Shown: piece after piece, positions 1 to 64,000 of the stretch
Numbering within the stretch: the stretch's first letter is position 1
How the letters are laid out: each line of letters opens with the position of its first letter
Assembly: GCA_947632115.1 (NCBI GenBank)
Contig: CANROB010000004.1
Location: 709 to 64,708 of the forward strand
Length of the DNA: 64,000 bases
Origin: an uncultured Bacilli bacterium
Lineage (GTDB): Bacteria > Bacillota_I > Bacilli_A > RF39 > UBA660
Reading direction: 5' to 3'
Made by a program: the position numbers and the translations under genes
Notes under the pieces: model-generated
The model's database searches: none
The model's input: only the letters and a program-made list of their open reading frames with translations
What the model was told of the DNA's origin: nothing

Positions 1-547
1 CACTCGCATTAATAGCCACTTTAGCGTTATTATCGGAAGCAATCTTTTTAACCCGATCGCCAATCACACCAGGTTGAGTAGCCATCGCTAAATGAATACG
101 GGAAGGATCATAAACTACCGTGATATAGTAGGTACTACCCTCTTCCTCAAAAGAAAAGATTTTATAGGTATCATTATCACTATCTTTCTTTAAAATTTGT
201 TCCTCATACTTAGACTCGTAATGGTCTGTTTCATAACTTCCAATGACAATGGCATCGGTATCTGTTTCCTCTTCAATTTCAATCACTGTATTTTCATCTA
301 ATACTTCTTGAATGGTATCCTCATTATAGATCATCCTAGCAAGATATTTATGATTCATCGTCGACATAGAAGTTGTAATTAACCAGTTACGAAAGTTTTT
401 ATTAGGACCATATGCAAGTACAAGACAAGAAATAGCTCCCAAATCTAACAAAAGAAAAAAGAGGACAACCCAAAGGCGAAAACACTTTTGTTTTTTCTTT
501 TTCTTTCTTTTTTCTTGTACTTTTTCTTCTTTTATTTCTTCTTCCAT
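1..547 (-). CDS. Partial CDS (N-terminal ~182 aa, runs off window): membrane-anchored protein, possibly phosphodiester glycosidase (DUF2233/NAGPA-like) family
   Basis: Absent from the ORF track because the window edge truncates it. ATG at 545-547 directly abuts the TAA (548-550) of the upstream gene. My translation: MEEEIKEEKVQEKRKKKKKQKCFRLWVVLFFLLLDLGAISCLVLAYGPNKNF... (Lys-rich tail, one TM helix), ending ...GDRVKKIASDNNAKVAINAS at the edge. The family call is from memory of similar proteins only. Confidence 0.4.
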   Translation of the reverse strand, partial: MEEEIKEEKVQEKRKKKKKQKCFRLWVVLFFLLLDLGAISCLVLAYGPNKNFRNWLITTSMSTMNHKYLARMIYNEDTIQEVLDENTVIEIEEETDTDAIVIGSYETDHYESKYEEQILKKDSDNDTYKIFSFEEEGSTYYITVVYDPSRIHLAMATQPGVIGDRVKKIASDNNAKVAINAS

Positions 548-1738
548 TTACTCACCTACTACATAAGGATTCTTTAGGTATCCTTTTCCTGATTGAACTT
601 TTAAGTCCCCTTTAAGGGTAAAAGATGGATAAATATCTAGTGGCGTTGTTGGGATTTCTTCATATAAGAATTTATCCTGATTAATAGCATAAATATTATT
701 TCCACTCTTAGCAAGTAAGAAACTATTAGGAAAATCAGTAATAAAGTAGTCTCCTACCGTTAACAGTCCGACATAACTAGAAACACTATTTTCTGCTACC
801 TCCTGATAATCAAAATGATATTCCCCATTCTTCCAAGCTGTCTTCACAACATCTTCTTGTTTCAGGGTCTCGTAATACTCATGATTTAAATAAGAACTTA
901 GGGAAGATGTTTTCTCATTATAATCATTAGAACCGGTAGAAAAAGGAATAGCAGCATCTAATTTCGATAGAGAAATCACCCTGATGTTCAAGTCATTCTT
1001 CTCTACTACTCGGAATAACTGGTTTTGATAACGAATATATTCTCCTACAAAAAGATCAGCTAAAGACTTTGTCTCTCGATCTTCTAAAATGTAAGGATTC
1101 TCACGAGTACCATCCCCACCCATATATTTTGTTTGTCCTTTTAATAGCAAAGTTGGTTTAATACCGATAAAAGCATCATAATTGGTAGGTTTTGTAATCT
1201 CCCCTTCTTTGGTAACAATAAGCCCCTGCTCATTATCTAAAATCCAAAAGTCTTCTCCTACTAAGAAAGAATCTTTTCCTCCCATTTTAGAAAACATTTC
1301 TTTGGTTAAAAGATCTACTTTTTGATTTGCTAGATATTGAGGATTAAGATTGGATAGATAAACCTCATTTAACCACTTATAAATATCAGAAGAGTTATAG
1401 TCTAGCGCAATCCCATATTTTAAATAGGTAACACAATCATCTGCAATCACCAAAAGATTTTCCTCATCAAAAGAAAGAATACGATAGAGGATACCACTAT
1501 AATATAAATAGTTATTAGAAGCAAAAGCATCAAAATAATATTGATTTTCTTGTTTTAAAAGTTTATTTTTCAAAAGATTTTCTTCTCTTGTTAAATATTC
1601 TATCATGGTATAAACTGTATTTTTATTTCCTTGTTCTAATTGATAAAAATGAATAAGGCGATATCCATAGAAAAGAACCATTCCACTTAAGAATAGAACA
1701 CTTAAAAATACAATGCCTTTTCGAAATAGATACTTCAT
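548..1738 (-). CDS. Hypothetical N-terminally membrane-anchored protein
   Basis: ORF track 548-1807. I prefer the ATG at 1736-1738 (MKYLFRKGIVFLSVLFLSGMVLFYGY...) because a GGTGG Shine-Dalgarno lies just upstream. One TM helix and no motif I recognise. The stop abuts the next start, suggesting an operon. Confidence 0.6.
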   Translation of the reverse strand: MKYLFRKGIVFLSVLFLSGMVLFYGYRLIHFYQLEQGNKNTVYTMIEYLTREENLLKNKLLKQENQYYFDAFASNNYLYYSGILYRILSFDEENLLVIADDCVTYLKYGIALDYNSSDIYKWLNEVYLSNLNPQYLANQKVDLLTKEMFSKMGGKDSFLVGEDFWILDNEQGLIVTKEGEITKPTNYDAFIGIKPTLLLKGQTKYMGGDGTRENPYILEDRETKSLADLFVGEYIRYQNQLFRVVEKNDLNIRVISLSKLDAAIPFSTGSNDYNEKTSSLSSYLNHEYYETLKQEDVVKTAWKNGEYHFDYQEVAENSVSSYVGLLTVGDYFITDFPNSFLLAKSGNNIYAINQDKFLYEEIPTTPLDIYPSFTLKGDLKVQSGKGYLKNPYVVGE

Positions 1739-1838
1739 ACTACCACCTATCATATATCCCATTATAGTATAAATACCCACTTTTTTCAACAAACCAAAAA
1801 GGCACAAAAAAACTAGGTTTCCCTAGTTTATTTTCATT

Positions 1839-1927
1839 TGGTGCCTAAGGCCGGACTTGAACCGGCACGGGATTTGACTCCCGCAGGATTTTAAGTCCTG
1901 TGCGTCTACCAATTTCGCCACTCAGGC
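1839..1927 (-). tRNA. tRNA-Leu (anticodon UAA)
   Basis: Reverse complement GCCTGAGTGGCGAAATTGGTAGACGCACAGGACTTAAAATCCTG...GGTTCAAGTCCGGCCTTAGGCACCA. Acceptor GCCTGAG/CTTAGGC, anticodon loop CTTAAAA, long variable arm, encoded CCA. Confidence 0.9.
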
Positions 1928-1932
1928 ACGAA

Positions 1933-2008
1933 TGGTGTCCCGTTGGAGATTCGAACTCCAGACCCTTTGATTAAAAGTCAAATGCTCTACCGACTGAGCT
2001 AACGGAAC
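1933..2008 (-). tRNA. tRNA-Lys (anticodon UUU)
   Basis: Reverse complement GTTCCGTTAGCTCAGTCGGTAGAGCATTTGACTTTTAATCAAAGGGTCTGGAGTTCGAATCTCCAACGGGACACCA. Anticodon stem TTTGA/TCAAA, loop CTTTTAA, encoded CCA. Confidence 0.9.
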
Positions 2009-2021
2009 AAAACAACAAAGA

Positions 2022-2096
2022 TGGCTGCCTTGGCTAGATTCGAACTAGCGCATGCCACAGTCAAAGTGTGGTGCCTTACCACTTGGCTACAAGGCA
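2022..2096 (-). tRNA. tRNA-Gln (anticodon UUG)
   Basis: Reverse complement TGCCTTGTAGCCAAGTGGTAAGGCACCACACTTTGACTGTGGCATGCGCTAGTTCGAATCTAGCCAAGGCAGCCA. Anticodon stem CCACA/TGTGG, loop CTTTGAC, U1-A72 acceptor typical of Gln. Confidence 0.9.
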
Positions 2097-2110
2097 ATAC
2101 TATTAAAAAG

Positions 2111-2194
2111 TGGTGGAGGGAGATGGAGTCGAACCATCGAACCCGAAGGAACAGATTTACAGTCTGCCGCGTTTGACCACTTCGCTATCCCTCC
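2111..2194 (-). tRNA. tRNA-Tyr (anticodon GUA)
   Basis: Reverse complement GGAGGGATAGCGAAGTGGTCAAACGCGGCAGACTGTAAATCTGTTCCTTCGGGTTCGATGGTTCGACTCCATCTCCCTCCACCA. Anticodon loop CTGTAAA, extended variable arm, encoded CCA. Confidence 0.9.
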
Positions 2195-2201
2195 AAAAAA
2201 A

Positions 2202-2277
<76 letters not shown>

Positions 2278-2289
2278 AAAAAAAATAAA

Positions 2290-2366
2290 TGGTGGGCGAT
2301 ATAGGACTCGAACCTATGACCCCCTGCTTGTAAGGCAGGTGCTCTAACCAACTGAGCTAATCGCCC
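2290..2366 (-). tRNA. tRNA-Val (anticodon UAC)
   Basis: Reverse complement GGGCGATTAGCTCAGTTGGTTAGAGCACCTGCCTTACAAGCAGGGGGTCATAGGTTCGAGTCCTATATCGCCCACCA. Anticodon stem CCTGC/GCAGG, loop CTTACAA, encoded CCA. Confidence 0.9.
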
Positions 2367-2407
2367 GGAAAAAAACATTGACAGTATAAAATATATCATA
2401 GCAGGTC

Positions 2408-2785
2408 TTATTTGTCAATACTATTCGCGGTATTTTTTATTTTTTTGACACCCTCTTCAATCCATAGAGGTAGGTGATACGCAAGAGTCGAAAATCCTAG
2501 GCTTGTTTCTTGAATTCTCCTTCTTCTTGCCACACCGCTTTTTTTATACTCGATATTCTTAATACTTAACTTTAATTGTCCTAGATTTTCATCGACATCT
2601 AGAATCTCTACGTTGATGACATCGCCAATATTTACATAATCTGCCACGTTTTTTACAAATCCGTGAGAAATCTCGGAAATATGAATTAATCCACTATAAT
2701 ACTCATCACAAGAAACAAAAACACCATAAGATTCAATCCCTGTTACTGTTCCTCGGATGATATTTCCTTTTTTATATTTCGTCAT
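2408..2785 (-). CDS. S1 RNA-binding domain protein (general stress protein 13 / YugI-CvfD-like)
   Basis: S1 fold pattern GNIIRGTVTGIESYGVFV...GLIHISEISHGFVKNVADYVNIGDVINVEILDVDE..GQLKLSIK. Start moved to MTKYKKG (ATG 2783-2785), which has a GGTGGTTGG SD; the track ORF extends to 2812. Confidence 0.8.
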   Translation of the reverse strand: MTKYKKGNIIRGTVTGIESYGVFVSCDEYYSGLIHISEISHGFVKNVADYVNIGDVINVEILDVDENLGQLKLSIKNIEYKKSGVARRRRIQETSLGFSTLAYHLPLWIEEGVKKIKNTANSIDK

Positions 2786-2877
2786 CCAACCACCAAATTC
2801 ATTATAACACATTAAAAAAAATAAGAAAAGCCTTTACTTTCTAGGAGATGTCCTTTATAATAACTATCGGTGATACC

Positions 2878-3132
2878 ATGAAAACGGAAGAAAAAATAAA
2901 AGAAATTTTAGATAAGTTAAGACCATTTCTAGCAAGTGATGGCGGAGATTTAGAATTTGTCAAATATGAAGATCACATTGTTTACATCCGAATGATGGGC
3001 GCGTGCGCAAACTGTGGCATGATTGATTTTACCTTAAAAGATGGAATTGAGGCAGCGATTCAAGAAGAAATCCCTGAAGTAGAAGCAGTTTATAATATGG
3101 GACCTTATGATTTAGATTTAGATGATATGTAA
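2878..3132 (+). CDS. NifU-like (Nfu C-terminal domain, YutI-like) Fe-S cluster scaffold/carrier
   Basis: LRPFLASDGGDLEFV...MMGACANCGM (CxxC) is typical of the Nfu domain. Start at MKTEEK (2878) follows a GGTGA SD; the track ORF starts at 2848. Confidence 0.8.
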   Translation: MKTEEKIKEILDKLRPFLASDGGDLEFVKYEDHIVYIRMMGACANCGMIDFTLKDGIEAAIQEEIPEVEAVYNMGPYDLDLDDM

Positions 3133-3156
3133 AATGCCTTTGGGCATTTTTTATTT
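3131..3156 (+). terminator. Rho-independent terminator after the NifU-like gene
   Basis: AAAATGCC-TTTG-GGCATTTT hairpin followed by a T-run, immediately after the stop codon. Confidence 0.7.
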
Positions 3157-3987
3157 GTCTATTAACCAGTCTATTTTAGGTAAAAACACGACTTTTTGAA
3201 AAAGATAGTAGAGATCTTTTAAAAAATCTTCATAGGCATCTACTTTTTCTAAGTATCTATCTAGGCAATGGTTATCCCCACCCTTTACAATGGTATCATA
3301 GCAATCAAAGTAGTAGGATGGATAAAGCATTCTAGCATAAAAAAGAAGATAATCTTGAGGTTCAAAATGCGTACGGTAAAAATAGAGTAGCAAGTCCTCC
3401 ATTTGAAATTTTCCTTCAAAAAATTTTATTTTGATATATTCTGCTAAATCCCTGACACGATAATCTACAGTATAATTTAAGGGATTCCAATAATCAAAAT
3501 CATCTGTCATACGATTATGGGCAATATAAAGAGGATGCTCTTTTTTGATGACTTGATAAAAGGAAATCGCATTTTCCGTCATGCCTTCATAGTAAAAGAA
3601 ACTACTTAATAGTTTTTCATCTGTTACCGTTTCCATATATCGTTCATAGTAATCTACCTTATTCATCCATAATTCATTCCAGGGTAGAATGGCACTCTTA
3701 AACATAGGAATTTGAAATTGTTCTAATACTTGCAGGCGAATAGGCATTACCGGATGCGTTTTTAAAAGAATATATGGTTTTTGATCAAGTGTGGTTATCA
3801 TTTCATGTTCTCGGTTCGGCACAATATCATAAAGAGGATACCCCCATGCCTTTAGTTGCTCGTAAAGTGAAAGTGGAATTTCATGCGCTAAGGGAACAAG
3901 GCAATAATCCTGAAAAAAATATCTAGAATCTTCATATGTTAAGTCTTCTACTTCTAATTCATAATAGTAGCGAATGGCATTTCTCAT
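3151..3987 (-). CDS. Hypothetical; possibly YutH/CotS-family (kinase-fold) spore-coat-associated protein
   Basis: 278-aa ORF with good coding character. The N-terminal pattern and its position next to a yutI-like gene recall Bacillus yutH. This is recollection only, with no catalytic motif verified. Confidence 0.35.
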   Translation of the reverse strand: MRNAIRYYYELEVEDLTYEDSRYFFQDYCLVPLAHEIPLSLYEQLKAWGYPLYDIVPNREHEMITTLDQKPYILLKTHPVMPIRLQVLEQFQIPMFKSAILPWNELWMNKVDYYERYMETVTDEKLLSSFFYYEGMTENAISFYQVIKKEHPLYIAHNRMTDDFDYWNPLNYTVDYRVRDLAEYIKIKFFEGKFQMEDLLLYFYRTHFEPQDYLLFYARMLYPSYYFDCYDTIVKGGDNHCLDRYLEKVDAYEDFLKDLYYLFQKVVFLPKIDWLIDK

Positions 3988-4026
3988 ATCATATTTTATA
4001 CAAAAAAAAAGGATATATTCTTTATC

Positions 4027-4767
4027 TTAATAAAAAACATCCTTTAAATAAAGGCCACATGCTGGAGCCGTTTTACCAGATTGTGTTCGATCTTCTGCTT
4101 TTAAGATATTTAAAATATCTTGGCTTTTCCGTTTTCCTTCGCCAATTTCTATTAAAACGCCAACAATATTGCGAACCATGTAACGCATAAATCCTGTTCC
4201 CGTAATAGAGATGGTAAGACGGTTGATATTCTTTTTATCCCTTATGATTTTCGTGTTGAGAATGGTTCTTACATAATCTTCTTTTTCCTCATCTGCTTTC
4301 GTAAAAGATTTAAAGTTATGTGTTCCTTCTAGGTATTTTAAGGCACGTTCCATTTCCATTACTTGAAGAGATTTATTATATTGGTAGACATAGTCTTTTT
4401 CAATAGGCGAATACTCTCCCATATTTATCTCATAAATATATTCTTTTGCTTTTACATCAAAACGAGCATGAAAGTTAGAATCTACTTTTTCTATTTTGGT
4501 GACATAAATATCTTTCGGAAGTAAGCTATTAATACTTCCCTGCAACCGATATAAATCCCATTCTTTTTCTAAATCAAAGTGAGCTTTTTGATGATAAGCA
4601 TGCACCCCTGCATCGGTTCTTCCAGAAGCATGAATCGATACTTTTTTTTCACTATTGATTTTGGTTAATACTTTCTCTACTTCACTTTGAATCGTCTTCA
4701 TTCGTGGCTGTTTTTGATATCCTTTATATCTGGATCCATCATAAGAAAATGTCATCAAATATCTCAT
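4027..4767 (-). CDS. truA: tRNA pseudouridine(38-40) synthase TruA
   Basis: FSYDGSRYKGYQKQP...GRTDAGVHA (catalytic Asp motif), about 245 aa, located downstream of ecfA genes as in many Firmicutes. AGGAGG SD. Confidence 0.9.
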   Translation of the reverse strand: MRYLMTFSYDGSRYKGYQKQPRMKTIQSEVEKVLTKINSEKKVSIHASGRTDAGVHAYHQKAHFDLEKEWDLYRLQGSINSLLPKDIYVTKIEKVDSNFHARFDVKAKEYIYEINMGEYSPIEKDYVYQYNKSLQVMEMERALKYLEGTHNFKSFTKADEEKEDYVRTILNTKIIRDKKNINRLTISITGTGFMRYMVRNIVGVLIEIGEGKRKSQDILNILKAEDRTQSGKTAPACGLYLKDVFY

Positions 4768-4776
4768 AAAGTCCTC

Positions 4777-5610
4777 CTAACTTTTTCGTAAGATTTCTTT
4801 TACTAAATCATTACGGTCACTTTGGTAATTTAGTTCTACTTTTTTTCTTTTTGCTACCTCTTTTTCAAAAAGAACCATCTTTGGTAAATCAATTCCCTCT
4901 TCTATAAGTTTATTAGCGTCTTTAAAAGCCTCTTTTTTCGTTCCTGTAAAAAGAAGTTTTCCCTCTTTTAAAACAATTAAGGAATCAGCTATTTGATTGA
5001 TAAAATCGACATCATGACTAGCAAGCAGAATCGTTTTTTTATACCGAGACTTTAATCTCGTTAAAAGACTAATTAAGGTTTGCTTACCCTCTTTATCTAG
5101 CCCAATGGTCGGTTCATCCCATAAAAGAACTTGGGGATTATAAGAAAGAGCAATGGCTAGACTAATTAATCTTGCTTCTCCGCTACTAAGAGAAAATGGG
5201 TCTTTATCAAGATAAGAAGAGTGGAGCCCTACAATTTCTAAGGCATCTTCCATATGTTTTCTTCTTTTTGCAGGATTATAGTTATATTTTTCTAAAACAG
5301 AAAAGAATTCCTTTAGAATAGAATCATAGGCAAAATTACTCTCAGGATGACTAGGAATATAGGCAATCTTACTATTATATTCTAATACGTTAGAAAAAAT
5401 TCCTCTTTGGGTGATTTCTTCTTTTCCAACAAGAATACTTCCTTCCTTAGGAAGTTTTTTTAACTTCAAAAGATCAAAAATAGTCGTCTTACCAGAAGCC
5501 GTTGGACCAATAATAGCCGTAATTTTTCCGCTATCCACTTTGAAAGTAAGATCTTGTAAAATGTTTTTTTCTTTCATTACACAAGAGACATGATCAAATT
5601 TTATTTCCAT
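4777..5610 (-). CDS. ecfA2: Energy-coupling-factor (ECF) transporter ATPase, EcfA2-type
   Basis: Walker A GPTASGKTT, ABC signature LSSGEAR, Walker B LLWDEPT. Overlaps the upstream ecfA1 by 10 nt. Confidence 0.85.
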   Translation of the reverse strand: MEIKFDHVSCVMKEKNILQDLTFKVDSGKITAIIGPTASGKTTIFDLLKLKKLPKEGSILVGKEEITQRGIFSNVLEYNSKIAYIPSHPESNFAYDSILKEFFSVLEKYNYNPAKRRKHMEDALEIVGLHSSYLDKDPFSLSSGEARLISLAIALSYNPQVLLWDEPTIGLDKEGKQTLISLLTRLKSRYKKTILLASHDVDFINQIADSLIVLKEGKLLFTGTKKEAFKDANKLIEEGIDLPKMVLFEKEVAKRKKVELNYQSDRNDLVKEILRKS

Positions 5611-6401
5611 AGTTCATCCACCAACTTCTTTTCAGAAATTTCTATTCCTTTTATTTTATCATAATAACGTAACTTATTCGATAAATCAGCTATTAGAGGA
5701 AGTTCTAATTGGTGTTCCTTAAAATCTTTTTCTTGTTGTAAAGCTTCCTTGACAGGGCCTAAAAACACCACTTCTCCCTCTCCTAATAAAATAACTTGAT
5801 TTCCGTAAAAAACATCTTCTGAATCGTGAGTAATATGTAAAATAGTAAGACCTTCTTTCATCTCTTCTTTAAGAAGTTTAAAAATTTTATCTTTCATTTT
5901 ATGGTCTACTTGAGAAAATGCTTCGTCTAAAATGAGAAGTTTGGGTTTCGTAATAAGAGCAGCAAGGAAAGCAACAATTTGAGCTTCACCATCACTTAGA
6001 CTAGAAAGTCGTCTAGTAAGATAGGCATCTACCCCATATTTTTTTGCTATTGCCTTTACTTCGTTTGTAGGGTTTAAAACTCCTTTACACTTCAACTCAA
6101 AGGCTAACTCTTTAAAAACGGTATCCGTTACAAAACTATCTCGTTCAAAATCCGTGACTAATTTTGCCACTTTTCTAATTTCTTCTATATTTTTAGGATT
6201 TAAAAATTTTCCATCTACTTTGACATAATCATGAGAATATTCAAGACCAATTAAAATGCGAGCAAGCGTTGATTTTCCACTACCAGTAGGGCCTAAAAGG
6301 GTATAGATATTCCCACTAGTAAGAGTAAGTTTTAGATTCGTAAAGATTGGTCTATTCGTATAGGTAAAAGAAAAATTTTCGATTTCTACTATTTTTCCCA
6401 T
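5601..6401 (-). CDS. ecfA1: Energy-coupling-factor (ECF) transporter ATPase, EcfA1-type
   Basis: Walker A GPTGSGKST, signature LSDGEAQ, Walker B LILDEA, H-loop ITHD. Preferred start ATG 6399-6401 (MGKIVEIENF) with a GGTGAG SD; the track begins at an upstream GTG (6413). Confidence 0.85.
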   Translation of the reverse strand: MGKIVEIENFSFTYTNRPIFTNLKLTLTSGNIYTLLGPTGSGKSTLARILIGLEYSHDYVKVDGKFLNPKNIEEIRKVAKLVTDFERDSFVTDTVFKELAFELKCKGVLNPTNEVKAIAKKYGVDAYLTRRLSSLSDGEAQIVAFLAALITKPKLLILDEAFSQVDHKMKDKIFKLLKEEMKEGLTILHITHDSEDVFYGNQVILLGEGEVVFLGPVKEALQQEKDFKEHQLELPLIADLSNKLRYYDKIKGIEISEKKLVDELWK

Positions 6402-6494
6402 ATTTCTCACCACAGCCCTTATTATAATAATTGATATACAAAAAGTAAAGGAATTTTGAAATGGTTTTGCAAGAAAATTTTATGCACATTTCTG

Positions 6495-6522
6495 TTGAAA
6501 AGAAAGTTCCCTATGTTATAAT
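6495..6522 (+). promoter_or_regulatory. Predicted sigma-A promoter of fhs
   Basis: TTGAAA (6495-6500), 16-nt spacer, extended -10 TGTTATAAT (TATAAT 6517-6522), 18 nt upstream of the fhs ATG. Confidence 0.55.
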
Positions 6523-6540
6523 TTTACTAGAGGTGAAACT

Positions 6541-8190
6541 ATGAAAACAGATATTGAAATTGCTCAAGAAGCAAAATTACTTCCTCTTTTAAAAGTAGCT
6601 AAAAAAGTAGGAATAGAAAAAGAAGAACTAGAGTATTATGGCGCAAATAAAGCAAAATTAAATATAAAAAAGAAAAGAAACGGCAAAGGAAAACTTATTT
6701 TGGTTACTTCCACAAATCCTACTCCTTATGGGGAGGGAAAAACAACTATGAGTATTGGAATTGCCGATGCCTTATGGCGATTAAAAAAGAAGACAATTGT
6801 CGCCCTAAGAGAACCTTCTTTAGGACCTGTTTTTGGCATGAAAGGAGGAGCTACTGGAGGCGGATTTGCGCAGGTTGTTCCAATGGAAGATATTAATCTT
6901 CATTTTACTGGCGATATCCATGCCATTACGGCTTGTAACAATTTACTTTGTGCAGCAATTGATAATCACTTATTTCAAGGAAATGAACTAGAAATTGATG
7001 AGACAACGATTCGTTTTCCAAGAGCTATGGATATGAATGACCGGGCTCTTAGAAATATAAGAGTGGGGGAAGGAAAAAACAATTTTGAGAGAAAAGATTC
7101 TTTTGTCATTACGGTTGCTTCTGAGATTATGGCAATATTCTGTTTAGCGAGTGACTTAGACGATTTAAAAAAACGGCTTGGGAATATCCTCATAGCCTAT
7201 AATAAAAAGGGAAATCCAGTATACGCCAAAGATTTAAAAATAGCAGGTGCCTTAACGCTTCTTTTAAAAGATGCCATAAAGCCTAATCTAGTTCAAACCC
7301 TAGAGGGAAATCCCGCTATTATTCATGGTGGCCCTTTTGCGAATATTGCTCATGGTTGTAACTCTATGATTGCGACAAAACTCTCTTTAAGTCTTGCCGA
7401 TTATGTCGTTACCGAAGCAGGTTTTGGTAGTGACTTAGGAGCCGAGAAATTTCTAGATTTAAAATGCCAATTAGGAAAATTAAAACCAGATGTAATTGTT
7501 GTGAATGCAACCATTCGTAGTATGAAATATAATGGACTTTGTCCAAAAGAAGAATTAACAGAAGAAAATCTTACTTACCTTGAAAAAGGAATTGAGAACT
7601 TAGATGTTCATATTGAAAACATGAAAAAAATTTGTAATCATGTCGTTGTCTGCTTAAATCATTTTTATAAAGATACAGAAAAAGAAATTGCTTTTGTAAA
7701 AGAACATGTCTTAAAAAAAGGCGTACCATTTTATGTCTCTAAAGCATTTGAGGAAGGCGGAAAAGGTTCGCTAGAATTAGCGCAAGGAATTGTCGAGTTA
7801 GCTAATCAAAAAAGTACTTTCCACCCTATTTATGATTTAAAGGATACCACAGTTGATAAAATTGAAAAGGTAGCTCATGAAATTTACCGAGCTAAAAAAG
7901 TTGTCTATGAAGACCGCGCGAAAGAATCTCTTCAAAAAATAGAATCTCTAGGTGTTCAGAATTTACCAATTTGTATTGCGAAAACACAGTATTCCTTAAG
8001 TGATGATCCTAAAAAATTAGGGCATCCTAAAGATTTTGAAGTGACTGTCCGTGATGTCAAACTTTGTTCAGGAGCTGGATTTATCGTTGTTTATATGGGA
8101 AGTATTATGACAATGCCAGGATTATCGAAAACACCGGCTTATGAAAAGATGGATATTCATAAAGACGGAACCATTATTGGTTTATTTTAA
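6541..8190 (+). CDS. fhs: Formate--tetrahydrofolate ligase
   Basis: 549 aa, MKTDIEIAQEA..., P-loop TPYGEGKTT and the GGPFANIAHG motif characteristic of FTHFS. GAGGTG SD. Confidence 0.95.
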   Translation: MKTDIEIAQEAKLLPLLKVAKKVGIEKEELEYYGANKAKLNIKKKRNGKGKLILVTSTNPTPYGEGKTTMSIGIADALWRLKKKTIVALREPSLGPVFGMKGGATGGGFAQVVPMEDINLHFTGDIHAITACNNLLCAAIDNHLFQGNELEIDETTIRFPRAMDMNDRALRNIRVGEGKNNFERKDSFVITVASEIMAIFCLASDLDDLKKRLGNILIAYNKKGNPVYAKDLKIAGALTLLLKDAIKPNLVQTLEGNPAIIHGGPFANIAHGCNSMIATKLSLSLADYVVTEAGFGSDLGAEKFLDLKCQLGKLKPDVIVVNATIRSMKYNGLCPKEELTEENLTYLEKGIENLDVHIENMKKICNHVVVCLNHFYKDTEKEIAFVKEHVLKKGVPFYVSKAFEEGGKGSLELAQGIVELANQKSTFHPIYDLKDTTVDKIEKVAHEIYRAKKVVYEDRAKESLQKIESLGVQNLPICIAKTQYSLSDDPKKLGHPKDFEVTVRDVKLCSGAGFIVVYMGSIMTMPGLSKTPAYEKMDIHKDGTIIGLF

Positions 8191-8195
8191 AAAAA

Positions 8196-8217
8196 GAAAA
8201 AGGCCTAGCCTTTTTTT
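8196..8217. terminator. Bidirectional terminator between fhs and pepD
   Basis: AAAAAGGC-CTA-GCCTTTTT hairpin flanked by an A-run and a T-run, lying between convergent stops. Confidence 0.65.
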
Positions 8218-9598
8218 ATTCCATATTTTTCAATGTTTCTTTTAACCATTCTAATACCCTATCCATGGATGCTTTTTCTACTTTTTCATGAATAGAGTGA
8301 ATATCATAGAGGTTCACACCTATTACACAAATGTCTAATCCTTTCATCTCTTGTGCGAAGATACCTCCCTCTAAGCCAGCATGTACGTCTTCTAAGGTAA
8401 TATTTTTCTGATATAACTCTTGATAAGTCTTGACTAATAGTTGACGAGTAGGAGAATCCTCTTGAAAAGTAAAGAATGGTTTTTTATCCTCTATTTGAAA
8501 CTTCAAATGATATCTTCTTGCAATTCTCTCAGCCCGACTTACATAAAAGTCTTCATACCCTACTAAAGAACTACGAATACTTAAGGCGATAGAAACTTCC
8601 TCTTGTTCGGTTTTAATAACGCCTAAATTACTAGAGGTAATAGGAAAGTCAACATCATTTCTCTTTAAGACACCGTTTTCTATTTTATCTAAAAATTGTA
8701 AAATTTCAACACTTTTCTTATTCTCAATCACCCTATCTCTTTGCTTCATCCGCCGATAATCCATTTTAATCTCTGGATATTCTAAGGAATAAAATTGTTT
8801 AAAGAATTGGTATTCCGCACTAAAATCATGAGAAGTATTAAAAATACATTTGATATCACTTGGAATAACGTTTTCTTTAGATCCACCATCAATAGATACA
8901 ATTTCGATATCTTCTATTCCCTCTAAGATATGGGCAAGAATTTTAATTGCATTTCCTCTATGGGAATCAATATCCACACCAGAATGTCCTCCTAAAAGGC
9001 CACTAATAGATAATTGATAAGAACTTTTTGCACTCGTTACTCTCTTAAAAGGAGCATGAACTGTTAAACTAGCCATCCCGGCACAGGAAACTTCTATTTT
9101 ATCCTCTTCTGTACCATCTAAACTGATAAGTCTTTTTCCTTTTAAATGTTTATAATTTAAGTTTTTCGCACCATTCATCGTCGTTTCTTCTTGGGTCGTA
9201 AAAACAGCTTCAATTGGTGGATGTTCTAACGAATCATCGGAAAGAAGAGAAAGAATTACGGCAACTCCCGCACCATTATCCGCACCAAGGCTACTTCTTT
9301 TGGCTTTATAATATCCATCCTCTAAAACCCATTCAATTCCCTTATTCGCAAAATCATAATCTTCTTCACTTGTACAAACCATATCCGTATGAGCTTGTAA
9401 AATGATTGGTTTTGAAATAAAAGGATGGGTTCCCTTCTTACGAATAATGACATTCGAATAATCATCTACTTCATAATCTAAATGATAGAGTTGGGCAAAA
9501 TGTACAAGATACCCAGCAATTTGATCTTCGTGCCCAGAAGGTCTTGGAATCTCTAAAATTTCTTCAAAAAAACGACTTGGACTTTTCTTTCTTGCCAT
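8216..9598 (-). CDS. pepD: Aminoacyl-histidine (Xaa-His) dipeptidase, M20 family PepD
   Basis: IPRPSGHE, HTDMV, GADNGAGVA and a C-terminal GLEGG motif resemble PepD. Start at MARKKSP (9596-9598) after an AGGTGA SD. Confidence 0.8.
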   Translation of the reverse strand: MARKKSPSRFFEEILEIPRPSGHEDQIAGYLVHFAQLYHLDYEVDDYSNVIIRKKGTHPFISKPIILQAHTDMVCTSEEDYDFANKGIEWVLEDGYYKAKRSSLGADNGAGVAVILSLLSDDSLEHPPIEAVFTTQEETTMNGAKNLNYKHLKGKRLISLDGTEEDKIEVSCAGMASLTVHAPFKRVTSAKSSYQLSISGLLGGHSGVDIDSHRGNAIKILAHILEGIEDIEIVSIDGGSKENVIPSDIKCIFNTSHDFSAEYQFFKQFYSLEYPEIKMDYRRMKQRDRVIENKKSVEILQFLDKIENGVLKRNDVDFPITSSNLGVIKTEQEEVSIALSIRSSLVGYEDFYVSRAERIARRYHLKFQIEDKKPFFTFQEDSPTRQLLVKTYQELYQKNITLEDVHAGLEGGIFAQEMKGLDICVIGVNLYDIHSIHEKVEKASMDRVLEWLKETLKNME

Positions 9599-9666
9599 AA
9601 TCATCACCTATTATTAATAATACCATCTTTCTTTAAAAAAATCACTAAAATCCTCCAGTTTCTCTT

Positions 9667-9695
9667 GCATAGAATAGAGCTTTAAACACATACTA
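9667..9695 (+). promoter_or_regulatory. Forespore sigma-G-type promoter upstream of the germinant-receptor operon
   Basis: GCATA (9667-9671), 17-nt spacer, CATACTA (9689-9695). This matches the published sigma-G consensus GnATR-(17/18)-CATnnTA, and gerA-family operons are classically sigma-G dependent. Confidence 0.5.
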
Positions 9696-9710
9696 ATAAA
9701 GGTGAAACGT

Positions 9711-11129
9711 ATGACGAATGAAGAAAGGGTTAAAAAAATTAAAGAAGCGTTAGGAAATAGTTCTGATATTGTCGTAAGAAAATTAAACGATAAGATTACT
9801 TATCTTTTTTTAGAAAGTGTTAGTAGTGATGATAAAATCAGTGATTTCCTTTTAAAAAGTGTGACCAAATGGGAAGAGGAAAAAGACCTTTTTTCCATCC
9901 TACAAAAAGAAATTTATAACAGTCACCTAGAAGTAGTAGAAGATTTTAATGAATGCTACTATTATCTTGCTTCAGGATATACCTGTCTATTCGTCAATCA
10001 AGAAAAAAAATATTTCGTTATAGAAACCAAAACAAAACTAGATAGAGGAATTTCTGAGTCTACCTCAGAGCCTTTAATTCGTGGACCAAAAGATAGTTTT
10101 ACCGAAAACCATGCCATCAATTTAGGACTTATTCGCAAACGCATTAAAGACCCAAAACTTCGTATTTCTGAACAAAAGATAGGAAGAAGAACAAATAGTA
10201 AAGTAGCTCTTATCTATATAGAAGATATTGCTGATTTCAAAAAAGTAAAAACGTTAGAAGAAGCTCTTACCAAAATTGATATCGATGGCATTTTAGATAC
10301 TGGCTATTTACGGGATTTTCTAGAATCCAATGAGAAATCATTCTTTCCCAAAGTCATTAGTACGGAGCGGCCTGATTTTTGTTGTCAGAGTCTTTTAAAT
10401 GGAAAAATAGTCATTCTCGTTGAAAATAGCCCGTATGCTTTAATTCTTCCCGCTATTTTAATGGATTTTTTTAAAACTTCTGAAGATTATTATCAAAAAA
10501 ATGCCAGTAGTACTTTTAGTCGTATTTTAAAAGGAATTGCCTTTTTAGTTACGATTATTACACCGGCTCTTTATATCGCACTCATGACGTTTAATCAAGA
10601 GATGATCCCTGATCAGTTACTGATTTCTCTTGCGACCCAGCGTAGTGAGGTCCCGTTTCCAACTTTCATGGAAGTTATCATTTTTGTCATTCTCTTTGAA
10701 ATTCTAAGGGAAGCAGATATCAAGTCGCCAAGTGCGAGTGGGGCTAGTATGAGTATTGTTGGAGCTCTCATTTTAGGAGATGCGGCGGTTACGGCGGGAA
10801 TTGTTTCTCCTTTTGTTGTCATTGTAGTTGCTATTACCTCCATTTGTGAATTAGTTTTTACCGATATGGATTTTATTAATGCTATTAGACAGTGGCGACT
10901 CCTATTTATCTTTTCGACTATTTTTACAGGAATTATTGGAATTGTTTCAGCAGGGTTATTTCTCATTATCAAGTTAGCTTCTCTAGAGCCTTTAAATACT
11001 CCATATCTTCTTCCCTATAGTCCTTTTAATCTGTCTGGAATGGAAGATAGTTTCTTTCTTCTTCCCTCTCGTAAACGGAAAAAAAGACCAGATTATTTAA
11101 CCCAGAACAAAAGGAGGTTAAAACCATGA
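9711..11129 (+). CDS. Spore germination protein, GerA/GerKA (A subunit) family
   Basis: Soluble N-terminal domain followed by a C-terminal multi-TM region (ITPALYIALMTFNQEMIP...SIVGALILGDAAV). First gene of an A-C-B operon. ATG 9711 after AAAGGTGA; the track starts at GTG 9702. Confidence 0.85.
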   Translation: MTNEERVKKIKEALGNSSDIVVRKLNDKITYLFLESVSSDDKISDFLLKSVTKWEEEKDLFSILQKEIYNSHLEVVEDFNECYYYLASGYTCLFVNQEKKYFVIETKTKLDRGISESTSEPLIRGPKDSFTENHAINLGLIRKRIKDPKLRISEQKIGRRTNSKVALIYIEDIADFKKVKTLEEALTKIDIDGILDTGYLRDFLESNEKSFFPKVISTERPDFCCQSLLNGKIVILVENSPYALILPAILMDFFKTSEDYYQKNASSTFSRILKGIAFLVTIITPALYIALMTFNQEMIPDQLLISLATQRSEVPFPTFMEVIIFVILFEILREADIKSPSASGASMSIVGALILGDAAVTAGIVSPFVVIVVAITSICELVFTDMDFINAIRQWRLLFIFSTIFTGIIGIVSAGLFLIIKLASLEPLNTPYLLPYSPFNLSGMEDSFFLLPSRKRKKRPDYLTQNKRRLKP

Positions 11130-12271
11130 AAAAAGTATTTGTATTTTTCCTACTCCTCTTCTTAACTGGTTGTTGGAACTATAAAGAATTAAATGAATAT
11201 GCCATTGTGACAGGTATGGCTGTTGATTATAAAGATAATGGATACGAAGTTTCTTTTTTGATTGCAAACGGCAATAAATCTGAAGAATCAGAAGCTAAAA
11301 CAAGTTTATTAACTGGAGAAGGAGATACCATTTATAACGCCATTAAAAATATCAGTTTAGTAAGTCCTAAAGAATTATATATTAGTCATTTATCAGTCGT
11401 CATCTTCTCCGAAGAAATAGCAAGAAGAGGTCTTTTAAATGTCTTGGATTTCTTATTAAGAGATCCGCAATCCCATCAAAATTTTTACTTATTATTAGCC
11501 AAAGATACCAAGGCTTCTGATATTTTATCGATTCTTTCTCCTCTTGCCGATTATCCATCTCAAAATATTGCCTCTAATATTGCAAATTCTTCTAAGTTAC
11601 AGGGTAAAATTAGTGATGCATCCTTTAATCTCTTTATTGAAAAATATTTATCCCCTGGTTTTGAACCGATTATGAACAGTATGATTATCTTAGGGGACAT
11701 AGAAAAAGGACAAACCTCAGATAGTCAAGAAAAAAGCAAACAAGATGCCTATACCAAATTGGATAGTCTAGCTCTTTTCCATGATGATAAACTAGTGGGA
11801 TGGGCAGATCAAGAGGAAAGCATAGGAATTGATCTAGTACTAGGTGAGATTGGTACCCTTTACTTTAATGTTCCTTGCGGGGATCAATTTGCGGTTACGG
11901 TATCGGATGATTATCACGCAAGTTATCAAGTTAAGAAAGACTCTTTTTATATTAAAGCAGAAGCAAAAGGTACTTTGCGAGAAGTAGATTGTCCAATTAA
12001 CCTAGAAAAAGAAGAAGAGATGAAGTCACTAGAAAAAGTAGCCGAGAAAGAACTTAGAAAATATATGGTAAAAGCGATTACCAAAGCGAAGAATCTGGAA
12101 GTAGATATCTTTGGAATTGGTTCCAAATATTATCAAAAGTATCCTAAAGAATTTTCCAAAATAAAAGATTGGAATCAATTTTTTAAAGATTATCCTATTC
12201 AGATAGAAGTACATTTTTCTTATACCAGTAAAGGAACTTTAGAACAAAGTTTAGAAAGGAAGACGACATGA
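11126..12271 (+). CDS. Spore germination lipoprotein, Ger(x)C family
   Basis: Lipobox LLFLTGC followed by WNYKELNE, which is typical of GerxC. ATGA overlap with the A subunit and an AGGAGG SD. Confidence 0.85.
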   Translation: MKKVFVFFLLLFLTGCWNYKELNEYAIVTGMAVDYKDNGYEVSFLIANGNKSEESEAKTSLLTGEGDTIYNAIKNISLVSPKELYISHLSVVIFSEEIARRGLLNVLDFLLRDPQSHQNFYLLLAKDTKASDILSILSPLADYPSQNIASNIANSSKLQGKISDASFNLFIEKYLSPGFEPIMNSMIILGDIEKGQTSDSQEKSKQDAYTKLDSLALFHDDKLVGWADQEESIGIDLVLGEIGTLYFNVPCGDQFAVTVSDDYHASYQVKKDSFYIKAEAKGTLREVDCPINLEKEEEMKSLEKVAEKELRKYMVKAITKAKNLEVDIFGIGSKYYQKYPKEFSKIKDWNQFFKDYPIQIEVHFSYTSKGTLEQSLERKTT

Positions 12272-13341
12272 AAAATAGACTTTCTTATGTTGCCGTAAGC
12301 TATTTTCTTTCCCGCTCTTTTTTTATTGGCATTGTCTTTTCTCTTTTTATTAGAACTTCTAAAACCGATAGTTGGCTATCTTTTTTAATCTCTTTTGGGA
12401 TAGGATTTCTTTTTCTCTTTTTGATTCAATATATTGCTTCTTATGAACCAGAAAAAAGTTTGCGTGAAAAATACATTCTCGTTTTTCCCAAAGCATATCC
12501 CTTGATGATTGGTTTAAGTTGTCTTCTTTTCTTTTTCTTAGCCTGTATTGGTTTTTGGAATCTATCGAATCTTCTTACCAGTCAATTTTTGAATAAAACA
12601 CCCAAGTTTGTCATTCAGCTTTCCTTCTTAGTACCACTGATGCTTCTTTTAAAAAAAGACACAAAAATCATCGCTAGAGTCGCTCTTATTCTTTTTTATA
12701 TTAGTATTTTTCTTTTCCTTTTCAGTTTGATAGGGCTAATATTCCAATTTCAGTTTTCACATTTTCTACCCGCTTTTCAAGCAAACGTTACCAAACCCAT
12801 TTTTCCTTTTTTAGGGTTTCAAGTATTTCCTCTTTTCCTTTTGCTAATCTTCCCTAATTTAGAGATAAAAAAAGATATGCGAAAAGGATTTTGCCTTTCC
12901 TCGCTTTCTTTATTTCTTGTAATCGTAATGATTGTTGGCGTTTTAGGAATAGAATTATCTTTAGTCTATCAATATCCAGAATTTCACATTCTAAAACGTG
13001 CTTATGAAAATATCCTTACTTACCGACTAGAAAATATTTTAGCAATTCAATGGTTATTTGATATTTTTATTTTCTGTGCGGTTAGCCTAAAAGGATGTCA
13101 TGAACTTTTTGCTATCAAAAAAGGAATAAAAGAGTATTTCTTACCGATTCTTATGTTTTTGATTTCAACTCATTTATTTAAAGATAATACGATTGCAAAC
13201 ACCATTGTTGAAAAATATTTAAGTACCATCATACCTAGTATTTGGCTTTTCCTTATTCTTCTTTTCGTTTTCAAAATTTGGATAAAAAAAAGAAGGATTT
13301 CTCCTACTTATTTAAAAACTGAATCAATAAAACAACCGTAA
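12268..13341 (+). CDS. Spore germination protein, Ger(x)B (APC-like permease) family
   Basis: About 10 hydrophobic segments, 357 aa, ATGA overlap with the C subunit. The A-C-B order matches the gerK type. Confidence 0.8.
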   Translation: MKNRLSYVAVSYFLSRSFFIGIVFSLFIRTSKTDSWLSFLISFGIGFLFLFLIQYIASYEPEKSLREKYILVFPKAYPLMIGLSCLLFFFLACIGFWNLSNLLTSQFLNKTPKFVIQLSFLVPLMLLLKKDTKIIARVALILFYISIFLFLFSLIGLIFQFQFSHFLPAFQANVTKPIFPFLGFQVFPLFLLLIFPNLEIKKDMRKGFCLSSLSLFLVIVMIVGVLGIELSLVYQYPEFHILKRAYENILTYRLENILAIQWLFDIFIFCAVSLKGCHELFAIKKGIKEYFLPILMFLISTHLFKDNTIANTIVEKYLSTIIPSIWLFLILLFVFKIWIKKRRISPTYLKTESIKQP

Positions 13342-14092
13342 TAGATACTCCTACTAGTACTAAACAAACAATTAACACACGTAGTAATATGTTGTGTTTT
13401 TTGATATTCTCTCCTAAATTTTTTAGATCTTCAAAATCACTATCTTTAAATCCTAGACTAGAGGTAAAAAAGGTCGTATCAATATTGCTTAAATTACTAG
13501 AAGCATCTAGCCGTTTTTCTTCCTCTTGTTTTTCTTCTTCTACTTTTGCTTCTTCAATAATTTTTTTAATAGAAGAAGGATCTCCTACCATCGTATCCGA
13601 TTTAAGAGAATCAAAAAGGCCACTTTCTTCTTTGTTTTCTTCTACATTTGGTTTTGGAATGGTAACCGTATCTACTAATTCTTTTTCAACGGTTTCCTTA
13701 GCAAGAGACCTAGGACTAATTCTTTTAGCTACATCATAATTTACGTTTTTAAGAACCCGATATTCTTCCTCTTCTTCGGTTCTGGTATCTTTTGCTTTTG
13801 TTAGGACATCGCGAATATCATAGTTGCGTTCTTCCTCTTCTTCTATAGGAATAGGTTCTGTTTCTTCTTTTTCCTCAGATACTAATTGGCGATATTTTTT
13901 TTCTTTTTGATATCCTTCCCTACTTTGAAGCATTTCTTTCACACGAGTAATATCAATTTCATTCGTTTTATCAATGGCAATAACGCCTTCGATATTCGAA
14001 TAATTTCCTAAATTTTCAATACTCTTATAAAGTGCTTCGTTTCTAACGCTTCGCTCTTCTTTCTCATGATATCTGTCCATCCTACTTGCCAT
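13304..14092 (-). CDS. Hypothetical acidic (Glu-rich) C-terminally membrane-anchored protein
   Basis: 262 aa with an AGGTGA SD. Long E/K-rich region and a single C-terminal TM (ILLRVLIVCLVLVGVSITVVLLI). Its 3' end overlaps the convergent gerB-type gene by 38 nt. Confidence 0.6.
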   Translation of the reverse strand: MASRMDRYHEKEERSVRNEALYKSIENLGNYSNIEGVIAIDKTNEIDITRVKEMLQSREGYQKEKKYRQLVSEEKEETEPIPIEEEEERNYDIRDVLTKAKDTRTEEEEEYRVLKNVNYDVAKRISPRSLAKETVEKELVDTVTIPKPNVEENKEESGLFDSLKSDTMVGDPSSIKKIIEEAKVEEEKQEEEKRLDASSNLSNIDTTFFTSSLGFKDSDFEDLKNLGENIKKHNILLRVLIVCLVLVGVSITVVLLIQFLNK

Positions 14093-14193
14093 AGTATCAC
14101 CTAGTATTAACTATATCACAAAACGTATCTTTTTTGAAGATTTAGGTTGCATTTTTCACGAAGTTTCTTTATAATTCTTATAGGAGGAAAATT

Positions 14194-14409
14194 ATGAAAG
14201 TAAAAGTTAATCCAGATGTATGTATTGGTTGTGGTGCGTGCCATGCGATTGCTCCAGATGTTTTTGATATAAACGATGACGGAGTAGCAGAAGCTCTTAC
14301 CACAGAAGATGTAAAAGAAGAATTCGTAGAAGATGCAAAGGACGCAAAAGAAGGTTGTCCTGTAGGAGCTATCTACGATCCTGAAGAAGAAAAAGCAGAA
14401 GCTGCTTAA
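14194..14409 (+). CDS. Small 4Fe-4S ferredoxin
   Basis: CIGCGACHAIAP...CPVGAI cysteine pattern, 71 aa, AGGAGG SD. Confidence 0.85.
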   Translation: MKVKVNPDVCIGCGACHAIAPDVFDINDDGVAEALTTEDVKEEFVEDAKDAKEGCPVGAIYDPEEEKAEAA

Positions 14410-14420
14410 TCTTTTTAAAA

Positions 14421-14447
14421 AAAGTACCTCATGGTACTTTTATTTTT
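14421..14447. terminator. Bidirectional terminator between ferredoxin and rluB
   Basis: AAAGTACC-TCAT-GGTACTTT hairpin with an A-run upstream and a T-run downstream. Confidence 0.7.
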
Positions 14448-15159
14448 TGCCTTCATTATATAATTTTTTTACTTCCTTAATGGAAAGAGGACGATATTCT
14501 CCAGACTTTAATCCATCCGTTGTTAAAAAAGCAAATTTTTCCCTTCTTAATTTCATAACAGGGTAACCAATCGCTTCAAACATTTTCTTTACTTGATGAT
14601 TTCTGCCTTCATAGATAGTAAGTTCGACAAGGGTTGTATTTGTTTTTTTATCGATTTTTTTGATTCTCGCTTTTGCTCTTGATGTTTTTTTACCCATAAT
14701 CATAACGCCGGTACATAGTTTTTCTAAATCCTGTTTTAAAAGAATTCCCTCTACTTTCGCAATATAGGTCTTTTCTACATGATTTTTAGGATGAATTAAC
14801 AGATTCGTAAGTTCTCCATCGTTAGTTATTAATAAAACACCTGTCGTATCATAATCGAGTCTTCCTACAGGATAAACTCTTTTTCCCTCAGGGAGAAGAT
14901 CTAAAACCGTTTTTCTATCGTATTCATCTGAAGAGGTTGTAACAACGCCTCTTGGCTTATTTAATAGATAATATACTTTATCTTCCTTTTTACTTAGGGG
15001 TTTTCCATTTACAAAGATAGTATCTTCATAACTTACTTTGGTTCCTAGTTGTGTTACTACTTCGCCATTTACTTTTACTTTTCCAAGAGTAATTAACTCT
15101 TCTGCCTTTCTTCTAGAACAATAACCAGATTGGGCAATTATCTTTTGTAATCTTTCCAT
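14440..15159 (-). CDS. rluB: 23S rRNA pseudouridine synthase, RluB/RsuA family
   Basis: N-terminal S4 domain (RLQKIIAQSGYCSRRKAEELI) and the catalytic motif GRLDYDTTGVLLITNDG. Confidence 0.85.
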   Translation of the reverse strand: MERLQKIIAQSGYCSRRKAEELITLGKVKVNGEVVTQLGTKVSYEDTIFVNGKPLSKKEDKVYYLLNKPRGVVTTSSDEYDRKTVLDLLPEGKRVYPVGRLDYDTTGVLLITNDGELTNLLIHPKNHVEKTYIAKVEGILLKQDLEKLCTGVMIMGKKTSRAKARIKKIDKKTNTTLVELTIYEGRNHQVKKMFEAIGYPVMKLRREKFAFLTTDGLKSGEYRPLSIKEVKKLYNEGKK

Positions 15160-15188
15160 TCTACCACTCCTATAAAAGAAAAAAGAAA

Positions 15189-15620
15189 TTACTTACAAGT
15201 AAATCCTTCTTCACTTTCTTCAAGAATTTTCTTTGTTTCTTCTTTACTTTCATTCAACAAGTATTCTTCTTTGTCATCCTCACTCATAGCTGCGGATTTC
15301 ATCTCTACAGAAAGCGTAATCCTATTTTGACGAGTGGAAGCTTTCGCTTCAATTCCTTCTACTGCATTATACTCATCAGCTGCTGATTGCGCTGTTTGAT
15401 AATACATATCAATATTCTCTTCCGTATTTAAATCCTCTTTTAAAATTGTCGTTGTCTGCATCGTCGCTTTTGTAATTTTATCTTTTGCAAAGGTAAAGGT
15501 ATATTTCTGACTCATTTCATAATTCGTTCCTGAATTTTCCATGGTACATACTAATCGGTTGTTTCCACAACCTGTTAAACAAAACATTGCCAAAACCACC
15601 AACACACCATATTTTTTCAT
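15189..15620 (-). CDS. Lipoprotein, hypothetical (possibly DUF1307/YehR-like)
   Basis: Signal peptide plus lipobox FCLTGC, 143 aa. Confidence 0.55.
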   Translation of the reverse strand: MKKYGVLVVLAMFCLTGCGNNRLVCTMENSGTNYEMSQKYTFTFAKDKITKATMQTTTILKEDLNTEENIDMYYQTAQSAADEYNAVEGIEAKASTRQNRITLSVEMKSAAMSEDDKEEYLLNESKEETKKILEESEEGFTCK

Positions 15621-15666
15621 AATGTCCCTGCTTTCTTTTCAATTATAGCAAATCAAAAGCAAAAAT

Positions 15667-16170
15667 TCAACTGAACAAAAGGTAACAAATACCTAGACTA
15701 GATAGGATTCCTACTAAATCTGCGAGTAAACTAGTCTTTAGGGCATATCGGATATTTTTAATGCCAACACTACCATAATAAAGAGCAATAACATAAAATG
15801 TCGTATCGGTACACCCCTGAATCGTAGAACTTAACAGTCCATAAAAACTATCCACACCATATTTCGTATAAATCGTATTTAAAAGCGCTAAAGTAGCGTT
15901 CCCACTAATTGGTCGCATAATCGCAAGAGAAATGATTTCAATAGGAATTTTTAAAACGGGCAAAATAAGATGCACTAAAAATTCTAAAAATCCACTATCC
16001 ACTAAAATATTCACACTCACAATCATCGCCAAAAGATTGGGAAAAATAGTAAATGCCATTTTGAAACTTTCTTTACTACCATCAATAAAAACATCATAAA
16101 GATCAATTTTCTTTCGCATACCATAAAGGACAATTCCTAAAACCATCAAAGGAAGAATATAGTTACTCAT
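15667..16170 (-). CDS. spmB: Spore maturation protein B
   Basis: Polytopic membrane protein of about 167 aa, directly downstream of and overlapping spmA. This is the conserved dacB-spmA-spmB order of Bacillus. Confidence 0.75.
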   Translation of the reverse strand: MSNYILPLMVLGIVLYGMRKKIDLYDVFIDGSKESFKMAFTIFPNLLAMIVSVNILVDSGFLEFLVHLILPVLKIPIEIISLAIMRPISGNATLALLNTIYTKYGVDSFYGLLSSTIQGCTDTTFYVIALYYGSVGIKNIRYALKTSLLADLVGILSSLGICYLLFS

Positions 16171-16741
16171 ATTTTCTCCGGTAAAGATAATCGAAGAATA
16201 GCCCCGCTAATGTTGAACACGAGGTCGCTATAATGGTTGCGAAAACGGTGATGGTAGGACTTTTACTACCATAAAGGATACGAAGAGCAATAATGGTAGT
16301 GGGAATAATAGTAACACCACTAGTATTAATGGTCGTAAACGTAATCATACTTCTACTAGCTTCTTTTTTATTTTCATTTAATTCTTGTAGACTATTCATT
16401 GCTTTTAAGCCAAATGGGGTAGCTGCACTTCCAAGACCAAAAATATTTGCAATAATATTACTAGCGATATAACTTAAAGAAATATGTCCCCGAGGAATAT
16501 CTGGAAAAAGTGGACCTAATACATGAGTTAAGGCAGTAGATAGTTTCTCTAAAAGACCACTTTCTGATGCAATAGAGGCAATTCCTAACCATAAGGCTAC
16601 TACTGGGAAGATTTGAAAAAGTATTTCTAAACTGATTTTCGTACTATTTAAAATGGTTTCATTAATCTTTACAGCATTCCCACTTGCTAAAGAAAAAAGA
16701 ATACCAATCATAATAAAATATCCCCAAATTTTATTGACCAT
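16163..16741 (-). CDS. spmA: Spore maturation protein A
   Basis: Nucleoside-recognition-type membrane protein (MVNKIWGYFIMIGI...). Overlaps dacB and spmB. Confidence 0.75.
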   Translation of the reverse strand: MVNKIWGYFIMIGILFSLASGNAVKINETILNSTKISLEILFQIFPVVALWLGIASIASESGLLEKLSTALTHVLGPLFPDIPRGHISLSYIASNIIANIFGLGSAATPFGLKAMNSLQELNENKKEASRSMITFTTINTSGVTIIPTTIIALRILYGSKSPTITVFATIIATSCSTLAGLFFDYLYRRKYE

Positions 16742-17780
16742 AATGAAACCATTTTAGTAGGTTTTTTTGATAGGTAATTATCTTTTCGGCATAAATAGGT
16801 TCTTGATAAATTTCTTTGTCATCTACATAGACACGAGCAGTCCCTACTTCTCCTTCCTTTGGTTCAGAAGAAAGTTCAAACTTAATCATCACTTCTTCAC
16901 TTTCCATAATAGGGTAAGAAAAACTTTTTTTAAGAGATAAGAAATAACTTCCATAGTAAAGTTCATCATAGATAGAAAGAATGCCTCTTTTTAAAATTGG
17001 TACTGTTTGAAAATGCTGAAATCCATATTCTAATAAAGAGACATGATCTAAAAAATCATTTCCATCATTTAAGGTTACGGCTACAAGATTTAAGTCCTCT
17101 TTAGCGGCTGTTGATACTAATGTTCTTCTTGCTTTTTTGGTAAATCCTGTTTTGCCTCCTGTTGTATATTCATATTGAAAAAGAAGTTTATGTTTATTAA
17201 TCCAATAATAACTATTCTTATTTGTTTTTACTTGATGCGTCCTCGTACTAACAATTTCTCTATAATCCGGTAAACTCATTGCATAGCTTGCTAAAAGTGC
17301 CATATCATAAGCACTAGAGTAATTTCCTTCCTTTTCATCTAATCCATTAGGATTATGAAAAGTAGTTTCCGTCATACCTATTTCTTTTGCTTTTTGATTC
17401 ATCTTTTCGACAAATTGATCCTGTGCTACATATTCTGCTATGGCATAAGAAGCATCATTTCCACTTCTTAGCATTAATCCATACACTAAGTCTCTAAGAC
17501 TCATTTTTTCTCCCTTTTGAATATAAATACCAGATCCATAACTTTTATCGATTTCATCCCCAATCGTTACGATATCATCTAGTCTTCCTGATTCAATTGC
17601 CAAAACAGCTGTCATGATTTTCGAAATACTAGCAACACTTCTTACATCATGAATATTCTCTGCATATAAAATACGACGACTATCCGTATCCATTAAAATG
17701 GCACTTTCAGCACTCGTCGTGATTCCTAATACAGGATTAGAAAAAAGAAAAAAGAGCATTCCTGCTACTAGCCATCTCAT
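16731..17780 (-). CDS. dacB: D-alanyl-D-alanine carboxypeptidase (sporulation PBP5*-like)
   Basis: Active-site motifs SxxK (SISKIMT), SxN (RSGND) and KTG (GKTGFT), plus a signal peptide. Sits upstream of spmAB. Confidence 0.85.
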   Translation of the reverse strand: MRWLVAGMLFFLFSNPVLGITTSAESAILMDTDSRRILYAENIHDVRSVASISKIMTAVLAIESGRLDDIVTIGDEIDKSYGSGIYIQKGEKMSLRDLVYGLMLRSGNDASYAIAEYVAQDQFVEKMNQKAKEIGMTETTFHNPNGLDEKEGNYSSAYDMALLASYAMSLPDYREIVSTRTHQVKTNKNSYYWINKHKLLFQYEYTTGGKTGFTKKARRTLVSTAAKEDLNLVAVTLNDGNDFLDHVSLLEYGFQHFQTVPILKRGILSIYDELYYGSYFLSLKKSFSYPIMESEEVMIKFELSSEPKEGEVGTARVYVDDKEIYQEPIYAEKIITYQKNLLKWFHYGQ

Positions 17781-17806
17781 TCTATCACCTATTTTACTAT
17801 ATGAAA

Positions 17807-17829
17807 AAGAGGACGAACTTAGTCCTCTT
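17807..17829 (-). terminator. Terminator of the 77-aa gene, upstream of dacB
   Basis: Minus strand AAGAGGAC-TAAGTTC-GTCCTCTT followed by TTTTC. A CATATAGTA element (17796-17804) resembling mother-cell sigma-E/K -10 boxes follows it. Confidence 0.6.
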
Positions 17830-17852
17830 TTCCTATTTAAGCATAAATATTT

Positions 17853-18086
17853 TTATTGGGCATCTAAAAATCTTTGTTGTTCATCTCGTAATGTATCTTC
17901 TAATCCTTTGATAAAGAAAGCTCTTTTTGTTCCTTGAAACTCTTCTGGGCTAAAAGAAACATATCTTCCAACTCCCATCGTATCAATTTCTACATCTACA
18001 TCAAGAAAAGAATATTCCCCGTCTTGAGAGGCTATTTTCCCACAATGGCCATCATATTCTATCACTTTTCCCACTTCATATTTCAT
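17853..18086 (-). CDS. Hypothetical small protein (77 aa)
   Basis: ORF with an AGGAAA SD and its own terminator. No recognisable motif. Confidence 0.5.
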   Translation of the reverse strand: MKYEVGKVIEYDGHCGKIASQDGEYSFLDVDVEIDTMGVGRYVSFSPEEFQGTKRAFFIKGLEDTLRDEQQRFLDAQ

Positions 18087-18159
18087 ATTATTTCCTACTT
18101 TCCTTTTCTATTATACCATATTTGTATTATATTTTTTTCTAGAAAAGAAAAAAAATACA

Positions 18160-18690
18160 TTAGTATACGTAAATACCATGTATTTTTTGTTTCGTAGATT
18201 CACTTAAGTCATCCATAACCCATTTATCATCTTTTTTTGTTAAATAGAAAGTAACGGTATATTTGACTTTATCCTCTACTTTTTCCATTTGTTCTAATTG
18301 ATAATCATAGTAAGCTTCTTCACTATAATTTCCTTCTTCATCTTTTAATTCCTCGGGAATAACATCAGAAGATAGAATCTTACTATAATCTTTTACTTCG
18401 ATTTCTGCTTCTACAGTAGCTTTATCCCCGTTAATTTTTTCATCTTTAATTTCATATTTGATGTCTTTATAATGTTTTTTCATTAATTCCTTATAACGGC
18501 TTTTTTGTTCTACTGTATATTTCGTATCAGTTAACAAAGTATCTAAATCATCTAGAACAGAATTATCTAATTGGTTATAGCCATCTAAATAGGCTTCTAC
18601 TTGTTTCGTTGGTGTATTTGTCATATCTGTACCGATAGAACATCCTGCTAAAGCAAGAACACTAAATAGACCAATTATCCATTTTTTCAT
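18160..18690 (-). CDS. Lipoprotein, hypothetical
   Basis: Signal peptide and lipobox LALAGC, 176 aa. Confidence 0.6.
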   Translation of the reverse strand: MKKWIIGLFSVLALAGCSIGTDMTNTPTKQVEAYLDGYNQLDNSVLDDLDTLLTDTKYTVEQKSRYKELMKKHYKDIKYEIKDEKINGDKATVEAEIEVKDYSKILSSDVIPEELKDEEGNYSEEAYYDYQLEQMEKVEDKVKYTVTFYLTKKDDKWVMDDLSESTKQKIHGIYVY

Positions 18691-18731
18691 TTTTTCCCCT
18701 CCCTTAATAGTTTGATACAGGAGGATTGATT

Positions 18732-21242
18732 TTATACACCGCTATTTTTATTTTTTGATTTTAAATACCATTTTCTAAAAAAATCAATAGGAATTACTAA
18801 AAAAGCAATAAAGATCATAAGTTCTAGTTCCAAAAATGTCAGTCCTGTTGTTCTAAAAAGTGGTCCACCATAGTAAATGAGCAAGAGCTGAACAACAACA
18901 ACGAACAAAATGATAAAAATAAATACTTTATTCTTAGAAAGATTCGCAAGAAGATTTAACCGATTGGTTCTAGCATTAAAACTATTAAAAATATCAATAA
19001 AGATAAATAAACCAAAAAAGGCGGAAAGTAAAGAATCTTTATTTTGATAAAAAGAGGCAAGAAAAGGAGATTTTAAGAAGAAAAAGCAAAGGAAGGAAGA
19101 AAGAATTCCCGTCCATAAAATTTCACTATACATATAATAATTCATAATTGGTTCATTTTTACTTTTTGGCTTTTCTTCCATGTATTCTAAAAGCGGTGGC
19201 TCAAAAGCAAAAGCAAGTCCTGCTAGTGTATCCATGACCATATTAATCCAAAGCATTTGAATTACCGTTACTGGTGTATCAATCCCTATAAATGGTCCAA
19301 AGATACTAAGACTTAAAGCACATAAATTAATGGTTAATTGAAGAATAATAAATTTTCGAATGCTTTTAAAAATAGTTCTTCCATAGAGTATGGCTTTACT
19401 AATCGATAAAAAGTTATTATCTAAGATAACAATATCACTTGCTTCTTTCGCTACTTCTGTTCCACTTCCCATACTAAATCCTACATCTGCTCTTTTTAAT
19501 GCGGGAGCATCATTCACCCCATCGCCAGTCATTCCCACTACTAAGTCTAACTCTTGGCAAATACGAATTAAACGACTTTTATCATGAGGAAGCATCCGTG
19601 CGATAACACGCAATTTAGGGAGCAATCCTTTTAGTTCTTCATCACTAAGACGATTTAATTCCTCACTTGTTAGAACAACGCTATCTGGCTCTAAAAGATC
19701 TAATTCTTTCGCAATAGAAATAGCTGTTTCTTTGTTATCACCTGTTAACATAACCGTATTGATATGAGCTTTTTTTACTAACTTAATTCCTTCTTTAGCG
19801 GACTCTCTTACTTCATCTTTCATCATGAGAAGACCAACCAAATTAAGATTTTGAAAAGGAAGTACTTCTTTTTGTGTACTCGTTGCCATCAAAATAATAC
19901 GAATTCCTCGTTTGGCCTCTTCCTCGATATATCGTTTTATTTTTGTTTGATTTAATAATTCTTTCTTTCCTAGTTCATTATAATAATACTTACAGTAAGG
20001 AAGAATTTTTTCTGGCGCTCCTTTAATTAAATGAATTCTTGATTCATCCATAATTGTCGTGATGGAATATTTATCTTTACTGTTAAAAGGAATAACGGCT
20101 TCTTTATAAAAGGATAAATTATTTTTTTTAATAAATTTTAAAATAGCTTTATCCGTCATATTTCCACCAATAATTTTTTCTTCATCAAAACTACTCGCAT
20201 TATTCACTGTACAAGAAATTTTTACTATTCTAGATAGTTTCGTTCGAATTAATTCTTCATACGTATATTCTTTTAAGGCACCCGATACATAGCGAGAAAC
20301 TTCTAGTTCTCCTTTTGTTAGTGTACCCGTTTTATCCGTAAATAAAATATTTAGGCTACCAGCTGTTTCAATTCCTACTAATTTTCTTACGAGAACATGA
20401 TCTTTTAACATTCTTTTCATATTAGAAGAAAGTACAAGCGTTACCATCATAGGAAGTCCTTCTGGCACACAAACAATAATAATCGTAACAGAAAGAGTAA
20501 GCGCATAAATGATATTCGGAATCGTCACACCATTTAAAAATAAATAGGATATAAAAATCAAAAAAGCACTTACATAGCCAATTTTACTAATCATTTTGGC
20601 TAAACCAACTAACCTAAGTTTTAAAGGACTCATAGGCTGTTCTATCTTTAATTCATCCGCCATTTTTCCATAGAAAGTATTTTCTCCTATCAATTCTACT
20701 TTCATAAGTGCTTCTCCTGATACTACGACACTTCCTCTTAGTACAAGAGAAGAGGCCTTTTTCTTCATCTCTTTACTTTCGCCATTTAAACTAGATTCAT
20801 CTACACCAATCATCCCTTCTAAAATTTTACCATCCGCAGGAACTTTATCCCCTGTTTCTAGAAAAACAATATCCTCTTTTACGACATCACTAATCGGGAT
20901 TTCTATTTTTTTCCCACTCCGAATGACACGACAAGAAGTTTTAGCAGATTCCTCCATTAACTTAGCGAACGCTTTATCACTTCCATATTCAGAGATACTG
21001 GAAATAAAAGAAGCCATAAAGATAGCAAGAAGAATACCAATTGTTTCATACCAATCAAAATTTTGAAAGAGAAAAACCGTTTTAATCGCAAGAGCAATTA
21101 ACAAAATACGAATGATGGGATCCCCTAAAGATTGTAATACCAAATGAAGAAAACTATTCTTTTGATAGTTTCCTATTTCATTCGTTCCATATTTCTCTTT
21201 ATTTTTAGCTACTTCTTCTTCCGTTAGGCCATAAGGTTTCTT
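18732..21242 (-). CDS. P-type (type IIA/IIB-like) Ca2+-transporting ATPase
   Basis: DKTGTLT phosphorylation site, TGDN, GDGVNDAPAL hinge, PEGLP in M4, and 8-10 TM segments. Start at MKKPYGLTEEE (21240-21242) after AGGAGG; the track ORF extends to 21308. Confidence 0.9.
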   Translation of the reverse strand, partial: KKPYGLTEEEVAKNKEKYGTNEIGNYQKNSFLHLVLQSLGDPIIRILLIALAIKTVFLFQNFDWYETIGILLAIFMASFISSISEYGSDKAFAKLMEESAKTSCRVIRSGKKIEIPISDVVKEDIVFLETGDKVPADGKILEGMIGVDESSLNGESKEMKKKASSLVLRGSVVVSGEALMKVELIGENTFYGKMADELKIEQPMSPLKLRLVGLAKMISKIGYVSAFLIFISYLFLNGVTIPNIIYALTLSVTIIIVCVPEGLPMMVTLVLSSNMKRMLKDHVLVRKLVGIETAGSLNILFTDKTGTLTKGELEVSRYVSGALKEYTYEELIRTKLSRIVKISCTVNNASSFDEEKIIGGNMTDKAILKFIKKNNLSFYKEAVIPFNSKDKYSITTIMDESRIHLIKGAPEKILPYCKYYYNELGKKELLNQTKIKRYIEEEAKRGIRIILMATSTQKEVLPFQNLNLVGLLMMKDEVRESAKEGIKLVKKAHINTVMLTGDNKETAISIAKELDLLEPDSVVLTSEELNRLSDEELKGLLPKLRVIARMLPHDKSRLIRICQELDLVVGMTGDGVNDAPALKRADVGFSMGSGTEVAKEASDIVILDNNFLSISKAILYGRTIFKSIRKFIILQLTINLCALSLSIFGPFIGIDTPVTVIQMLWINMVMDTLAGLAFAFEPPLLEYMEEKPKSKNEPIMNYYMYSEILWTGILSSFLCFFFLKSPFLASFYQNKDSLLSAFFGLFIFIDIFNSFNARTNRLNLLANLSKNKVFIFIILFVVVVQLLLIYYGGPLFRTTGLTFLELELMIFIAFLVIPIDFFRKWYLKSKNKNSGV

Positions 21243-21364
21243 CATAGCATGTCCTCCTATAAAAATATATTCAGAAAAAAAATATCCTTTTCTATTTGTA
21301 GAGGACAAAAATTGACTTTTCTAACGTTTTATACTACAATACAAGTAATTTAAGAGGTGATATT

Positions 21365-21646
21365 ATGCCTTTAGAGATAAAAATTTATTTAGATAAACAA
21401 GATAAAGATAATTACTTAGTTGTTGTTCCTTCCTCAGAGACGTCTAGTGAATATTTCGTCTATAATAGAACAACAAAGGAAGCTGAGAAAATAGATAATT
21501 TACTAAAATATTTAATCGTCCAAGGAAGTCCTGATTTTCTTTTTTCCTTTCCACAAGAAGACGAAAGACAAATGATTGTCGAACGGATAGGAGAATTAAA
21601 AGACGCTTCCAAACAAAAAGTTTATATGCCAAAAGAAAATAAATAA
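21365..21646 (+). CDS. Hypothetical small protein (93 aa)
   Basis: GAGGTG SD; followed by a strong terminator. Confidence 0.5.
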   Translation: MPLEIKIYLDKQDKDNYLVVVPSSETSSEYFVYNRTTKEAEKIDNLLKYLIVQGSPDFLFSFPQEDERQMIVERIGELKDASKQKVYMPKENK

Positions 21647-21669
21647 CAAGTCAAAATGACTTGTTATTT
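21641..21669. terminator. Bidirectional terminator
   Basis: Perfect 13-bp stem AAATAACAAGTCA / TGACTTGTTATTT with an AAA loop, between convergent genes. Confidence 0.75.
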
Positions 21670-23191
21670 ATTTTGTAAACGTAGTATCTTCAATATCTAA
21701 AATTTGTGCATGAAAAACATCACTAATGAATTCAAAAGATTGATTGGAAATATATTCTACCACATCTGGTAAAATTTTAAGTTGACCAGTATCTAAATCT
21801 AAATGATAATAAAGTTCATTATTCAGCTGGAAAAACACATGATATTTTCCCGTTTCACGATTAAGGGCAACGCTACGGGTCACTTTTGCAGTTTCCTTTG
21901 TCTTAGAAAAGATTTCTCCACCAAAAACATCCATTAAAACCCTATCTAATAGTTCTATTTTCTCAGCTAGACCATTACATCTTCTAAGCATTGATGGTTC
22001 CTCTTTATTAAGCATCATAATATCCGCAAAAAGAGTTTCAAAGCGATTCTTTAAATACGAGGTTGTCACATCCTTTTTTGAATGGGGTTCTTGATATTCC
22101 TCTGGAACAAAAAGGGAAGATAAGTTCTGTAGCAAATTATAAAAAGCTTCTTTTCCTTTTTTTAATCTTGTAATTTGTTTTTGTTTTGCTTCTCCTTCTT
22201 CCATTGTCCGAATGTCTTGGGCCATATTCCACATAGATTTTAGTTTCTTAAAAACAACTTCCACTGATTTAGAAGCTTCTTCTTTCTTCTTAGCATCTTG
22301 GCTAGGAATTTTTTTTAACATTTCTGTCCGCCAATCGTCGATATCCGCCTCTTTTAAATCTCCAAGCAGGGTATCATTAAGAGATATCGTCTTGCCATCT
22401 CTTGTTGGAAAAGTAAAAATTTGTTCATAAAAATCACTATGGACACTTAAATATTTAGAATATCCCTTACGAGTCGCCATAAGTCCTATCGCTCGTTGGT
22501 AGACAAATGGGCTTGAGGCTAGTGTAATGGAGTCAATGGCTGCCCCATTTTCATAATAAACAAAAGAGGAACCAGCTGCAGGATGGGTTTCTTTTTCACT
22601 AGAAATGAGACCAATACTATAATCTAACGCCAATAATTCTTCTAAAGACATAACGGTTTCCTGAATAGGATCTCCCTGATAGGCAAAATTTACCTTTCCA
22701 TGAATTTCTCGTAACTGGTGCGTAATGGTATTGGCAAAATGTTCTGTCTGCCAATTATTTTGAATATTCATTAAATCCGATGAAAGAGTGAGAAAATATT
22801 TTTTATCATCATCTCCCGTACAACAGAGAAAATAATGGTATACATCAAAATATTCTTTCCCATTCTTGGAATAAATTCTTTGAAAGGTATCGGATTTCAT
22901 CAATTTCGTCTCAATACCTAATTCTTCATAAATATCTTTTAAAAAAAGAGCAGTAGATTTACAAATCACTTCGTTTTCATCTACACCATTTTCAACATAT
23001 TTTCTTTTTAACTCTTCATAACTTAAACCGGCATCTCCTAATTTCTCGCCAAGACTATAGAAAAAAATGGCATCTTTTGTTAATTTTTTACCCGCTTTCA
23101 TATAGACATAGCGCAATTTTTGGTTTTTACTCCAATTTGGATGGATGCCAGATAAAATTTCTTTTTTTAATTGTTCCAAAAAAGAATTCAT
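21668..23191 (-). CDS. Hypothetical 507-aa protein; N-terminal region has a transglutaminase/papain-like Cys...His...Asp spacing
   Basis: AGGAGGG SD. EVICKSTALFLKDIYEELGIE...(about 40 aa)...DVYHYFLCCTGDDDKKYFLTLSSD resembles the C-H-D core of transglutaminase-like proteins. This is weak pattern recognition by eye only. Confidence 0.3.
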   Translation of the reverse strand: MNSFLEQLKKEILSGIHPNWSKNQKLRYVYMKAGKKLTKDAIFFYSLGEKLGDAGLSYEELKRKYVENGVDENEVICKSTALFLKDIYEELGIETKLMKSDTFQRIYSKNGKEYFDVYHYFLCCTGDDDKKYFLTLSSDLMNIQNNWQTEHFANTITHQLREIHGKVNFAYQGDPIQETVMSLEELLALDYSIGLISSEKETHPAAGSSFVYYENGAAIDSITLASSPFVYQRAIGLMATRKGYSKYLSVHSDFYEQIFTFPTRDGKTISLNDTLLGDLKEADIDDWRTEMLKKIPSQDAKKKEEASKSVEVVFKKLKSMWNMAQDIRTMEEGEAKQKQITRLKKGKEAFYNLLQNLSSLFVPEEYQEPHSKKDVTTSYLKNRFETLFADIMMLNKEEPSMLRRCNGLAEKIELLDRVLMDVFGGEIFSKTKETAKVTRSVALNRETGKYHVFFQLNNELYYHLDLDTGQLKILPDVVEYISNQSFEFISDVFHAQILDIEDTTFTK

Positions 23192-23226
23192 AGTCCCTCC
23201 TAAAAAAAAGATTTCCGAAGAAATCC

Positions 23227-23562
23227 TTAATTGCGATGAATTAAATCCGCCTCTTTCAACACATTATAAATGCAAGAGTAACTTCGTTTTCCATAAAATT
23301 TACAGAATTTACGAATACTAACATTGGATCTTCGATAAAGATCGATAATATATTTTCTCTCCTGTTCTGAGATTGTATTAATAGGTTTTCTATTTTTATT
23401 TCCATGTTCTAAACGAATCTCGTTATTTAAAATTTCTTTCTTTAGACGTAGGATATACTTAGGATGATAGCCGGTAATCGTAGCAATTTCCTGGTATGAC
23501 AAAAAACTTTCACCAGCTAATTTTTTATTAATTAGTTCTACTGCCTCTACCTTTCTATTCAT
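23227..23562 (-). CDS. Stand-alone HTH protein resembling the N-terminal DNA-binding region of a transposase
   Basis: Start MNRKVEAV (ATG 23560-23562, AGGTGA SD). The sequence ...SYQEIATITGYHPKYILRLKKE...EHGNKNRKPINTISEQERKYIIDLYRR... recalls the HTH plus 'HGNxGRKP' N-terminus of some Firmicute transposases. No catalytic domain follows. Confidence 0.4.
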   Translation of the reverse strand: MNRKVEAVELINKKLAGESFLSYQEIATITGYHPKYILRLKKEILNNEIRLEHGNKNRKPINTISEQERKYIIDLYRRSNVSIRKFCKFYGKRSYSCIYNVLKEADLIHRN

Positions 23563-23578
23563 CCTATCACCTATCAAT

Positions 23579-23986
23579 CTATATTTTATCAAAATAAGTA
23601 ATTTTTCTTTCCATGACATCTTCTTCGATGGCATCACGTAATAATTTTCTCACTTTTGCAGGTTCTGGTACATTTTTTAGCCATATTTTGGTACCAGCTC
23701 TCTCACTCGTTCCATGGGTATCCACTACGACGGAAACCGTTCCAATTCCTAATATTCTTTGATAGACACTTTCTGTTGAATCTGGGTCTTTTAACATGTA
23801 TAGTTCAACGGTATTTGTCCTTTTTCTAAAAAAGCCCGTTGTAACAATTAATTCATCTTTTGTAATTTGATAGGTTGTAAAATTCATGTGAATACTTGTT
23901 AAAAAACGTTGCCAAAGTCCTGATGGTTTATCCTCCCACAATATTTCAAAATCAACATTTTTTAAACTTGAATCTTTTGGTTCCAT
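23579..23986 (-). CDS. Bacterial PH-domain (bPH_2/YdbS-like) protein
   Basis: TTYQITKDELIVTTGFFRKRTNTVELYMLKDPDSTESVYQRILGIGTV matches the bPH_2 pattern. GGAGG SD. Confidence 0.55.
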   Translation of the reverse strand: MEPKDSSLKNVDFEILWEDKPSGLWQRFLTSIHMNFTTYQITKDELIVTTGFFRKRTNTVELYMLKDPDSTESVYQRILGIGTVSVVVDTHGTSERAGTKIWLKNVPEPAKVRKLLRDAIEEDVMERKITYFDKI

Positions 23987-24047
23987 CGCGTACCTCCATT
24001 ATTACTTACATTATAGCATAAATTTTCAAGAAAGATACCTTTTTTTA

Positions 24048-24611
24048 TTAAAAATCAAAATCAATCGGCTTATTTTTTTCGATATCTTCAGGGGTATCCA
24101 CTACTTTATATTCGGTATTAATAGCCTTTGCTACCTGAAACCAGCCTTCTATTAAGAGTTCTATAGATTTTCTAGTAGAAGGTTCTAAGATAACCTCTTG
24201 AATTTCTTCTAGTTCTAAAATGAGTTTATAAAGCAAAACAGATTTAGGGACTTTTTGACCATACTTTACAAAAAGAATTTCATCAGCTTTCTTACTTGCG
24301 CGGTTCATAATTTCCTGATACTGTAATACCCTATCCTTATCAATTTGAAGAGAATAGTAAAACTTCTTATATGCCATATCCATAATGGCATCAACGATCT
24401 CTTTAGATGTTGTTTTCCTTAGTTCCCAATTTAGGATTTCATAGTTAATGCCCATAATGACTAGTTGATTTTCAACCTCATCATAAACAACTCCTGCTTG
24501 ATCAAAAATGGGCTCTATTTCCCCACTACGAATACGAACAGATTCATAGACCAAAGAAGCCATAGTTTTTGAATTTAATGCTTTTTTGGGTTTACTTGTA
24601 AACCATCCCAT
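24048..24611 (-). CDS. Hypothetical protein
   Basis: The track ORF runs to 24695, but a TGATATAAT promoter box at 24628-24636 lies inside that extension. I therefore start at MGWFTSKPKK (24609-24611); the ATG at 24623 is an alternative. Confidence 0.5.
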   Translation of the reverse strand: MGWFTSKPKKALNSKTMASLVYESVRIRSGEIEPIFDQAGVVYDEVENQLVIMGINYEILNWELRKTTSKEIVDAIMDMAYKKFYYSLQIDKDRVLQYQEIMNRASKKADEILFVKYGQKVPKSVLLYKLILELEEIQEVILEPSTRKSIELLIEGWFQVAKAINTEYKVVDTPEDIEKNKPIDFDF

Positions 24612-24707
24612 ATCCTTCACCATACTCATTATATCAAAAAAAAGAAATGTCTTCAATAAACATTTCTCTATTAGGAATGCATAAAAAGCATTCATTTATT
24701 TCACATT

Positions 24708-25346
24708 TTATTTATTCTTTATTTTTTTTACATAAGATTCTACTTTTTTATACCATGTCTTATCCGTTGCATATTTTTTATTGATTTCCTTTGGTGTATC
24801 TAGTCCTTTTGAAAAATAATTCTTTGACAAATTATCTACAAAGCCCTTGATTCCAGCTTCTAAAGAACTAAAAGAGCGGTAACTACCACAACCTTTTCCC
24901 TTTTGACCTCCTACATTATTACATTCTTTCACCAAACGACTACAATTCCATGTACAACCGGTTTCTAATAGTATAATTGCTGTAGCGATATAAGGATCTA
25001 CTCCTTTTTTTAAAGAATAAGAGGCAATCAATTCCCCTTTTCCGGCAATAGTACCCTTTAAAGAACGGTTTAATTTGGTAGATAACTCCTTTAGTGTCAT
25101 ACCATCATAAACAATTTCTTCTTTTTCTTCTTTGACTGGTTCTTCCACAACTTTAGGTTCAGTTAATTCCTCTAATTCTTTAGACTCTTCCTCGTTAGGG
25201 ATAGCTTGTCCAACTTCTGATACGGGAATATCCGTCATTTCTGATTTAGGTTTTTCCACTACAACATCTCTTATGATAACCCCTCCAACGATACAATCTA
25301 TTACTGTCAATAGAACAAGTAATATCGTCTTCTGGTATGCTTTCAC
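24708..25346 (-). CDS. Membrane-anchored glucosaminidase-domain (mannosyl-glycoprotein endo-beta-N-acetylglucosaminidase-like) protein
   Basis: N-terminal TM, Glu/Pro linker, then GVDPYIATAIILLETG...NNVGGQKG, typical of the glucosaminidase domain. GTG start with a GAGGTGA SD. Confidence 0.6.
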   Translation of the reverse strand: MKAYQKTILLVLLTVIDCIVGGVIIRDVVVEKPKSEMTDIPVSEVGQAIPNEEESKELEELTEPKVVEEPVKEEKEEIVYDGMTLKELSTKLNRSLKGTIAGKGELIASYSLKKGVDPYIATAIILLETGCTWNCSRLVKECNNVGGQKGKGCGSYRSFSSLEAGIKGFVDNLSKNYFSKGLDTPKEINKKYATDKTWYKKVESYVKKIKNK

Positions 25347-25387
25347 ATGAAGTCACCTCACTCATTTCTTTTTTGGAAAGCACTGCT

Positions 25388-25425
25388 ATCGTACCATATT
25401 TCGATAAGGCTTGTCAAATTGACAA
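25388..25425 (-). promoter_or_regulatory. Predicted promoter overlapped by a perfect 7-1-7 palindrome
   Basis: Minus strand TTGACA (25412-25417), 18 nt, TGgTACGAT (-10 at 25388-25393). TTGTCAAATTGACAA (25411-25425) is a perfect palindrome that creates TTGACA on both strands. Confidence 0.4.
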
Positions 25426-25489
25426 ATCAATTGAAGGTAAAGAATAAAAGGTAATATTTTCTTTAAATTATAAAAAGAATATTTCATTT

Positions 25490-25521
25490 TTTTCAAAGAA
25501 AAACTTGCGTAAAGCAAGTTT
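25490..25521 (-). terminator. Terminator of the 460-aa gene
   Basis: Minus strand AAACTTGC-TTTAC-GCAAGTTT followed by TTCTTT, overlapping the stop codon. Confidence 0.6.
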
Positions 25522-26902
25522 AATAAACCAAAGGTTCAACATCATCTAAGCTCTTATTTGACACCAAGTCCATTTCTTTTTTTCTAGTCATTTTATGAAA
25601 GATGTCTTCTAATTCTTCTTCATATTTTTTATATGTCTTTTTAGACATTCTCGTTTCTAAATCCTTTAGTTGTTGCTGTAAGCGAGATAGTCTAATTTGG
25701 ATCTCTTCTAAAGCAGCAGAATCATTTGTCTTTGATTCTAACAATTCAAAGAAATCATAAAGACATACTCGATATTTTTTATCAAAATTCTCTATTTCTT
25801 CTGTGGTTTGTAAGTAAAGAGATTGTATGGTTCTAATGGCCTCTTCTACTTCTTTATATCTTCTCATAAAAAGTTCCTGATCCATAAATGGTTGGGTGCT
25901 TTCTAATTGTGTTATTAATTTTCGAAGAAGATAGAAAAGTTCTTCTAATTGATCCACTCTTTTTTCAGGAGAACCCATCATTTGGAAATAGAAATCCATT
26001 CCTCTTTGATAGGCTACTTCTAAATCTTCTAAAGCATATTCTTTCTCCTTCGTAATCACTGTATCTTCTTTTTTTTCTTCTTCTAAAGGAGCAATTGGCT
26101 GTTCTAAAGCAACAGGAGGAGAATCGGGAATTTTTTCAACAGAATAGTCTTTTTCTATAGGAGACTCTTCTATCATAGATACTTTACGATGAGCGATGAC
26201 ATCTACTTTTACATTAGGACGTTGTCCAAACTTTTCTTTGATTTTACGAAGGCCATCCATGGTTAATAAATCCTTACGTGATTGATAAAAAGGAGTCGCT
26301 ATTCCACCCATTTTAGATGCTTCTTCTAATACGGTACGTACACACTCTAATTCTTCTTCCTCTTGACAAAACCCTAAAGCATTGATGAATTGCGCAGATA
26401 CAAGTAACTCATTTTCCTTATCGGATTTAATATCCGCAAGAGAAAGTGCCGTTAATAAAGCACGAATGCGAAGCGCTAAAGCAACATTTTCCGTTTGAAT
26501 AGAGATTTTAAAATATTCACTTTCCATATCTTTTTTATTAGCTGCTAACCTAGATACTTGCTTAGGAAGTTCAGGAATATCTTTTTTTCTTAAAGCAATA
26601 AATTGATAAAATTTTTGAAAGAGTTCTTCCCCATAAGAATCTATTTTAGCAAATTCTTGAAGAAGTGTTTCGATATCCTCTAAATCGGACTTTGTTTCAC
26701 ATTTTTCTAGGAGCTCCATAAACTGAAGAGTCAATTTTTTCGCACTACGAAAATCCTGTAGGGTACTTGCTTCCCCTACCAGTTTTATGAAAGCATCAAA
26801 ATCGACCAACAACTCTTTATTTTGAGGGCGATATGAAACTTGATTATATGGATTTTTTGATAAGTCTACTTCTTCCGTTAAGAAAGACTTTGTTTCCACC
26901 AT
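25520..26902 (-). CDS. Hypothetical helical/coiled-coil protein (460 aa)
   Basis: GGAG SD. Heptad-like E/K/L-rich sequence with no motif I recognise. Confidence 0.55.
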   Translation of the reverse strand: MVETKSFLTEEVDLSKNPYNQVSYRPQNKELLVDFDAFIKLVGEASTLQDFRSAKKLTLQFMELLEKCETKSDLEDIETLLQEFAKIDSYGEELFQKFYQFIALRKKDIPELPKQVSRLAANKKDMESEYFKISIQTENVALALRIRALLTALSLADIKSDKENELLVSAQFINALGFCQEEEELECVRTVLEEASKMGGIATPFYQSRKDLLTMDGLRKIKEKFGQRPNVKVDVIAHRKVSMIEESPIEKDYSVEKIPDSPPVALEQPIAPLEEEKKEDTVITKEKEYALEDLEVAYQRGMDFYFQMMGSPEKRVDQLEELFYLLRKLITQLESTQPFMDQELFMRRYKEVEEAIRTIQSLYLQTTEEIENFDKKYRVCLYDFFELLESKTNDSAALEEIQIRLSRLQQQLKDLETRMSKKTYKKYEEELEDIFHKMTRKKEMDLVSNKSLDDVEPLVY

Positions 26903-27034
26903 AAAACCGCTCCTATTTTCCCCATTATACCATAGAAAGGGGATTTTTACATCCCTATTTTAGTAGAGAGCTACTAGAGATTTACTAGGCTTTTTCACTT
27001 TCTAAAAAGAAACAATATTTCAAAATAATAGATA

Positions 27035-27060
27035 AGAAAAAAGAAGATTATGCATCTTCT
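27035..27060 (-). terminator. Terminator after pgi
   Basis: Minus strand AGAAGAT-GCATA-ATCTTCT followed by TTTTTC, overlapping the pgi stop. Confidence 0.6.
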
Positions 27061-28229
27061 TTTATTCGTCTATGAAGGATATCCTTATAACCGTTTACTC
27101 CTGGCTGATTATAATAAGGAATATTTAATAAATATCCTCCTAGCATGGCACTCATTTCAAAGAAGAAAATGAGATAACCTAGATTTTCCATAGAAATTTC
27201 ATCCATAGAAATGATGGAACTTGGCAAATGCCCTTCATAGTGTGCTTGGGCAACACTTTCCATCGCTATTTCATTCACACGATCTAATGTCTTATGATAC
27301 TCCTCTAATGCAATCGTATTATCAGAATGCGCAAACAAAATGGTAGAGAATAGGATATCTTTTCCTTCTTGATAATATTGTCCAAGAGAATGTAAATCTC
27401 TAGTATTTATCGTGGAGGTAGGAAGGATTCCCTTATTCTCTTTACCTTGTGATTCTCCAAAGAGTTGCTTTAACCATTCCGCAAAAGAAGCTAATTTAGG
27501 CTCATAGATATCGAAAGACTCTATAAATTTCCCCTCTTGATAGAGTTCATGGCGAAGAAGAGTGTAATAATAACAGGCATTCAAATTTCGTTTGGCTTCT
27601 TCTGCTCCGTAGAAAAGTTCTTCAATATCTAGTCCATTTACAGCAATAGGAAGTAATCCAACAGGAGTCAAAACAGAAAATCTTCCGCCGATATCATCGG
27701 GTACAATAAACCGTGTATATCCCTTTTCCTTGGCAAGTTCTAATAAAGCACCTGTATGGGCATCTGTTGTTACAAAGATTCTATCTTTCGTAGCATCCCC
27801 ATACTTATTTTCCATAAATGTTAAAACTTTGTCAAAAGCAATGGCTGGCTCTAAAGTCGTACCACTTTTAGAAATAACATTTACCATTACTTCCTTATCT
27901 TCTAAGTAATCTAATAACTCTTTTAAGTAGTCACTAGAAAGTTGGTAACCTGCAAAAAGAACCTCTGGTCTCTTTTTGGAAAAGTAGGGAGCCATAGCAT
28001 CAATCACGGCTTTCGCTCCCATATAAGAACCACCAATTCCAATGACTAAAAAGACATCACAATTTTTTCGAATATAAGCAGCAGAATCTAAAATTTTATC
28101 AAAGTCAGTACGGTCAAGACGATACCAACCGCTCATTTGGTTATCTTTTAAAAATCTTTCCTTTAGGTCATTTAAATCATAGTTTTCTAATTTTTTATAC
28201 TGATATTTTTGAAAGTCAAAACGAATCAT
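27048..28229 (-). CDS. pgi: Glucose-6-phosphate isomerase (short Firmicute type)
   Basis: VIGIGGSYMGAKA, SKSGTTLEP, RFSVLTPVGLLP and GESQGK motifs. The start ATG overlaps the stop of the upstream giant gene (ATGA). Confidence 0.9.
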   Translation of the reverse strand: MIRFDFQKYQYKKLENYDLNDLKERFLKDNQMSGWYRLDRTDFDKILDSAAYIRKNCDVFLVIGIGGSYMGAKAVIDAMAPYFSKKRPEVLFAGYQLSSDYLKELLDYLEDKEVMVNVISKSGTTLEPAIAFDKVLTFMENKYGDATKDRIFVTTDAHTGALLELAKEKGYTRFIVPDDIGGRFSVLTPVGLLPIAVNGLDIEELFYGAEEAKRNLNACYYYTLLRHELYQEGKFIESFDIYEPKLASFAEWLKQLFGESQGKENKGILPTSTINTRDLHSLGQYYQEGKDILFSTILFAHSDNTIALEEYHKTLDRVNEIAMESVAQAHYEGHLPSSIISMDEISMENLGYLIFFFEMSAMLGGYLLNIPYYNQPGVNGYKDILHRRIKEDA

Positions 28230-31200
28230 TTTACACTCCTTTTTTGAATGTTTACATTAACATTATGAGTCTTTTTATCATTTACTAATTTAATTTCTTT
28301 TACTACTTTTCCATCTAGACGAATCTCATTATTATCTTTATGATTATTGACATTAATGATATAGGTTGTCTCTTCATAATGATACGTTAATTTATAATTT
28401 TCCCATTTTGATGGAATAGAAGGAAGAATATAAAGTTGCTTACCAATTTTATGAAACCCTAAAATATCCGTAATAGCAACATGATAAAACCAACCACTAG
28501 ATCCTGTATACCATGTCCAACCACCATGTCCAGCAAAATTTGGATTGCTATAAATATCAGCCGCAATAACATATGGCTCTACTTGATATGTCTCTACCGC
28601 TTTCTTTGTTAATGAATGATGAATTGGGTTAATCATTTGATAATAACGATACGCTAAATCATAGAAACCTAATTTTAAAAGTGCCATAATCCACCAAGAT
28701 ACAGAGTGCGTATATTGACCACCATTTTCACGAATACCAGCGGAATAATCCTTAATATATCCTGGATTATCTTGTGGATTAGAAAATGGCGGCGTAAGTA
28801 ACTTAATAAGTCCATGCTCCTCATCAACAAGATTTTCTTCAACTGCTTTTAAAATAGTACGAATTTGACTATCCGTTGCAATATCTGTTAAGATAGCCCA
28901 ACTTTGTGAAATTAAATCCACTTTACATTCTGTATTTTCACGGCTTCCTAATTTATCGCCATTATCGAAATAAGCTCTTAAGTAGTATTCTCCATCCCAA
29001 GCATTTTTCAAAAGTGACTCTTTTAATTTTTTATTAAACTCTTCATAAGTAGTCGTATCTTCTTTGGTATAAGTGTTTAAAATCTCTATATATCTTCGAA
29101 CCACCTCGTACATGAAGAATCCAAGCCATACACTCGTTCCTTTTCCACCAATACCGACACGGTTCATACCATCGTTCCAGTCTCCACCACCCATAAGAGG
29201 AAGACCATTCTCTCCTATTTCGGTAAGGAGTTTCTGCATAATCAAATTTAGATGTTCTTGAAGAGATTTCGTTTCTTCTGTATAAGTAAAACTCATTCCT
29301 CTTTCTTCTTCATCTGGGAATAACTGATCTCCTTGAACAAATGGAATTTGTTCTTTTAAGATACTATCATCATCTGTAACTCTTAAATATTCTAAAGTAG
29401 CATAGATGAGCCACAAATAATCATCTTTATAACGAGAACGCAATCCGAAATGGTTCTCAACATGCCACCAGTGAAGTACATCTCCTTCTGGGAATTGATG
29501 TTTCGCACAGATTAGGATTTGTTTTCGACAAATTTCTGGATCTACTAAACAAATATTCATAGAATCCTGTAGCTGATCTCTAAATCCAAAGGCTCCTCCA
29601 ACCTGATAGAAACCAGATTTTGCCATAATTCGAGAAGCAAGAGTTTGATATAAATACCAGTAATTTACCATGAAATCAAAAGAGGCATCACTTGTTTTTA
29701 CTTCAATCGTAGATAGTTTTTGACCCCACCAGTCAACTGTTTCTTGATATTTCTTCTCTACATAAGAAATATCTTCATATTTTTTAAGTACTGCTTGAAT
29801 ATCGTCAACGTTCTTTTCACATCCAAGAAGGAACGCAAAAGTAATGGAATCTTTCTTACCTATGGTCTCATGAGTATTTACCCGTTTAGAAATAACAGTA
29901 GATGTCTCTACGGACGTAATCTTATTCGTACTTCCGATATAAACAATATTGTTTTGGAAATTCATCGCATATTTGTTTTGGATAGTTAAGAAATTATTCA
30001 GTTCATAATAATTACAAACAAGATGTCTAACCGTTTTTTCTTCTGTCTCTCCTAAAACAGGATTGATCCAATAAGAAATATCGATATCCAAATCTTTTCC
30101 AGAAATATTTTTTAAAGTATAAAGACCTACTTTGACATTTTCCGTAGGAGGAACAAAATACGTTACCTCTAATTTAAATTCTTTATTTTTAAATTTAAAT
30201 TTACTGTAGCCAATACCGTGAATAGCGTCATGCCAAACAATTTGTTGATTGTTAATCATGATTCCTTCTGATTTATCATCAATAATGGTATCGTTTGTCC
30301 AAGAAGTGATCTTATATTCCCGGCTGTTATCAGCATACGTATATCCATTATCATTGTTGGTAATAATGGTACCAAAAGAGCCATTTGTTAGAACATTAGA
30401 CCATGGCATAGGGGTATTAGGATTCGTAATATGGTATTCTTTTCCATCTTTACTAAATCCCCCATATTCATTGAAGAAAAGTAGCTCTTCTTCTTCGTTT
30501 GTGTTCTCACTTTGTAACAATTCTTTTTCCGTATAATCACTCATTTGATTTTCTCTTTGAAGATTATCAATTTGCTCTTTCAAAGAATGGTTATAGTTAG
30601 AATTGAAAGAAAGTCTCGCGATTGCACGGAAGAGATTTAAATCTTCATCGCTCATTTTATTTCTTTCTAGTAAAACAACTCGACCTGGTGTATGGGAGAA
30701 ATTATTAATAGCATACATCCGATACACTTCATCATTTACCATCTTAGCAATAGTCTTTGCGGCTTTTTCATCATAACTATTGACAATGACTAAATCGACA
30801 AAAATACATTTACTCTTGTAGTATTCAAAAGCCTTTAATAATTCAAGAGCAATAGAAGAAGAATCTAAATCATTCATCTCTAATAAGATAATTGGTCGAT
30901 CCCCACTTATTCCAAAACTCCATAATGTGTTTTGTCCTAATCTGTTTTGAAGGAGCAAACGTTTACGCGTTTCATTTAAGTGAATACGACTTGTTTGATT
31001 GAGATAGTTTAACATCATATTATAGTGATGAACATCTGCGCCTGTTACTCCCAATTTCTTAGTAGCAGCATTTACCATCATAGTCGCTAATTCAAAAGCT
31101 TCTTCAATGGTATCCTCATTATGATAAGCATTTACAATAGATAATACCTGTTCTTCAGATTTACCAAAACCAGTAATCATATAAACCGTTACTTCTTTTA

Positions 31201-34200
31201 AAGAAGGAATTTCAATTCTATTTCGAATACAACTAATTAGATCAATATTTTCCCCCACATAATTTGTTAGTTTTTTATGAATACCACTTGGTTTATGGTA
31301 GTCTGTACCACGCTCTAAGAAATGACTTCTTTCTGTTTCATAACTATACTCTTCTAATGGATTTTCCACTAAAAGCTTATTCACCATATAAAATCTATCT
31401 TTCGTTCCTCTAATACGACGACTTAAAATAAGGGAAGAAGTATCTTCATGGAAAGAAGATTTCATAAACATGTTATTAAATACCCGATGTCCAATATCCG
31501 CATCTCTTTCTGAAAGAATTGGTTCTGTATAGGTTGTTAACTCTAATTTTTTCGTTTTTGGGGATACATTTTTAAAAGTAATTTTGCGGATTTCTGCATT
31601 ATGCCTTTTGGTAACAATAATCTCTGTATTCGTAACAATATCATTATCAACACGCATATAACGAATTCTATCTAGTGCAAAAACAACATTATAACGATCT
31701 GGTTTTACATTAGTTGGAACATAGGTGTTACTCCATACTTTGTTATTTTCTAGATCACGAATATATAAGAAATTTCCATATTCTTGCTCTGTTATTTTCC
31801 GATAACGATTTAATTGAATTGTTTTATAGCGACTGAATCCCGCACCGCGGTCATTGATTAAAATGCAGTACCGAGAATTCGAAAGAACGGAAACTTCTGG
31901 TCGCTGAGATAAATAGGCATATTCCCGAATATCATTTTCAAAGATTTCTTTATCGTAATCATATTTTTTGTATTTAACAATTTTTAAATCAATCATTGGT
32001 TCAATTTGAACTTTTTCTTTGTTTAAAACATCAAAAGATTGAACACGAATATCTTTATAGAAGTATTCCTTAAGGGAATCCTTGCAAAGAAGATTTGCTA
32101 AAGAGCAAAGAATCATTCCTTGATGATGGGCAAAATAAGAGAAAATTGGTGTCTTATCTTCATAATCGTAAGATTCAAAGAATCCATACTTGCCATACAT
32201 CTTTAATTTTTTAAATTTTTGTAAGTTATTATAAACATCTTTTGGGAATCTAGTAATCGCAAGAATAGATCCATAAGGAGAAAGTACAATACGTTCTTCG
32301 GAATTATCTCTAAATTTTAAGTATGGTGTTCCAAAAGCCTTATATTTATAATTTTCAGAATCATCTAATAAATTATAAGCTGCTTCACTAATTCCCCATG
32401 GCATAGCGCTATCAATAGATTTCATGTATTCTTTTTGGCAAAAGTAAGCAAAATAATAACTTTCATCCATTAACGTATTTGGATAAGCTTTCATCCAAAT
32501 CAGTGGCATAAAGTATTCAAAAGAAGTTCCGGACCAAGACAGTAATCCTTTTCTACCCATAAAAGTAGTAAGGGTTTTATCAAGTAAGAACCAGTGGTTC
32601 TTCTTGATATCTCCTTTGGCAATGGCAATGAAACTAGTAAGTCTTGCTTCACTAGCAAATTTATTGTAATTAAAAGGAATTAATTGTTCATTATAAGCAT
32701 CATAACCACAACTAAATACCATTTCATCTTTGTTATATAGATATTTAAAGTTTGTCTGACGAATTAAATTTTCAATACGATTTTTTAAGTTCTCAGAGCC
32801 ATTTTCTTTGATAAAAGATTTTACTACCATCAAAGAAGCGACAAAGTTTCCACTATCTACTGTCGAAATAGTAGGTGGATACATCCTACTTAAGGTCTTA
32901 ACATTGTACCAGTTATAAAGATGTCCATGCCATTTTTCTAACCGTTCTACCGTTTCAATAACCTTTTCAATTTTAAAGGTTGCTTCCTCTTTTGTGATAA
33001 ATCCTAATTCAGAAGCACTGATAAGTGCCATAAGAGAAAAACCAATATTGGTAGGAGAAGTCTTCACGTCCTCTTTTACTTCACGGTTTAACTGATAATT
33101 ATCAACAATTAAATAATTATTTTCTTCTAATAGTAAATCGTCATAAAACTTCCAAGTATCATACGCAAGTTTCCGTAAATCTTCGGTCTCTTTTTTCAAC
33201 AATTTTTTCCCGCCACGTCGAATATCCTTACTAATTAAGTAAAAGACTGGGCTTCCAATAAAGAAGATTAGCGCAATACCAAATGTTAAAGACAAATATT
33301 CTTTTCTAAAAAGAAAGACAAGTAGTAAAAAGAAGAAAGATACAAAATAATTGACTTTAAAATTTACTAGATAAGAGAAGAACGTATTTTTAGTCGTTTT
33401 ACTAGCATCATCTGCCGTAATCCAAGCAAGTAAATGTTTATGGCTGACATGCATTCTCCACCAAGCTCTAATAAAGGCATCCATATATAATTTAGCATTA
33501 TAAGGAAGGGCACTAAAAGTGGAAAACGTCCGAATAAAGACTGCTTTAAATCCATAAGCGATATTTTCATAATGTTTTATCTTTAAGGTTCTCTCTTTTT
33601 GAATTCTTATTTTATCCCGAATATAAAAGAAAATAGGAAGAATAAGAACACCTGTTACAAAAAGAATCCACCAAGCAGGATTAGATACCCCTACTAAAAG
33701 AGAAAGGATGAGGATGAAAAGTAAAGTTACTTCCAAAAAACCTCTTCTTAAATTATCAAAGATTTTCCACCGTTCAATGACATTTAAAGGGGATTTTTTA
33801 GGGTTGAGCCAAGAAGCAATCTGCATATCTCCTCTAGCCCAACGATGTCTTCTTGTAGCATCTGCTAGGAAAGTAGATGGGAAATCATCAATGACCTCAA
33901 CATCAGATACAAAGCCACAACGAATATAATTTCCCTCTAATAAATCGTGACTTAAAATACGATTATTTGGAAATAATCCCGTTAAGACTTCATCAAATGT
34001 TTCTAGATCATAAATTCCTTTTCCCCAGAAACTACCTTCTTTAAAGACATCCTGGTAGAAATTAGCAACTACTTTATTATAAATATCATAACCACCAATA
34101 CCAGCATAGATTTGGGTATATAAAGATTGGTTAGTAGATTCTACATCTACACTTACCTTTGGTTGCATAATCGCATATCCATCAATAACTTTCGTGTGTT

Positions 34201-35911
34201 CTTTATTAAGAACTGGTTGATTAAGAGGATGTGCCATTGTTCCTGCTAATTGAGATGCAGCTCCTAGGATCAATTGTGTATCTTGATCTAGGGTAATAAC
34301 ATATTTAATCTTTTTATCAAATTCATCGAAAGTATCTGTCATGTAATACTGATTTTTCTCAGCATCGCTAAATTTTCCAAGAAGAAGACGATTAAATTGC
34401 TCTAAAGCACCTCTTTTACGCTCAAATCCAAGCCATTCCTCTTCTGATTCATTATAAACTCTTTTTCGATAAATGAAATAAAAGATATCTTTTCCATATT
34501 TTTGATTTAATTTTTTTGCTCTTTCACGTCCTGCCTCTACAATTTCATCATCAAAAGGTTCAATTTGCCGAGAACTAGAAGAAGCATCTCCCAAAAGGGT
34601 GAAATAAAGATTATCTGATTTATTTGCTAAATAGTAAGATTCTAGGGTGTCAAACATCCTTTCTACTTTATCAACACTCTTTAGAATCGTGACAATTACA
34701 GTCATCGTAGCAGCATTCTTTGGAATTCCATCAGTAAAATCTAGTTTAGGAATTGGTTTTGGGGGATAAAATTTAAGATACGTTCTCGTTCCAATTTCTA
34801 ATACCACTTCACTAACAGGAATAAGAAGGATAATCGTTCCTAAAATTCTAGATGGAATAAAATATTTAGAAAGTAAAAAAGAAATAATAAAGGTTAAAAT
34901 AGACATCAAACTGGTGAAGACAATTGCCCGTAATTTTAAGTTTTCTTTTTTTCTTAAATACTCTCCTACATGCTTATTTTCCTTAGTAGCACGAGCAATA
35001 ATTCCTTTCATGTATTCATATTCTGTTTGATGAGCTTTTTTAGCATTGATAAGGACTCTTTCCCGGTATAATTCTTTTGTCTCCGTTGTCATTTGTCCAT
35101 AACAAGAATCCATTAATAAAATATATTCTGTCTTACTAACTTTACGATAGAGTTTTTCAATTTCAATTTTATTCAATTTTACGATACTATTAAAGATATT
35201 CGCAACTAACATGTTTTCTTCCGCAACACCTTGATAAACACCTTCAATAATCGTATTTAAACTAATATTCTTAGCATCTAGTATTTCATTTAATTGTTTA
35301 AAGACTTCATTAGAACGTTGTCCTAATTCTTTTAAACCAGCATTTAATCTTTCCAAATAAACTGGTCTTTGAACAATATCTTCCGTAATCGTAATATAGT
35401 CATGAAGATCGACCTCATGATATTTATGAATATCCTGTTCAATCGTTTCAATAATATTTTTTACTTCAAAAGATTCCTTTAATCTTTTTTCTTCACGACC
35501 ACATAATTTTACTAACTCATCTAAAAGAACTAAATAACAAACTACACCAATAGAATTCATTTCATAATAAGAAAAATAATAAGAGAAATTGTCCTGATAA
35601 AGATTTAACTCTTGAATTAACGTATTCACATCAATCTTAAATTTATTTCTCTTCAAAATCTTTTCCATAATAGTATAAAGATTTTGATCTTTTTTAAAAG
35701 CATATTTATAAGCTTTTCGATTCTTTAAAAAGGCTTTGGTAGTTTTTTCACGTTCCACTAATAGATAATAATTATCTACAATCCATTCATTTACTGTGCC
35801 AATGTAATAATGCTCATTTGTAAGTCCTGTTAAATAGGTATAGTATGAAGAGATGATATCCTTATTTTTATAAAAGTCTTTACGATATTTCCGCAAATTG
35901 ATTCCTCCCAT
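28226..35911 (-). CDS. cgs: Cyclic beta-1,2-glucan synthase-like giant protein (N-terminal TM + GT84-like glycosyltransferase, central glucoamylase-like domain, C-terminal GH94-like phosphorylase)
   Basis: 2561 aa. GT region: ITLDQDTQL...RRHRWARGDMQI. Central region: SPTNIGFSLMALISASELGF...WHGHLYNWYN...VDSGNF. C-terminal region: FGFRDQLQDS...GGGDWNDGMNRVG...ENGGQYTH, typical of the GH94/cellobiose-phosphorylase fold. Several TM segments flank the GT domain. This architecture equals ChvB/NdvB/Cgs. Confidence 0.85.
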   Translation of the reverse strand: MGGINLRKYRKDFYKNKDIISSYYTYLTGLTNEHYYIGTVNEWIVDNYYLLVEREKTTKAFLKNRKAYKYAFKKDQNLYTIMEKILKRNKFKIDVNTLIQELNLYQDNFSYYFSYYEMNSIGVVCYLVLLDELVKLCGREEKRLKESFEVKNIIETIEQDIHKYHEVDLHDYITITEDIVQRPVYLERLNAGLKELGQRSNEVFKQLNEILDAKNISLNTIIEGVYQGVAEENMLVANIFNSIVKLNKIEIEKLYRKVSKTEYILLMDSCYGQMTTETKELYRERVLINAKKAHQTEYEYMKGIIARATKENKHVGEYLRKKENLKLRAIVFTSLMSILTFIISFLLSKYFIPSRILGTIILLIPVSEVVLEIGTRTYLKFYPPKPIPKLDFTDGIPKNAATMTVIVTILKSVDKVERMFDTLESYYLANKSDNLYFTLLGDASSSSRQIEPFDDEIVEAGRERAKKLNQKYGKDIFYFIYRKRVYNESEEEWLGFERKRGALEQFNRLLLGKFSDAEKNQYYMTDTFDEFDKKIKYVITLDQDTQLILGAASQLAGTMAHPLNQPVLNKEHTKVIDGYAIMQPKVSVDVESTNQSLYTQIYAGIGGYDIYNKVVANFYQDVFKEGSFWGKGIYDLETFDEVLTGLFPNNRILSHDLLEGNYIRCGFVSDVEVIDDFPSTFLADATRRHRWARGDMQIASWLNPKKSPLNVIERWKIFDNLRRGFLEVTLLFILILSLLVGVSNPAWWILFVTGVLILPIFFYIRDKIRIQKERTLKIKHYENIAYGFKAVFIRTFSTFSALPYNAKLYMDAFIRAWWRMHVSHKHLLAWITADDASKTTKNTFFSYLVNFKVNYFVSFFFLLLVFLFRKEYLSLTFGIALIFFIGSPVFYLISKDIRRGGKKLLKKETEDLRKLAYDTWKFYDDLLLEENNYLIVDNYQLNREVKEDVKTSPTNIGFSLMALISASELGFITKEEATFKIEKVIETVERLEKWHGHLYNWYNVKTLSRMYPPTISTVDSGNFVASLMVVKSFIKENGSENLKNRIENLIRQTNFKYLYNKDEMVFSCGYDAYNEQLIPFNYNKFASEARLTSFIAIAKGDIKKNHWFLLDKTLTTFMGRKGLLSWSGTSFEYFMPLIWMKAYPNTLMDESYYFAYFCQKEYMKSIDSAMPWGISEAAYNLLDDSENYKYKAFGTPYLKFRDNSEERIVLSPYGSILAITRFPKDVYNNLQKFKKLKMYGKYGFFESYDYEDKTPIFSYFAHHQGMILCSLANLLCKDSLKEYFYKDIRVQSFDVLNKEKVQIEPMIDLKIVKYKKYDYDKEIFENDIREYAYLSQRPEVSVLSNSRYCILINDRGAGFSRYKTIQLNRYRKITEQEYGNFLYIRDLENNKVWSNTYVPTNVKPDRYNVVFALDRIRYMRVDNDIVTNTEIIVTKRHNAEIRKITFKNVSPKTKKLELTTYTEPILSERDADIGHRVFNNMFMKSSFHEDTSSLILSRRIRGTKDRFYMVNKLLVENPLEEYSYETERSHFLERGTDYHKPSGIHKKLTNYVGENIDLISCIRNRIEIPSLKEVTVYMITGFGKSEEQVLSIVNAYHNEDTIEEAFELATMMVNAATKKLGVTGADVHHYNMMLNYLNQTSRIHLNETRKRLLLQNRLGQNTLWSFGISGDRPIILLEMNDLDSSSIALELLKAFEYYKSKCIFVDLVIVNSYDEKAAKTIAKMVNDEVYRMYAINNFSHTPGRVVLLERNKMSDEDLNLFRAIARLSFNSNYNHSLKEQIDNLQRENQMSDYTEKELLQSENTNEEEELLFFNEYGGFSKDGKEYHITNPNTPMPWSNVLTNGSFGTIITNNDNGYTYADNSREYKITSWTNDTIIDDKSEGIMINNQQIVWHDAIHGIGYSKFKFKNKEFKLEVTYFVPPTENVKVGLYTLKNISGKDLDIDISYWINPVLGETEEKTVRHLVCNYYELNNFLTIQNKYAMNFQNNIVYIGSTNKITSVETSTVISKRVNTHETIGKKDSITFAFLLGCEKNVDDIQAVLKKYEDISYVEKKYQETVDWWGQKLSTIEVKTSDASFDFMVNYWYLYQTLASRIMAKSGFYQVGGAFGFRDQLQDSMNICLVDPEICRKQILICAKHQFPEGDVLHWWHVENHFGLRSRYKDDYLWLIYATLEYLRVTDDDSILKEQIPFVQGDQLFPDEEERGMSFTYTEETKSLQEHLNLIMQKLLTEIGENGLPLMGGGDWNDGMNRVGIGGKGTSVWLGFFMYEVVRRYIEILNTYTKEDTTTYEEFNKKLKESLLKNAWDGEYYLRAYFDNGDKLGSRENTECKVDLISQSWAILTDIATDSQIRTILKAVEENLVDEEHGLIKLLTPPFSNPQDNPGYIKDYSAGIRENGGQYTHSVSWWIMALLKLGFYDLAYRYYQMINPIHHSLTKKAVETYQVEPYVIAADIYSNPNFAGHGGWTWYTGSSGWFYHVAITDILGFHKIGKQLYILPSIPSKWENYKLTYHYEETTYIINVNNHKDNNEIRLDGKVVKEIKLVNDKKTHNVNVNIQKRSVK

Positions 35912-35935
35912 CTTTATAACCCCATTATCAACACT

Positions 35936-35944
35936 ATTATATCA
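35936..35944 (-). promoter_or_regulatory. Extended -10 promoter box (TGATATAAT) of the cgs-pgi operon
   Basis: Minus strand TTTTTTTTGATATAAT, 24 nt upstream of the cgs ATG. Confidence 0.5.
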
Positions 35945-35984
35945 AAAAAAATAGGAAAAAAGAAGCCCACTGCTTTTTCATTCC

Positions 35985-37109
35985 CTATGTTCTTTTTTTC
36001 CATACATAAGAGATTTCATCATCTCTATCAACAGCGATAAAATCCTCAAATAAAGATTCATGATTAGAAACCACATCATCTACCGATAATTGTAAAGACT
36101 GAAGAATATATTTTCTCTCTTCATCCGTACTAACAGTCGGTAGAAGATTAATCGCTTCATATAACCGGTAGTCTAAAAGAACTTTTTCTACTTGAGAGAT
36201 TTTCTTTCTAAGAAATTGCCGATCTAATTCATCTAAATTCTCTGTTTCTTCAGCACTTTTTCCTTTCTCACGATAAAGTTGATAGAGTTTTAATCGTATA
36301 TCTCTCGTTTTGTAGGTCTCTTTACTTAGAAAAATACAAGCAATAATACTTTCTATTTCACTTTCTCCCCTGTTCATTTTCTCTTTGACATAACGATCAT
36401 CTAACTTCTCTTTAATTAAAAAATGATATAAAAGAATGTCTCCAATCGCAAAAGAATAAGCAAAATTCATTCTCTGACCTTCTCTTTGGTACTTTGAAAT
36501 AGCTTCCTCAACAGGCAAAGAATACTTTTTTATTAAATAATAAATAACATTATAGTTCAATTGATTTTGAATACAATATTTCGCTAAAGAAATTCCATTA
36601 ACTTTTAAGATATCTTTCTTTTGGTACTGATTAATGATTTTTTGAATTTCCTCTTCTTGATAAATATGCTTAGGATTTAACACTTTTTGAAAATAATGTC
36701 TAGGAATTCCTGTTAATAAGGAAATCCGATAAAGAGATACTTCACGACCCATAAAAGGATACTTACAGGCAATATTTTCTTGAATTTCTAAAACCGCTTC
36801 TTCAAGAGGTATCCCTTTTTTAAGCCTGCGATAAAGTGGTTCTTTAGAAATACCATTTTCTAAAGCAATTTGGCTAATTGTGAGTTCTCTTCCCCGCCAA
36901 AGATATTTTTTTGCTTCTTGATTATTGGTCTTTTCTCGGTTCTTAAAAACAACGGCTGATTTTCTTTTTCCCTCTTCTATCGCATCATAAAGGGTAAACC
37001 CTTGATTTAAATATTTATAAAGGGTAGAAGGCGCAAGATGCACCATACCAGCAATCGTTTTAACAGATAATAACTTTCCTTCATATTCTTGTAATTTTCC
37101 TTGATACAT
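35985..37109 (-). CDS. Hypothetical protein with four tandem HTH-like repeats
   Basis: Repeats: LSVKTIAGMVHLAPSTLYKYLNQGFTLYDAIEEG; LTISQIALENGISKEPLYRRLKKGIPLEEAVLE; VSLYRISLLTGIPRHYFQKVL; ISLAKYCIQNQLNYNVIYYLIKKYSLPVEEAISKY. AGGAG SD, 7 nt after the upstream 78-aa gene. Confidence 0.5.
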   Translation of the reverse strand: MYQGKLQEYEGKLLSVKTIAGMVHLAPSTLYKYLNQGFTLYDAIEEGKRKSAVVFKNREKTNNQEAKKYLWRGRELTISQIALENGISKEPLYRRLKKGIPLEEAVLEIQENIACKYPFMGREVSLYRISLLTGIPRHYFQKVLNPKHIYQEEEIQKIINQYQKKDILKVNGISLAKYCIQNQLNYNVIYYLIKKYSLPVEEAISKYQREGQRMNFAYSFAIGDILLYHFLIKEKLDDRYVKEKMNRGESEIESIIACIFLSKETYKTRDIRLKLYQLYREKGKSAEETENLDELDRQFLRKKISQVEKVLLDYRLYEAINLLPTVSTDEERKYILQSLQLSVDDVVSNHESLFEDFIAVDRDDEISYVWKKRT

Positions 37110-37116
37110 AAATCTC

Positions 37117-37353
37117 CTACTTATTTGTATTTTGATAATAATTTCTTTCTGCTAATTGTATAGATAAATTTTCTAATTCCTCTATTTCTTCTTCTTCGAG
37201 TACTTGATCAATTTGATAAAGCAATTCTGTCATTTGAAAACATTTTTCATAATCAATATTATAACGATTTAAAATATCTACCTCTAAATCACTCAACCAA
37301 AGGCCATGTTTTCTTGGTTTTAAAAATCTTTTTTCAAAATCCATTTCATCCAT
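37117..37353 (-). CDS. Hypothetical small acidic protein (78 aa)
   Basis: GAGGGA SD. First gene of a two-gene operon with the tandem-HTH protein. Confidence 0.5.
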   Translation of the reverse strand: MDEMDFEKRFLKPRKHGLWLSDLEVDILNRYNIDYEKCFQMTELLYQIDQVLEEEEIEELENLSIQLAERNYYQNTNK

Positions 37354-37416
37354 AATATCCCTCTTTTTTTATTATATCACATTATGATTTCCTAAAGTTT
37401 AATTCACGATAACTTC

Positions 37417-37450
37417 ATAAAAAAAGTTATGCACTTCTTTGTACATAACT
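37417..37450 (-). terminator. Terminator after the 333-aa gene
   Basis: Minus strand AGTTATG-(12 nt)-CATAACT followed by TTTTTTT. Confidence 0.5.
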
Positions 37451-38450
37451 ATTTTGTTTTAACATTCTCCTCTTGTTGAAAATATTCGTGTAGAACTTGT
37501 TGTAACATACTAACTTGCTCATCCGCATCTTTATCATTTTTAAGAAGTCCATCCTGATAACAAAGTTGTACTTGACCGACGGCTGCACAAAGTTTTCCTT
37601 CTTGTTCATTTAAAACGTCGGTTGCTCCTGTTTCGGAATGAATAATTAACCAGTGTCCATCAACTTTCCGAATAACGTAAGAAGTAGGTTCATAGGTACT
37701 TCCTGTTCTTTCAACATAATCTGTCTTTACCGTAAGTAACACTTTATCCATCAATTCAGAAGTCTGCTTAGAGTACTTCGTATTATCAAATACTGTCCCT
37801 GTATAAATGGTTGTCTCCATATTTTCATCAGGGTTTGCTTTTTCATCAAAACAAGTTAAATAGGCAAGCCGATATCCATAAGAGATTTGTTTCGCTAACT
37901 GATATTGCTTAACAACCTCCAAAAGTTCTTCTTCCGTATAATCAGTTGAGGATGAAAGAAATTGAAGAAGGGCTGTTAAAGATGGTTCATCAATATCTAA
38001 TTGATAAACGGTCTTAGCATAGTAATAATAATAACTAATGCCATTTTCTTCAAAAGCGCCAATTTGTTTTGGCCAATCAGGATCCGTGATTTCAAGTTCT
38101 TCTTTGATTTCTTTTTTTTCTTTCGTCGTTGTTTCAAAAACGAGTAAATCCCCTTCTATTTTAACCGGCATATCGATTACTTCTTCTACGAATTTACGAA
38201 TTTCTCTTTTGAAAAGTAATACTCTTGTATAGATTTCTTTTTCAACGGCTGATGTGTCTTTTCCCATATCTTCTAATTCTTGATAATCATGAACAAGAAT
38301 TGTAATTTCTTCGGGAAGTGTTTCCGTACTTTTATCTTTCAAAGAAGAGCCAACAGAAAGCACTAAAGAAACCACAATCGCTCCTCCGACAATGCCTCTA
38401 CGAATTAGTTTTCCTTTAGGAGAAATTTTTCCATATTTTTTTATTTTCAT
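37449..38450 (-). CDS. Hypothetical N-terminally membrane-anchored protein (333 aa)
   Basis: TM GIVGGAIVVSLVLSVGS. TGATATAAT box at 38468-38476, 17 nt upstream of the ATG. Confidence 0.55.
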   Translation of the reverse strand: MKIKKYGKISPKGKLIRRGIVGGAIVVSLVLSVGSSLKDKSTETLPEEITILVHDYQELEDMGKDTSAVEKEIYTRVLLFKREIRKFVEEVIDMPVKIEGDLLVFETTTKEKKEIKEELEITDPDWPKQIGAFEENGISYYYYYAKTVYQLDIDEPSLTALLQFLSSSTDYTEEELLEVVKQYQLAKQISYGYRLAYLTCFDEKANPDENMETTIYTGTVFDNTKYSKQTSELMDKVLLTVKTDYVERTGSTYEPTSYVIRKVDGHWLIIHSETGATDVLNEQEGKLCAAVGQVQLCYQDGLLKNDKDADEQVSMLQQVLHEYFQQEENVKTK

Positions 38451-38508
38451 AATACCATCCTAATATCATTATATCATAGTTTTTAAAAAAAGAAGAGATA
38501 TCCTCATT

Positions 38509-39747
38509 TTACTCTTCTCTTTCTAATTCTTGAATAGCTGATAAAAGACCTAGTTTTCCATAAGAATAGGTAAGTCCACCTTGTTGATAAGCAATGTAAG
38601 GCTCCCTGATAGGACCATCACAAGATAGTTCAATGGAAGACCCTTGCGTAAATGCTCCGGCTGCCATAATGACTTGATCATCATATCCTGGCATATCCCA
38701 AGGTTCTGGAACCGCAAAAGAATCAATAGGTGATCCTTTTTGAATACCCTGACAATAACGAATCAATTTCGTAGCATCATGAAAGCAAATGTTTTGAACA
38801 ATATCTGCTCTTCTCTCTTGCCATTTTGGTTCTACTTCATATCCTAATTTTTCTAAAGCATAGCTCGTTAAAACGGCTGTTTTTAAGCTGCTTGCTACTA
38901 CACTAGGTGCTAAGAAAAGTCCCTGCGCTAAAGCTTTATTAACGCCTAAACTAGGTCCTACTTCTCTTCCCTCACCAGGTAGTGTTAAACGTTCTCCTGC
39001 TAGTTCTACCAGTTCTTTTTTACCAGCAATATATGCTCCATTAGGGGCAATCCCACCCCCTAAATTTTTAATTAAAGAGCCTACCATAACATCTGCTCCT
39101 ACTGCTACAGGTTCACAGTTATCAACAAACTCACAATAACAGTTATCTACCATAATTATTACATTTTTATCAATACTTCTAATACTTTCAATGATTCTTT
39201 TTACCTTGTCAATCGTAAGACTTTTCCTAGTAGAATATCCCTTAGAACGTTGAATCTCTATCAACTTGACAGTATGATTTTGTAAATAAGTAAGAATTTT
39301 CTCTTCATCAAAATCATTGTCTTTTAATTCTATTTGATCATAAGATACTCCAAAAGATTTTAAGGAACTAGCGTTTTCCTTAATACCGATAACTTCATGT
39401 AAGGTATCATATGGAGTGCCTGTAATACTAAGCATCAAATCTCCTGGACGAAGAAACGCAAATAAAGCAACCGTAAGAGCATGACTCCCAGAAATAAATT
39501 GGTTCCGTACTAAACAATCTTCAGCTCCTAATACTTCTGCAAATACTTTTTCTAACGTATCTCTTCCTAAATCATCATATCCATATCCTGTTGTAGAATC
39601 AAAGCAAGCAGTTGAAAAATGATGATGCCAAAAAGCCTCTAATACTTTTCTGCTATTTTCTTGTTCCCGTTTTGTAATTTCTTGAAACTCTTCTTGAACA
39701 GCCTCTTCACATGTATTCAAGAAAGAAAGACATTCTTCTTTATTCAT
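38509..39747 (-). CDS. PLP-dependent 'aluminium resistance'/methionine gamma-lyase-family protein (YnbB-like)
   Basis: 412 aa. The pattern ...GYGYDDLGRD...FISGSHALTVALFAFLRPGD...VGSLIKNLGGGIAP... recalls the YnbB family. ATGA overlap with the upstream SDR gene. Confidence 0.6.
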   Translation of the reverse strand: MNKEECLSFLNTCEEAVQEEFQEITKREQENSRKVLEAFWHHHFSTACFDSTTGYGYDDLGRDTLEKVFAEVLGAEDCLVRNQFISGSHALTVALFAFLRPGDLMLSITGTPYDTLHEVIGIKENASSLKSFGVSYDQIELKDNDFDEEKILTYLQNHTVKLIEIQRSKGYSTRKSLTIDKVKRIIESIRSIDKNVIIMVDNCYCEFVDNCEPVAVGADVMVGSLIKNLGGGIAPNGAYIAGKKELVELAGERLTLPGEGREVGPSLGVNKALAQGLFLAPSVVASSLKTAVLTSYALEKLGYEVEPKWQERRADIVQNICFHDATKLIRYCQGIQKGSPIDSFAVPEPWDMPGYDDQVIMAAGAFTQGSSIELSCDGPIREPYIAYQQGGLTYSYGKLGLLSAIQELEREE

Positions 39748-40478
39748 AAAATTCCTCCATCTACCCGAATCACTTCTCCATTTATATATTTAGCCTCATC
39801 ACTCGCTAAGAAAAAAATGACATTCGCAATTTCTTCTGGTTCCGCAAACCGCCCTAACATAATTTTTTTTCGTTCTTCTTCTAAAAAATCTGGAAACATC
39901 TCCAATACAGAATCTGTTTTTGTCCATCCTGGCGCAATAGCATTAACACGAATAAAAGGCGCAAATTGAAGAGCCAAATTATGTGTTAACGAAATTAAAG
40001 CAGCTTTAGATGCATCATAATCTAAGCTAATAGGAGAATTACAATCGATACCATTATTAGAAGAAACATTAATAATAACGCCTGATTTCTTCTTTAACAT
40101 GGTAGCAGAAACTATTTTACTTACTAAAAAAGATCCCACCAAATTCGTATTCATCACTTTTCGAAAATTGAAAACAGTGTGATCAATAAATTCATCATCT
40201 ATGGCAATTCCTGCATTATTGATAAGAACATCAATTCTTCCATAAGTCTGTATAATTTTATCTACCATTTTTTGAACGGCTTTTTCATCGCTAATATCTG
40301 CTTGAATGGTCATAACTTCTATACCATATTCTTTCTTTATTTGTTCTTTTAAATGTAAAGCAGATTCTTCACTATGAAAATAATTGATAATTAAAATATC
40401 CTTATCCTTTGCAAAACGTAAAGCAGTTTTTGCACCGATTCCTCTACTAGCCCCAGTAATTAATACTACCCGGTTCAT
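39744..40478 (-). CDS. Short-chain dehydrogenase/reductase (FabG-like)
   Basis: TGASRGIG cofactor motif, NNAG, and catalytic S...YDASK. 244 aa. Confidence 0.85.
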   Translation of the reverse strand: MNRVVLITGASRGIGAKTALRFAKDKDILIINYFHSEESALHLKEQIKKEYGIEVMTIQADISDEKAVQKMVDKIIQTYGRIDVLINNAGIAIDDEFIDHTVFNFRKVMNTNLVGSFLVSKIVSATMLKKKSGVIINVSSNNGIDCNSPISLDYDASKAALISLTHNLALQFAPFIRVNAIAPGWTKTDSVLEMFPDFLEEERKKIMLGRFAEPEEIANVIFFLASDEAKYINGEVIRVDGGIL

Positions 40479-40584
40479 AGTTCACCTCACACCCATTATA
40501 TCAAAATAAAATTTTTTTGCGTAAAATTCTTTAAAAAAGAAAAAAAATATGTTACGATTTTTGTGACTAGATAAGGAGTAACTT

Positions 40585-40869
40585 ATGTTTTCATTTTTTA
40601 AAAAACAAACAACAATCCTTCCTGATGAATTTATGGATTTTCCACCTTATACAGGAAGAATAAAAAAAGGACCTATCATTCAAGAAACCCCTATTTATAA
40701 ACGTTACACCTATATTGTAAAGGGTGTAGGAGATTATCAACAACTTTTACTACAAAATGGATTTATGCAAAAAAGCAAAGTACGTTATGATAGAGGTTCT
40801 ATAGGGAACTATATTATTATAGAAAAAGTATGGAACGGATATAAACTTGCTTTCCATAAAAAGAAATAA
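40585..40869 (+). CDS. Hypothetical small protein (94 aa)
   Basis: AAGGAG SD; followed by the hairpin AAAGTAGAG-AATACC-CTCTACTTT plus a T-run (40868-40900). Confidence 0.5.
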   Translation: MFSFFKKQTTILPDEFMDFPPYTGRIKKGPIIQETPIYKRYTYIVKGVGDYQQLLLQNGFMQKSKVRYDRGSIGNYIIIEKVWNGYKLAFHKKK

Positions 40870-40884
40870 AGTAGAGAATACCCT

Positions 40885-41772
40885 CTACTTTATTTTTTTC
40901 CACAATACAATTGTTACTTTCTTTGGATTAGAAGAATTACAAGTATACATCACTAAAGAAGCACCTGTTTTTTCTACGTCTCTTCCATCTTTCGTTATAA
41001 GCCTTGTACCAGTATTAGTTCCCTCTACTTTTTCCATCACTTGATATTTTTCTAAGAAATATTTGCCCTTTTCATTCTTTACTTTTCGGTAAGCAATACT
41101 ACCTACCTTTTGTTTTTTTATAATATCGAATCCTTGTATAGAGTGATCTGCAATCATTGGGATATAATCATAATATAAAAAATAAGCAGCGCTATCTTTT
41201 TCATCTACTATTTTTTGTAGATCATCTACATAAAAATCTGCCTCATAAAGGGCAACAGAATAAAAATTTGAAAAATAAAGTCTACCAGCAGTCCCCATTT
41301 TTCCTTGATGAGATAAAATTTTTTGAGAAAGAGATTCTGTTTTTACTTTAGTTTGTGATTTGCTTTGTACTATTTTCTTTTCTACTTTTTTCTCTTCTTG
41401 CTTTTCAATAGTCAAAGTCACTTTCTTGGAAATAACGCCTAATTCACTAGGAAATAAAAGAACAATTGCATATTGACCTGGTTCTTGATAACTTCCCATT
41501 TGCTCTTCTTTATAGGTGTATTCTACTTTTTTAGGACTATCCATTTCGACGATAAAGTCAGAAATTTGATAGTTCTCTTTTTCTTTAATTGTAAGATTTC
41601 TTACCTCTATCTTAGGTGTTAGAATAGCAACTTCCTGAGATTTCAAAACTTCCTTTTCTTTCTTAGAAGAAGGTTTTTGCGGTTGAATAATCATGTTAAA
41701 AGATAATCCCAATTCTAGAAGTAAGAAAACGGATAAGATGATACTACCTAAATGTCTTTTCCACATAGTCAT
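40885..41772 (-). CDS. Membrane-anchored sortase-fold (C60-like) protein, putative
   Basis: N-terminal TM. The C-terminal domain aligns by eye with SrtA: ...IPMIADHSIQGF (His), ...GSIAYRKVKNEKGKYFLEKY..., ...ASLVMYTCNSS (TLxTC-like Cys). The conserved downstream Arg is not evident. Own TGTTAGAAT box at 41800-41808. Confidence 0.4.
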   Translation of the reverse strand: MTMWKRHLGSIILSVFLLLELGLSFNMIIQPQKPSSKKEKEVLKSQEVAILTPKIEVRNLTIKEKENYQISDFIVEMDSPKKVEYTYKEEQMGSYQEPGQYAIVLLFPSELGVISKKVTLTIEKQEEKKVEKKIVQSKSQTKVKTESLSQKILSHQGKMGTAGRLYFSNFYSVALYEADFYVDDLQKIVDEKDSAAYFLYYDYIPMIADHSIQGFDIIKKQKVGSIAYRKVKNEKGKYFLEKYQVMEKVEGTNTGTRLITKDGRDVEKTGASLVMYTCNSSNPKKVTIVLWKKIK

Positions 41773-41809
41773 CCCCCTTTTTTCTTGTTTTGGTCGGCTA
41801 TTCTAACAT

Positions 41810-41836
41810 AAAAAAAAGGGAAAGTCAAACTTTCTC
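41810..41836 (-). terminator. Putative terminator overlapping the RT stop codon
   Basis: Minus strand GAGAAAGT-TTG-ACTTTCCC (6-7 bp stem, 3-nt loop) followed by T8. Confidence 0.45.
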
Positions 41837-43012
41837 TTTTGTAAACTCATAATATTCATGAACCAAACTACGATACCCTGTACTTTTTAATAGTTGATAA
41901 GGGACTTTTGATTTATCCGTTTTACTGTATCTTCCTGTTTTTAAGTAACGTAATTGCTGTTGAAAATAACTATCAATTTCTTTTAGACCACTACTCACTG
42001 TAAGAACAGGAAAATACCAAATACTCCAGTTTAATTCTTTCCCTGGTCTTTCATAAAAAAACTTATAATTAAAAATATTGTTTAAAGCCTTCATAGCTTT
42101 CTCACTAGGAACATTTTTTCGTAGCATCCAACGTCTAAGAGCTCTTGCCTTTCTTCTAATTTTGGCTTTCATTTTTTGCTTAGAATGAGGCGAGAGATTA
42201 ATTCCACAAGAAGAATAAAAGAAGCCTAAAAATTCAAAAGGTTCTCCCTTATCAATAAAGTATTCTTTCTTTTCATTGATCTCAAGATTTAAATCCTTAA
42301 AGGTAGAGCGAATTTCTTCTACTTTTTTTAAAAGTTCTTGTTTCGTTGGTAAAAAAAGAAGGATATCATCTGCATATCTAGCATAGCAAACATCTATCAT
42401 TTTCCAATCTAATTCCGATAAATAAAGATTAGATAAAAAGCAAGAAATCGGTGTTCCTGCCATAACTCCTTTTTCTTCTTCTAGAATCTCTCCTTGATAA
42501 AGAACTCTTTTATCTTCTAATAACTTCTCAAAAAACAAATAACATTTCTCATCCACTTTTTCCTTTAACATTTGAAGTAATTTAGGAACAGAAATACTAT
42601 TAAAATAGTTATGAATATCTACTTTATATCCATATCCTAAAGTCGTATGAACTACCTTCCAAAAAGCCTGTTTTGGACCAATCTTTTGGCGAAAAGAATA
42701 ACAATTAGGAGCGAATAAAAAGTCATATTCTCCTAATAAATAGTGGATCATTTTTAAAATAATTGTCTCTTCTTTAGAAAAAGAATACACTACTCTTTTT
42801 TGTCCAGAAGCATTTTTATTAATTTTCTTTTTCATAGGAATCGAAAAAGAATAATCACCAGCTACAATCTTAGAAGAAATTGGCAAATATTTTTTTTCAT
42901 CAATGTATTGTTTTAATTCTTCATATTCCTTTTTCGTTAAATTTCTTTGTTCTTTGTAATTTAAAAAAGAATACCAAGCATTTTGATCTATTAAACTGTC
43001 TAAAACAGACAT
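41825..43012 (-). CDS. Free-standing reverse transcriptase (RNA-directed DNA polymerase), unclassified family
   Basis: RT motifs read in order: IPMKKKINKNASGQKRVVY (1/2), CYSFRQKIGPKQAF (2a), YKVDIHNYFNSI (A), GVMAGTPISCFLSNLYLSELD (B), YARYADDILLF (C; YADD codons 42365-42376), LEINEKKE (D), FEFLGFFY (E). There is an RT0-like N-terminal extension and a basic thumb-like C-terminus of about 125 aa. GGTGGTG SD at 43017-43023. Confidence 0.9.
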   Translation of the reverse strand: MSVLDSLIDQNAWYSFLNYKEQRNLTKKEYEELKQYIDEKKYLPISSKIVAGDYSFSIPMKKKINKNASGQKRVVYSFSKEETIILKMIHYLLGEYDFLFAPNCYSFRQKIGPKQAFWKVVHTTLGYGYKVDIHNYFNSISVPKLLQMLKEKVDEKCYLFFEKLLEDKRVLYQGEILEEEKGVMAGTPISCFLSNLYLSELDWKMIDVCYARYADDILLFLPTKQELLKKVEEIRSTFKDLNLEINEKKEYFIDKGEPFEFLGFFYSSCGINLSPHSKQKMKAKIRRKARALRRWMLRKNVPSEKAMKALNNIFNYKFFYERPGKELNWSIWYFPVLTVSSGLKEIDSYFQQQLRYLKTGRYSKTDKSKVPYQLLKSTGYRSLVHEYYEFTKEKV

Positions 43013-43152
43013 ATTTCACCACCAAGGAAGAGAATCAATTGAATCATTGATGAAATCAATGAATGACAAGGTTATATATATCCCAGTCACTTGCAAAACT
43101 ATTTTATAGGATATACTGAACCCGCTACAAGTAGTGTTTCCACATCTCTTCC
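43013..43152 (-). ncRNA. Candidate structured 5' leader / RT-associated non-coding RNA
   Basis: 146 nt separate the TGATATAAT box from the RT ATG. Complementary segments on the minus strand: GGAAGAGA (43145-43152) with TCTCTTCC (43026-43033), a closing stem; TATATCC (43109-43115) with GGATATA (43077-43083); TCATTGAT (43055-43062) with ATCAATGA (43044-43051), TTC loop. No ORF. Confidence 0.4.
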
Positions 43153-43158
43153 ACAGTC

Positions 43159-43167
43159 ATTATATCA
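43159..43167 (-). promoter_or_regulatory. Extended -10 promoter box (TGATATAAT) of the RT module
   Basis: Minus strand TTTTTTTGATATAAT, immediately after the upstream terminator. The same box is seen in front of cgs, the SDR gene, the 333-aa gene and the 24048 gene. Confidence 0.5.
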
Positions 43168-43194
43168 AAAAAAGAAGTAGTTTTATACTACTTC
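43167..43194 (-). terminator. Rho-independent terminator of the kinase-like gene
   Basis: Minus strand GAAGTAGT-ATAAA-ACTACTTC followed by T7; the stem overlaps the TAG stop (43188-43190). Confidence 0.7.
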
Positions 43195-44090
43195 CTTACT
43201 AATCTTTTGAAATATTTCTCTTCTCCAAAATTACCTTGTTCTTCTAAATAATATTTAGAAGCAATAACAAAAGCACTTTCCGTAAAATATTCTCCTGGCT
43301 CATGGAAAGATAAAATAGCGTTCATTTTAGAGATGATTTCTTCCTCTTCTAATCCAATAAGTTGAAGTATATCAGAAAGACGAATTCTCTTTCCCGTATT
43401 AGGATTTTCTTGTCCAATCATTCCTAAATCTATTTGAAATGTCATAGCAAAATAGAAAAATAACAAACTTAATTTATCTAATTCTGAGGTAAATAATTTT
43501 TGATTACGATATTTCTTATGCATAAAGATTTCTTGACTTCTAAAAGTTGCAGAAGTTTCAATAGCCATATGATTTCTTATCTGCATTCCATCATAATTAA
43601 CCAATTCAATATTTCCATTTTCGTCTATAAAAATATTATCTAAAGAACAAAGATCTGGAAATACATACCCTAACGTATTTGCCCTTCTAAGAATATTTTC
43701 TACCTTAGCCAAAATAGTTGCATATTTTTCTAAGTTTTCTCTATCCTCTTTTGTTTGTGTTGCTAAATAGGTAGAAAAAGGAACTCCCTTAGCCTTAGGC
43801 ATAATATATCCAGCAAAATTGTTTTCCTCATATACTCCACATTTAGGAGACATAATTTCAGGAAGACACCTCTTCTTTTCTGTATCCATGATTTTCGTCT
43901 CTAAATCTCCTCCACAAAATTCTGAAACAAAAAGGAATTGAGGAGAGAAAAGCTTTAAGATACTGCCGTCTTGTAGTTCAAAGACAGAACTTTTTTCACT
44001 TTCTTTTAATAACTCTTTTCCTTGGAAACGATAATCGGTTAAAGAAATTCTAGGTAATCCTCTCCCGCCATGCTTGATTGGATACTTCAT
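43188..44090 (-). CDS. Atypical protein-kinase-fold protein (Hanks/APH/CotS-like)
   Basis: Catalytic-loop-like YVFPDLCSLDNIFIDENGNIELVNYDG (compare HRDLKPxNhhhd...hkhxDFG), a candidate beta3 Lys in GSILKLF, and no Gly-rich loop. 300 aa. Confidence 0.5.
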   Translation of the reverse strand: MKYPIKHGGRGLPRISLTDYRFQGKELLKESEKSSVFELQDGSILKLFSPQFLFVSEFCGGDLETKIMDTEKKRCLPEIMSPKCGVYEENNFAGYIMPKAKGVPFSTYLATQTKEDRENLEKYATILAKVENILRRANTLGYVFPDLCSLDNIFIDENGNIELVNYDGMQIRNHMAIETSATFRSQEIFMHKKYRNQKLFTSELDKLSLLFFYFAMTFQIDLGMIGQENPNTGKRIRLSDILQLIGLEEEEIISKMNAILSFHEPGEYFTESAFVIASKYYLEEQGNFGEEKYFKRLVRK

Positions 44091-44114
44091 ATACTGCCAC
44101 CCCTTTGGCGGATT

Positions 44115-44143
44115 AGTGTAGCATACATTCCCTTTCTTGTCAA
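44115..44143 (-). promoter_or_regulatory. Predicted sigma-A promoter of the kinase-like gene
   Basis: Minus strand TTGACA (44138-44143), 17 nt, TACACT (44115-44120), then GGGGTGG SD and the ATG. Confidence 0.55.
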
Positions 44144-44797
44144 CTAATCATTAGGTCTCATAACGGGAAAGCGCTCATACATAAATTCATTATCATAATA
44201 TTTATCATAAAGTTTTCCAATCACAGTGAATGGTTTCTTTCCTTGATTACGAAAAGCCATTCTTCCAAATGCTGAATAAGTCACAATAATATCTAACATT
44301 AAAAAAGCAAAAAAGATTCGATAAATAATAGTTCCTATACGATAAGGGATTTTCTCTATCCATTTAGAAAGAAAAGGATAAATTACTTTCATCAAAATGG
44401 TTCCGCCTAGTCCCCAAAAGAACATAAAAGGAACAGTTGTTCTTCCTTGAATATTTAAAAACTGGTTTGAATAATCCCAAAACTTTACTTTAAAAATAGT
44501 ATCTGCTATCCATCCTGTAAGGTACTCTGTTACCCCACCAATCAAAGCTGCATAAACGAAGGTTTTAAGAATACTTCTCTTTTCATTATTTTTTCCTAAA
44601 AATAAAACAAATATCAAAACACCTACTCCATAAATAGGACTAAAAGGGCCATAAATAAGACCATCTCTACTAGACCATTCGTGATACTTAATAAACCATA
44701 AGATTTCTTCATAATAAGTACCAATTAAACAACCTAACACAAAAAAGATAAACACTTTAGCAAAACAAAAACCCCTTGCAAATACTTTCTTTTCCAT
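44144..44797 (-). CDS. Polytopic membrane protein, 'putative ABC-transporter type IV' (CmpB/DUF1113-like)
   Basis: The 217-aa pattern ...GLIYGPFSPIYGVGVLIF... with 5-6 TM segments recalls this family. Confidence 0.45.
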   Translation of the reverse strand: MEKKVFARGFCFAKVFIFFVLGCLIGTYYEEILWFIKYHEWSSRDGLIYGPFSPIYGVGVLIFVLFLGKNNEKRSILKTFVYAALIGGVTEYLTGWIADTIFKVKFWDYSNQFLNIQGRTTVPFMFFWGLGGTILMKVIYPFLSKWIEKIPYRIGTIIYRIFFAFLMLDIIVTYSAFGRMAFRNQGKKPFTVIGKLYDKYYDNEFMYERFPVMRPND

Positions 44798-44851
44798 ACA
44801 CCATACTACCTTTTATCCCATTATAGCACAAAAAGAATACCTTAGTATTCT

Positions 44852-45169
44852 TTAAACCATTTCTTGCACTTGACCATTATATTTTTGATAAGCTTCTGTA
44901 ATTTTTTGGGCATCTGCTTTTTCTAATTCATACCATCCTCTTTGAAAAGCATAATCAAAAAATAATCTTTGAAGATTCGATGTTTTATCAAAAATTGGTT
45001 TTATCTTATCATATAATTCCCGATTACTTAACTCATTTAAAGCATAAGAATAATTATTTACCATATTTTTAAGACATTCCAGTAAGTCATTAAGATAATC
45101 TTTATCATTCATATCTACTGTAGATGGAACTTCTACTTTAGGATTCATCACTTTATTTTCGTTATTCAT
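44852..45169 (-). CDS. Spore coat protein, Coat_F (CotF-like) domain
   Basis: NDKDYLNDLLECLKNMVNNYSYALNELSNRELYDKI...FQRGWY matches the Coat F domain pattern. 105 aa. Confidence 0.6.
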   Translation of the reverse strand: MNNENKVMNPKVEVPSTVDMNDKDYLNDLLECLKNMVNNYSYALNELSNRELYDKIKPIFDKTSNLQRLFFDYAFQRGWYELEKADAQKITEAYQKYNGQVQEMV

Positions 45170-45377
45170 TTGAACCTCCTACATAAAGAGCATCTAATAA
45201 AACTTGATAATGAGCTTTTAAAGTATTCGCTAAATTAGTAAATGCCTCTTTTAAAACGACATCTTGAACTTCTTGACTAAAATGATTTGCTTTTTTAGAA
45301 AGAGTAAAATTCCAATTCATCATATCTTCTAAATAAGACAAATCTTTCGTAGATACCATAGCAGGCACTGTATTCAT
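45162..45377 (-). CDS. Small helical protein paired with the CotF-like gene (probable spore coat-associated)
   Basis: 71 aa, 8-nt overlap with the CotF-like gene. Such two-gene units are common in spore formers. Confidence 0.4.
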   Translation of the reverse strand: MNTVPAMVSTKDLSYLEDMMNWNFTLSKKANHFSQEVQDVVLKEAFTNLANTLKAHYQVLLDALYVGGSNE

Positions 45378-45452
45378 AAAATCATCCTTTCTAACCTTAT
45401 AGTGCCCCTTCTAAGAAATCTTATACAAAAAAAAGATCAAAATTGATCTTTT

Positions 45453-47021
45453 TTAATGGCTTTTACGTTTTAAAAAGAAACAAGAAACACCAATTGCCAC
45501 AACAGCTAAAACCATAGTAGCTCCCCAAAGAACAGGATTGCTATTATCGAATGTGTTTGGAACAGAAATTGCTCCTTTTTCATGAATTAATTCTGCTTTT
45601 GCAACATCAGCATGTGGAACAACACCCTTATCTCCATTAGAAGACATTCTATATTCTCCATCTTCGTCCTCTACTACTTCATACTCTGTTCCAGCAGGTA
45701 ATCCCATGATTCTAATTCCTTCTTTATTTCTTAATGGGAAAGTAGCTGGTCTAGCCCCATTCTCATCAGCTTCGCCTAATTCTATAACATTTCTTTCATC
45801 ACTACCATCCATTGTATAGTAATAATTATCTGCTAACTCACTTCCCTCTGGTGGCGTAAGATATACGGTTAAATCAAATTGTTTTTCTGGATCAACACCC
45901 TCTTTAGTTACCTCTTTAACCTCTAGATCTCCAAAATCCTTATCCCAATTGGTAACATAAATGGTTTCTTGATTTCCATATAAACTATTAAGTTGACCAA
46001 CATATTTATTTCCTTCTTGTTTTACATTTGTTAAATTAGAAGAAAATAAAGTTCTATATTGATCGTTTTCTGCTTCCTCAATTTCTACTGTCATAACTCC
46101 AGTATCCCCTTCAAGAGAACAGTCATAAAGAGGAACGGTATTATCTAATGTTATCGTACCATCAGCTGCTTTAGTACTAGAGAATTCATATGATTTATAC
46201 TCTACCGCATCTAATGTTTCTAAGTTAACTCTTCTAATCATATCATAATATTTAGCATTTTCGTCTACAGCGCAAGCATCCTCCGTAAGACAAATTAAAG
46301 CTCCATTCGGATAAGCATAATAAGCTCTTACCTTTAAAGTGGCTTCCCAATCCTCTTCTGTTGGAGGATATACTTCTTTTATAATTTGAACACCACTTTT
46401 CATGCCAGGAACTTTTTTATGAATCCAAGCTGTACTTTTACAAATACCACCTGGACCAAATCCATCTGGGCCTAACTCTTTCGTCCAATCTGAATTGTCA
46501 TGTTCTAAAGCAATACTAAAACTATTATTTGTTTTTGAAGTTTGTACATTTTTTGTTTTAATAGCTGTAGTAAGTTCACCACTTAATAATCTTTTAACCT
46601 CAATGCTGATAGGCTCAACAAAAGTAATATTTTTACTCGTAATCTCTGATTCATAAACAGTATAATTGCCTTCTGTTAAATTTGTGAAATGAACATTACC
46701 AATGTCATCTGTTTTTATTTGAGTAGCTTTTGATTCACTATCTACCCAACCAGTAATAGCATAACCCTCACTTGCTTCTTCTACTACTGCGAATTGTCTT
46801 TCACCATTTACAACACGGCTTAATTTGAATCCAATATTCGATAAATTTTCATTTCTACCTTTTACACCTACGTGAACATTCAAAGCAATAGAGCCATTTT
46901 TAACAGAATGTTCATAGTAGTTTGTTTGCATCTTAGGAGACATTGTTACTACCATAGAAAAGCAAAAAGCAAAAAAGAAAATTCCACAAATTAATGGACA
47001 ATTCTCTTTAAGATTCTTCAT
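45453..47021 (-). CDS. Cell-surface protein with Cna-B/SpaA-like domain(s) and a C-terminal sorting-signal-like tail
   Basis: Signal peptide. IGNVHFTNLTEGNYTVYESE is Cna-B/SpaA-like. The C-terminus is VPNTFDNSNPVLWGATMVLAVVAIGVSCFFLKRKSH: motif, hydrophobic stretch, then a basic tail. Confidence 0.65.
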   Translation of the reverse strand: MKNLKENCPLICGIFFFAFCFSMVVTMSPKMQTNYYEHSVKNGSIALNVHVGVKGRNENLSNIGFKLSRVVNGERQFAVVEEASEGYAITGWVDSESKATQIKTDDIGNVHFTNLTEGNYTVYESEITSKNITFVEPISIEVKRLLSGELTTAIKTKNVQTSKTNNSFSIALEHDNSDWTKELGPDGFGPGGICKSTAWIHKKVPGMKSGVQIIKEVYPPTEEDWEATLKVRAYYAYPNGALICLTEDACAVDENAKYYDMIRRVNLETLDAVEYKSYEFSSTKAADGTITLDNTVPLYDCSLEGDTGVMTVEIEEAENDQYRTLFSSNLTNVKQEGNKYVGQLNSLYGNQETIYVTNWDKDFGDLEVKEVTKEGVDPEKQFDLTVYLTPPEGSELADNYYYTMDGSDERNVIELGEADENGARPATFPLRNKEGIRIMGLPAGTEYEVVEDEDGEYRMSSNGDKGVVPHADVAKAELIHEKGAISVPNTFDNSNPVLWGATMVLAVVAIGVSCFFLKRKSH

Positions 47022-48297
47022 TCATCTTTCCTCCTTCTATAGAAATACTTTCTAATAAACCTAAAAGTATCCACATAAGTGGTGCGACTAAATATATCGT
47101 GGAATTAAAAAACACTTGCATACTATAACACAGTATTCCAATACCCAAAGCTAGGGAATAGGAATTCTTTTTTCTTGTTGTAATAGCATAAACTAATCCA
47201 CATAAGATAGTCGCTATATACGCTAACGTTCCAAAAATTCCAATTGTAACTAAATATTCTAAGTAAGCATTATGAGCATCTCCTACAGACATGGCTGTTC
47301 CATTTGTCAAGCGATACCACTGAATATCATAACGGTACCCAGAAGAACTTGGCCCCGTACCAATCCAAGGATGTTCTAAAAATAGCGTAATTCCTCGTTT
47401 CCATATTTGTCCACGACCTGTCCCAAAGTCATCATCCAGTCTTCCATGGAGAACTTGAGACATCTCATAAATAGTTCCACTCTTCTTTGGATAAAAATAT
47501 ATCATTGTTGCACTAAGAAGAACTAATATGACACAAACTACAGAAGCTATTTTCATTGTTTTTTCTTTATGAAAGAAAAATGGGATAGATACGAATGCAC
47601 AACCAAGAATAGCTACAACTCCTGCTGATACACCACAATTTAATAAGATAACTAGACCTAAAATGGCAGGAAAAATTAAAAATCGATCAACGTGATTCTT
47701 AGACTTCCAAGAATATATTCCCAAGACAGGTACTGTAAGGCATAAATATGTAGATAAAAAATCAATATTGCCAATTGTACCTAAAAAACTTTGCATATTC
47801 GAGTAACTTAGTATACCAGGATATAAGTTTAATGGATTAAAACCAAGCATTTGTAAGAAACAAATGATACTGCATACACCAAGTCCAAAGCCTAAAGCCC
47901 ACAAATGAATTCTTTTAGGAACACAAAAGAAAGAAATTCCTAAAAAACTAATCACATAGAGAAAAATAACTAATAAATCATCACAGAGTCCTTCAGAAAA
48001 AAAGTTAATGAAACCATATGAAGAAGAAAGTGAAGAGATAATTGTGAATAGTAAAAAAACTACTGCCACTATATGAATGGGTCGAAAACGAATCGAAATT
48101 GGTTTCCTACAAATTAAATCTTTCAAAATACAGATTAATAAGCAAATAATCCAAATACAAGTAGTATACGTAAAAAAGTGGTATTTCACTACATCAACCG
48201 TTTGATATCCCGACCTTGTAATAACTAGTGGGAATAACCCTAACATGATTATGACATATAGATCTGTTATCCATTCACAAGTAAATTTTTTTCTCAT
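47008..48297 (-). CDS. O-antigen ligase/polymerase-like (Wzy_C domain) membrane protein
   Basis: About 10-12 TM segments plus an external loop with GTGPSS...GDAHNAYLEYLVTIGIFG, which is typical of Wzy_C. The 3' end overlaps the surface-protein start by 14 nt, with an AAGGAGGA SD inside. Confidence 0.6.
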   Translation of the reverse strand: MRKKFTCEWITDLYVIIMLGLFPLVITRSGYQTVDVVKYHFFTYTTCIWIICLLICILKDLICRKPISIRFRPIHIVAVVFLLFTIISSLSSSYGFINFFSEGLCDDLLVIFLYVISFLGISFFCVPKRIHLWALGFGLGVCSIICFLQMLGFNPLNLYPGILSYSNMQSFLGTIGNIDFLSTYLCLTVPVLGIYSWKSKNHVDRFLIFPAILGLVILLNCGVSAGVVAILGCAFVSIPFFFHKEKTMKIASVVCVILVLLSATMIYFYPKKSGTIYEMSQVLHGRLDDDFGTGRGQIWKRGITLFLEHPWIGTGPSSSGYRYDIQWYRLTNGTAMSVGDAHNAYLEYLVTIGIFGTLAYIATILCGLVYAITTRKKNSYSLALGIGILCYSMQVFFNSTIYLVAPLMWILLGLLESISIEGGKMNEES

Positions 48298-48446
48298 GTC
48301 GATAAAACCCTCCTACTGCAATTCTATATTTCTAGCCTCCTACTATCAAAAAGATACCACAAAATAAGGAAAATAGCAACAGTTTATTTAGAAAATACCT
48401 TTATTTTCAACTCAAATAAAAAAAGAAAAATTTTAAAAAATTTTTC

Positions 48447-48950
48447 TTAGAAACTATATTGATGATATAACGTCTCAAGGCAGCAGATATGATACTCTTC
48501 ATCCTCTATAATTCGCGCTAAAATATTTTGAATATAAGGATCCTGAATCTCTTCTATATGCTTTTGATATCTTTGAATCGTCCTTTGTTCTCTTTCGATA
48601 TCTTCCAATAAGATGTCTTTAAAATCAAGGGAATAATTAAGATACTTACTGGTCCAAGGAATAGGACAATTAATACTGCTATCTACCGTATAAAAGGCAG
48701 GACAATAACCTAACTTCCAAATAAGTTCGCCCAGAATAAAAAGATGATGCATCTCCATTTCGGCAATTTCTTTAAATATCTCTTTTTCTTCTTCCCGCAC
48801 AAGACTTTGAAAAAGATATTCATGAATGGCAGTATCTTCTCCCCCTTCTCCTGCATAATCCTCTAAAAGAATTTTTGCATATTCCACATTTTCTTGTTCC
48901 ACTTCAATTGGTGGATAAGGTCTTTTTAAATCGTTATTCAAATTCATCAC
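48447..48950 (-). CDS. Ferritin-like four-helix-bundle protein, CotJC/Mn-catalase-like
   Basis: YPPIEV...AKILLEDYAGEGGEDTAIHEYLFQS...IAEMEMHH...IIEDEEYH gives two E..H metal-binding motifs. 167 aa. Confidence 0.55.
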   Translation of the reverse strand: MMNLNNDLKRPYPPIEVEQENVEYAKILLEDYAGEGGEDTAIHEYLFQSLVREEEKEIFKEIAEMEMHHLFILGELIWKLGYCPAFYTVDSSINCPIPWTSKYLNYSLDFKDILLEDIEREQRTIQRYQKHIEEIQDPYIQNILARIIEDEEYHICCLETLYHQYSF

Positions 48951-49048
48951 CTATAAAATGGTATGAATAGCCAAATTCAAACATTCTTTTTGATTGCTAT
49001 ATTTTTGCTTTTATAGTAAAATAATAAAGAAAGAATAAGAGGGAAAAT

Positions 49049-51388
49049 ATGGATGAAATAGAACTAAAAAAACTAAATGATTACTGGAATGCTGCTAATT
49101 ATCTAGCAGCTGGGCAACTTTATCTTTTAGATAATCCATTGCTCGAAGAACCCTTAAAAAAGGAACATATCAAAAGAAAAATTGTTGGTCACTGGGGAAC
49201 CGTTCCAGGACAAAACTTCATATATACTCATTTAAATCGTATTATCAAAAAATATGACTTAAATATGATTTATATTTCTGGCCCAGGACATGGAGGAAAT
49301 GCTTTAGTAGCCCAAACCTATCTGGAAGGCACTTATAGTGAAGTATATCCTAATATCAGTCGAGATAAAGAAGGAATGAAAAAATTATTTAAACAGTTTT
49401 CTTTTCCTGGAGGAATTTCTAGTCATGTCGCACCAGAAACGCCTGGTTCTATTAATGAGGGAGGAGAATTAGGATATTCTTTAGCTCATGCGTTTGGAGC
49501 TGTTTTTGATAATCCTACTTTAATTGCGGCTTGTGTCGTTGGCGATGGAGAAGCCGAAACCGGTCCTCTTGCCACATCTTGGCATGCCAATAAATTTATC
49601 AATCCAGAACATGATGGAATTGTACTTCCTATCCTTCATTTAAATGGTTATAAAATCAGTAATCCCACTATTTTCTCTCGAATCTCTAAAGAAGAAATTA
49701 CGAGATTCTTTGAAGGGTGTGGATGGCGTCCTTATTTTGTAGAAGCAGACGATGACCTTACTATGCATGAGATTATGGCCGAAACGCTTGATAAAATTGT
49801 CGTTCGCATTCTAGAAATTTGGAAGAACGCTAGAATTGAAAAGAAAAAGGTAAGGCCTCTTTATCCAATGATTATTTTCCGTTCTAAAAAAGGATGGACT
49901 GGTCCTAAAGAAGTAGATGGTAAAGAGGTAGAAGGAACTTTTAGAGCACATCAAGTACCTATCAGTATGGAAAAAGAAGAACACATTGCCTTGTTAGAAT
50001 CTTGGCTTAGAAGTTATCATCCAGAAAATTTATTTGATAAAAATGGTACTTTAATTCCTGAACTTCAAGAGTTAGCCCCTACTGGAAATCGTCGTATGGG
50101 CGCTAATCCCCATGCGAATGGAGGTCTTCTTCTTAGAGACTTAAGACTACCTGATTTCCGTGATTATGCTTTAAAATTCAATCATCCAGGTGAAATAGAA
50201 GCACAGGACATGATAGAATTAGGCGGATTCATCCGTGATATTTTTGTTCTTAACCAAGAAAGCAAGAATTTCCGTATCTTTGGGCCTGATGAAACTATGT
50301 CAAATCGACTTTCTAAAGTATTTGAAAAAACCAATCGGATGTGGAATGCCCAAATGCTTCCAAACGATGAATTTCTAGCAACCGATGGTAGAGTTATGGA
50401 TTCTATGCTTAGTGAACACATGTGTGAGGGATGGCTAGAAGGATACTTATTAACCGGTAGACACGGAGTATTTGCTAGTTACGAGGCCTTCATTCGAATT
50501 ATTGACTCCATGGCGAGCCAACACGCCAAATGGTTAAAAGTTACCTCAGAATTACCATGGAGACAAAGTATTGCTTCCCTAAATTATTTATTATCTTCCA
50601 ATGTATGGCAACAAGATCATAATGGATTTACTCATCAAGACCCAGGCTTCTTAGATCATGTTGCTACTAAAAAAGCAGATATTGTAAGAATTTATTTACC
50701 TCCTGATACGAACTGCCTATTATCTGTTTTTGATCACTGTATTCGTAGTCGAAACTATATTAATGTCATGGTTACTTCTAAACATCCTAGACCACAATGG
50801 TTAACCATGGAAGAAGCGATTAAACACTGTACGCAGGGTATTAGTATTTGGAAATGGGCTTGTACCGATTATGATAATGATCCTGATATCATTTTAGCTT
50901 GTGCAGGAGATACACCAACACTAGAATGTCTAGCGGCAGTCTCTATTTTAAAAGAGAAAAATATTGATGTAAAAATTCGCTTTATCAATGTCGTTGATTT
51001 GATGAAATTACAACCACAATCTAAACACCCTCACGGATTAAGTGACATAGAGTACGATGAATTATTTACGAAAAATAAACCGATTGTCTTTGCTTATCAC
51101 GGATACCCATCTTTGATTCATGAACTTCTTTATCACCGTCATAATCGTAATTTACATGTATGTGGCTATATGGAAGAAGGAACGATTACTACTCCTTTTG
51201 ATATGCGGGTTCAAAATCAAATTGATAGATATCATCTTGTTATGGATATCGTAAGAAGAGTCCCAAGATTAGAATCTATCAGTGCTTATATTATTCAAGA
51301 AATGCAAGAAAAATTAATTGAGCATAAACAATATATCGAAGAATATGGCGAAGATTTAGAAGAAGTAAAAAATTGGAAATGGAAATAA
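49049..51388 (+). CDS. xfp: Xylulose-5-phosphate/fructose-6-phosphate phosphoketolase
   Basis: 779 aa, with [25 protein letters not shown] and GDGEAETGP (the XFP signatures). Confidence 0.95.
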
Positions 51389-51425
51389 AAAAGAAAGTCT
51401 AATTACATTGACTTTCTTTTATTTT
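51387..51425. terminator. Bidirectional terminator between xfp and the TPR-like gene
   Basis: AAGAAAGTC-(10 nt)-GACTTTCTT with an A-run before and a T-run after. Confidence 0.6.
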
Positions 51426-52784
51426 CTGATAAATGGCATTACCCGTTACAGGAGAAATTTCAACACCATCTTTCGTATCTTCTTCATATTGTACATTTAA
51501 TCTCTTCATCCACTCAGAAAGAGAACATCCCTTAGCATTCATTCTTGTTTTATGATAACAATCCATAGCTACTTGCATGGCTTTTTCACGATTATTGGTT
51601 TCACGATAAAGTAGATAAAGAAAAGTAGAAGCTTCCTCATAATAACAATATCCTTCTTGTAAATATTCCTCCGCATATTGAATGGCTGAGGTAGTATCTC
51701 CAAGCTTCTTAGATACTTCAGCCACCTTTAATTGAAGATAAGGAACTTTCATTTTACCATAACCATATTCATAATGGGTAAGAGCCTCTTCATAAGCACC
51801 TTCTAATTCTAATTTCGATGCAGTATCAGAAAGATAGTTCAACTCCTTACCAAACATTTCCTCTAACTGTTTTTCATAAATTAAACGTTCATAAAGAGAA
51901 ACCATATCTGCTTGTTCTTGCGTTAGGGGAATCTTTCTTAAAAGTTCACACTCATCGATAAGAGGTGAGAATACTTTCAAAGCCATATAAGAATCCATAA
52001 AATAAAAGTGACTATCGGCATCTTTTCTATCCACTTCTAATAATTTTTGGGATAGTAACATTCGATTTCCAACATGTTTCTCTTTGGCATAAAGTGTTTT
52101 AATTTCTTCTTTTTGAGCTTCCATCCGTTTTTCAAATAATCTTTTAGCAAGAATTAAAACCCAAGAAAAATCTACTTGTGTATCTTTTTGAAGTGATAGA
52201 TTGTGACAGATTTCTAGATGCTTTACCACTTTATCAAAATTATTTTCTTTTAAAGCACAACCGGCTAAATAATAATTTCTAATAATGGGTGGGAAAGTTA
52301 CTTCACCATTTAAAATCTTAGTACTTTCAATCGGTTCATAAGAAGTTTCTTTGTCCATAAGAAAATTTAATAAAGCATATACTAAAGAAAAATCATAATC
52401 TGGAGTATCATAAGTTTCTAATTCCAGATAAGCTTCTTTATAGTTTTCTTCTAAAAGAGAAGCTAAGAATAAACCTAATCGAGATAGTGTTTCTTCTTGA
52501 TTTTCTGTTAAAGCCATATAATAATGCATTTTTGCATTGACAATATAATTTTGAACATCACATTTTCGATTTTTTTGTAAGCGTGCTTTTGCCTCTAACA
52601 AGTTTACCCTTCCTAACATTTGTTCTAATTCCCATACATTTTGATAATTCATTTTTTGACATTGTTGTAAAAATCTTTTAGCTCGATTGATTTGATGCAT
52701 GCTTAATTTTTTTTCTTGTAATATATTTTTAGCCTGTTGAAAATAAATCTCTGAAAGTTCAATCGTATCTTTTTCTCCTAACAT
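51399..52784 (-). CDS. Hypothetical TPR-like helical repeat protein
   Basis: Repeated A/Y/L-spaced helical pairs (e.g. EGAYEEALTHYEYGY, GDTTSAIQYAEEYL). Start at MLGEKD (52782-52784) with a GGGAGA SD; the track begins at 52796. Confidence 0.5.
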   Translation of the reverse strand: MLGEKDTIELSEIYFQQAKNILQEKKLSMHQINRAKRFLQQCQKMNYQNVWELEQMLGRVNLLEAKARLQKNRKCDVQNYIVNAKMHYYMALTENQEETLSRLGLFLASLLEENYKEAYLELETYDTPDYDFSLVYALLNFLMDKETSYEPIESTKILNGEVTFPPIIRNYYLAGCALKENNFDKVVKHLEICHNLSLQKDTQVDFSWVLILAKRLFEKRMEAQKEEIKTLYAKEKHVGNRMLLSQKLLEVDRKDADSHFYFMDSYMALKVFSPLIDECELLRKIPLTQEQADMVSLYERLIYEKQLEEMFGKELNYLSDTASKLELEGAYEEALTHYEYGYGKMKVPYLQLKVAEVSKKLGDTTSAIQYAEEYLQEGYCYYEEASTFLYLLYRETNNREKAMQVAMDCYHKTRMNAKGCSLSEWMKRLNVQYEEDTKDGVEISPVTGNAIYQKIKESQCN

Positions 52785-52976
52785 AATATCTCCCATCTAT
52801 TCTTTTTAAACAAAAGAACAAGGTATGGCTAGAAAAGCAATACCTGTTTCAAAATTTTTTATAAAAAGTTCTTTTTCGTTTCGACAAACCGGGTGATATT
52901 TTACCAAAAATATCTTGTGCTGTCAAATTAATCTATTTACTTCCAAATCCAATTTTCGTATAATGAAAATAGGAGA

Positions 52977-55145
52977 GTGGTGAGATTGCGGGAATTAGAA
53001 GAAAAAATTATTCATTTATTAGAAAAGAAAGGTTCTAAACTAACCATTCAACAATTTACATCTCTTTTAAATTTGCAAAAAGAAGAAATTGCTCTTTTAA
53101 AAGAAGTCTTAGAAAATTTAGAATTAAAAGGTCTTATTTATTTAACTGATTCTGAGGAATACATACTATTTCCAAAAGAGGAAAACTTAGTCATTGGAGA
53201 ACTGCGATATGACTGTAAACAGCGTCCTTTCGCGCTCGTTGGACACAATATGGTATTTATTCCTGATAACCAGTTAAATGGTGCCTTAAAAGGAGATATT
53301 GTTCTTGTCAAAAGAAATCAATTTACAAAAATGGGAGAAAATATATCTACCGTTAAGAAAATTCTAAAAAGGCAAAACAATACAGTTGTCTTTGAATGTA
53401 GGAAAAAAGGCGGAAAAAAAGTTTTTGTTCCTTACAATAGTCCTTTTACCTTTAAAGTATCTCTTAGTAAAAAAGATAGAAATCGCCTGCAAGATGGTGA
53501 CCGTTTCTTTTTAGAAATTGATAAAGTAAATCACAATGGCAATTTTCACGGCGATGTTATTTGTTTTGTAGGCCACAAAGATGATCCTAATCTCGATATT
53601 AAAACCATTGCTGCCTCTCATGGTATTCGTATCGAATTTCCAGAAGAGGTCATGGAAGAAGCAGAGGATATTCCAACATCTATTTCTGAAAAAGAGATTC
53701 AGGCAGAATTAAAAAGTGGTCGGGTTGATTTAAGAGAGAAAATGATTTTTACCATTGATGGAAAAAAATCCAAAGACCTAGATGATGCTATTAGTCTAGA
53801 AATCAATGAACGAGGAAATTTTCTTCTAGGCGTTCATATTGCTGATGTTAGTTATTACGTAAAAGAAGGATCAAAGATTCAACAAGAAGCGTTCTTAAGA
53901 GGACACAGTTATTACTTTTTAAACTTAGTTTTTCCTATGATTCCCCCAAAATTATCTAACGGTATTTGTTCGCTAAATCCAAAGGTAGACCGATTCACAA
54001 AGACCTGTGAAATAGAAATCACTCAATCAGGAGAAATCGTAGGATATCGTATTTTTAACAGTATCATTCGTTCTCGTAAAAAAATGTCTTATGAAGATGT
54101 AAATGAGATTTTTGATCAAAAAAGTTTTCTAAAAGACTATGAAGAGTTTTTACCAACTCTACATTTAATGTATCAACTATCCTATATTTTAGACCGTAAA
54201 AAATATCAACGAGGATATATCAGTTTCGGTGATAAAGATTTTATTATTCATACTGATGAACAGGGTCTTCCTACCCATATTACACCCTTGATTCGCGGAT
54301 CTTCTGAAAAATTAATTGAAAATTTTATGCTCCTTGCTAATGAAATGACTGCTTCTTATTCCAAGGATTTACATTTAGAGGAAGAAGAACTTCCCTATAT
54401 CTATCGAATCCATGGTTTACCGGATAAAGGAAGAATTAAAGAGGCTATTACGTATTTAACGCAAAGTGGTTATTCTCTAGATAAAAGAAACTATGAAAAT
54501 CCTAAAGAGTTCCAAAAGTTAGTGGAATCTATGTCTCAATTAGATGCTTATCCAGCTATTTCTGATCTTCTCATTCGGGGATTATCGAAAGCAAAATATA
54601 GTATTCATAATTTAGGACATTTTGGACTAGCTCTAGACTACTATACCCACTTTACTTCCCCTATTAGAAGATATTCGGATTTACAAACCCATTATAATTT
54701 AAATAACTATGTTTCTCAGGAACGAAGATTATTAGACCCTAAGATAGAAAGAGAAAAAATGCTTGCAGTTTGTAAACAAACCACCAAGGTAGAAAAAATT
54801 GCTGAATCTACCGATCAAGAAATTACAGGTTATAAATTAGCGCAATTTATGGATAATAAAGTAGGGCAAATTTTTGAAAGCATGATTACTCATATTAGTA
54901 AGAACCATGTTGTAGTAAGAACTTCTGATTTTGTGACCGGAAACATCCTTACTAAAGATTTTATCCAAATGGGATTTGAATTAACCAATAATGATACTAC
55001 TCTCATCCATCCCGTAACAAAAAAGATGTTAAGAATTGGCGATACCCTTACCGTTCAATTACAAGAAGTAAACTTAGAAACGAGAAAAATTTGGTTTATG
55101 CTCCCTGAAGGTAAACCAAAAGTTTATGTGAAAAAAGGTGCTTAA
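52977..55145 (+). CDS. rnr: Ribonuclease R (RNB family 3'-5' exoribonuclease)
   Basis: RNB motifs SKDLDDAIS, HFGLALDYYTHFTSPIRRYSDL, and a C-terminal S1-like domain. The start is uncertain: GTG 52977/52980 or TTG 52986 after an AGGAG at about 52970. Confidence 0.9.
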   Translation: MVRLRELEEKIIHLLEKKGSKLTIQQFTSLLNLQKEEIALLKEVLENLELKGLIYLTDSEEYILFPKEENLVIGELRYDCKQRPFALVGHNMVFIPDNQLNGALKGDIVLVKRNQFTKMGENISTVKKILKRQNNTVVFECRKKGGKKVFVPYNSPFTFKVSLSKKDRNRLQDGDRFFLEIDKVNHNGNFHGDVICFVGHKDDPNLDIKTIAASHGIRIEFPEEVMEEAEDIPTSISEKEIQAELKSGRVDLREKMIFTIDGKKSKDLDDAISLEINERGNFLLGVHIADVSYYVKEGSKIQQEAFLRGHSYYFLNLVFPMIPPKLSNGICSLNPKVDRFTKTCEIEITQSGEIVGYRIFNSIIRSRKKMSYEDVNEIFDQKSFLKDYEEFLPTLHLMYQLSYILDRKKYQRGYISFGDKDFIIHTDEQGLPTHITPLIRGSSEKLIENFMLLANEMTASYSKDLHLEEEELPYIYRIHGLPDKGRIKEAITYLTQSGYSLDKRNYENPKEFQKLVESMSQLDAYPAISDLLIRGLSKAKYSIHNLGHFGLALDYYTHFTSPIRRYSDLQTHYNLNNYVSQERRLLDPKIEREKMLAVCKQTTKVEKIAESTDQEITGYKLAQFMDNKVGQIFESMITHISKNHVVVRTSDFVTGNILTKDFIQMGFELTNNDTTLIHPVTKKMLRIGDTLTVQLQEVNLETRKIWFMLPEGKPKVYVKKGA

Positions 55146-55147
55146 AA

Positions 55148-55179
55148 AAGAAAGTTAATGAATATAACTTTCTTTTTTT
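55148..55179 (+). terminator. Rho-independent terminator after rnr
   Basis: AAGAAAGTTA-ATGAATA-TAACTTTCTT followed by TTTTT. Confidence 0.75.
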
Positions 55180-55272
55180 GTTGACTCAATAAAGTCTTTA
55201 AAACGATTTAATCCTTTTGCTTTAGACATTTTTTCTTTCTATTTTCATATTTTTTAATAGAAATGAGGTTTT

Positions 55273-56322
55273 ATGAATACAACCATTTTAACAGAGGAAG
55301 AACGGAATCTTGAAAATATTCGTATGCAACTAGAGGAAGAGTCTTTAGTCTCTTTAAAAATGTTTCCAAAAACGATTAGTAGACAAACCTTACTAGACTA
55401 TTGGAAACAAGAAAAAAGACTCACTCTTCCCCTTTCTAAAGAAATTTTAGACAACCGGAATTTAAAAGAAATAGATGAAGAAATCACCTTAGAAAGTGCC
55501 ATTACCATCAAACGAACAGAGATGAAATATTATCCTACAGAAGAGGCTTTTTATATCAATAACATCGTTGAAGAAAATATAGCTACCATCCTTCCTTATG
55601 CTACTCCTATATTATTATTTCATACTAGTCTTGACCAAAAATGGGTTTATGTCCAAGCTTCTTTTTATCGGGGATGGATACATAAAGAAGATATCCTTCT
55701 AATTTCTGAAAAGGAAAGAGAACGTTTTGAAAAAGAAGAAAAATTTGTCGTTATTACCCATCCCCTTGTACCCTTTTTAAATACCTTTTTAGATTTAGGA
55801 ACAAGACTACCTCTCATTGGGATACATGATCGCTACTGCGAAGTTTTAACTCCTACAAAAGAAGGAATTATCCTTCAAAATTTATCTAGAGAATTTCTTT
55901 CAATAGGTTACTTACCTTATACGCGAGTAAATATTATCGAGGTTGTTAAAAACTGTTTAGGAATTCCTTATCGTTGGGGAGCTATAGAAGAAGGAGTAGA
56001 TTGTTCTTTTTTGATACAAAGTCTTTTTCACGTATTTGGGCTATTCTTTCCACGTGATACCAATGCCCAAGAAAAAGTAATCGGACTACAAAAAATCAAC
56101 TTACAGGGTCTCACAGAAGAAGAAAAAAAAGAAATCCTAAATACGATTTCTTACCCTGCTATTCTTCACAAAAAAGGTCATATTTTACTAGCTATTTCCA
56201 AAAACCAAGTAATTCATGCATATGGAGATGCTGGGAAAGTCATACTATCTTCTCTAAATCCTTGTTATGGCACTAATTTATATCCCCTTTTAACAAGCAT
56301 TTCCCTTCTTCTAAAGTCGTAA
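55273..56322 (+). CDS. NlpC/P60 (C40) family peptidase with N-terminal SH3b-like region (YkfC-like)
   Basis: GIPYRWGAIEEGVDCSFLIQSLFHVFGLFFPRDTNAQ (catalytic Cys) and GHILLAIS...VIHA (His). Confidence 0.7.
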   Translation: MNTTILTEEERNLENIRMQLEEESLVSLKMFPKTISRQTLLDYWKQEKRLTLPLSKEILDNRNLKEIDEEITLESAITIKRTEMKYYPTEEAFYINNIVEENIATILPYATPILLFHTSLDQKWVYVQASFYRGWIHKEDILLISEKERERFEKEEKFVVITHPLVPFLNTFLDLGTRLPLIGIHDRYCEVLTPTKEGIILQNLSREFLSIGYLPYTRVNIIEVVKNCLGIPYRWGAIEEGVDCSFLIQSLFHVFGLFFPRDTNAQEKVIGLQKINLQGLTEEEKKEILNTISYPAILHKKGHILLAISKNQVIHAYGDAGKVILSSLNPCYGTNLYPLLTSISLLLKS

Positions 56323-56416
56323 TACTTTACAGTTCTTCAACAAGAATTACGAAAAAGGAATTGACTTATCTAGCCAAAGAAGATATACTGTATTTGAATA
56401 GAATGGGGAGGATAAC

Positions 56417-57226
56417 ATGGCTTTCATTACCAAAAGTTTGTCAATGGCTTTGCCAACATTAGATCAGATTTTAGACCAAATGATGCCTCTAGAATCCTTT
56501 CTTTCTAATGAAGAATATCAGGTCATTTATGAACACACCAAAGATTCTGTCAGCCGCGATATTTATTTAAAAAGATTATTTACTGAACAATTTGGAATCA
56601 AAAGAGAAGATTTCTCTTTACCTTTTGCTTTAGAGTTATTTTCACCTACAGATCCTTATAGTTTATTTGAAGTAGTAGCTGTTGTCCCTATTGAATTTCA
56701 AATTATCAAAAAAGAAAATAAGAAAGATACTTTAATTGTAAGAATGCCTGTTGGCAATAAAAAATATCGGATATCTGCTACCAAAATTACCGATGCAATG
56801 AGAGAAACTATTGAAAAGGAAGCAGAAACGAAAGATTTAGATTTAGCCTATTTCCGATATGTAAAGAAGCATGGAAAAGAGATGCTTAATCCAGAAGTAT
56901 CTGCTGTTTATACATGGAATGAATTTGAAGAAAAATTAAACGCAAGTGGTATTTCTATTGAAGAATATTCTGAAGCAGGTATCTACCTATGGAGAAAGAA
57001 TTACCAATTATTTGATAATCGAGCTAAAATTAACGGATTTATTTATACGTTAACAGAGCAACTTGAAAAACAAAAGAGTGAAGAAATTGAAAGCATTGAA
57101 GTCTTAACAGCAAAAAAGAAGAAAAAGCCACTTTTCCCTATTTCTAATTTCTTTAGAGATGAATATGGAAACTATTGGAAGAGTGAAAAGGCTTATTTAA
57201 ATTATAAAAAGTTTTTAAAACTATAA
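56417..57226 (+). CDS. Hypothetical protein (269 aa)
   Basis: GGGGAGGA SD. No recognisable motif. Confidence 0.5.
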   Translation: MAFITKSLSMALPTLDQILDQMMPLESFLSNEEYQVIYEHTKDSVSRDIYLKRLFTEQFGIKREDFSLPFALELFSPTDPYSLFEVVAVVPIEFQIIKKENKKDTLIVRMPVGNKKYRISATKITDAMRETIEKEAETKDLDLAYFRYVKKHGKEMLNPEVSAVYTWNEFEEKLNASGISIEEYSEAGIYLWRKNYQLFDNRAKINGFIYTLTEQLEKQKSEEIESIEVLTAKKKKKPLFPISNFFRDEYGNYWKSEKAYLNYKKFLKL

Positions 57227-57256
57227 AAAAAGGATTTTAAAAAAATCCTTTTTTAA
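57224..57256. terminator. Bidirectional A/T-rich terminator
   Basis: AAAAGGATTTT-AAA-AAAATCCTTTT between convergent genes. Confidence 0.5.
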
Positions 57257-57930
57257 TTTGCTTTTTTCTTCCTTATGTAAAGAGCAATCCCTACTCCTAA
57301 AGCAATCGCTATTACTGTAATACCACTATAAACATATAAAGATTTATCGTTCATGACAAATTCATATTGAATTTCTTTCGTCTCCCCATAGGTAACATTC
57401 CAAATCAAGGTATTTCCTTCTACCTTATCTGCATTATGACTTTTGGCTTTACATGGAAGTGTTACTTTATAAGAAACTTCAAAAGAATTCTCGGAATCCT
57501 CTGTTTGTTCCGTTTGTGTAGGAACACCGGAAAACTCAAAAATAAAATGTCCTTTATATCTCGTTCCTAAGAAATTATCTTGTTTTACTTGAAATAACTG
57601 TTCATCATGAAAATCTTCAGAACCAATATCTTCAAGATGAACAAGAATTTCCTCTTTCTTACTAATATCTTTTAGTTGATAATTTTTGGTAGCTTTAATT
57701 CCAAGATAATCATCTTGATCATAAGTCTCTGTTTTAAATCCCATTTCTTCTAAGACTTTCTTACTTACAATGGCTTCTTCGCCCTCAGCAGCATATTCTT
57801 TTTTAATAGCAGAGACAATGGTCATATTTACTTTACCATCTTTATCAATAGACATCTCTACATTTTGTTTTACACATCCCGTTAAAGCAAATACTACTAG
57901 TAAAAGAAAGCATATTTTTTTAAACTTCAT
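57253..57930 (-). CDS. Lipoprotein with an additional C-terminal TM anchor, hypothetical
   Basis: Lipobox FALTGC. C-terminal TM YSGITVIAIALGVGIALYI followed by RKKKAN. Confidence 0.55.
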   Translation of the reverse strand: MKFKKICFLLLVVFALTGCVKQNVEMSIDKDGKVNMTIVSAIKKEYAAEGEEAIVSKKVLEEMGFKTETYDQDDYLGIKATKNYQLKDISKKEEILVHLEDIGSEDFHDEQLFQVKQDNFLGTRYKGHFIFEFSGVPTQTEQTEDSENSFEVSYKVTLPCKAKSHNADKVEGNTLIWNVTYGETKEIQYEFVMNDKSLYVYSGITVIAIALGVGIALYIRKKKAN

Positions 57931-58018
57931 AGGTAATCCTCCTTATCCCCTTGAATGCTTCTATTTTAACATAAAAATGATAAATTGCAAAGAAAAAGCC
58001 ATGAAAGATGGCTTTTTT

Positions 58019-58624
58019 CTAATTATTTCCTTTTTTATCAATAATTTGTAGATTCAAATGATTAATAAAACAAAGGATGGAAATTTGTCTTTCTGTCGTT
58101 GGATCTTCATCTAAAACAAGTCTAACAAGGGACTCAATTTCATCTTTGTGAAGAATCTCGCTCCCTTTTTCATTCAAACGTAATTTCCGATGAATTCCAT
58201 TCAAATGTGCCAAATTAGCGTCTAGACTCGCTAAAAAAGTATCCTTTTCTTGTGGAATCTTTTTAGATTCCTTTTGATAAAGTGTTTGAAGATCATTGAT
58301 AAATTCGTTTTTAATACTTAATTCTTCTTCATTTAAATCAACAAATATTCCTTGTGATTCTAAGGATAAAGCAAGACGAATAATTTCTAAGCGGTCTAAG
58401 ATAGTTATTAATTCTTCCCTTGGGTAAAATGGCTCTAAAACCGATTCCAATTTCTCACGAAAATAATATTTTAAATTTCTTAAATCACTTTCCAAACTAG
58501 AAATTAATTTCGCTAATGCCTCTATTTGGTTGATTTCTTTAGAAGCAACCTCTATCTCTTTTTTCTGCTTGGCTATTCTATCTTCTAGTATGAGTAGTAA
58601 ATCTTTTCTAATTTCCTCCTGCAT
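58019..58624 (-). CDS. Hypothetical coiled-coil protein (201 aa)
   Basis: Begins 4 nt after the upstream 428-aa gene (operon). Heptad-rich. Confidence 0.5.
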   Translation of the reverse strand: MQEEIRKDLLLILEDRIAKQKKEIEVASKEINQIEALAKLISSLESDLRNLKYYFREKLESVLEPFYPREELITILDRLEIIRLALSLESQGIFVDLNEEELSIKNEFINDLQTLYQKESKKIPQEKDTFLASLDANLAHLNGIHRKLRLNEKGSEILHKDEIESLVRLVLDEDPTTERQISILCFINHLNLQIIDKKGNN

Positions 58625-58628
58625 ACAA

Positions 58629-59915
58629 TCACCTCATATCAACCAATCTTTTATTTTCCCAGTACTTCTCAATCTTTGTTGCAATATCGACTAAACGATA
58701 ATATTCCTCAGATTTTCCAATAATCCAATTATCAATCGTATGATAAGCAATATTTACCATTCGCAATAACTCTGGCGTAATCACATTTTTCATGTCTTTC
58801 ATATCACCACTTGTGATAACTAAAACATGGTTTAAAGGAAGTTCTTTAAATAATAAGAAGTGCCTTTCACTTTTAATAATTCCTAATTCTTTATTCAAAA
58901 TAACAACATTATTATTTTGTTTGGAATCTTTTCCTTCGCGCAATTGACAAATGAGATGAAATAAATCCCTATCAACATCACGATAATTAAATGTTGGAAT
59001 AGCAGAATCTGTCCAAGTATTATAAATAATCTGTTTCTCTTCTTCCTTACTGGATTTCATTACACTTCTATAAAGATTAGCTACTTCCACTAATTTTTCT
59101 TTAGCAAATGGTTTCTTTGTCCGAACCCCTTTCAATAAGGCATTCATCCATCGCCACAAGAAATATTCATAAATTTCTTCTTCGTTAGGAAGCATGCTTT
59201 TCGCTTCTTCTAACGTAATTTTCTCTTTTTCTAATAACTCTTCAATATTATCTAGATAAATATTGGTAATATCTTTTTTCTGTAACTGTTGATAACGGCT
59301 CTCATATTGATCTAATAATGCCTGATATTCCGTTACTTCTGCATAATATTCTGTTCCAATCTGACGATCAATGATTTCCGCATTTTTCTTAACAATAATC
59401 ATTACCACATTGAGACATTCTGTTGCTTCCCCATCATAAACAAGTCTTTCTAGAACATCTAAATATTTTTCAATATCAATTACTTGTTGGTTTTTAATAC
59501 GAGAAGATAACTCATCAATTAAGTTATGATCATTATCCGTCTTAGCCTTTTCATCAATTAGATCACTTTTAAGTTCTGCATACGTATTCGCATAAGATTT
59601 CAATTGTTCTAAAACAGATACAGCATCTTGATATCTTTTTCCTGTTTTAACAGCGGGATGATTGGATAAACTAATAATAGTACATGCAAGATTAACACTA
59701 TCACGAGTAATCGCAGAATCAAGAGGGGCATTCGTTAAGAAAAGTTCTAGTTTTTTGTCGTTGTACTGTGCGATATCTACAGCATTTTCAATTCGACTTA
59801 AAACGATAGCAATATCTCTTAGTTCAAGTTCTAATTGTAATTTTTCTTGAGAAACCGCTAATACTTGCGAGATTTTCTCGAGCCGCGTTAAGACGCTTTC
59901 TAAAACCTGCTCCAT
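58629..59915 (-). CDS. Hypothetical helical protein (428 aa)
   Basis: TGATATACT box and a GGGG SD upstream. No recognisable motif. Confidence 0.5.
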   Translation of the reverse strand: MEQVLESVLTRLEKISQVLAVSQEKLQLELELRDIAIVLSRIENAVDIAQYNDKKLELFLTNAPLDSAITRDSVNLACTIISLSNHPAVKTGKRYQDAVSVLEQLKSYANTYAELKSDLIDEKAKTDNDHNLIDELSSRIKNQQVIDIEKYLDVLERLVYDGEATECLNVVMIIVKKNAEIIDRQIGTEYYAEVTEYQALLDQYESRYQQLQKKDITNIYLDNIEELLEKEKITLEEAKSMLPNEEEIYEYFLWRWMNALLKGVRTKKPFAKEKLVEVANLYRSVMKSSKEEEKQIIYNTWTDSAIPTFNYRDVDRDLFHLICQLREGKDSKQNNNVVILNKELGIIKSERHFLLFKELPLNHVLVITSGDMKDMKNVITPELLRMVNIAYHTIDNWIIGKSEEYYRLVDIATKIEKYWENKRLVDMR

Positions 59916-60011
59916 ACATTTTCCCCAATCTATTCTTTTTATCCACTAATAGTATATCAATTTATGGGAAATAAAACAAGAGGCAAACTTTTTTTCTTCT
60001 ATTTTTCTCAT

Positions 60012-60040
60012 TTGACAAAAATCGTCAAACATGGTATTAT
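60012..60040 (+). promoter_or_regulatory. Predicted sigma-A promoter of the PP2C gene
   Basis: TTGACA (60012-60017), 17 nt, TGgTATTAT (-10 at 60035-60040). Confidence 0.6.
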
Positions 60041-60069
60041 ACAAACTATCTTTTTTAGGAGGGATTTGT

Positions 60070-60927
60070 GTGTTCGCTTTGTTACATAAAACAAAAAGAT
60101 TATCAAATAAATCAAATGAAAAGATGAATAAAAAGGAAGATGTACTAGACTCGCTGACAGATATTGGTCTTTCTAGAAATAACAACGAGGATAGTGTTAT
60201 TACTATTACCCACCCCGAAAACGATAACCTAAAATTACTTGCTGTTGCAGACGGTGTCGGAGGAAGGGAATCTGGAGAAGTGGCTTCTAATTTTGCTATT
60301 CAAACTCTTGAGAAATGGTTTAAAAATCTATCACAAGAGAAAATTAATAACACTTCTCATCTATCCAAATACTTATCACAAGTTATTAAGTTTATCAATA
60401 ATTATTTATATATCGTTAAATCCAATCGTACTGGGTGCGCAACAACGCTTACTTGTGCCATTATTAATGAAACAGATACTGTTGTTGCTAATATAGGAGA
60501 TTCTAGAGCTTACACTGTAAAAGGAAAAGATATAGAACAAGTTACAAAAGATGACTCTTTAGTTTGGATTTATTATGAACAGGGAACTTTAAAAAAAGAA
60601 CAATTGCGTTTTCATAAAAAAAGTACGTTAATTACCAAATGTATTGGTCCAGATTACAACACCAAACCGGACATCACGGTTTTAGAAAACGAATCTTATG
60701 ATGGCATTTTATTATTTACAGATGGTGTGACGGACTGTCTATCTGATTCCAAAATTAAACAATTAGTTCATACCAAAAAAGAGCACTTAGCCAAGACCAT
60801 TATTCAAGAAGCGGTTTATGGAAAACCTTCTAAAAGAATTCCTAAGGGAGAAGAGTTCTATTGTCCACAAAACGGAAAAGATAATGCAACGGTGGCTCTT
60901 TACTTTAAAAGCGGTCAATATATTTAG
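60070..60927 (+). CDS. PP2C-family (PPM) Ser/Thr protein phosphatase
   Basis: SDIG-like DIGLSRNNNEDS, AVADGVGG and FTDGVTD metal-binding motifs. GTG 60070 lies 6 nt after AGGAGGG. The track ATG 60031 lies inside the predicted -10 box and is therefore unlikely. Confidence 0.8.
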   Translation: MFALLHKTKRLSNKSNEKMNKKEDVLDSLTDIGLSRNNNEDSVITITHPENDNLKLLAVADGVGGRESGEVASNFAIQTLEKWFKNLSQEKINNTSHLSKYLSQVIKFINNYLYIVKSNRTGCATTLTCAIINETDTVVANIGDSRAYTVKGKDIEQVTKDDSLVWIYYEQGTLKKEQLRFHKKSTLITKCIGPDYNTKPDITVLENESYDGILLFTDGVTDCLSDSKIKQLVHTKKEHLAKTIIQEAVYGKPSKRIPKGEEFYCPQNGKDNATVALYFKSGQYI

Positions 60928-60954
60928 AAGCAATAGTTTTTATTGCTTTTTTTT
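60928..60954 (+). terminator. Rho-independent terminator after the PP2C gene
   Basis: AAGCAATA-GTTTT-TATTGCTT followed by T6. Confidence 0.7.
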
Positions 60955-60995
60955 AATAATTTTTGTATAATACATTTCCTTAAGGGGGGAATATC

Positions 60996-62306
60996 ATGAT
61001 AAATTCTATTTTCATGAAAACCAATCCAGAAAAAATTCATGAAGAATTAACATCTAGAAAATATGATAATTTATTAGAGCAAGGTATGAAAAAGTGTGAT
61101 CTAGAAGAGGACTTAGAATTACTACTATATGATGTGGCAGATGCTATTCAAGAAAATCATATTCTCTTAATAGAAGGTCAAGAAAATCACGAAATAGCCT
61201 ATTTAATCCCAGTTTTGTTAGCATACCATAATAGTAATTATTTTAACCGATTTATTATCGCTACATCCTCAACAGAGTTACAAGAAAAGATTCTTCAAAA
61301 ACTACAGGGAGTATCTTTAACTTTAGGAATTCATCTTCCTATTCATACTCTTGATAAAGAAGAAAATTATCTTTGCATAAGAAGACTGCACAAGCATAGT
61401 AAATATGCAAGAGAAACAGTAGCACGCAGTATCGAGACTACCTTACTAGCCCATCCTGATTATCTAAAAAGAAGCAACTATTCCGGAATTCCTGATGAAG
61501 AATGGGAAAAAGTACATGTTAAAAATTGTAGTTTAAAAAAATGTACGCATTATGCTCAATGTAAATATCGCTTAATCTATGAATCTATCTTTCAAAATGG
61601 ATGTGTCATTACTTCTCATGAAACCTTTATTGGGAATATACGTTACGATGTAGCGGATTCTCTATCTCAAAATGCCGATTTAGTGATTATTGAAGAAGCT
61701 GAGAAACTTTCTAAAAACACAATTCAGGCCTACTATAATTCTGTTCACTATGCAGTTATTAAAAAATACCTATTAGGTGCTCATAGACTTTTATCTAATC
61801 ATGGTATTACTTTGTTACAAGCTCAAGATTTTTATCTTATCAAACAATTTTTTGATACACTTTATCAATCCCAATTTGATTACAATTGGAATACCAGAAA
61901 CATTCAAGAAATGGCACGTCTGATTGCAAGTAAGCTTAACGAAGCTCAAGTCTATTATACAAAGAGTTTCCTTTCCTGTGGAAACGAAGACCGTTTAGGT
62001 CACACGTTAGACATTCTATCCGTTTTAGAAAATTTCTTTCTCGATATCTATAACGGGGGATTAAAATACAATTTCCAGCTACAACCAAGAAAAGGTTTTG
62101 ATAATACTCCTAGTTGGGAGAAAATTGAAATTTGCTACTATCCAAAAGATGCTAAAAAAGGAATTTCAGAAGCATTTAAAAAGACTCCATGTAGTACCGT
62201 TTTAATCGGAGATCATATTGCAGGAGAAGATGGAGAATATCAAACCTTAATTCAAGAATGTGGATTAAATCAAAGTACAAAACAACTCATTAAAGAATTT
62301 GTATAA
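60996..62306 (+). CDS. DinG/XPD-like helicase N-terminal half with degenerate ATPase motifs
   Basis: Layout parallels DinG helicase domain 1. HILLIEGQENHEIAYLIP sits where EAxTGxGKT belongs; IIATSSTELQEKI corresponds to IsT.T..Lq.Ql; ENYLCIRRL, then KNCSLKKCTHYAQC (4 Cys in total); NADLVIIEEAEKL sits where DEAH belongs. The protein ends after STVLIGDHI, with no helicase domain 2. Confidence 0.5.
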   Translation: MINSIFMKTNPEKIHEELTSRKYDNLLEQGMKKCDLEEDLELLLYDVADAIQENHILLIEGQENHEIAYLIPVLLAYHNSNYFNRFIIATSSTELQEKILQKLQGVSLTLGIHLPIHTLDKEENYLCIRRLHKHSKYARETVARSIETTLLAHPDYLKRSNYSGIPDEEWEKVHVKNCSLKKCTHYAQCKYRLIYESIFQNGCVITSHETFIGNIRYDVADSLSQNADLVIIEEAEKLSKNTIQAYYNSVHYAVIKKYLLGAHRLLSNHGITLLQAQDFYLIKQFFDTLYQSQFDYNWNTRNIQEMARLIASKLNEAQVYYTKSFLSCGNEDRLGHTLDILSVLENFFLDIYNGGLKYNFQLQPRKGFDNTPSWEKIEICYYPKDAKKGISEAFKKTPCSTVLIGDHIAGEDGEYQTLIQECGLNQSTKQLIKEFV

Positions 62307-62340
62307 AAAAGTTATCAACGCATATGTTGATAACTTTTTT
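62307..62340 (+). terminator. Rho-independent terminator after the DinG-like gene
   Basis: GTTATCAAC-GCATAT-GTTGATAAC flanked by A5 and T7. Confidence 0.75.
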
Positions 62341-62419
62341 TACGCAAAGTTCCAATCGAAATGTTTTTCAATTACTTTATATAATTATAACCGAAAGCGA
62401 GATAGTAAGTAATTTTTCT

Positions 62420-62719
62420 TTATTGTTTAAAATCATCTACAAAACAGGAAATGAAATCAGCCAACGATTCTTTAATAGAATATAAATACACATACATTGC
62501 CTCAACAAAATCTTCCTCACTGCAATTTTCAGTGTTACAATCAATTAGTTCTCTATTAAATAGTACTTTAGAATTACTATTATTTTGTAAATTTAAAGTA
62601 TATAAAACAGCTATCAAATTCTTCATTTCTGTAATAGTTAATTGTTTTTTCTCTGCGATAGATAAATCTTTAAATTTAGATATAAGTTCATTAAAATCAC
62701 TATCTTCTGTGAATTTCAT
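62420..62719 (-). CDS. Hypothetical small acidic protein (99 aa)
   Basis: 20-nt overlap with the upstream HD-domain gene (operon). Confidence 0.5.
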   Translation of the reverse strand: MKFTEDSDFNELISKFKDLSIAEKKQLTITEMKNLIAVLYTLNLQNNSNSKVLFNRELIDCNTENCSEEDFVEAMYVYLYSIKESLADFISCFVDDFKQ

Positions 62720-63938
62720 TGATATCTCCTTCTATGGAATCTCTGTTTCTACTAATTCCATTGTTAACAATATTCATTAAATGATTCACTACTTTTTCAA
62801 ATTTTGATTTCATTTTATATTTCAATTCACTTTGTTTAAATTCTTCATGCTTCTCTTCTTGTTCCTTACTTTTTTCAAGAATTTTAATAACAAATTGATT
62901 TTTTTCGTAATCTTTATATTCTTGCAACAATTCTTTTGCCGTAGCAATCAGTTCATGTGCTGCATCAGTAATTAATCTTCTCTCATCTAATGTAGCTTTC
63001 TTATTATGAAATCTTACCCGATCCAATGCATCCGCATCTTTTAAACATTGTGCTATTTTTTTGGCATATTCAAAATCGACATCACTGATTTGATATTTTT
63101 CTGCTAACTTTTGTAAATTTTCTTCATTATCATCTCTCAAATGGTCATATTCATGATATTCAATAGCAAACTGAATCATATGTAAATCATTTTGACTAAT
63201 TTCACTATTATTTAACTTGTCTTGCAACACTTTTGAAGCGAGTAATGCACCTCTTTGTGCATGATTATAATCCCGTTCATCGTTTTCTCTACCACTATCA
63301 TGTAACTCAGCAGATAATCTTAATAAATCTTGTGCATGTCGATTATCAGGAAATTCCCTTTTTCCTAACATGCTTGCTAATACCGTTACTCTTTCAATAT
63401 GATCTAAACCATGATTTTTTGTTTCCCCACAATAAAATTCACTATTATTAAAATTAAGAATTTCATTTTCAATGGTACGAACCTCTATTTGATGTAGTTC
63501 TTGTGATACTAAACGATCATTTAGTTGGGTAGTAGCTATAATTTTAGTCAACTTAGTCTCCCTTGCTTGATTTAACTGATTATCCATTTCTCCATACATT
63601 TTTACAATATATTGATTTACATCAATATCATTAAATGCAATGTGTGATCCCATGTCATAACAAGTAATAAATTTATCTTCTTCACGTTGTAATATTTCCA
63701 CTAATTTTAAAACGCAATCACAATATTTTTGATAATCATGAGTATTATTTTTATCTTCTATGATTTGATTCACAATATTATCTATTAATTTTTCTATTCT
63801 ATTGGTACTAAACTTTGCTTGTAACTCTTCCTTATCATGAAGTAAGCCACAACGATTATTCTCGTGTTTTAAATAGATATCCGAAAAAATATCAATTCTT
63901 TTACTAACATCTTGCGTCTTATAAAATTGATCAATCAT
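62700..63938 (-). CDS. HD-domain metal-dependent phosphohydrolase with long N- and C-terminal helical extensions
   Basis: NHGLDHIERV (H)...LSAELHDSGR (HD)...NHAQRGA...IEYHEYD...LKDADALDRVRF fits the HD superfamily. Confidence 0.65.
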   Translation of the reverse strand: MIDQFYKTQDVSKRIDIFSDIYLKHENNRCGLLHDKEELQAKFSTNRIEKLIDNIVNQIIEDKNNTHDYQKYCDCVLKLVEILQREEDKFITCYDMGSHIAFNDIDVNQYIVKMYGEMDNQLNQARETKLTKIIATTQLNDRLVSQELHQIEVRTIENEILNFNNSEFYCGETKNHGLDHIERVTVLASMLGKREFPDNRHAQDLLRLSAELHDSGRENDERDYNHAQRGALLASKVLQDKLNNSEISQNDLHMIQFAIEYHEYDHLRDDNEENLQKLAEKYQISDVDFEYAKKIAQCLKDADALDRVRFHNKKATLDERRLITDAAHELIATAKELLQEYKDYEKNQFVIKILEKSKEQEEKHEEFKQSELKYKMKSKFEKVVNHLMNIVNNGISRNRDSIEGDINEIHRR

Positions 63939-63943
63939 AGCAT

Positions 63944-64000
63944 CTATTTTATCTGATTCGTTTTGAACAATCCGTTCTTTATCAATATATACAATTGGGA
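63944..64000 (-). CDS. 3' end of an upstream CDS (only 18 codons visible)
   Basis: An open frame ...SQLYILIKNGLFKTNQIK ends at TAG 63944-63946, 5 nt before the HD-gene ATG. Too short to identify. Confidence 0.3.
   Translation of the reverse strand, partial: SQLYILIKNGLFKTNQIK

Follow-up and report, generated by a model that had tools for sequence, protein, structure and literature searches.

The window analyzed here, a 64,000-nucleotide stretch from an uncultured bacterium of the class Bacilli, carries on its minus strand a cyclic glucan synthase gene (cgs) followed directly by a glucose-6-phosphate isomerase gene (pgi). Work on cyclic beta-1,2-glucans in Brucella, Agrobacterium and the rhizobia has treated them as osmoprotectants of the periplasm and as factors in host interaction. 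The host of this cgs, a gut MAG of 1.45 Mb, encodes Spo0A, SpoIVA and CotF and is therefore, as originally predicted, an endospore former by gene content; its class and the genes of peptidoglycan and sortase type found in the window lead us to infer that it is monoderm.

The cgs gene and the modules of its product

The cgs reading frame (28226..35911, minus strand; 2561 aa) proved, on a check of the ORFs in the window, to be the single stop-free ORF that had been described, and its product matches Agrobacterium Cgs over the full length (8RF0/8RF9; E = 0, 1311 bits). The GC content of the gene equals that of the genome. The motifs first taken as diagnostic are all present: ITLDQDT at aa 539-545, RWARGD within HRWARGD at 689-695, RDQLQDS at 2111-2117 and GGDWNDG at 2242-2248. 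The true start is most likely not the first codon but the sixth, an in-frame TTG (35896-35894, minus strand) that lies 6 nt past the Shine-Dalgarno sequence GGGAGGA (35909-35903), which would give a protein of 2556 aa. This TTG is preferred because cgs of relatives begins at the same position and one of these loci, L001, lacks an upstream ATG.

The protein begins with an all-helical scaffold (aa 1 to ~320; 34952..35911, minus strand), identified from a weak match to the N-terminal domain of Agrobacterium Cgs and from an AlphaFold2 (AF2) model. The membrane-embedded GT84 unit that follows (33233..34927, minus strand) was delimited from the 8RF0 alignment and the transmembrane segments: TM1-2 (aa 329-374), a GT-A domain (aa ~385-720) and TM3-6 (aa 724-893), the six hydrophobic helices forming three hairpins (aa 329-374, 724-764 and 848-893). 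The Pfam family Glyco_trans_2_3 matches aa 538-756 with 26.1 bits, slightly under the gathering score of 27 set for that family; what supports the assignment to GT84 is the alignment with Agrobacterium Cgs and the fold, not this match. Next comes a GH189 cyclization (beta-1,2-glucanotransferase) domain (aa 916-1300; 32012..33166, minus strand), placed by alignment to 8RF0 and to 8WY1, the cyclization domain of the Thermoanaerobacter italicus enzyme TiCGS, and matched by Pfam Glycoamylase at aa 1084-1284. The GH94 phosphorylase half (aa 1338-2509; 28385..31900, minus strand), recognized by Pfam and by the Agrobacterium alignment, has supersandwich domains (two Pfam stretches), a segment that aligns with the Rossmann-like subdomain, and a catalytic (alpha/alpha)6 domain at aa 2061-2485 (Pfam E 3e-104). 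A single polypeptide so carries, in this order, helical scaffold, six-helix anchor, glycosyltransferase, cyclase and phosphorylase. The end-to-end alignment, the Pfam domains (the glycosyltransferase match being sub-gathering) and the AlphaFold models agree on the Cgs/ChvB/NdvB architecture that had been proposed.

Alignment to 8RF0 and 8WY1 shows that all 16 mapped functional residues are kept; the substitution of GT or GH94 catalytic residues, which would have told against the original prediction, does not occur. In 38 short-form Cgs sequences (the window protein and 37 homologues, 44-88% identical), 15 of the 16 are invariant and the remaining one, D2247, is conserved in at least 90%. For GT84, D442, R498, D542/D544, D656 and R690/R693 (with W691) correspond to Agrobacterium D527, R586, D624/D626, D739 and R773/R776, and Tyr611, in the sequence GGYDIYNK, aligns with the primer tyrosine Y694; these are invariant throughout the set. 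The GH94 aspartates D2112 (in RDQLQD) and D2247 (the catalytic acid, in GGDWND) correspond to D2393 and D2528. The roles of the GT84, primer and GH94 residues are those established for Agrobacterium Cgs (Sedzicki et al. 2024, PMC10901819). For GH189, the acid/base E1088, E1132, the nucleophile E1176 and H1262/H1263, likewise invariant, correspond to TiCGS E1356, E1400, E1442 and H1536/H1537, whose roles come from the cyclization domain of that enzyme (Tanaka et al. 2024, PMC10834661).

Against 8RF9/8RF0, the AF2 model of aa 6-905 reaches a TMq of 0.82; in this model pLDDT is low for the IF1-homology loop bearing Y611, which is what a mobile loop should show. The cyclase-domain model (pLDDT 84.9) gave a TMq of 0.84 against Agrobacterium Cgs and, in Foldseek, a TMq of 0.88 and a TMt of 0.67 against 8WY1. 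Judged by predicted fold and aligned residues, the helical scaffold, six-helix anchor, GT84, GH189 and GH94 are thus all in place, each catalytically complete by sequence.

Promoter, pgi and the sporulation question

Upstream of cgs, behind a T-rich tract, is an extended -10 element of the sigma-A type, TGATATAAT (35936..35944, minus strand). The corresponding TGnTATAAT is invariant in six cgs loci of the same genus, and in other genera of the family promoters of the type TTGAAT/TTGATT-17/18-TGnTATTAT lie upstream of cgs. From this consensus match, the cgs promoter appears to be a conserved sigma-A extended -10.

The downstream gene, pgi (27048..28229, minus strand; 393 aa), encodes a Firmicute-type glucose-6-phosphate isomerase (NCBIfam NF010697, 419.6 bits against a cut-off of 443; PDB 3FF1, 1e-95). 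It is the only PF00342 match in the genome and hence the sole PGI. The neighbors of cgs had been called uncharacterized, which does not hold for this gene. The cgs stop codon (TGA, 28228-28226) and the pgi start codon (ATG, 28229-28227) overlap in an ATGA (28226..28229, minus strand), and the pgi Shine-Dalgarno sequence AAAGGAG sits within the 3' end of cgs; on these features cgs is, as read from the sequence, translationally coupled to the genome's only pgi. A terminator-like hairpin found by pattern match after pgi (26940..26955, minus strand) probably ends the cgs-pgi transcription unit; a separate pgi promoter inside the 3' end of cgs is also possible. In 12 of 12 loci (L001-L012) the two genes are separated by -4 to +4 nt, and with a further 13 of 13 loci pgi directly follows cgs in all 25 related loci (44-88% Cgs identity), among which the other flanking genes vary. 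Three short-form loci at about 50% identity (L017-L019) have no pgi.

Is cgs, then, a sporulation gene? A sporulation or forespore role had been suggested. On such a view the mother cell or forespore would express Cgs, and the cyclic glucan, acting as osmolyte or protectant, would fill the spore core or the intermembrane/cortex space. The Spo0A, SpoIVA and CotF of the host are compatible with this, as is the presence of SpoIVA in 18 of the 23 short-form cgs carriers examined. Promoter pattern and gene content, the two tests applied, otherwise speak indirectly against it. The sigma-A extended -10 is conserved, whereas the 250 nt upstream of cgs contain no sigma F, G, E or K pattern in any of 11 regions, those of the window and of 10 relatives. 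The sole pgi, to which cgs appears translationally coupled, is a growth-phase glycolytic gene. Five short-form carriers of the family, at least 95% complete, lack SpoIVA and have a truncated, divergent or absent Spo0A, and three long-form carriers are also SpoIVA-less; nor is cgs positively associated with SpoIVA (odds ratio 0.29, p 0.23). We therefore regard the suggested role as very unlikely.

The explanation that we favor as a whole, and consider probable, is a compact Cgs made from a sigma-A-driven operon with pgi and not restricted to sporulation. If it works as its homologues Agrobacterium Cgs and TiCGS do, its catalytic domains would all face the cytoplasm. GT84 would glucosylate Tyr611 in the IF1h loop and elongate a beta-1,2 chain from NDP-glucose, presumably UDP-glucose; GH94 would use phosphate to trim the chain, freeing alpha-glucose-1-phosphate and limiting chain length; and GH189, with E1176 as nucleophile and E1088 as acid/base, would use transglycosylation to free a ring of about 17-25 glucoses. 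With cgs and pgi forming a bicistronic, translationally coupled operon under a sigma-A-type promoter, Cgs would be made in growing cells, and not only during sporulation, and would be tied to the hexose-phosphate pool (fructose-6-phosphate, glucose-6-phosphate and glucose-1-phosphate, in reversible exchange). The glucan could be retained in the cytoplasm or leave by some other route.

Distribution, substrate supply and fate of the glucan

About 13 of the 20 species of the genus have cgs and about one third lack it. Full-length copies occur in 15 sampled genomes from 11 genera of the family, with carrier genomes of 0.7-1.8 Mb; the gene takes up 0.5% of the window genome and more than 1% of that of a 0.7-Mb relative. 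Canonical GalU was not detected in the window genome or in 15 other genomes of the genus (TIGR01099 scores no higher than 35 bits, against a cut-off of 327); the same model gives 305-389 bits in seven genomes belonging to other genera of the class, five of them above the cut-off. The absence of canonical GalU counts against the favored reading, the only candidate suppliers of NDP-glucose in the window genome being two proteins of the NTP-transferase family. None of the six ABC exporters of the genome was recognized as a ChvA/NdvA-type exporter and none adjoins cgs; the glucan-exporter models score at best 338 bits (NF010178, cut-off 733) and 285 bits (TIGR01192, cut-off 585), and are never the top match. 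This too is a point against the favored reading.

The lack of canonical GalU and of a recognized exporter, together with the absence of the gene from about a third of the species, could mean that cgs is a non-functional relic, retained by chance or merely because the pgi transcript begins with it. This is scarcely credible, given a 7.7-kb frame intact in a 1.45-Mb genome, catalytic residues conserved in at least 90% of 38 sequences that are only 44-88% identical, and full-length copies in 11 sampled genera with genomes down to 0.7 Mb. Rather, selection on cgs appears to be strong, and this in spore-former genomes that are among the smallest.

Another reading is a cytoplasmic reserve or buffer: in these minimal genomes, which lack glycogen, the main work of Cgs would be to make beta-1,2-glucan, linear or cyclic, within the cell and to break it down by phosphorolysis, and the alpha-glucose-1-phosphate released by GH94 would enter glycolysis via a PgmG-like phosphohexomutase and PGI. 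The genome does encode such a mutase, pgi follows cgs in every one of the 25 loci, and the GH94 catalytic residues are conserved in at least 90% of sequences (D2112 being invariant); moreover, no GlgA, no ChvA-type exporter and no separate GH94, SOGP or beta-1,2-glucanase gene was detected in the window genome. However, rings offer a phosphorylase no free end and the TiCGS cyclase transglycosylates without hydrolysis (PMC10834661), so how a cyclic product would be remobilized is unexplained. The cyclase residues are, besides, as well conserved as those of GH94, and the pgi linkage, which L017-L019 lack, may reflect mere co-expression or inherited synteny. We judge this reading unlikely. Its extension to the whole family of gut Bacilli with very small genomes, a cytoplasmic beta-1,2-glucan cycle in which a monomeric compact Cgs and co-translated PGI would store hexose phosphate as (cyclic) beta-1,2-glucan in times of abundant sugar and GH94 would return glucose-1-phosphate, is quite unlikely; if it were true, the periplasmic host-interaction polymer of Proteobacteria would be, in monoderms, an internal carbon and osmotic buffer, with a nucleotidyltransferase other than GalU feeding it.

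On the favored reading, cgs would be wired not to sporulation but to central sugar metabolism, and the compact Cgs would work without a dimerization motif, a detectable GalU or a recognizable exporter. The locus narrows the question of what cyclic glucans do in bacteria without a periplasm; it does not answer it.

Comparison with known Cgs systems

Agrobacterium Cgs/ChvB (8RF0, 8RF9, 8RFE; PMC10901819), Brucella Cgs and rhizobial NdvB have the same module order as the window protein, which is about 270 aa shorter than Agrobacterium Cgs, its N-terminal domain and linkers being trimmed and a four-helix motif missing. The setting differs too: the window host, a spore former of the class Bacilli, has no periplasm and no detected canonical GalU, and its cgs is in an operon with pgi and has no adjacent or recognizable ChvA/NdvA exporter.

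The missing motif is an insert of about 120-160 aa in the cyclase domain, absent from the window protein in alignments to both Agrobacterium Cgs and TiCGS. Window positions 1035 and 1041 correspond to 1120 and 1253 in Agrobacterium Cgs and to chain positions 142 and 301 in TiCGS, where about 158 extra residues are bridged in the window protein by about five (TMt 0.67); the GH189 (alpha/alpha)6 barrel itself is present. The TiCGS authors called the extra alpha-helices unique to CGSs (PMC10834661), and in Agrobacterium Cgs the four-helix motif mediates back-to-back dimers (PMC10901819). The insert is an accessory, non-catalytic feature, and since the dimerization motif is missing the window enzyme probably works as a monomer. 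The missing insert is nevertheless a point against the favored explanation, in which cyclization would proceed without it. The compact form may also be a simpler enzyme for in vitro production of cyclic glucans.

TiCGS is itself a Firmicute Cgs (match E 3.5e-99), and its cyclase domain is the only part of a Gram-positive Cgs with biochemistry (PMC10834661). The role of Cgs in Firmicutes had been described as essentially unknown, and a literature search indeed found no paper addressing it in Gram-positives. Long-form Cgs from another family of the same class (G184, G303 and G324; ~2925-2936 aa) shares the modules, with 33-47% full-length identity, but has an insert of about 177 aa where the window protein has aa 1036-1039; these loci have no downstream pgi and their hosts, with genomes of about 2 Mb, lack SpoIVA. 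SOGP, which also acts on beta-1,2-glucan and releases alpha-glucose-1-phosphate, has the GH94 catalytic fold and catalytic Asp in common with the window protein; SOGP, however, is a soluble, stand-alone catabolic enzyme, whereas the GH94 described here makes up the C-terminal half of a synthase anchored in the membrane. With thousands of relatives in the databases, and such genes very common in gut Firmicutes, the window Cgs is a minor departure from a well-known kind of enzyme.

Architecture and catalytic residues of the Cgs protein

The original prediction read cgs (28226-35911, minus strand) as one uninterrupted frame for a cyclic β-1,2-glucan synthase (Cgs). ORF calling bears this out, giving 2561 codons, and all four motifs that had been quoted from the product (P0001) are present, at residues 539-545, 689-695, 2111-2117 and 2242-2248. 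The expected domains were likewise recovered by a Pfam scan: a GT2-type transferase (residues 538-756; 26.1 bits, slightly under the gathering score of 27), a 'glucoamylase' domain (1084-1284), the GH94 supersandwich in two stretches, and the GH94 catalytic domain (2061-2485; E = 3e-104). In a hydropathy scan three hairpins stand out (329-374, 724-764 and 848-893), which together make six membrane helices, in agreement with the six-helix membrane anchor of Agrobacterium Cgs (PMC10901819). As to the start codon, no ribosome-binding site precedes the ATG at 35911. GGGAGGA is followed 6 nt later by an in-frame TTG at 35896, and relatives start at the TTG position, one of them having no upstream ATG. 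These features suggest that the TTG is probably the true start and that the product has 2556 residues.

P0001 aligns over its full length with Agrobacterium tumefaciens Cgs (PDB 8RF0/8RF9; E = 0, 1311 bits), and its middle part matches the cyclisation domain of the Thermoanaerobacter italicus enzyme, TiCGS, for which there is a crystal structure (8WY1; 3.5e-99). We mapped every residue named as functional in the two structural papers (PMC10901819, PMC10834661), and every one is kept in P0001. In the GT84 domain these are D442, R498, D542/D544, D656 and R690/R693 (Agrobacterium D527, R586, D624/D626, D739 and R773/R776), together with the primer tyrosine Y611 (Y694). In the GH189 domain they are E1088, E1132, E1176 and H1262/H1263 (TiCGS E1356, E1400, E1442 and H1536/H1537), and in the GH94 domain D2112 and D2247 (Agrobacterium D2393 and D2528). 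Across 37 homologues aligned with P0001 (44-88% identical), none of the GT84 or GH189 residues varies and neither does D2112; D2247 is at least 90% conserved. AlphaFold models made from the same alignment were confident, with a pLDDT of 84.9 and a pTM of 0.87 for the cyclase domain, and of 85.3 and 0.78 for the N-terminal 900 residues. Their top PDB matches were 8WY1 (TMq 0.88) and 8RF9/8RF0 (TMq 0.82-0.84), with β-1,2-glucanases (about 0.7) and the cellulose synthase BcsA (0.36) far behind.

P0001 has, then, the architecture, fold and catalytic residues of a Cgs. Substituted GT or GH94 residues, an outcome that would have told against the original prediction, were sought in the alignment and none was found. 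Judged from its sequence the protein looks enzymatically active, and we consider it very probable that it is an active β-1,2-glucan synthase. The contrary reading, that cgs is a non-functional relic, would have to accommodate this full set of retained residues and is hardly credible.

Compared with Agrobacterium Cgs, P0001 is shorter by about 270 residues, and the biggest single difference lies in the cyclase domain, where in the alignment residues 1035-1041 span Agrobacterium 1120-1253 and TiCGS chain positions 142-301. In Agrobacterium the missing stretch is a four-helix motif of about 120 residues that makes back-to-back dimers (PMC10901819); the authors of the TiCGS study describe the same stretch as additional helices 'unique to CGSs' (PMC10834661). 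Because P0001 lacks this piece, the target-normalised TM-score to 8WY1 is only 0.67. A long form of the protein (about 2925-2936 residues), found in another family of the same class, carries an insert of about 177 residues at the same point. These comparisons point to P0001 being a compact and probably monomeric form. The compact form is very common in metagenomes, and nearly all of the best 120 database clusters listed are 2540-2570 residues long, most of them about 50% identical to P0001.

Two other genomes of the host genus, G009 and G014, are without a full cgs. They have ORFs of 661-681 residues (G009:C15:6644-7606 and G014:C13:22797-23807) that match, at 34-37% identity, only Cgs residues ~231-581, a stretch running from the final part of the NTD through TM1-2 to the middle of GT84. 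These ORFs could encode small GT84-like proteins in their own right, or could be remnants.

Gene neighborhood and predicted promoter of cgs

The stop codon of cgs overlaps the start codon of pgi (27048-28229, minus strand) in the sequence ATGA, and a ribosome-binding site, AAAGGAG, lies inside the 3' end of cgs. The pgi product is a Firmicute-type glucose-6-phosphate isomerase (PDB 3FF1, 1e-95; NF010697, 419.6 bits against a cut-off of 443). As it is the sole PGI of the host genome and is nearest to the housekeeping Firmicute PGIs, we rejected the idea of a specialised paralog. The gap between cgs and pgi is -4 to +4 nt in 12 of 12 loci from species-representative genomes (45-88% Cgs identity), and in the 13 further short-form loci for which downstream DNA is available, all from other genera, the gene that follows cgs is always pgi; no flanking gene other than pgi is common to different genera. 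A pattern search places a terminator-like hairpin downstream of pgi. From this arrangement we infer that cgs and pgi form a conserved, translationally coupled operon. No pgi was found next to cgs in the three long-form loci or in two short-form loci from other assemblies (L017-L019; cgs about 50% identical). The latter have oxidative-stress genes in place of pgi, so that the pgi link is specific to the host family and one neighbouring family. The oxidative-stress genes near these short-form cgs genes encode an MsrA-MsrB fusion, desulfoferrodoxin, Cu-SOD and TerC (L017 15752-18847; L018 1072-1998, 7321-7800 and 15895-16278).

Upstream of cgs, an extended -10 element, TGnTATAAT, follows a T-rich tract and is invariant in six loci of the same genus; the copy in the window is TGATATAAT. 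At the corresponding position, other genera carry promoters resembling TTGAAT/TTGATT-17/18-TGnTATTAT, and in all 9 of 11 cgs upstream regions have a sigma-A extended -10. A generic promoter scan of the region stayed at background level (62 found versus 60 expected), which is as compatible with an internal pgi promoter as with none.

Directly upstream of cgs (35985-37353, minus strand) are genes for a 78-residue acidic protein and a 374-residue protein with weak resolvase-type HTH matches. Both occupy the same position in five same-genus loci and are not found there in other genera; since their conservation is limited to the genus, we rejected them as conserved partners and place them outside the core unit. 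A weak hairpin with a T-run separates them from the cgs promoter. Downstream of cgs-pgi, a membrane-anchored glucosaminidase-domain protein (24708-25346) and a bacterial PH-domain protein (23579-23986), both on the minus strand, are encoded among genes without a family match, and the conservation of this pair stops at the genus boundary. The window further encodes a reverse transcriptase of the stand-alone type (Pfam RVT_1; 41825-43012, minus strand), whose neighbors are unannotated and which adjoins 43013-43167.

Distribution of cgs and the sporulation question

The nearest public relatives of the host genome (1.45 Mb in 46 contigs, 95.8% complete, 32% GC) are MAGs labelled 'uncultured Bacilli bacterium' and recovered from the guts of rabbits, mice and sheep. 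Its description as a spore former agrees with its gene content, namely genes for Spo0A, SpoIVA and, within the window, a CotF-domain protein; that the host is monoderm is presumed from its class and from cell-wall genes that the window contains. About 13 of the 20 species in the host genus have a full-length cgs, as do 15 sampled genomes of the host family (11 genera, genome sizes 0.7-1.4 Mb) and one genome of a neighbouring family. Given this spread, and a GC content (0.315) that matches that of the genome (0.321), recent horizontal transfer of cgs was rejected.

Genomes of 0.8-1.8 Mb in the host family encode full-length SpoIVA and Spo0A (e.g. G126, G248, G061, G199 and G297, at 0.8-0.9 Mb); if these two proteins mark sporulation, such members have very small genomes for endospore formers. 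In several sister lineages in the family (G076, G147, G192, G234, G041 and G137), SpoIVA is absent and Spo0A survives only as short or divergent frames for its C domain, which gives the impression of an ongoing loss of sporulation.

Does cgs act in sporulation, as originally proposed? A regular-expression scan of the 250 nt preceding cgs in 11 loci, those of the window and of 10 relatives, gave no match to sigma F, G, E or K patterns. Spore-only transcription is also hard to reconcile with the coupling of cgs to a single-copy glycolytic pgi, unless pgi has an internal promoter. Nor is there a positive association between cgs and SpoIVA (odds ratio 0.29, p 0.23): SpoIVA is encoded by 18 of 23 short-form carriers, by 25 of the 27 family genomes without cgs (two lack it) and by none of the three long-form carriers. 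The five short-form carriers without SpoIVA are all at least 95% complete; one has no Spo0A, and in the other four Spo0A is represented by short or divergent C-domain frames alone (125-210 residues, 76-117 bits, versus about 260 residues and 135-150 bits in controls). The absence of sporulation sigma motifs, the tie to the sole pgi and the existence of SpoIVA-less carriers all argue indirectly against the proposed link, and we regard a sporulation-specific role as very unlikely.

Metabolic context and proposed mechanism

Canonical GalU (TIGR01099) was not detected in the host genome or in 15 further members of the genus, where the model never scored above 35 bits (cut-off 327). Elsewhere in the class, in seven genomes outside the genus, it gave 305-389 bits and passed the cut-off in five. 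Two NTP-transferase-family proteins of the host could supply the glucose donor. The first, of 295 residues, is encoded next to truB (contig C21:11494-12378; L031:2492-3379, minus strand). It matches an uncharacterised structural-genomics entry (PDB 3PNN) at 6e-61, with UGPases next-best at 1e-6. Its family, to which no curated function is attached, is highly conserved and very widespread: it numbers about 8000 relatives, and the top 120 share 61-85% identity. We view the 295-residue protein as a candidate sugar-1-phosphate nucleotidyltransferase. The second, encoded on contig C23, has 241 residues.

The sole α-D-phosphohexomutase detected (contig C2:~84950-86106; L049:1453-2595) is cut by the contig end; its best match is a PgmG-type PGM/PMM, and it is not GlmM-like. 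No separate GlmM was seen in the host genome, so the PgmG-like enzyme may act on glucose and glucosamine phosphate alike, or a gene may sit in an assembly gap. Glycogen synthase was not found in the host genome. A search of that genome with the whole Cgs matched cgs alone, and thus a second GH94 or GH144-like gene is not evident. None of its six ABC exporters reaches the model cut-offs for ChvA/NdvA, and none lies near cgs; generic MsbA-like exporters could carry the glucan.

By homology, Tyr611 would be autoglucosylated, GT84 would elongate the β-1,2 chain, phosphorolysis by GH94 would set its length, freeing α-G1P, and GH189 would close the ring, all at the cytoplasmic face of the membrane. 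The genomic context further suggests that cgs would be expressed from a sigma-A promoter in growth phase, jointly with pgi. We think it likely that this account holds as a whole, the probable monomeric state included. An overlapping explanation, in which the GH94 domain and PGI serve a cytoplasmic reserve or buffer cycle, seems rather unlikely.

On the function of Cgs or cyclic β-1,2-glucans in Gram-positive, Firmicute or sporulating bacteria, a literature search found, apart from reviews, just the T. italicus domain study; one of the reviews labels T. italicus Gram-negative. The kind of enzyme is already known, a Firmicute member (that of T. italicus) has been studied biochemically, and Cgs-like genes are abundant in gut Firmicutes. 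Specific to the present locus are the missing GalU, GlgA and ChvA-type exporter, the compact form, which has none of the 'CGS-unique' helices, the translational coupling of cgs to the only pgi, seen throughout the family, and the retention of cgs in extremely small genomes, some of them seemingly past the loss of sporulation.

What the first reader, a model, noticed from the sequence alone, without database searches (positions are those of the whole stretch)
41810..43194. Self-contained reverse-transcriptase module that is not a group II intron, retron or DGR
Seen in sequence: a 395-aa ORF carries every RT palm motif in order, including YARYADDILLF (YADD codons at 42365-42376). It is insulated as a single-gene unit. 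An upstream terminator (43167-43194) is fused to a TGATATAAT box (43159-43167); next come a 146-nt leader, the RT, and a stop-overlapping hairpin plus T8 (41810-41836). The flanking genes, a kinase-like protein and a sortase-fold protein, each have their own promoter boxes. Established knowledge: group II intron RTs sit inside about 2 kb of intron RNA and carry X/En domains. Retron RTs have a VTG motif after motif D. DGR RTs have [ILV]GxxxSQ in motif B and an adjacent TR/VR pair. Here only 146 nt lie upstream and 52 nt downstream, the post-motif-D element is FLGF rather than VTG, and motif B reads AGTPISC, ending in neither SP nor SQ. No TR/VR repeat is visible in the window. Inference: this is a free-standing RT of the kind that, in characterised cases (DRT/UG/Abi, G2L), acts in phage defence or DNA repair, here in a compact form with a candidate RNA partner. 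It is the most likely place in this window for an undescribed system.
Basis: partly seen in the sequence, partly recalled or inferred. Interest (0 to 1): 0.8.

Follow-up and report, generated by a model that had tools for sequence, protein, structure and literature searches.

The report
UG26 reverse transcriptase with RT-5 RNA
This is a real stand-alone bacterial reverse transcriptase preceded by its own folded non-coding RNA; both parts are already catalogued (RT group UG26, Rfam motif RT-5), nobody has shown what they do, and a small partner protein lies nearby.

Summary
A 395-aa RT with an intact YADD lies at 41825-43012 (-). It sits behind a terminator, a TGATATAAT box and a 146-nt leader.

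It is not an undescribed kind. The protein matches the PADLOC profile RT_UG26 end to end (E 1e-135). UG26 is a Class 2 UG/Abi group whose defence role was left 'inconclusive' in 2022. The leader is Rfam RT-5 RNA (57 bits, threshold 45.7), one of 19 RT-linked motifs of unknown function from 2017.

I found this RNA directly 5' of the RT in 79 of 80 related genomes from three phyla. Covariation is strong and supports a closing stem, four helices and a pseudoknot.

The module is not fully self-contained:
- 61 of 81 loci carry a ~170-aa COG2852-like gene upstream.
- The window's clade lacks that gene. It keeps a different small protein (40585-40869, +). In 7 of 7 other contexts examined, that protein sits next to such an RT.

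The most likely mechanism is inferred from DRT2, DRT9 and DRT10: the RT binds the RNA and copies a short stretch of it into DNA. This is untested. A telomerase-like repeat signature was not significant, and the neighbourhoods show no defence-island signal.

Verdict: a new member of a known but uncharacterised kind.

The parts
43171..43197 (-). Intrinsic terminator of the preceding (kinase-like) gene. It insulates the RT unit from upstream transcription.
   Evidence: 11-bp stem, 3 G-C pairs, T-run. Sequence.
43159..43167 (-). Extended -10 promoter box TGATATAAT. The predicted transcript start is at or next to the first base of helix P1.
   Evidence: Sequence. The same box lies at the same spacing from P1 in L001, L002, L006, L008 and L055. 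Function is inferred.
43026..43152 (-). Structured ncRNA, 127 nt. The Rfam RT-5 core spans 43031-43136. This work adds closing stem P1 and hairpin P2.
   Evidence: RF03026, 57.4 bits against a threshold of 45.7, E 5e-10, model positions 1-104 of 104; own model R1, 103.6 bits, E 1.9e-18; the MFE fold reproduces P1, P2, P4, P5 and P6 (-36.4 kcal/mol, z -2.9); covariation.
43145..43152 (-). P1 5' strand (GGAAGAGA, all purine). It pairs with 43026-43033 (UCUCUUCC).
   Evidence: 7 of 10 P1 pairs change on both sides across relatives.
43134..43143 (-). P2 hairpin (GUG-GAAA-CAC).
43125..43132 (-). Pseudoknot 5' strand ACUUGUAG. It pairs with the P5 loop UUGCAAGU at 43089-43096.
   Evidence: helix 3: 96% of cells paired, 5 of 7 pairs change on both sides. 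The Rfam consensus structure line shows this stretch as unpaired.
43066..43124 (-). Long stem P4 capped by hairpin P5. The 8-nt P5 loop forms the pseudoknot. The invariant GU at 43066-43067 follows.
   Evidence: helices 4-6: 94-96% paired; invariant positions.
43044..43062 (-). P6 hairpin (UCAUUGAU-UUC-AUCAAUGA).
   Evidence: All 7 pairs change on both sides.
43034..43043 (-). J6/1, a 10-nt single strand between P6 and P1 (UUCAAUUGAU). It is the candidate template segment. UGAUUC is repeated with period 9 (43041-43046 and 43032-43037).
   Evidence: The junction is 10 nt in nearly all relatives and starts UCAAA. The template role is inferred. The repeat is not significant family-wide.
43016..43023 (-). 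Shine-Dalgarno-like GGUGGUGA, 3 nt before the ATG.
   Evidence: Sequence.
41825..43012 (-). UG26 reverse transcriptase, 395 aa, YADD active site. It has a compact fingers-palm-thumb fold plus a C-terminal helical region and no extra domain.
41810..41836 (-). Weak terminator-like hairpin overlapping the stop codon, then T8.
   Evidence: Not called.
40585..40869 (+). Small protein 'c2', 94 aa. It is the candidate protein partner and is convergent with the RT. The 295-aa gene at 40885-41772 separates the two.
   Evidence: near the RT in 8 Firmicutes loci; 7 of 7 other contexts have an adjacent RT of about 400 aa, and all 6 with DNA carry the RNA; confident model with no known fold.

Best explanation
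The locus encodes a Class 2 UG/Abi reverse transcriptase of group UG26 together with its dedicated non-coding RNA, the Rfam RT-5 motif.

Shown:
- The RT has all catalytic motifs and a compact fold like a group II intron RT or DRT9, with no extra domain.
- The 127-nt RNA starts about 7 nt after an extended -10 box and ends 13 nt before the RT start codon.
- The RNA folds into a polypurine/polypyrimidine closing stem (P1) around hairpin P2, a long stem P4-P5 whose loop forms a pseudoknot, and hairpin P6, followed by a 10-nt single strand.
- The RNA accompanies the RT in 79 of 80 related genomes.

Inferred by analogy with the characterised Class 2 systems DRT2, DRT9 and DRT10:
- The RT binds this RNA.
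- The RT copies a short internal segment into DNA, probably repeatedly. The best candidate is the single strand between P6 and P1, with P6 acting as the template boundary.
- The DNA product, or its loss on infection, acts through a small partner protein to stop phage or another invader. The partner here is c2 at 40585-40869. In most relatives it is the COG2852-like protein.
For: Identity:
- RT_UG26 at E 1.2e-135, 450 bits, covering profile positions 1-397 of 398. The next best profile is UG27 at 110 bits.
- All 25 diverse relatives hit only RT_UG26 at E<=1e-60.
- UG26 is treated under Class 2 in Mestre 2022.

RNA:
- RF03026 scores above threshold in the window and in 14 of 14 sampled relatives.
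- My own model finds exactly one copy just 5' of the RT in 79 of 80 loci, in the window and in 6 of 6 further loci.
- 86% of cells are paired, against 44-49% in slid controls. 39 of 47 pairs change on both sides, with 0 of 500 shuffles as high.

Fold: AF2 pLDDT 91.9. Foldseek TM is 0.77 to the GsI-IIC RT, 0.71 to G2L4 and 0.67 to DRT9.

Mechanistic precedent: DRT2, DRT9 and DRT10 all copy an upstream ncRNA. In the 137-nt DRT10 RNA the template loop follows a boundary stem-loop, the same layout as here.

Partners: c1 is present in 61 of 81 loci and matches PADLOC RTasCOG2852. c2 lies next to an RT in 7 of 7 contexts.
Against: - No experiment exists for UG26. Mestre 2022 found the defence prediction inconclusive.
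- The 119 immediate neighbours in the 60+ loci sampled are diverse housekeeping genes. No Pfam family occurs more than 3 times, and few match PADLOC.
- No UG26 member is found in the phage or plasmid collections.
- Local gene order is conserved within lineages. That is unusual for defence genes.
- The DRT10-type A-B-A' repeat in the junction is no longer than in shuffled sequence: mean 3.90 nt against 3.85 nt, with 5% of sequences at p<=0.05.
- In the window, the partner c2 is separated from the RT by another gene and lacks the N-terminal segment seen in most c2 proteins.
Confidence: 0.6

Rival explanations
1. Same RT-RNA particle, but with a non-defence cellular role, for example DNA repair as shown for the group II-like RT G2L4, or some other housekeeping use of a templated DNA.
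For: - Neighbourhoods are housekeeping and show no defence-island signal.
- The family is absent from phage and plasmid collections.
- Gene order is conserved within lineages and the RT is single-copy.
- The family is widespread in gut and rumen Bacteroidota and Bacillota, in at least 551 species-level genomes.
- The predicted fold is close to G2L4, TM 0.71.
Against: - Every characterised UG/Abi RT so far acts in phage defence.
- G2L4 has no dedicated ncRNA, and its sequence match is much weaker than that of the intron RTs.
- RT identity of 43-46% between different phyla, with a near-identical RNA, suggests horizontal spread.
Confidence: 0.2
2. The RT-5 element is only a cis-acting 5' leader that controls RT expression or stability, for example by RT autoregulation. 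It is not a template. The RT acts on other nucleic acids or makes untemplated DNA as AbiK does.
For: - The RNA lies in the RT 5' UTR, 13 nt from the start codon.
- In most lineages P1 is followed by a U-run that could act as a terminator or attenuator.
- No significant template-repeat signature was found.
Against: - The structure is unusually elaborate (five helices plus a pseudoknot) and its sequence is conserved across phyla.
- In L041 the RNA lies 3 kb from the RT with two genes between them, which does not fit a leader.
- The window clade lacks the U-run.
- Class 2 relatives all use their upstream RNA as a template.
Confidence: 0.1
3. A retron-like element: the RNA is an msr/msd analogue, P1 plays the role of the a1/a2 repeats, and the RT makes a branched RNA-DNA hybrid. 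Weinberg et al. speculated this for the RT motifs in general.
For: - The layout is ncRNA upstream of the RT on the same strand, closed by terminal inverted repeats.
- The speculation appears in PMC5737381.
Against: - Retron RT profiles score far below their thresholds. NF038233 gives 69 bits against a cutoff of 235, and PADLOC retron RT models give at most 59 bits against 450 for UG26.
- There is no VTG motif.
- The partner proteins are not retron effectors listed in PADLOC.
Confidence: 0.07
4. A decayed group II intron whose RT survived.
For: - The best sequence and fold matches among solved structures are group II intron RTs.
- Some database records call relatives 'group II intron reverse transcriptase domain-containing protein'.
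Against: - TIGR04416 scores 107 bits against a cutoff of 300.
- No maturase or endonuclease domain is detected.
- No intron RNA model hits at E<=10.
- Only 146 nt lie upstream and 52 nt downstream.
- The flanking RNA is a different, conserved 127-nt structure present in about 80 genomes.
Confidence: 0.01

Closest known systems
UG26 (Class 2 UG/Abi reverse transcriptases; Mestre et al. 2022, NAR, PMC9226505)
   Same: Full-length, top-scoring match to the UG26 profile. About 400 aa with the RT domain only. In relatives there is an occasional to frequent upstream COG2852-like gene (the paper's cluster 1531).
   Different: - The paper had 35 members and found the partner in 9 of them. Here at least 551 genome loci exist and the partner is in 61 of 81.
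- No ncRNA was reported for UG26 there.
- The window's clade lacks the COG2852-like gene and has the unlisted c2 protein instead.
RT-5 RNA motif (Rfam RF03026; Weinberg et al. 2017, NAR, PMC5737381)
   Same: The leader matches the whole 104-position model above the gathering score. It lies next to an RT gene, as the motif was defined.
   Different: - As shown by cmscan, the Rfam model starts inside P2 and ends before P1.
- The relatives support three further elements: a closing stem P1, hairpin P2 and a pseudoknot.
- The publication assigns no RT family or function.
DRT10 (UG17 RT + 137-nt ncRNA + SLATT; Tang et al. 2025 preprint, 10.1101/2025.10.16.682844)
   Same: - A Class 2 RT with an upstream ncRNA of similar size, built as a closing stem decorated with hairpins.
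- A single-stranded loop follows the last hairpin near the 3' end.
- The UG17 profile hits this RT over nearly its full length (102 bits).
   Different: - There is no SLATT gene.
- It is a different RT group (450 bits for UG26 against 102 for UG17).
- The A-B-A' template repeat is not significant across the family.
- Protein priming and tandem-repeat DNA are untested here.
DRT9 (UG28) and DRT2 (UG2)
   Same: Class 2 RTs with a 5' ncRNA that is copied repeatedly. The DRT9 structure is among the best fold matches (TM 0.62-0.67).
   Different: - There is no conserved poly-U template loop as described for DRT9.
- There is no conserved stop-free frame in the concatenated RNA as needed for the DRT2 Neo gene: 46 of 76 cores have none (a crude test).
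Group II intron RTs (GsI-IIC) and G2L4
   Same: The closest solved folds (TM 0.77 and 0.71), with the same fingers-palm-thumb layout.
   Different: There is no intron RNA, no maturase or endonuclease domains, and the score is below the family threshold. G2L4 has no dedicated RNA.

Membership tests
UG26 (UG/Abi Class 2) | RT matches the group profile over its full length and better than any other RT group | tested here: met
   RT_UG26 at 450 bits, E 1.2e-135, profile positions 1-397 of 398. The next best is UG27 at 110 bits; 25 of 25 relatives hit only UG26 at E<=1e-60.
UG26 (UG/Abi Class 2) | No additional known domain fused to the RT (the Class 2 property) | tested here: met
   only RVT_1 passes; a compact, single RT-like fold of 395 aa.
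UG26 (UG/Abi Class 2) | Co-location with the COG2852-like protein (cluster 1531). This is optional: 9 of 35 members in the defining paper. | tested here: not met
   the c1 profile finds no ORF of 50 aa or more anywhere in the 64-kb window, although it is present in 61 of 81 loci. This is not a defining feature, so membership stands.
UG26 (UG/Abi Class 2) | Placement inside the UG26 clade in an RT phylogeny | not tested
   No reference RT tree or reference sequences of the other groups were at hand. Only profile scores were used.
RT-5 RNA (RF03026) | Score at or above the curated gathering threshold over the whole model | tested here: met
   57.4 bits against 45.7, model positions 1-104 of 104.
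RT-5 RNA (RF03026) | Located next to a reverse transcriptase gene | tested here: met
   It ends 13 nt before the RT start codon. The same arrangement holds in 14 of 14 relatives at the Rfam threshold.
Group II intron | RT/maturase passes the family profile and carries X/maturase with or without En domains | tested here: not met
   TIGR04416 at 107 bits against a cutoff of 300; no GIIM or HNH domain.
Group II intron | Intron RNA domains I-VI flank the ORF | tested here: not met
   no intron family at E<=10 in 41500-43500 on either strand. The flanks are only 146 nt and 52 nt.
Retron | Retron-type RT (family profiles, VTG motif) | tested here: not met
   NF038233 at 69 bits against a cutoff of 235; retron RT models at 59 bits or less. 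The protein reads FLGF and has no VTG.
Retron | msr/msd RNA giving branched msDNA | not testable with these tools
   The RNA has terminal inverted repeats (P1), but the product can only be determined experimentally.
DGR | TR/VR repeat pair near the RT | tested here: not met
   only 30-37-nt repeats at about 70% identity within 13 kb.
DRT10 (UG17) | UG17 RT with an adjacent SLATT effector | tested here: not met
   the UG17 profile scores 102 bits against 450 for UG26. No SLATT family appears among the neighbours.
DRT10 (UG17) | A-B-A' template repeat in the loop after the boundary hairpin, giving tandem-repeat cDNA | tested here: inconclusive
   the window has UGAUUC twice at period 9 (p 0.11). 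Family-wide the repeats equal the shuffled expectation (3.90 nt against 3.85 nt). Homology of 2-4 nt suffices in DRT10, so the test has low power.

The most novel reading that the evidence does not exclude
UG26 RT, RT-5 RNA and a small protein (c1 or c2) form a distinct three-part system, abundant in gut and rumen Bacteroidota and Bacillota. Its DNA product, priming mode or biological role may differ from DRT2, DRT9 and DRT10. One possibility is a chromosomally stable, non-island function. Another is a new telomerase-like repeat synthesis. If the window's J6/1 repeat is read with period 9, the predicted unit is (GAATCAATT)n.
Probability: 0.35. Interest if true: 0.75.

Novelty: new member of a known kind. 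Interest (0 to 1): 0.5.

Why it matters
UG26 is one of 16 UG/Abi groups whose role was left open in 2022. Each Class 2 group that has since been studied showed a new way of making DNA: DRT2 builds a gene de novo, DRT9 makes poly-dA, and DRT10 makes telomerase-like repeats.

This analysis adds four things:
- It links UG26 to a specific, already curated RNA (RT-5).
- It extends that RNA's structure.
- It shows the family is far larger than the 35 known members and is concentrated in animal gut bacteria.
- It identifies a second dedicated partner protein.

Together these give a compact, well-defined three-part construct (RNA, RT, small protein) that can be tested directly. If the system is not defensive, it would be the first UG/Abi RT with another role.

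Tried and rejected
1. DRT10/telomerase-type A-B-A' repeat in the junction after P6. Longest direct repeats (period 5-14) in 63 distinct sequences average 3.90 nt, against 3.85 nt in dinucleotide shuffles. There is no family-wide support. A few low-GC Firmicutes stand out, including the window (6 nt, period 9) and L032 (9 nt, period 12).
2. DRT2-type endless ORF in a concatenated RNA. 46 of 76 cores have no stop-free frame on either strand. This is rejected as a conserved feature, although the test is crude because the template ends are unknown.
3. Homology between the two partner families c1 and c2. hhalign gives probability 0.2%. They share only an N-terminal MGLFD-like motif and a low-complexity linker.
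4. Function of c2 from its fold. The model is confident (pLDDT 90), but the best PDB match has E 0.23 and TM about 0.33. There is no Pfam, PADLOC or PDB sequence hit.
5. Function of c1. There is no Pfam or PDB hit, only PADLOC RTasCOG2852 at E 4e-6, and no invariant acidic residue.
6. Defence-island context. It is not seen.
7. Carriage on mobile elements. No UG26 member is found in the phage or plasmid collections.
8. DGR, group II intron and retron readings. All are rejected.
9. Literature on 'RT-5 motif' or RF03026 beyond the 2017 paper. None is in the library. The only papers that mention UG26 as an RT group are Mestre 2022 and a cold-seep virus survey.
10. Direct comparison of this RNA with the DRT9 and DRT10 RNAs.
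Full report
**Observation**

The window carries a 395-aa ORF at 41825..43012 on the minus strand. Pfam finds only RVT_1 (aa 64-264, E 2.1e-20). The YADD codons are at 42376-42365. Motif B reads GVMAGTPISC, and FEFLGF follows motif D.

Upstream, the preceding gene ends in an 11-bp terminator hairpin with a T-run (43197-43171). This is followed directly by TGATATAAT (43167-43159) and a 146-nt leader. Downstream, a weak hairpin overlaps the stop codon and is followed by T8 (-7.2 kcal/mol, z -1.9).

**What the protein is**

Against PADLOC the protein matches RT_UG26 from end to end (450 bits, E 1.2e-135, profile positions 1-397 of 398). The next profiles are far behind: UG27 at 110 bits, UG4 at 109 and UG17 at 102.

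NCBIfam family models all fall well below their cut-offs:
- group II intron RT/maturase: 107 bits against 300;
- retron St85: 69 against 235;
- Drt2: 66 against 390.

UG26 is one of the 'unknown groups' of prokaryotic RTs. Mestre et al. 2022 (PMC9226505) treat it among Class 2 UG/Abi RTs, which have no extra domain. They list 35 members and note a COG2852/YcjD-like neighbour in 9 of them. They class its defence prediction as inconclusive and describe no ncRNA for it. In the searchable library only that paper and a virus survey mention UG26 as an RT group.

An AlphaFold model built on 25 relatives is confident (pLDDT 91.9). It most resembles the group II intron RT GsI-IIC (TM 0.77), G2L4 (0.71) and DRT9 (0.62-0.67). 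The profile search of PDB sequences gives the same ranking.

**What the leader is**

A scan of 41500-43500 against Rfam finds one significant match: RF03026, RT-5 RNA, at 43031-43136 (-). It scores 57.4 bits against a gathering score of 45.7 and covers the whole model. No intron family appears even at E<=10.

RT-1 to RT-19 are motifs that Weinberg et al. 2017 (PMC5737381) found near RT genes. The authors gave them no function and speculated that some act in retrons.

**Relatives**

The RT family is large:
- The protein search returns more than 2000 clusters at 90% identity with E<=1e-10. The best 120 are all 376-456 aa and at E<1e-98.
I kept 80 of them.
- By record title these are about 46 Bacteroidota, 32 Bacillota, one Bifidobacteriaceae and one unclassified. 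Nearly all are gut or rumen MAGs.
- All 25 relatives I aligned (43-71% identity) hit only RT_UG26 at E<=1e-60.

**The RNA across relatives**

The roughly 140 nt upstream of the RT are visibly alike from Bacilli to Bacteroidales. On a plain MAFFT alignment of 25 loci, RNAalifold predicts 24 pairs, of which 21 have compensatory changes.

I then wrote out a fuller structure:
- a closing stem P1;
- hairpin P2;
- a long stem P4 capped by hairpin P5;
- a pseudoknot between the 8-nt P5 loop (UUGCAAGU) and the strand just 5' of P4 (ACUUGUAG);
- hairpin P6;
- a single-stranded junction before P1 closes.

On the same alignment:
- 86.3% of cells pair, against 44-49% when the 3' partners are slid by 1-3 columns.
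- 39 of 47 pairs change on both sides, with 0 of 500 shuffles as high.
- The pseudoknot helix is 96% paired, and 5 of its 7 pairs covary.

A covariance model built from this structure (R1) finds exactly one copy in 79 of 80 loci and in the window. The copy is always on the RT strand and almost always ends within about 10-30 nt of the start codon. Rfam's own RT-5 model passes its threshold at the same place in 14 of 14 sampled loci from all three phyla.

There are two exceptions. L010 has no RNA. In L041 the RNA lies 3 kb upstream of the RT.

The window's RNA folds on its own into the same helices (-36.4 kcal/mol, z -2.9). In window coordinates:

| Element | Coordinates |
|---|---|
| P1 | 43152-43145 with 43033-43026 |
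| P2 | 43143-43134 |
| Pseudoknot | 43132-43125 with 43096-43089 |
| P4-P5 | 43124-43066 |
| P6 | 43062-43044 |
| Junction J6/1 | 43043-43034 |

In low-GC Firmicutes a TATAAT box sits 6-10 nt before P1, so the transcript probably begins at P1. RT-5 is therefore the UG26 RNA. I did not find this link stated in either source paper.

**Is the module self-contained?**

Clustering of flanking ORFs shows a protein of about 170 aa directly upstream on the same strand. It is about 150-165 nt from the RT, and the RNA fills that gap. A profile of this protein ('c1') finds it in 61 of 81 loci. It matches PADLOC RTasCOG2852 over its full length (E 4e-6). It has no Pfam or PDB sequence hit and no invariant acidic residue.

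The window and its closest relatives (L001 and L002, 66-71% RT identity) lack c1 anywhere in the available sequence.

Eight Firmicutes loci, including these three, instead carry a different small protein, 'c2'. In the window it is at 40585..40869 (+), 94 aa, convergent with the RT. The c2 family has 146 clusters and no Pfam domain. I examined seven further genomic contexts of c2 homologues:
- All seven have an adjacent RVT_1 gene of about 400-456 aa.
- Six are convergent with overlapping 3' ends, and one is tandem upstream.
- All six for which DNA was available carry the RNA next to the RT.

c2 is therefore a dedicated alternative partner. Its model is confident (pLDDT 90) but matches no solved fold. 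c1 and c2 are not detectably homologous.

In the window, c2 is separated from the RT by the 295-aa gene at 40885-41772. In L001 and L002 two genes intervene.

Apart from c1 and c2, the neighbours are unrelated housekeeping genes. The 119 neighbours fall into 162 Pfam families, none seen more than three times. Only a handful hit PADLOC models. No UG26 member occurs in the phage or plasmid collections.

**How it most likely works**

Established so far: there is an intact RT, a dedicated and elaborately folded RNA transcribed just ahead of it, and a small partner protein.

The rest is inferred. All characterised Class 2 UG/Abi systems use their upstream ncRNA as a template for repeated reverse transcription:
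- DRT2: rolling-circle copying;
- DRT9: poly-dA from a U-tract;
- DRT10: protein-primed tandem repeats from an A-B-A' segment that follows a boundary stem-loop in a 137-nt RNA (preprint 10.1101/2025.10.16.682844).

The UG26 RNA has the same general plan. It has a closing stem decorated with hairpins, and a 10-nt single strand right after the last hairpin. I therefore propose that the RT binds RT-5 and copies J6/1, with P6 as the template boundary. The small protein would act as effector or regulator.

I tested two specific versions of this idea:
- The A-B-A' repeat. The window has UGAUUC twice at period 9, and some Firmicutes have 6-9-nt repeats. Over 63 distinct sequences, however, the repeats are no longer than in shuffled controls. 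This is inconclusive, because 2-4 nt suffice in DRT10.
- A DRT2-like endless reading frame. This is not conserved.

Whether the biological role is defence is open. Family precedent says yes. The housekeeping neighbourhoods, the lineage-level synteny and the absence from mobile elements say perhaps not.

**Comparison and novelty**

Membership in UG26 and in RT-5 was tested and met. Membership in the group II intron, retron, DGR and DRT10 families was tested and not met.

The finding is a new member of a known, functionally uncharacterised kind, not a new kind. Four results here go beyond the cited sources:
- the explicit UG26-RT-5 pairing;
- the extended RNA structure with P1, P2 and a pseudoknot;
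- the much larger family size and its gut and rumen distribution;
- the c2 partner.

Interest is moderate (0.5). A specialist would not be surprised by the class. However, this is a compact and very well-defined target in a family where each studied group has revealed a new mode of DNA synthesis.

Noticed in passing
window 40585-40869 (+); L006, L008, L015, L055, L077, L081-L086: Small protein family 'c2' (94-171 aa, 146 clusters, no Pfam domain, confident model with no PDB fold match). It is always adjacent to a UG26 RT plus RT-5 RNA, usually convergent with overlapping 3' ends. The 2022 UG/Abi survey text that I read does not mention it as a UG26 partner.
   Followed up: yes
A5 and A7 alignments (c1: L003 4296-4829 and others; c2: P0121-P0239): The two unrelated partner families both begin with MG(L/F)(F/L)(D/K)xL, followed by a low-complexity linker of variable length. 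The window's c2 and its nearest relatives lack this N-terminal part. The c1 alignment has no invariant acidic residue, so nuclease activity is doubtful.
   Followed up: partly
window 43145-43152 with 43026-43033; all loci in A3: Helix P1 of the RNA is all-purine on the 5' strand and all-pyrimidine on the 3' strand in every lineage. Most lineages have a U-run directly after P1, which could be a terminator or a triplex strand. The window clade has none.
   Followed up: no
window 43041-43049 (-): The RNA reads CAAUGAUUC. This is exactly the reverse complement of the 9-nt cDNA repeat GAATCATTG reported for E. coli Eco3 DRT10, and it lies at the equivalent place, at the last hairpin and following loop. 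It may be chance in AT-rich sequence.
   Followed up: no
L010 1-300; L041 1791-1971 and 5001-6194: There are two exceptions to the RNA-RT adjacency. L010 has a UG26 RT with no RNA upstream. L041 has c1 plus the RNA 3 kb upstream of the RT with two genes in between; the same two gene families lie downstream of the RT in L078.
   Followed up: partly
window 43188-44090 (-) and 40885-41772 (-); L001, L002: Genes come and go around the RT within the window's clade. The weakly kinase-like gene is present in the window and L002 but not in L001. A 237-aa gene lies between the RT and the 295-aa gene in L001 and L002 but not in the window. The 'sortase-fold' label could not be confirmed by sequence searches.
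   Followed up: partly
window 40864-40895: A 14-bp hairpin with T-runs lies between the convergent c2 gene and the 295-aa gene. It is probably a bidirectional terminator.
   Followed up: no
L069 7342-7587; L063 9177-9262: A T-box leader and a c-di-GMP-I riboswitch lie a few kb from the RT in two relatives. They are ordinary housekeeping regulatory RNAs, consistent with the non-island neighbourhoods.
   Followed up: no

Follow-up and report, generated by a model that had tools for sequence, protein, structure and literature searches.

The 146-nt leader of the reverse transcriptase (RT) gene within the window analyzed here, a stretch of 64,000 nucleotides from an uncultured Bacilli bacterium, is a conserved folded RNA that has already been catalogued in Rfam as the orphan motif RT-5. 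The leader RNA is a further member of this known RNA family. By analogy with characterized relatives of the enzyme, it is probably the cognate noncoding RNA (ncRNA) of a UG26 Class 2 RT system, in which it would act as a scaffold and probably also as a cDNA template. We favor this reading because the leader matches RF03026, the gene behind it encodes a full-length UG26 RT, the RNA lies upstream of every such RT examined, its helices covary, its closing helix P1 lies at a fixed distance from the promoter, and the studied Class 2 UG RTs template on adjacent ncRNAs.

The RT gene and its surroundings

The original prediction had called attention to a long, ORF-free gap ahead of the RT ATG, and the gap is indeed 146 nt in length (43158..43013, minus strand; start codon at 43012), with no ORF of ≥40 aa on the RT strand. 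The TGATATAAT box preceding it recurs, as had been reported, at 35936-35944, 38468-38476, and 40495-40503; these copies are likewise on the minus strand, and the box precedes the ATG of the 333-aa gene by 17 nt and that of the SDR gene by 16 nt. The features of the locus that flank or encompass the RNA are as follows:

41825..43012, minus strand: reverse transcriptase, 395 aa, assigned to the UG26 group (Class 2 UG/Abi) by PADLOC RT_UG26
43016..43023, minus strand: Shine-Dalgarno sequence of the RT gene, GGUGGUGA, 3 nt 5' of the ATG
43024..43154, minus strand: the structured ncRNA, comprising an RT-5 family RNA plus P1 and P2 (covariance models, fold z)
43031..43136, minus strand: Rfam RF03026 (RT-5 RNA) match, model positions 1-104 of 104, 57.4 bits
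43159..43167, minus strand: extended -10 promoter box TGATATAAT (sequence and eight close loci)
43171..43197, minus strand: a hairpin resembling an intrinsic terminator (11 stem pairs, loop of 5) with a T-run, belonging to the upstream 300-aa gene
40585..40869, plus strand: c5, an orphan-family protein of 94 aa encoded 3' of the RT gene on the convergent strand

In an alignment of the eight close loci, TGNTATAAT is invariant and is separated from P1 by a constant 6-7 nt in every case. As this distance runs from the -10 box to the first base of P1, the helix should begin at approximately +1 of the transcript, and the predicted transcription start would fall at ~43152-43154. The terminator-like hairpin, which is kept in L001 and L003 (alignment A2), sets the 300-aa gene apart from the leader's own promoter, while the Shine-Dalgarno sequence GGUGGUGA is conserved in the eight close loci.

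Judged by its sequence, the gene behind the leader encodes a full-length UG26 enzyme, i.e., a Class 2 UG/Abi RT. PADLOC RT_UG26 matched at E = 1.2e-135, with residues 1-392 aligned to profile positions 1-397 of 398, and the next model was UG27 (E = 3.4e-32, residues 3-361), with UG17/DRT10 (E = 9.9e-30) also among the next-best; the Drt9 (E = 9e-22) and Drt2 (E = 7.7e-18, partial) models were weaker, and the best retron-type models ranged from E = 1.4e-16 to 2.4e-14. Pfam returned only RVT_1 (residues 64-264), and an RT without an extra known domain is a Class 2 trait. The YADD active site occupies residues 213-216, of which Y213, D215, and D216 are invariant in 75 homologues, as are the tyrosines Y372 and Y380 of the C-terminal region. 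The AF2 model (pLDDT 93.6) shows a compact RT whose C-terminal part is helical, and among solved structures it most resembles the GsI-IIC group II intron RT (TM 0.76) and DRT9 (TM 0.62-0.66), the latter being the closest solved DRT structure; by sequence, the RT matches DRT9 at E = 2.3e-23. In the literature that we searched, UG26 appears as an RT group only in Mestre et al. (2022) and in one virome survey. The former rated its association with defense as inconclusive, described no ncRNA for UG26, and found a YcjD/Vsr-like endonuclease as an optional feature beside 9 of 35 members (Mestre et al. 2022). This endonuclease was not seen in the window, where the RT has 300-aa and 295-aa proteins as neighbors.

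The RT is surrounded by housekeeping genes whose synteny is conserved (Coat_F-like, CmpB-like, SDR, and a 412-aa gene) rather than by a defense island. The upstream 300-aa protein is weakly kinase-like and has a weak PADLOC STK_OB match (E = 2.2e-6), which was the only PADLOC match among three scanned neighbors, c5 not being one of these. c5 itself is a probable accessory protein traveling with UG26 RTs. It is present in 8/8 loci of the window clade, abuts the RT in nine further loci, and belongs to a family of 142 proteins; for many of these the longest contig has the length recorded for an RT match, suggesting that the two lie on one contig. No significant Pfam match was obtained for c5, apart from one weak YutD-like match (E = 0.12), and its AF2 model (pLDDT 91.4) had no PDB fold match at E ≤ 0.001. 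Likewise, c1 and c11 had no significant Pfam match and c1 had no PDB sequence match. Homology between c1 and c5 was considered and rejected, as hhalign gave a probability of 12% with an alignment restricted to the N-terminal MGLF motif. Neither a SLATT domain nor any other significant Pfam domain was found in c5, c1, c11, or the neighboring proteins.

The leader is a conserved and covarying RT-5 RNA

The segment 43013-43160 folds with a minimum free energy (MFE) of -40.6 kcal/mol, compared to -30.0 ± 3.2 for 200 dinucleotide shuffles (z = -3.27), only one of which was as good. The pairing of the leader ends and the two internal hairpins named in the original prediction are all present in both the MFE and the centroid structures. 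For the trimmed transcript 43024-43152, the corresponding values are -36.4 vs. -24.2 ± 3.5 (z = -3.53), and the GC content of the leader region is 35%. A search of Rfam identified RF03026 as the sole non-tRNA match at gathering threshold in the whole window, scoring 57.4 bits where the gathering score is 45.7 (E = 1.5e-9 / 1.6e-8). The match stops 18 nt 5' of the RT start codon on the same strand, and does likewise in the six genome-derived homologous loci (L001-L006), all of which have a full-length match above the gathering score. RT-5 (Rfam RF03026; Weinberg et al. 2017, PMC5737381) is thus the same RNA as the leader and similarly adjoins an RT gene. However, the RF03026 consensus begins only in the 3' half of P2 and reaches no further than the initial bases of the P1 3' strand, such that the model lacks the closing helix P1 and the hairpin P2, and its structure line lacks a pseudoknot, whereas the leader has all three. 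RF03026 also has no assigned RT class or function, while the leader is here tied to UG26. The literature searched mentions RT-5 or RF03026 nowhere.

The elements of the RNA, as resolved by folding and by comparison of its homologues, are:

43145..43152, minus strand: P1 5' strand GGAAGAGA, all purine (fold and covariation)
43134..43143, minus strand: P2, a small hairpin GUG-GAAA-CAC of variable length (fold; helix 2, 3/3 pairs changed on both sides)
43126..43132, minus strand: pseudoknot 5' strand ACUUGUA in junction J2/3 (covariation)
43069..43123, minus strand: P3-P3b-P4, a long bulged hairpin (fold; helices 5-7, 94.7-98.8% paired)
43089..43095, minus strand: pseudoknot 3' strand UGCAAGU, inside the near-invariant loop UUGCA (43096-43092) (covariation)
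43044..43062, minus strand: P5 hairpin TCATTGAT-TTC-ATCAATGA, as RNA UCAUUGAU-UUC-AUCAAUGA (fold and helix 8)
43034..43043, minus strand: J5/1, the single-stranded stretch UUCAAUUGAU, a candidate template region
43026..43033, minus strand: P1 3' strand TCTCTTCC / UCUCUUCC, all pyrimidine, 2 nt 5' of the Shine-Dalgarno sequence

Conservation of the leader among homologous RT loci proved to be universal, with the RNA located 5' of the RT on the same strand in 86/86 of the UG26-type loci fetched, a count that includes one locus (L037) in which the 3' part of the RNA was recognized by eye only. In 73 sources, our R1 covariance model placed a full-length RNA on the RT strand directly 5' of the gene, and the R2 model added 13 more, one of them truncated by the end of its contig and another matching only in part; the window domain itself scores 158.7 bits with R1 and 109.6 bits with R2. 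The RNA is absent only from L087, the single distant viral RT locus, where the R2 model found none; a viral contig collection yielded just one RT match, weak and partial and without the RNA. The RNA always ends 14-25 nt 5' of the start codon. Within the window clade, the leader retains 74-91% nucleotide identity in five of six comparisons, compared to 70-75% for the RT coding sequence. It should also be mentioned that the UG26/RT-5 system is found in gut and rumen Bacillota and Bacteroidota.

Covariation, which the original prediction had proposed to look for across leaders, is extensive. Among 68 distinct leaders, 95.5% of the alignment cells pair vs. 72.7% in shuffles, and both sides have changed in 37 of 43 pairs. 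The covariation score of 0.678 compares with 0.25 for shuffles and with 0.11-0.17 once the partner is displaced by 1-3 columns. Compensatory changes occur in all eight helices scored, the pseudoknot being counted as two. The end-closing pairing GGAAGAGA/TCTCTTCC is real, as helix 1 is 97.1% paired with compensatory changes in nine of its ten pairs, and in 65 of the 68 sequences P1 pairs an all-purine strand with an all-pyrimidine one. Directly after its 5' strand is a near-invariant junction U-G, which creates a 'GAUG' at 43146-43143; G43143, one nucleotide past the strand, is 94% conserved. The predicted TATATCC (43115..43109)/GGATATA (43083..43077) helix is both folded and covarying as part of P3-P3b-P4, where 13 of 16 pairs are changed on both sides. 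The TCATTGAT-TTC-ATCAATGA hairpin, P5, was similarly borne out by compensatory changes in 7/7 pairs that include all four pair types; its structure is kept while its sequence varies widely. Collectively, the helices of the RF03026 family (P3, P3b, P4, and P5) are 94.7-98.8% paired, with 20 of 23 pairs changed on both sides. The comparison also supports a pseudoknot between the P3-P4 loop and the P2/P3 junction. This putative interaction (helices 3 and 4) is 90% paired, with 4/6 pairs compensatory, and takes the form of CCUGCA/UGCAGG, CCCGU/ACGGG, or UCUGCA/UGCAGA in other leaders. The near-invariant nucleotides are concentrated at the multi-helix junction.

Candidate templates and comparison with known systems

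A conserved and covarying fold, the RF03026 match, and the class of the RT all support the earlier suggestion that the leader may be a template or scaffold RNA, with the templating role argued from its relatives. The conditions that the original prediction had set for its refutation, as far as they could be examined, also turned out in its favor, namely conservation among homologous loci, folding energy relative to shuffles, and the position of the promoter. The experimentally studied Class 2 UG RTs all template on a neighboring ncRNA (PMC12632851; PMC9226505; bioRxiv 10.64898/2026.09.22.753630). DRT10 and telomerase have their template immediately 3' of a stable stem-loop, and the UG27 template is a sequence-diverse central hairpin. 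By such analogies, the likeliest template in the leader might be the 3' portion beside P1, i.e., J5/1 and possibly P5, although our confidence in this placement is low. P5 could alternatively be a template-boundary element, in analogy to SL5 of DRT10 (PMC12632851).

J5/1 comprises a conserved UUCAA followed by 4-6 variable nt. In the window, J5/1 and its flanks read UGAUUC-AAU-UGAUUC, a direct repeat with a period of 9 located directly after P5, and the J5/1 of L053, L009, and L082 have repeats of 4-6 nt that differ in sequence. An A-B-A' pattern is not enriched in J5/1, as it occurs in 33/68 leaders vs. 32.0 expected from within-region shuffles; the mean best repeat of the 68 leaders (3.53) is marginally above that of mononucleotide shuffles (3.28 ± 0.10). 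A DRT10-like A-B-A' template in J5/1 is accordingly a candidate in which we place little confidence. Direct repeats elsewhere in the RNA (P4 loop, P3 3' strand) revealed nothing consistent. Two further ideas were rejected. A DRT9-like poly-U template is not a universal feature: a run of ≥5 U is present at or after the P1 3' strand in 56/68 leaders, but is missing in the window clade, which has UCUCUUCCUUGGUGGUGA in its place. An anti-Shine-Dalgarno pairing CACUACU/GGUGGUG is broken in L004, L005, and L007, which are among the eight closest loci. A small ORF starting from the GAUG after P1 is unlikely, as it has six codons to its stop in the window and 3/68 leaders lack the AUG; the purine tract abuts this AUG with zero spacing.

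DRT10 consists of a UG17 RT, a 137-nt ncRNA, and a SLATT protein, and performs telomerase-like tandem-repeat synthesis (PMC12632851). Like UG26, it employs a Class 2 UG RT, and the UG17 model covers most of the window RT. Its ncRNA is of similar size, with a central closing stem decorated with smaller stem-loops, and is single-stranded immediately 3' of a stable hairpin, as is the leader; in the window, this segment contains the A-B-A' repeat of period 9. Furthermore, the C-terminal tyrosines that are invariant in UG26 could act as a protein primer, as in DRT10. Unlike UG26, DRT10 has a SLATT partner, which was not found here, whereas the UG26 ncRNA is directly 5' of the RT, and the A-B-A' arrangement of DRT10 is not enriched across RT-5 leaders. 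UG27 comprises an RT, a sORF, a bORF, and arrays of ~150-nt ncRNA units that give rise to short cDNA hairpins (bioRxiv 10.64898/2026.09.22.753630; PMC9226505). It shares with UG26 an ncRNA unit of ~150 nt with conserved structure and variable sequence, small accessory proteins without known domains, and a distribution mainly in gut Bacteroidota and Bacillota. However, UG27 is prophage- or virus-borne with unit arrays, while UG26 carries just one unit and is all but missing from the viral contig collection, and neither of the UG27 motifs, AUCN7UANAG and UUYA, is evident in the leader. DRT9, a UG28 RT with an ncRNA that directs protein-primed poly-dA synthesis (PMC12483538; PMC9226505), resembles UG26 in having two components, an RT and a highly conserved upstream ncRNA. 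Most RT-5 leaders also recall DRT9 in their U-runs, which the window clade lacks, and for the window RT the Drt9 model gives a far lower score than the UG26 model. As for retrons, their msr-msd also lies immediately 5' of the RT, has inverted-repeat ends, and carries a conserved G beside the 5' strand of the closing helix, but the window RT falls outside of the retron clade and no Rfam retron msr family matched the leader or the window. The homopurine/homopyrimidine P1 further distinguishes the RT-5 leader from retrons, for which, to our knowledge, a strictly homopurine/homopyrimidine closing helix is not known.

Alternative explanations and the proposed system

If the leader is the cognate ncRNA of the UG26 RT, then transcription from the extended -10 promoter would yield the RNA as the 5' end of a transcript from which the RT is also translated, and the RT would bind the junction core of the RNA. 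The enzyme would then copy part of the RNA into cDNA, as do the DRT2, DRT9, DRT10, and UG27 enzymes, with P1 serving to place the conserved 5' GAUG beside J5/1. A small accessory protein would probably complete the system, this being c5 in the window clade and the unrelated c1 elsewhere.

The leader might instead be solely a cis-regulatory 5' UTR, bound by the RT or another factor to tune the translation or stability of the RT mRNA, with no DNA being made. The RNA ends 14-25 nt from the start codon and its P1 3' strand stops 2 nt short of the Shine-Dalgarno sequence, both of which would suit such a role, as would the pyrimidine-only makeup of this strand, which could serve as a ribosome standby site masked by P1. 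We nevertheless find this explanation improbable, since P1 excludes both the Shine-Dalgarno sequence and the start codon, the candidate anti-Shine-Dalgarno pairing is not kept among the eight closest loci, the characterized RT relatives all template on a neighboring ncRNA (PMC12632851), and a pseudoknotted multi-helix junction of ~130 nt whose junction nucleotides are invariant goes far beyond the needs of an operator. Even less likely is a retron-like arrangement, in which P1 would correspond to the a1/a2 repeats and the conserved G would prime from its 2'-OH to yield a branched msDNA from the 3' part. The closing helix, the near-invariant G43143, and the single-stranded RNA directly 5' of the P1 3' strand would all fit, and many RT motifs have been speculated to take part in retrons (Weinberg et al. 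2017). Against this stand the RT itself, for which the best retron-type model reaches E = 1.4e-16 vs. 1.2e-135 for UG26, the absence of an Rfam retron msr match in the leader, the protein-primed synthesis of the Class 2 UG enzymes DRT9 and DRT10 (PMC12632851), and the invariant Y372 and Y380 in the C-terminal region, where DRT10 has its priming residue.

P1 also juxtaposes the ends of a 105-126 nt loop, as the closing helix does in the DRT2 ncRNA, which raises the idea of DRT2-like rolling-circle copying around the closed loop into a concatemer with a never-ending ORF. We rejected such an endless ORF, because a concatenated loop is stop-free in just 10/68 leaders in sense and 11/68 in antisense (counts over the distinct leaders taken as a set), and loop lengths are evenly spread over the three residues modulo 3. 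Together with the weak and partial Drt2 match of the RT (E = 7.7e-18), this makes the DRT2-like scenario highly improbable. Lastly, the original prediction had itself cautioned that complements of 7-8 bp can arise by chance in AT-rich sequence, in which case the gap would be a mere spacer. Short complements are frequent at 35% GC, but chance structure is refuted by the fold z of -3.3 to -3.5, by the RF03026 match above threshold, and by the presence of the RNA in all homologous loci, where the leaders span 26-61% GC and all eight helices show compensatory changes; the three helices originally named are themselves kept by compensatory changes in 68 leaders.

Among these possibilities, the cognate ncRNA of a UG26 system remains our preferred reading of the leader. 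A more specific version of it, which we offer tentatively and consider less likely than not, is that the UG26 RT, the RT-5 RNA, and c5/c1 might form a chromosomal, non-phage-borne system with a DNA product unlike those of DRT2, DRT9, DRT10, and UG27. Candidate products would be a short tandem repeat from J5/1, which for the window locus is predicted to be (AATTGAATC)n, or a short cDNA of the variable P5 hairpin, with the homopurine/homopyrimidine P1 as a built-in primer-template-like duplex docking the template in the RT active site.

Each Class 2 UG RT studied so far makes a different and unexpected DNA product from its neighboring ncRNA, namely de novo gene synthesis for DRT2, poly-dA for DRT9, telomerase-like repeats for DRT10, and hairpin cDNAs for UG27. 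UG26, an uncharacterized RT group, and RT-5, an Rfam orphan since 2017, are now tied to each other by a universal association in the loci examined, and the closing helix P1, the second hairpin P2, and the pseudoknot are new beyond the Rfam model. The purine-only/pyrimidine-only P1 is a concrete and unusual constraint for any mechanism. With this association, the extended RNA model, and two candidate accessory proteins (c5 and c1), UG26 becomes directly testable, and the system may offer a programmable RT-RNA pair in compact form.

Identity and setting of the leader

The reverse transcriptase (RT) gene downstream of the leader encodes a 395-aa protein that matches the PADLOC model RT_UG26 over its full length (E = 1.2e-135), with the next models (UG27, UG4, and UG17) following at about 1e-30, and its only Pfam domain is RVT_1. 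UG26, of which Mestre et al. 2022 (PMC9226505) knew 35 members, belongs to the Class 2 UG/Abi RTs; in that study its association with defence is inconclusive and no ncRNA is described. An AlphaFold2 model of the protein (pLDDT 93.6) most closely resembles the group II intron RT GsI-IIC (TM 0.76), followed by G2L4 and DRT9 (TM 0.62-0.66); we found no solved UG26 structure.

The original prediction described a long, ORF-free, structured leader ahead of this gene, and inspection of the sequence located all of its claimed elements on the minus strand. The gap between the extended -10 box and the RT ATG is indeed 146 nt and holds no minus-strand ORF of at least 40 aa, GGAAGAGA (43152..43145) is complementary to and can pair with UCUCUUCC (43033..43026), and the two inner hairpins lie at 43115..43109 with 43083..43077 and at 43062..43044. 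All three promoters offered for comparison are present as well, with a box-to-ATG distance of 16-17 nt for the two that were measured. The window contains 13 copies of the extended -10 box (TGNTATAAT) vs 5.9 expected, 12 of them on the minus strand, and those 16-17 nt from a start codon imply leaders of only ~10 nt, scarcely more than a Shine-Dalgarno sequence. Since a terminator-like hairpin directly precedes the box of the RT leader, this leader appears to have its own promoter.

Signals around the leader
43197..43171: terminator-like hairpin, directly upstream of the leader's -10 box
43167..43159, minus strand: extended -10 box TGATATAAT
43023-43016, minus strand: Shine-Dalgarno sequence of the RT gene
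41825..43012, minus strand: RT gene (start codon 43012)
38468-38476, 40495-40503, 35936-35944, and others: further extended -10 boxes, several 16-17 nt from a start codon

A single Rfam family matches this region, namely RF03026 ("RT-5 RNA"), which aligns over its full model at 43031..43136 (-) with a score of 57.4 bits (gathering score 45.7; E = 1.5e-9) and is the sole non-tRNA family in the whole window at the gathering threshold. RT-5 is among 19 "RT" motifs adjoining reverse-transcriptase genes that were reported without an assigned function, a retron or DGR role being speculated (Weinberg et al. 2017, PMC5737381). In the literature searched, no paper names RT-5, and UG26 does not appear beyond the classification of Mestre et al. 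2022. The leader is a further member of an RNA family that is already catalogued but has no assigned function, and which is now linked to UG26 RTs. As the RF03026 consensus begins in the 3' half of P2 and stops just inside the P1 3' strand, the closing helix (P1) and the P2 hairpin extend the catalogued motif, and so, judging by its structure line, does the pseudoknot.

Structure and conservation of the RNA

The predicted folding is stronger than expected by chance, as the minimum free energy (MFE) of 43013-43160 is -40.6 kcal/mol vs -30.0 +/- 3.2 for shuffled sequences (z = -3.27), and that of the trimmed transcript 43024-43152 is -36.4 vs -24.2 +/- 3.5 (z = -3.53). For both segments, the three helices originally proposed appear in the MFE and centroid structures. 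We then scored a structure of 43 pairs, comprising the closing helix (extended to 10 pairs), the inner helices, and a pseudoknot noticed in the alignment, across 68 distinct sequences of homologous leaders. In total, 95.5% of cells were paired vs 72.7% in shuffles (reached by 0 of 500), and changes on both sides were seen in 37 of the 43 pairs. The covariation score was 0.678 vs 0.247 for shuffles and 0.11-0.17 with partners slid by 1-3 columns; because the alignment was built around the nested helices, it is biased toward them, whereas the pseudoknot was no part of the model and the slid controls gave far lower scores.

Helices of the RNA (minus strand) and their support in the alignment
43152-43145 with 43033-43026: P1, 97.1% of cells paired, both-side changes in 9 of 10 pairs
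43143-43134: P2, 95.6% paired, both-side changes in 3 of 3 pairs
43132-43126 with 43095-43089: pseudoknot, 90% paired and both-side changes in 4 of 6 pairs for its main 6-pair helix
43123-43069: P3-P4, 94.7-98.8% paired and both-side changes in 13 of 16 pairs for P3, P3b, and P4
43062-43044: P5, 97.7% paired, both-side changes in 7 of 7 pairs
43043-43034: J5/1, the single strand between P5 and P1

The junction is a cluster of near-invariant nucleotides, which include GAUG 3' of the P1 5' strand, GG at the start of P3, an A-G bulge, UUGCA in the loop, GUA, GU ahead of P5, UUCAA behind P5, and UC at the start of the P1 3' strand. In one relative (L006, ~3930-3960), P5 is longer by ~16 nt of AT-rich sequence with the remaining RNA unaltered, which fits a tolerance of P5 for length.

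The leader is also conserved among homologous loci. Six genome loci, at 56-71% protein identity and drawn from uncultured Bacilli plus a MAG labelled Muribaculaceae, all carry RT-5 above threshold directly upstream of the RT. Within the window clade, the leader is 74-91% identical to the window at the nucleotide level in five of six comparisons vs 70-75% for the coding sequence. Metagenomes contributed at least 80 loci at 41-62% identity, while a viral collection gave only one weak partial RT match. A covariance model of the whole leader, closing helix included, was built from the window and its seven closest relatives, in which the region from the -10 box through the start codon is strikingly conserved and the box sits at a fixed 6-7 nt before the first P1 base. 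Among the matches listed, 73 of 88 sources had a full-length match to this model, placed immediately 5' of the RT in the same orientation, and the leaders ranged from 26 to 61% GC. A second model, built from these 73, added 13 sources among the matches listed (11 full length, one cut by a contig end, and one partial). At the last UG26 locus (L037), which is cut off 5', the loop, P5, J5/1, and the P1 3' strand are visible by eye. The RNA-RT association is therefore universal in the sampled loci among the matches listed, where a distant viral RT (L087) is the sole locus without such an RNA. L037 also has an added GC-rich hairpin (ACAGCCCCGCTTGCGGGGCTGT, 60-110) between the RNA 3' end and the RT start, which may keep the ncRNA apart from the RT transcript at that locus.

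Neighbouring genes

Across MAGs of the window clade, the RT region lies between housekeeping-type genes in a conserved order (Coat_F-like, CmpB-like, RT region, SDR, and a 412-aa gene), with a few variable genes around the RT and no recognisable defence island at this locus. The window also has a cluster of six tRNA genes at 1842-2366 (-). Among the matches listed, nearly every locus with sufficient flank encodes one of two orphan families, c5 or c1, which share an N-terminal MGLF..LKK motif and nothing further. The c5 protein is probably an accessory protein or effector; it is present in 8 of 8 window-clade loci and directly adjoins the RT at 9 loci of a second clade, in both cases always 3' of the RT gene and on the convergent strand. 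It has 142 relatives among 5.8 billion proteins, and equal longest-contig sizes suggest that many of these share a contig with an RT match. We found no significant Pfam match for c5 and no PDB fold match for its model (pLDDT 91.4). In a large GC-rich clade, c1 (~170-180 aa) ends just ahead of the RNA on the same strand at 59 loci, an apparent c1-ncRNA-RT operon; in this protein a low-complexity linker joins the N-terminal motif to a conserved C-terminal domain.

A third family, c11 (~240 aa, no Pfam match), adjoins the RT in 7 of 7 closest relatives, being 3' of it in L001-L006 and upstream in L007, but is missing in the window, where a 295-aa gene follows the RT. A promoter-like site upstream of the latter (start 41772) suggests that it is transcribed on its own. 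The gene that immediately precedes the leader encodes a 300-aa protein with a weak kinase-like PADLOC match (STK_OB, E = 2.2e-6) and no Pfam match. Of the 8 close loci, only the window, L003, and L006 have it there, and it is thus probably not core to the system.

Genes and signals near the RT
40585..40869, plus strand: c5, 94 aa in the window (family 94-160 aa)
43188-44090, minus strand: 300-aa protein
41800-41828, minus strand: promoter-like TTGACT-17-TAGAAT with TG, overlapping the last RT codons
L011 2431-2976, L017 3281-3826, and 57 other loci (none in the window): c1
L001 5194-5961, L007 3078-3800: c11

The closing helix and the candidate template

A distinctive feature of P1 is its composition. 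In 65 of the 68 distinct sequences, purines alone make up the 5' strand and pyrimidines alone the 3' strand (99.4% for each strand), a bias that spans 22 versions of the 5' strand. In the other helices, purines account for 35-79% of the 5' strand, and all four pair types occur. P1 covaries exclusively by AU<->GC transitions (alignment A4 columns 1-10 with 227-237; window 43145-43152 with 43026-43033), which indicates a constraint beyond base pairing. P1 could possibly be a duplex that resembles a primer-template and docks in the RT cleft. It is also possible that P1 forms a triplex with a downstream U-tract, although that tract is missing in the window clade, that its pyrimidine tract doubles in translation of the RT, or that it behaves like a polypurine tract.

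Every Class 2 UG RT examined to date templates on an adjacent ncRNA, with DRT2 synthesizing a gene by rolling circle, DRT9 making poly-dA from a U-tract, and DRT10 making protein-primed tandem repeats from an A-B-A' segment directly 3' of a boundary stem-loop (PMC12632851; bioRxiv 10.64898/2026.09.22.753630). By homology and anatomy, the leader would most likely be an RT-bound scaffold that includes the template, and computation, within its reach, supports the template or scaffold role originally proposed for it. Unlike the gene-making concatemer of DRT2, a stop-free concatemer ORF is rare in UG26 leaders (10-11 of 68 sequences), and unlike the templating U-tract of DRT9, a U-run is not universal and is missing in the window clade, so both variants were rejected. 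The window RNA carries a clear A-B-A' repeat directly 3' of P5 (UGAUUC-AAU-UGAUUC, period 9), where L053, L009, and L082 carry repeats that differ in sequence. Across the family, such repeats are not enriched over within-region shuffles (33 vs 32.0 of 68 sequences), and the mean best repeat barely exceeds that of mononucleotide shuffles (3.53 vs 3.28 +/- 0.10). With no enrichment and the DRT2 and DRT9 variants ruled out, the template location is a guess, for which we favour J5/1 with or without P5, because P1 would set the conserved 5' GAUG beside J5/1, and because this stretch combines a conserved anchor (UUCAA), a variable part, and a stable hairpin of diverse sequence, which are template marks in DRT10 and UG27. 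In the C-terminal region of the RT, two invariant tyrosines (Y372 and Y380) are candidates for protein priming, by analogy with the C-terminal priming residue of DRT10.

Overall, the original observation was borne out in full, and the leader element is newly tied to UG26, a class without prior characterisation. An ncRNA in a Class 2 UG RT locus is what a specialist would expect; what stands out is that the system is uncharacterised, that the association is universal in the sample, and that the closing helix has its odd homopurine/homopyrimidine makeup.
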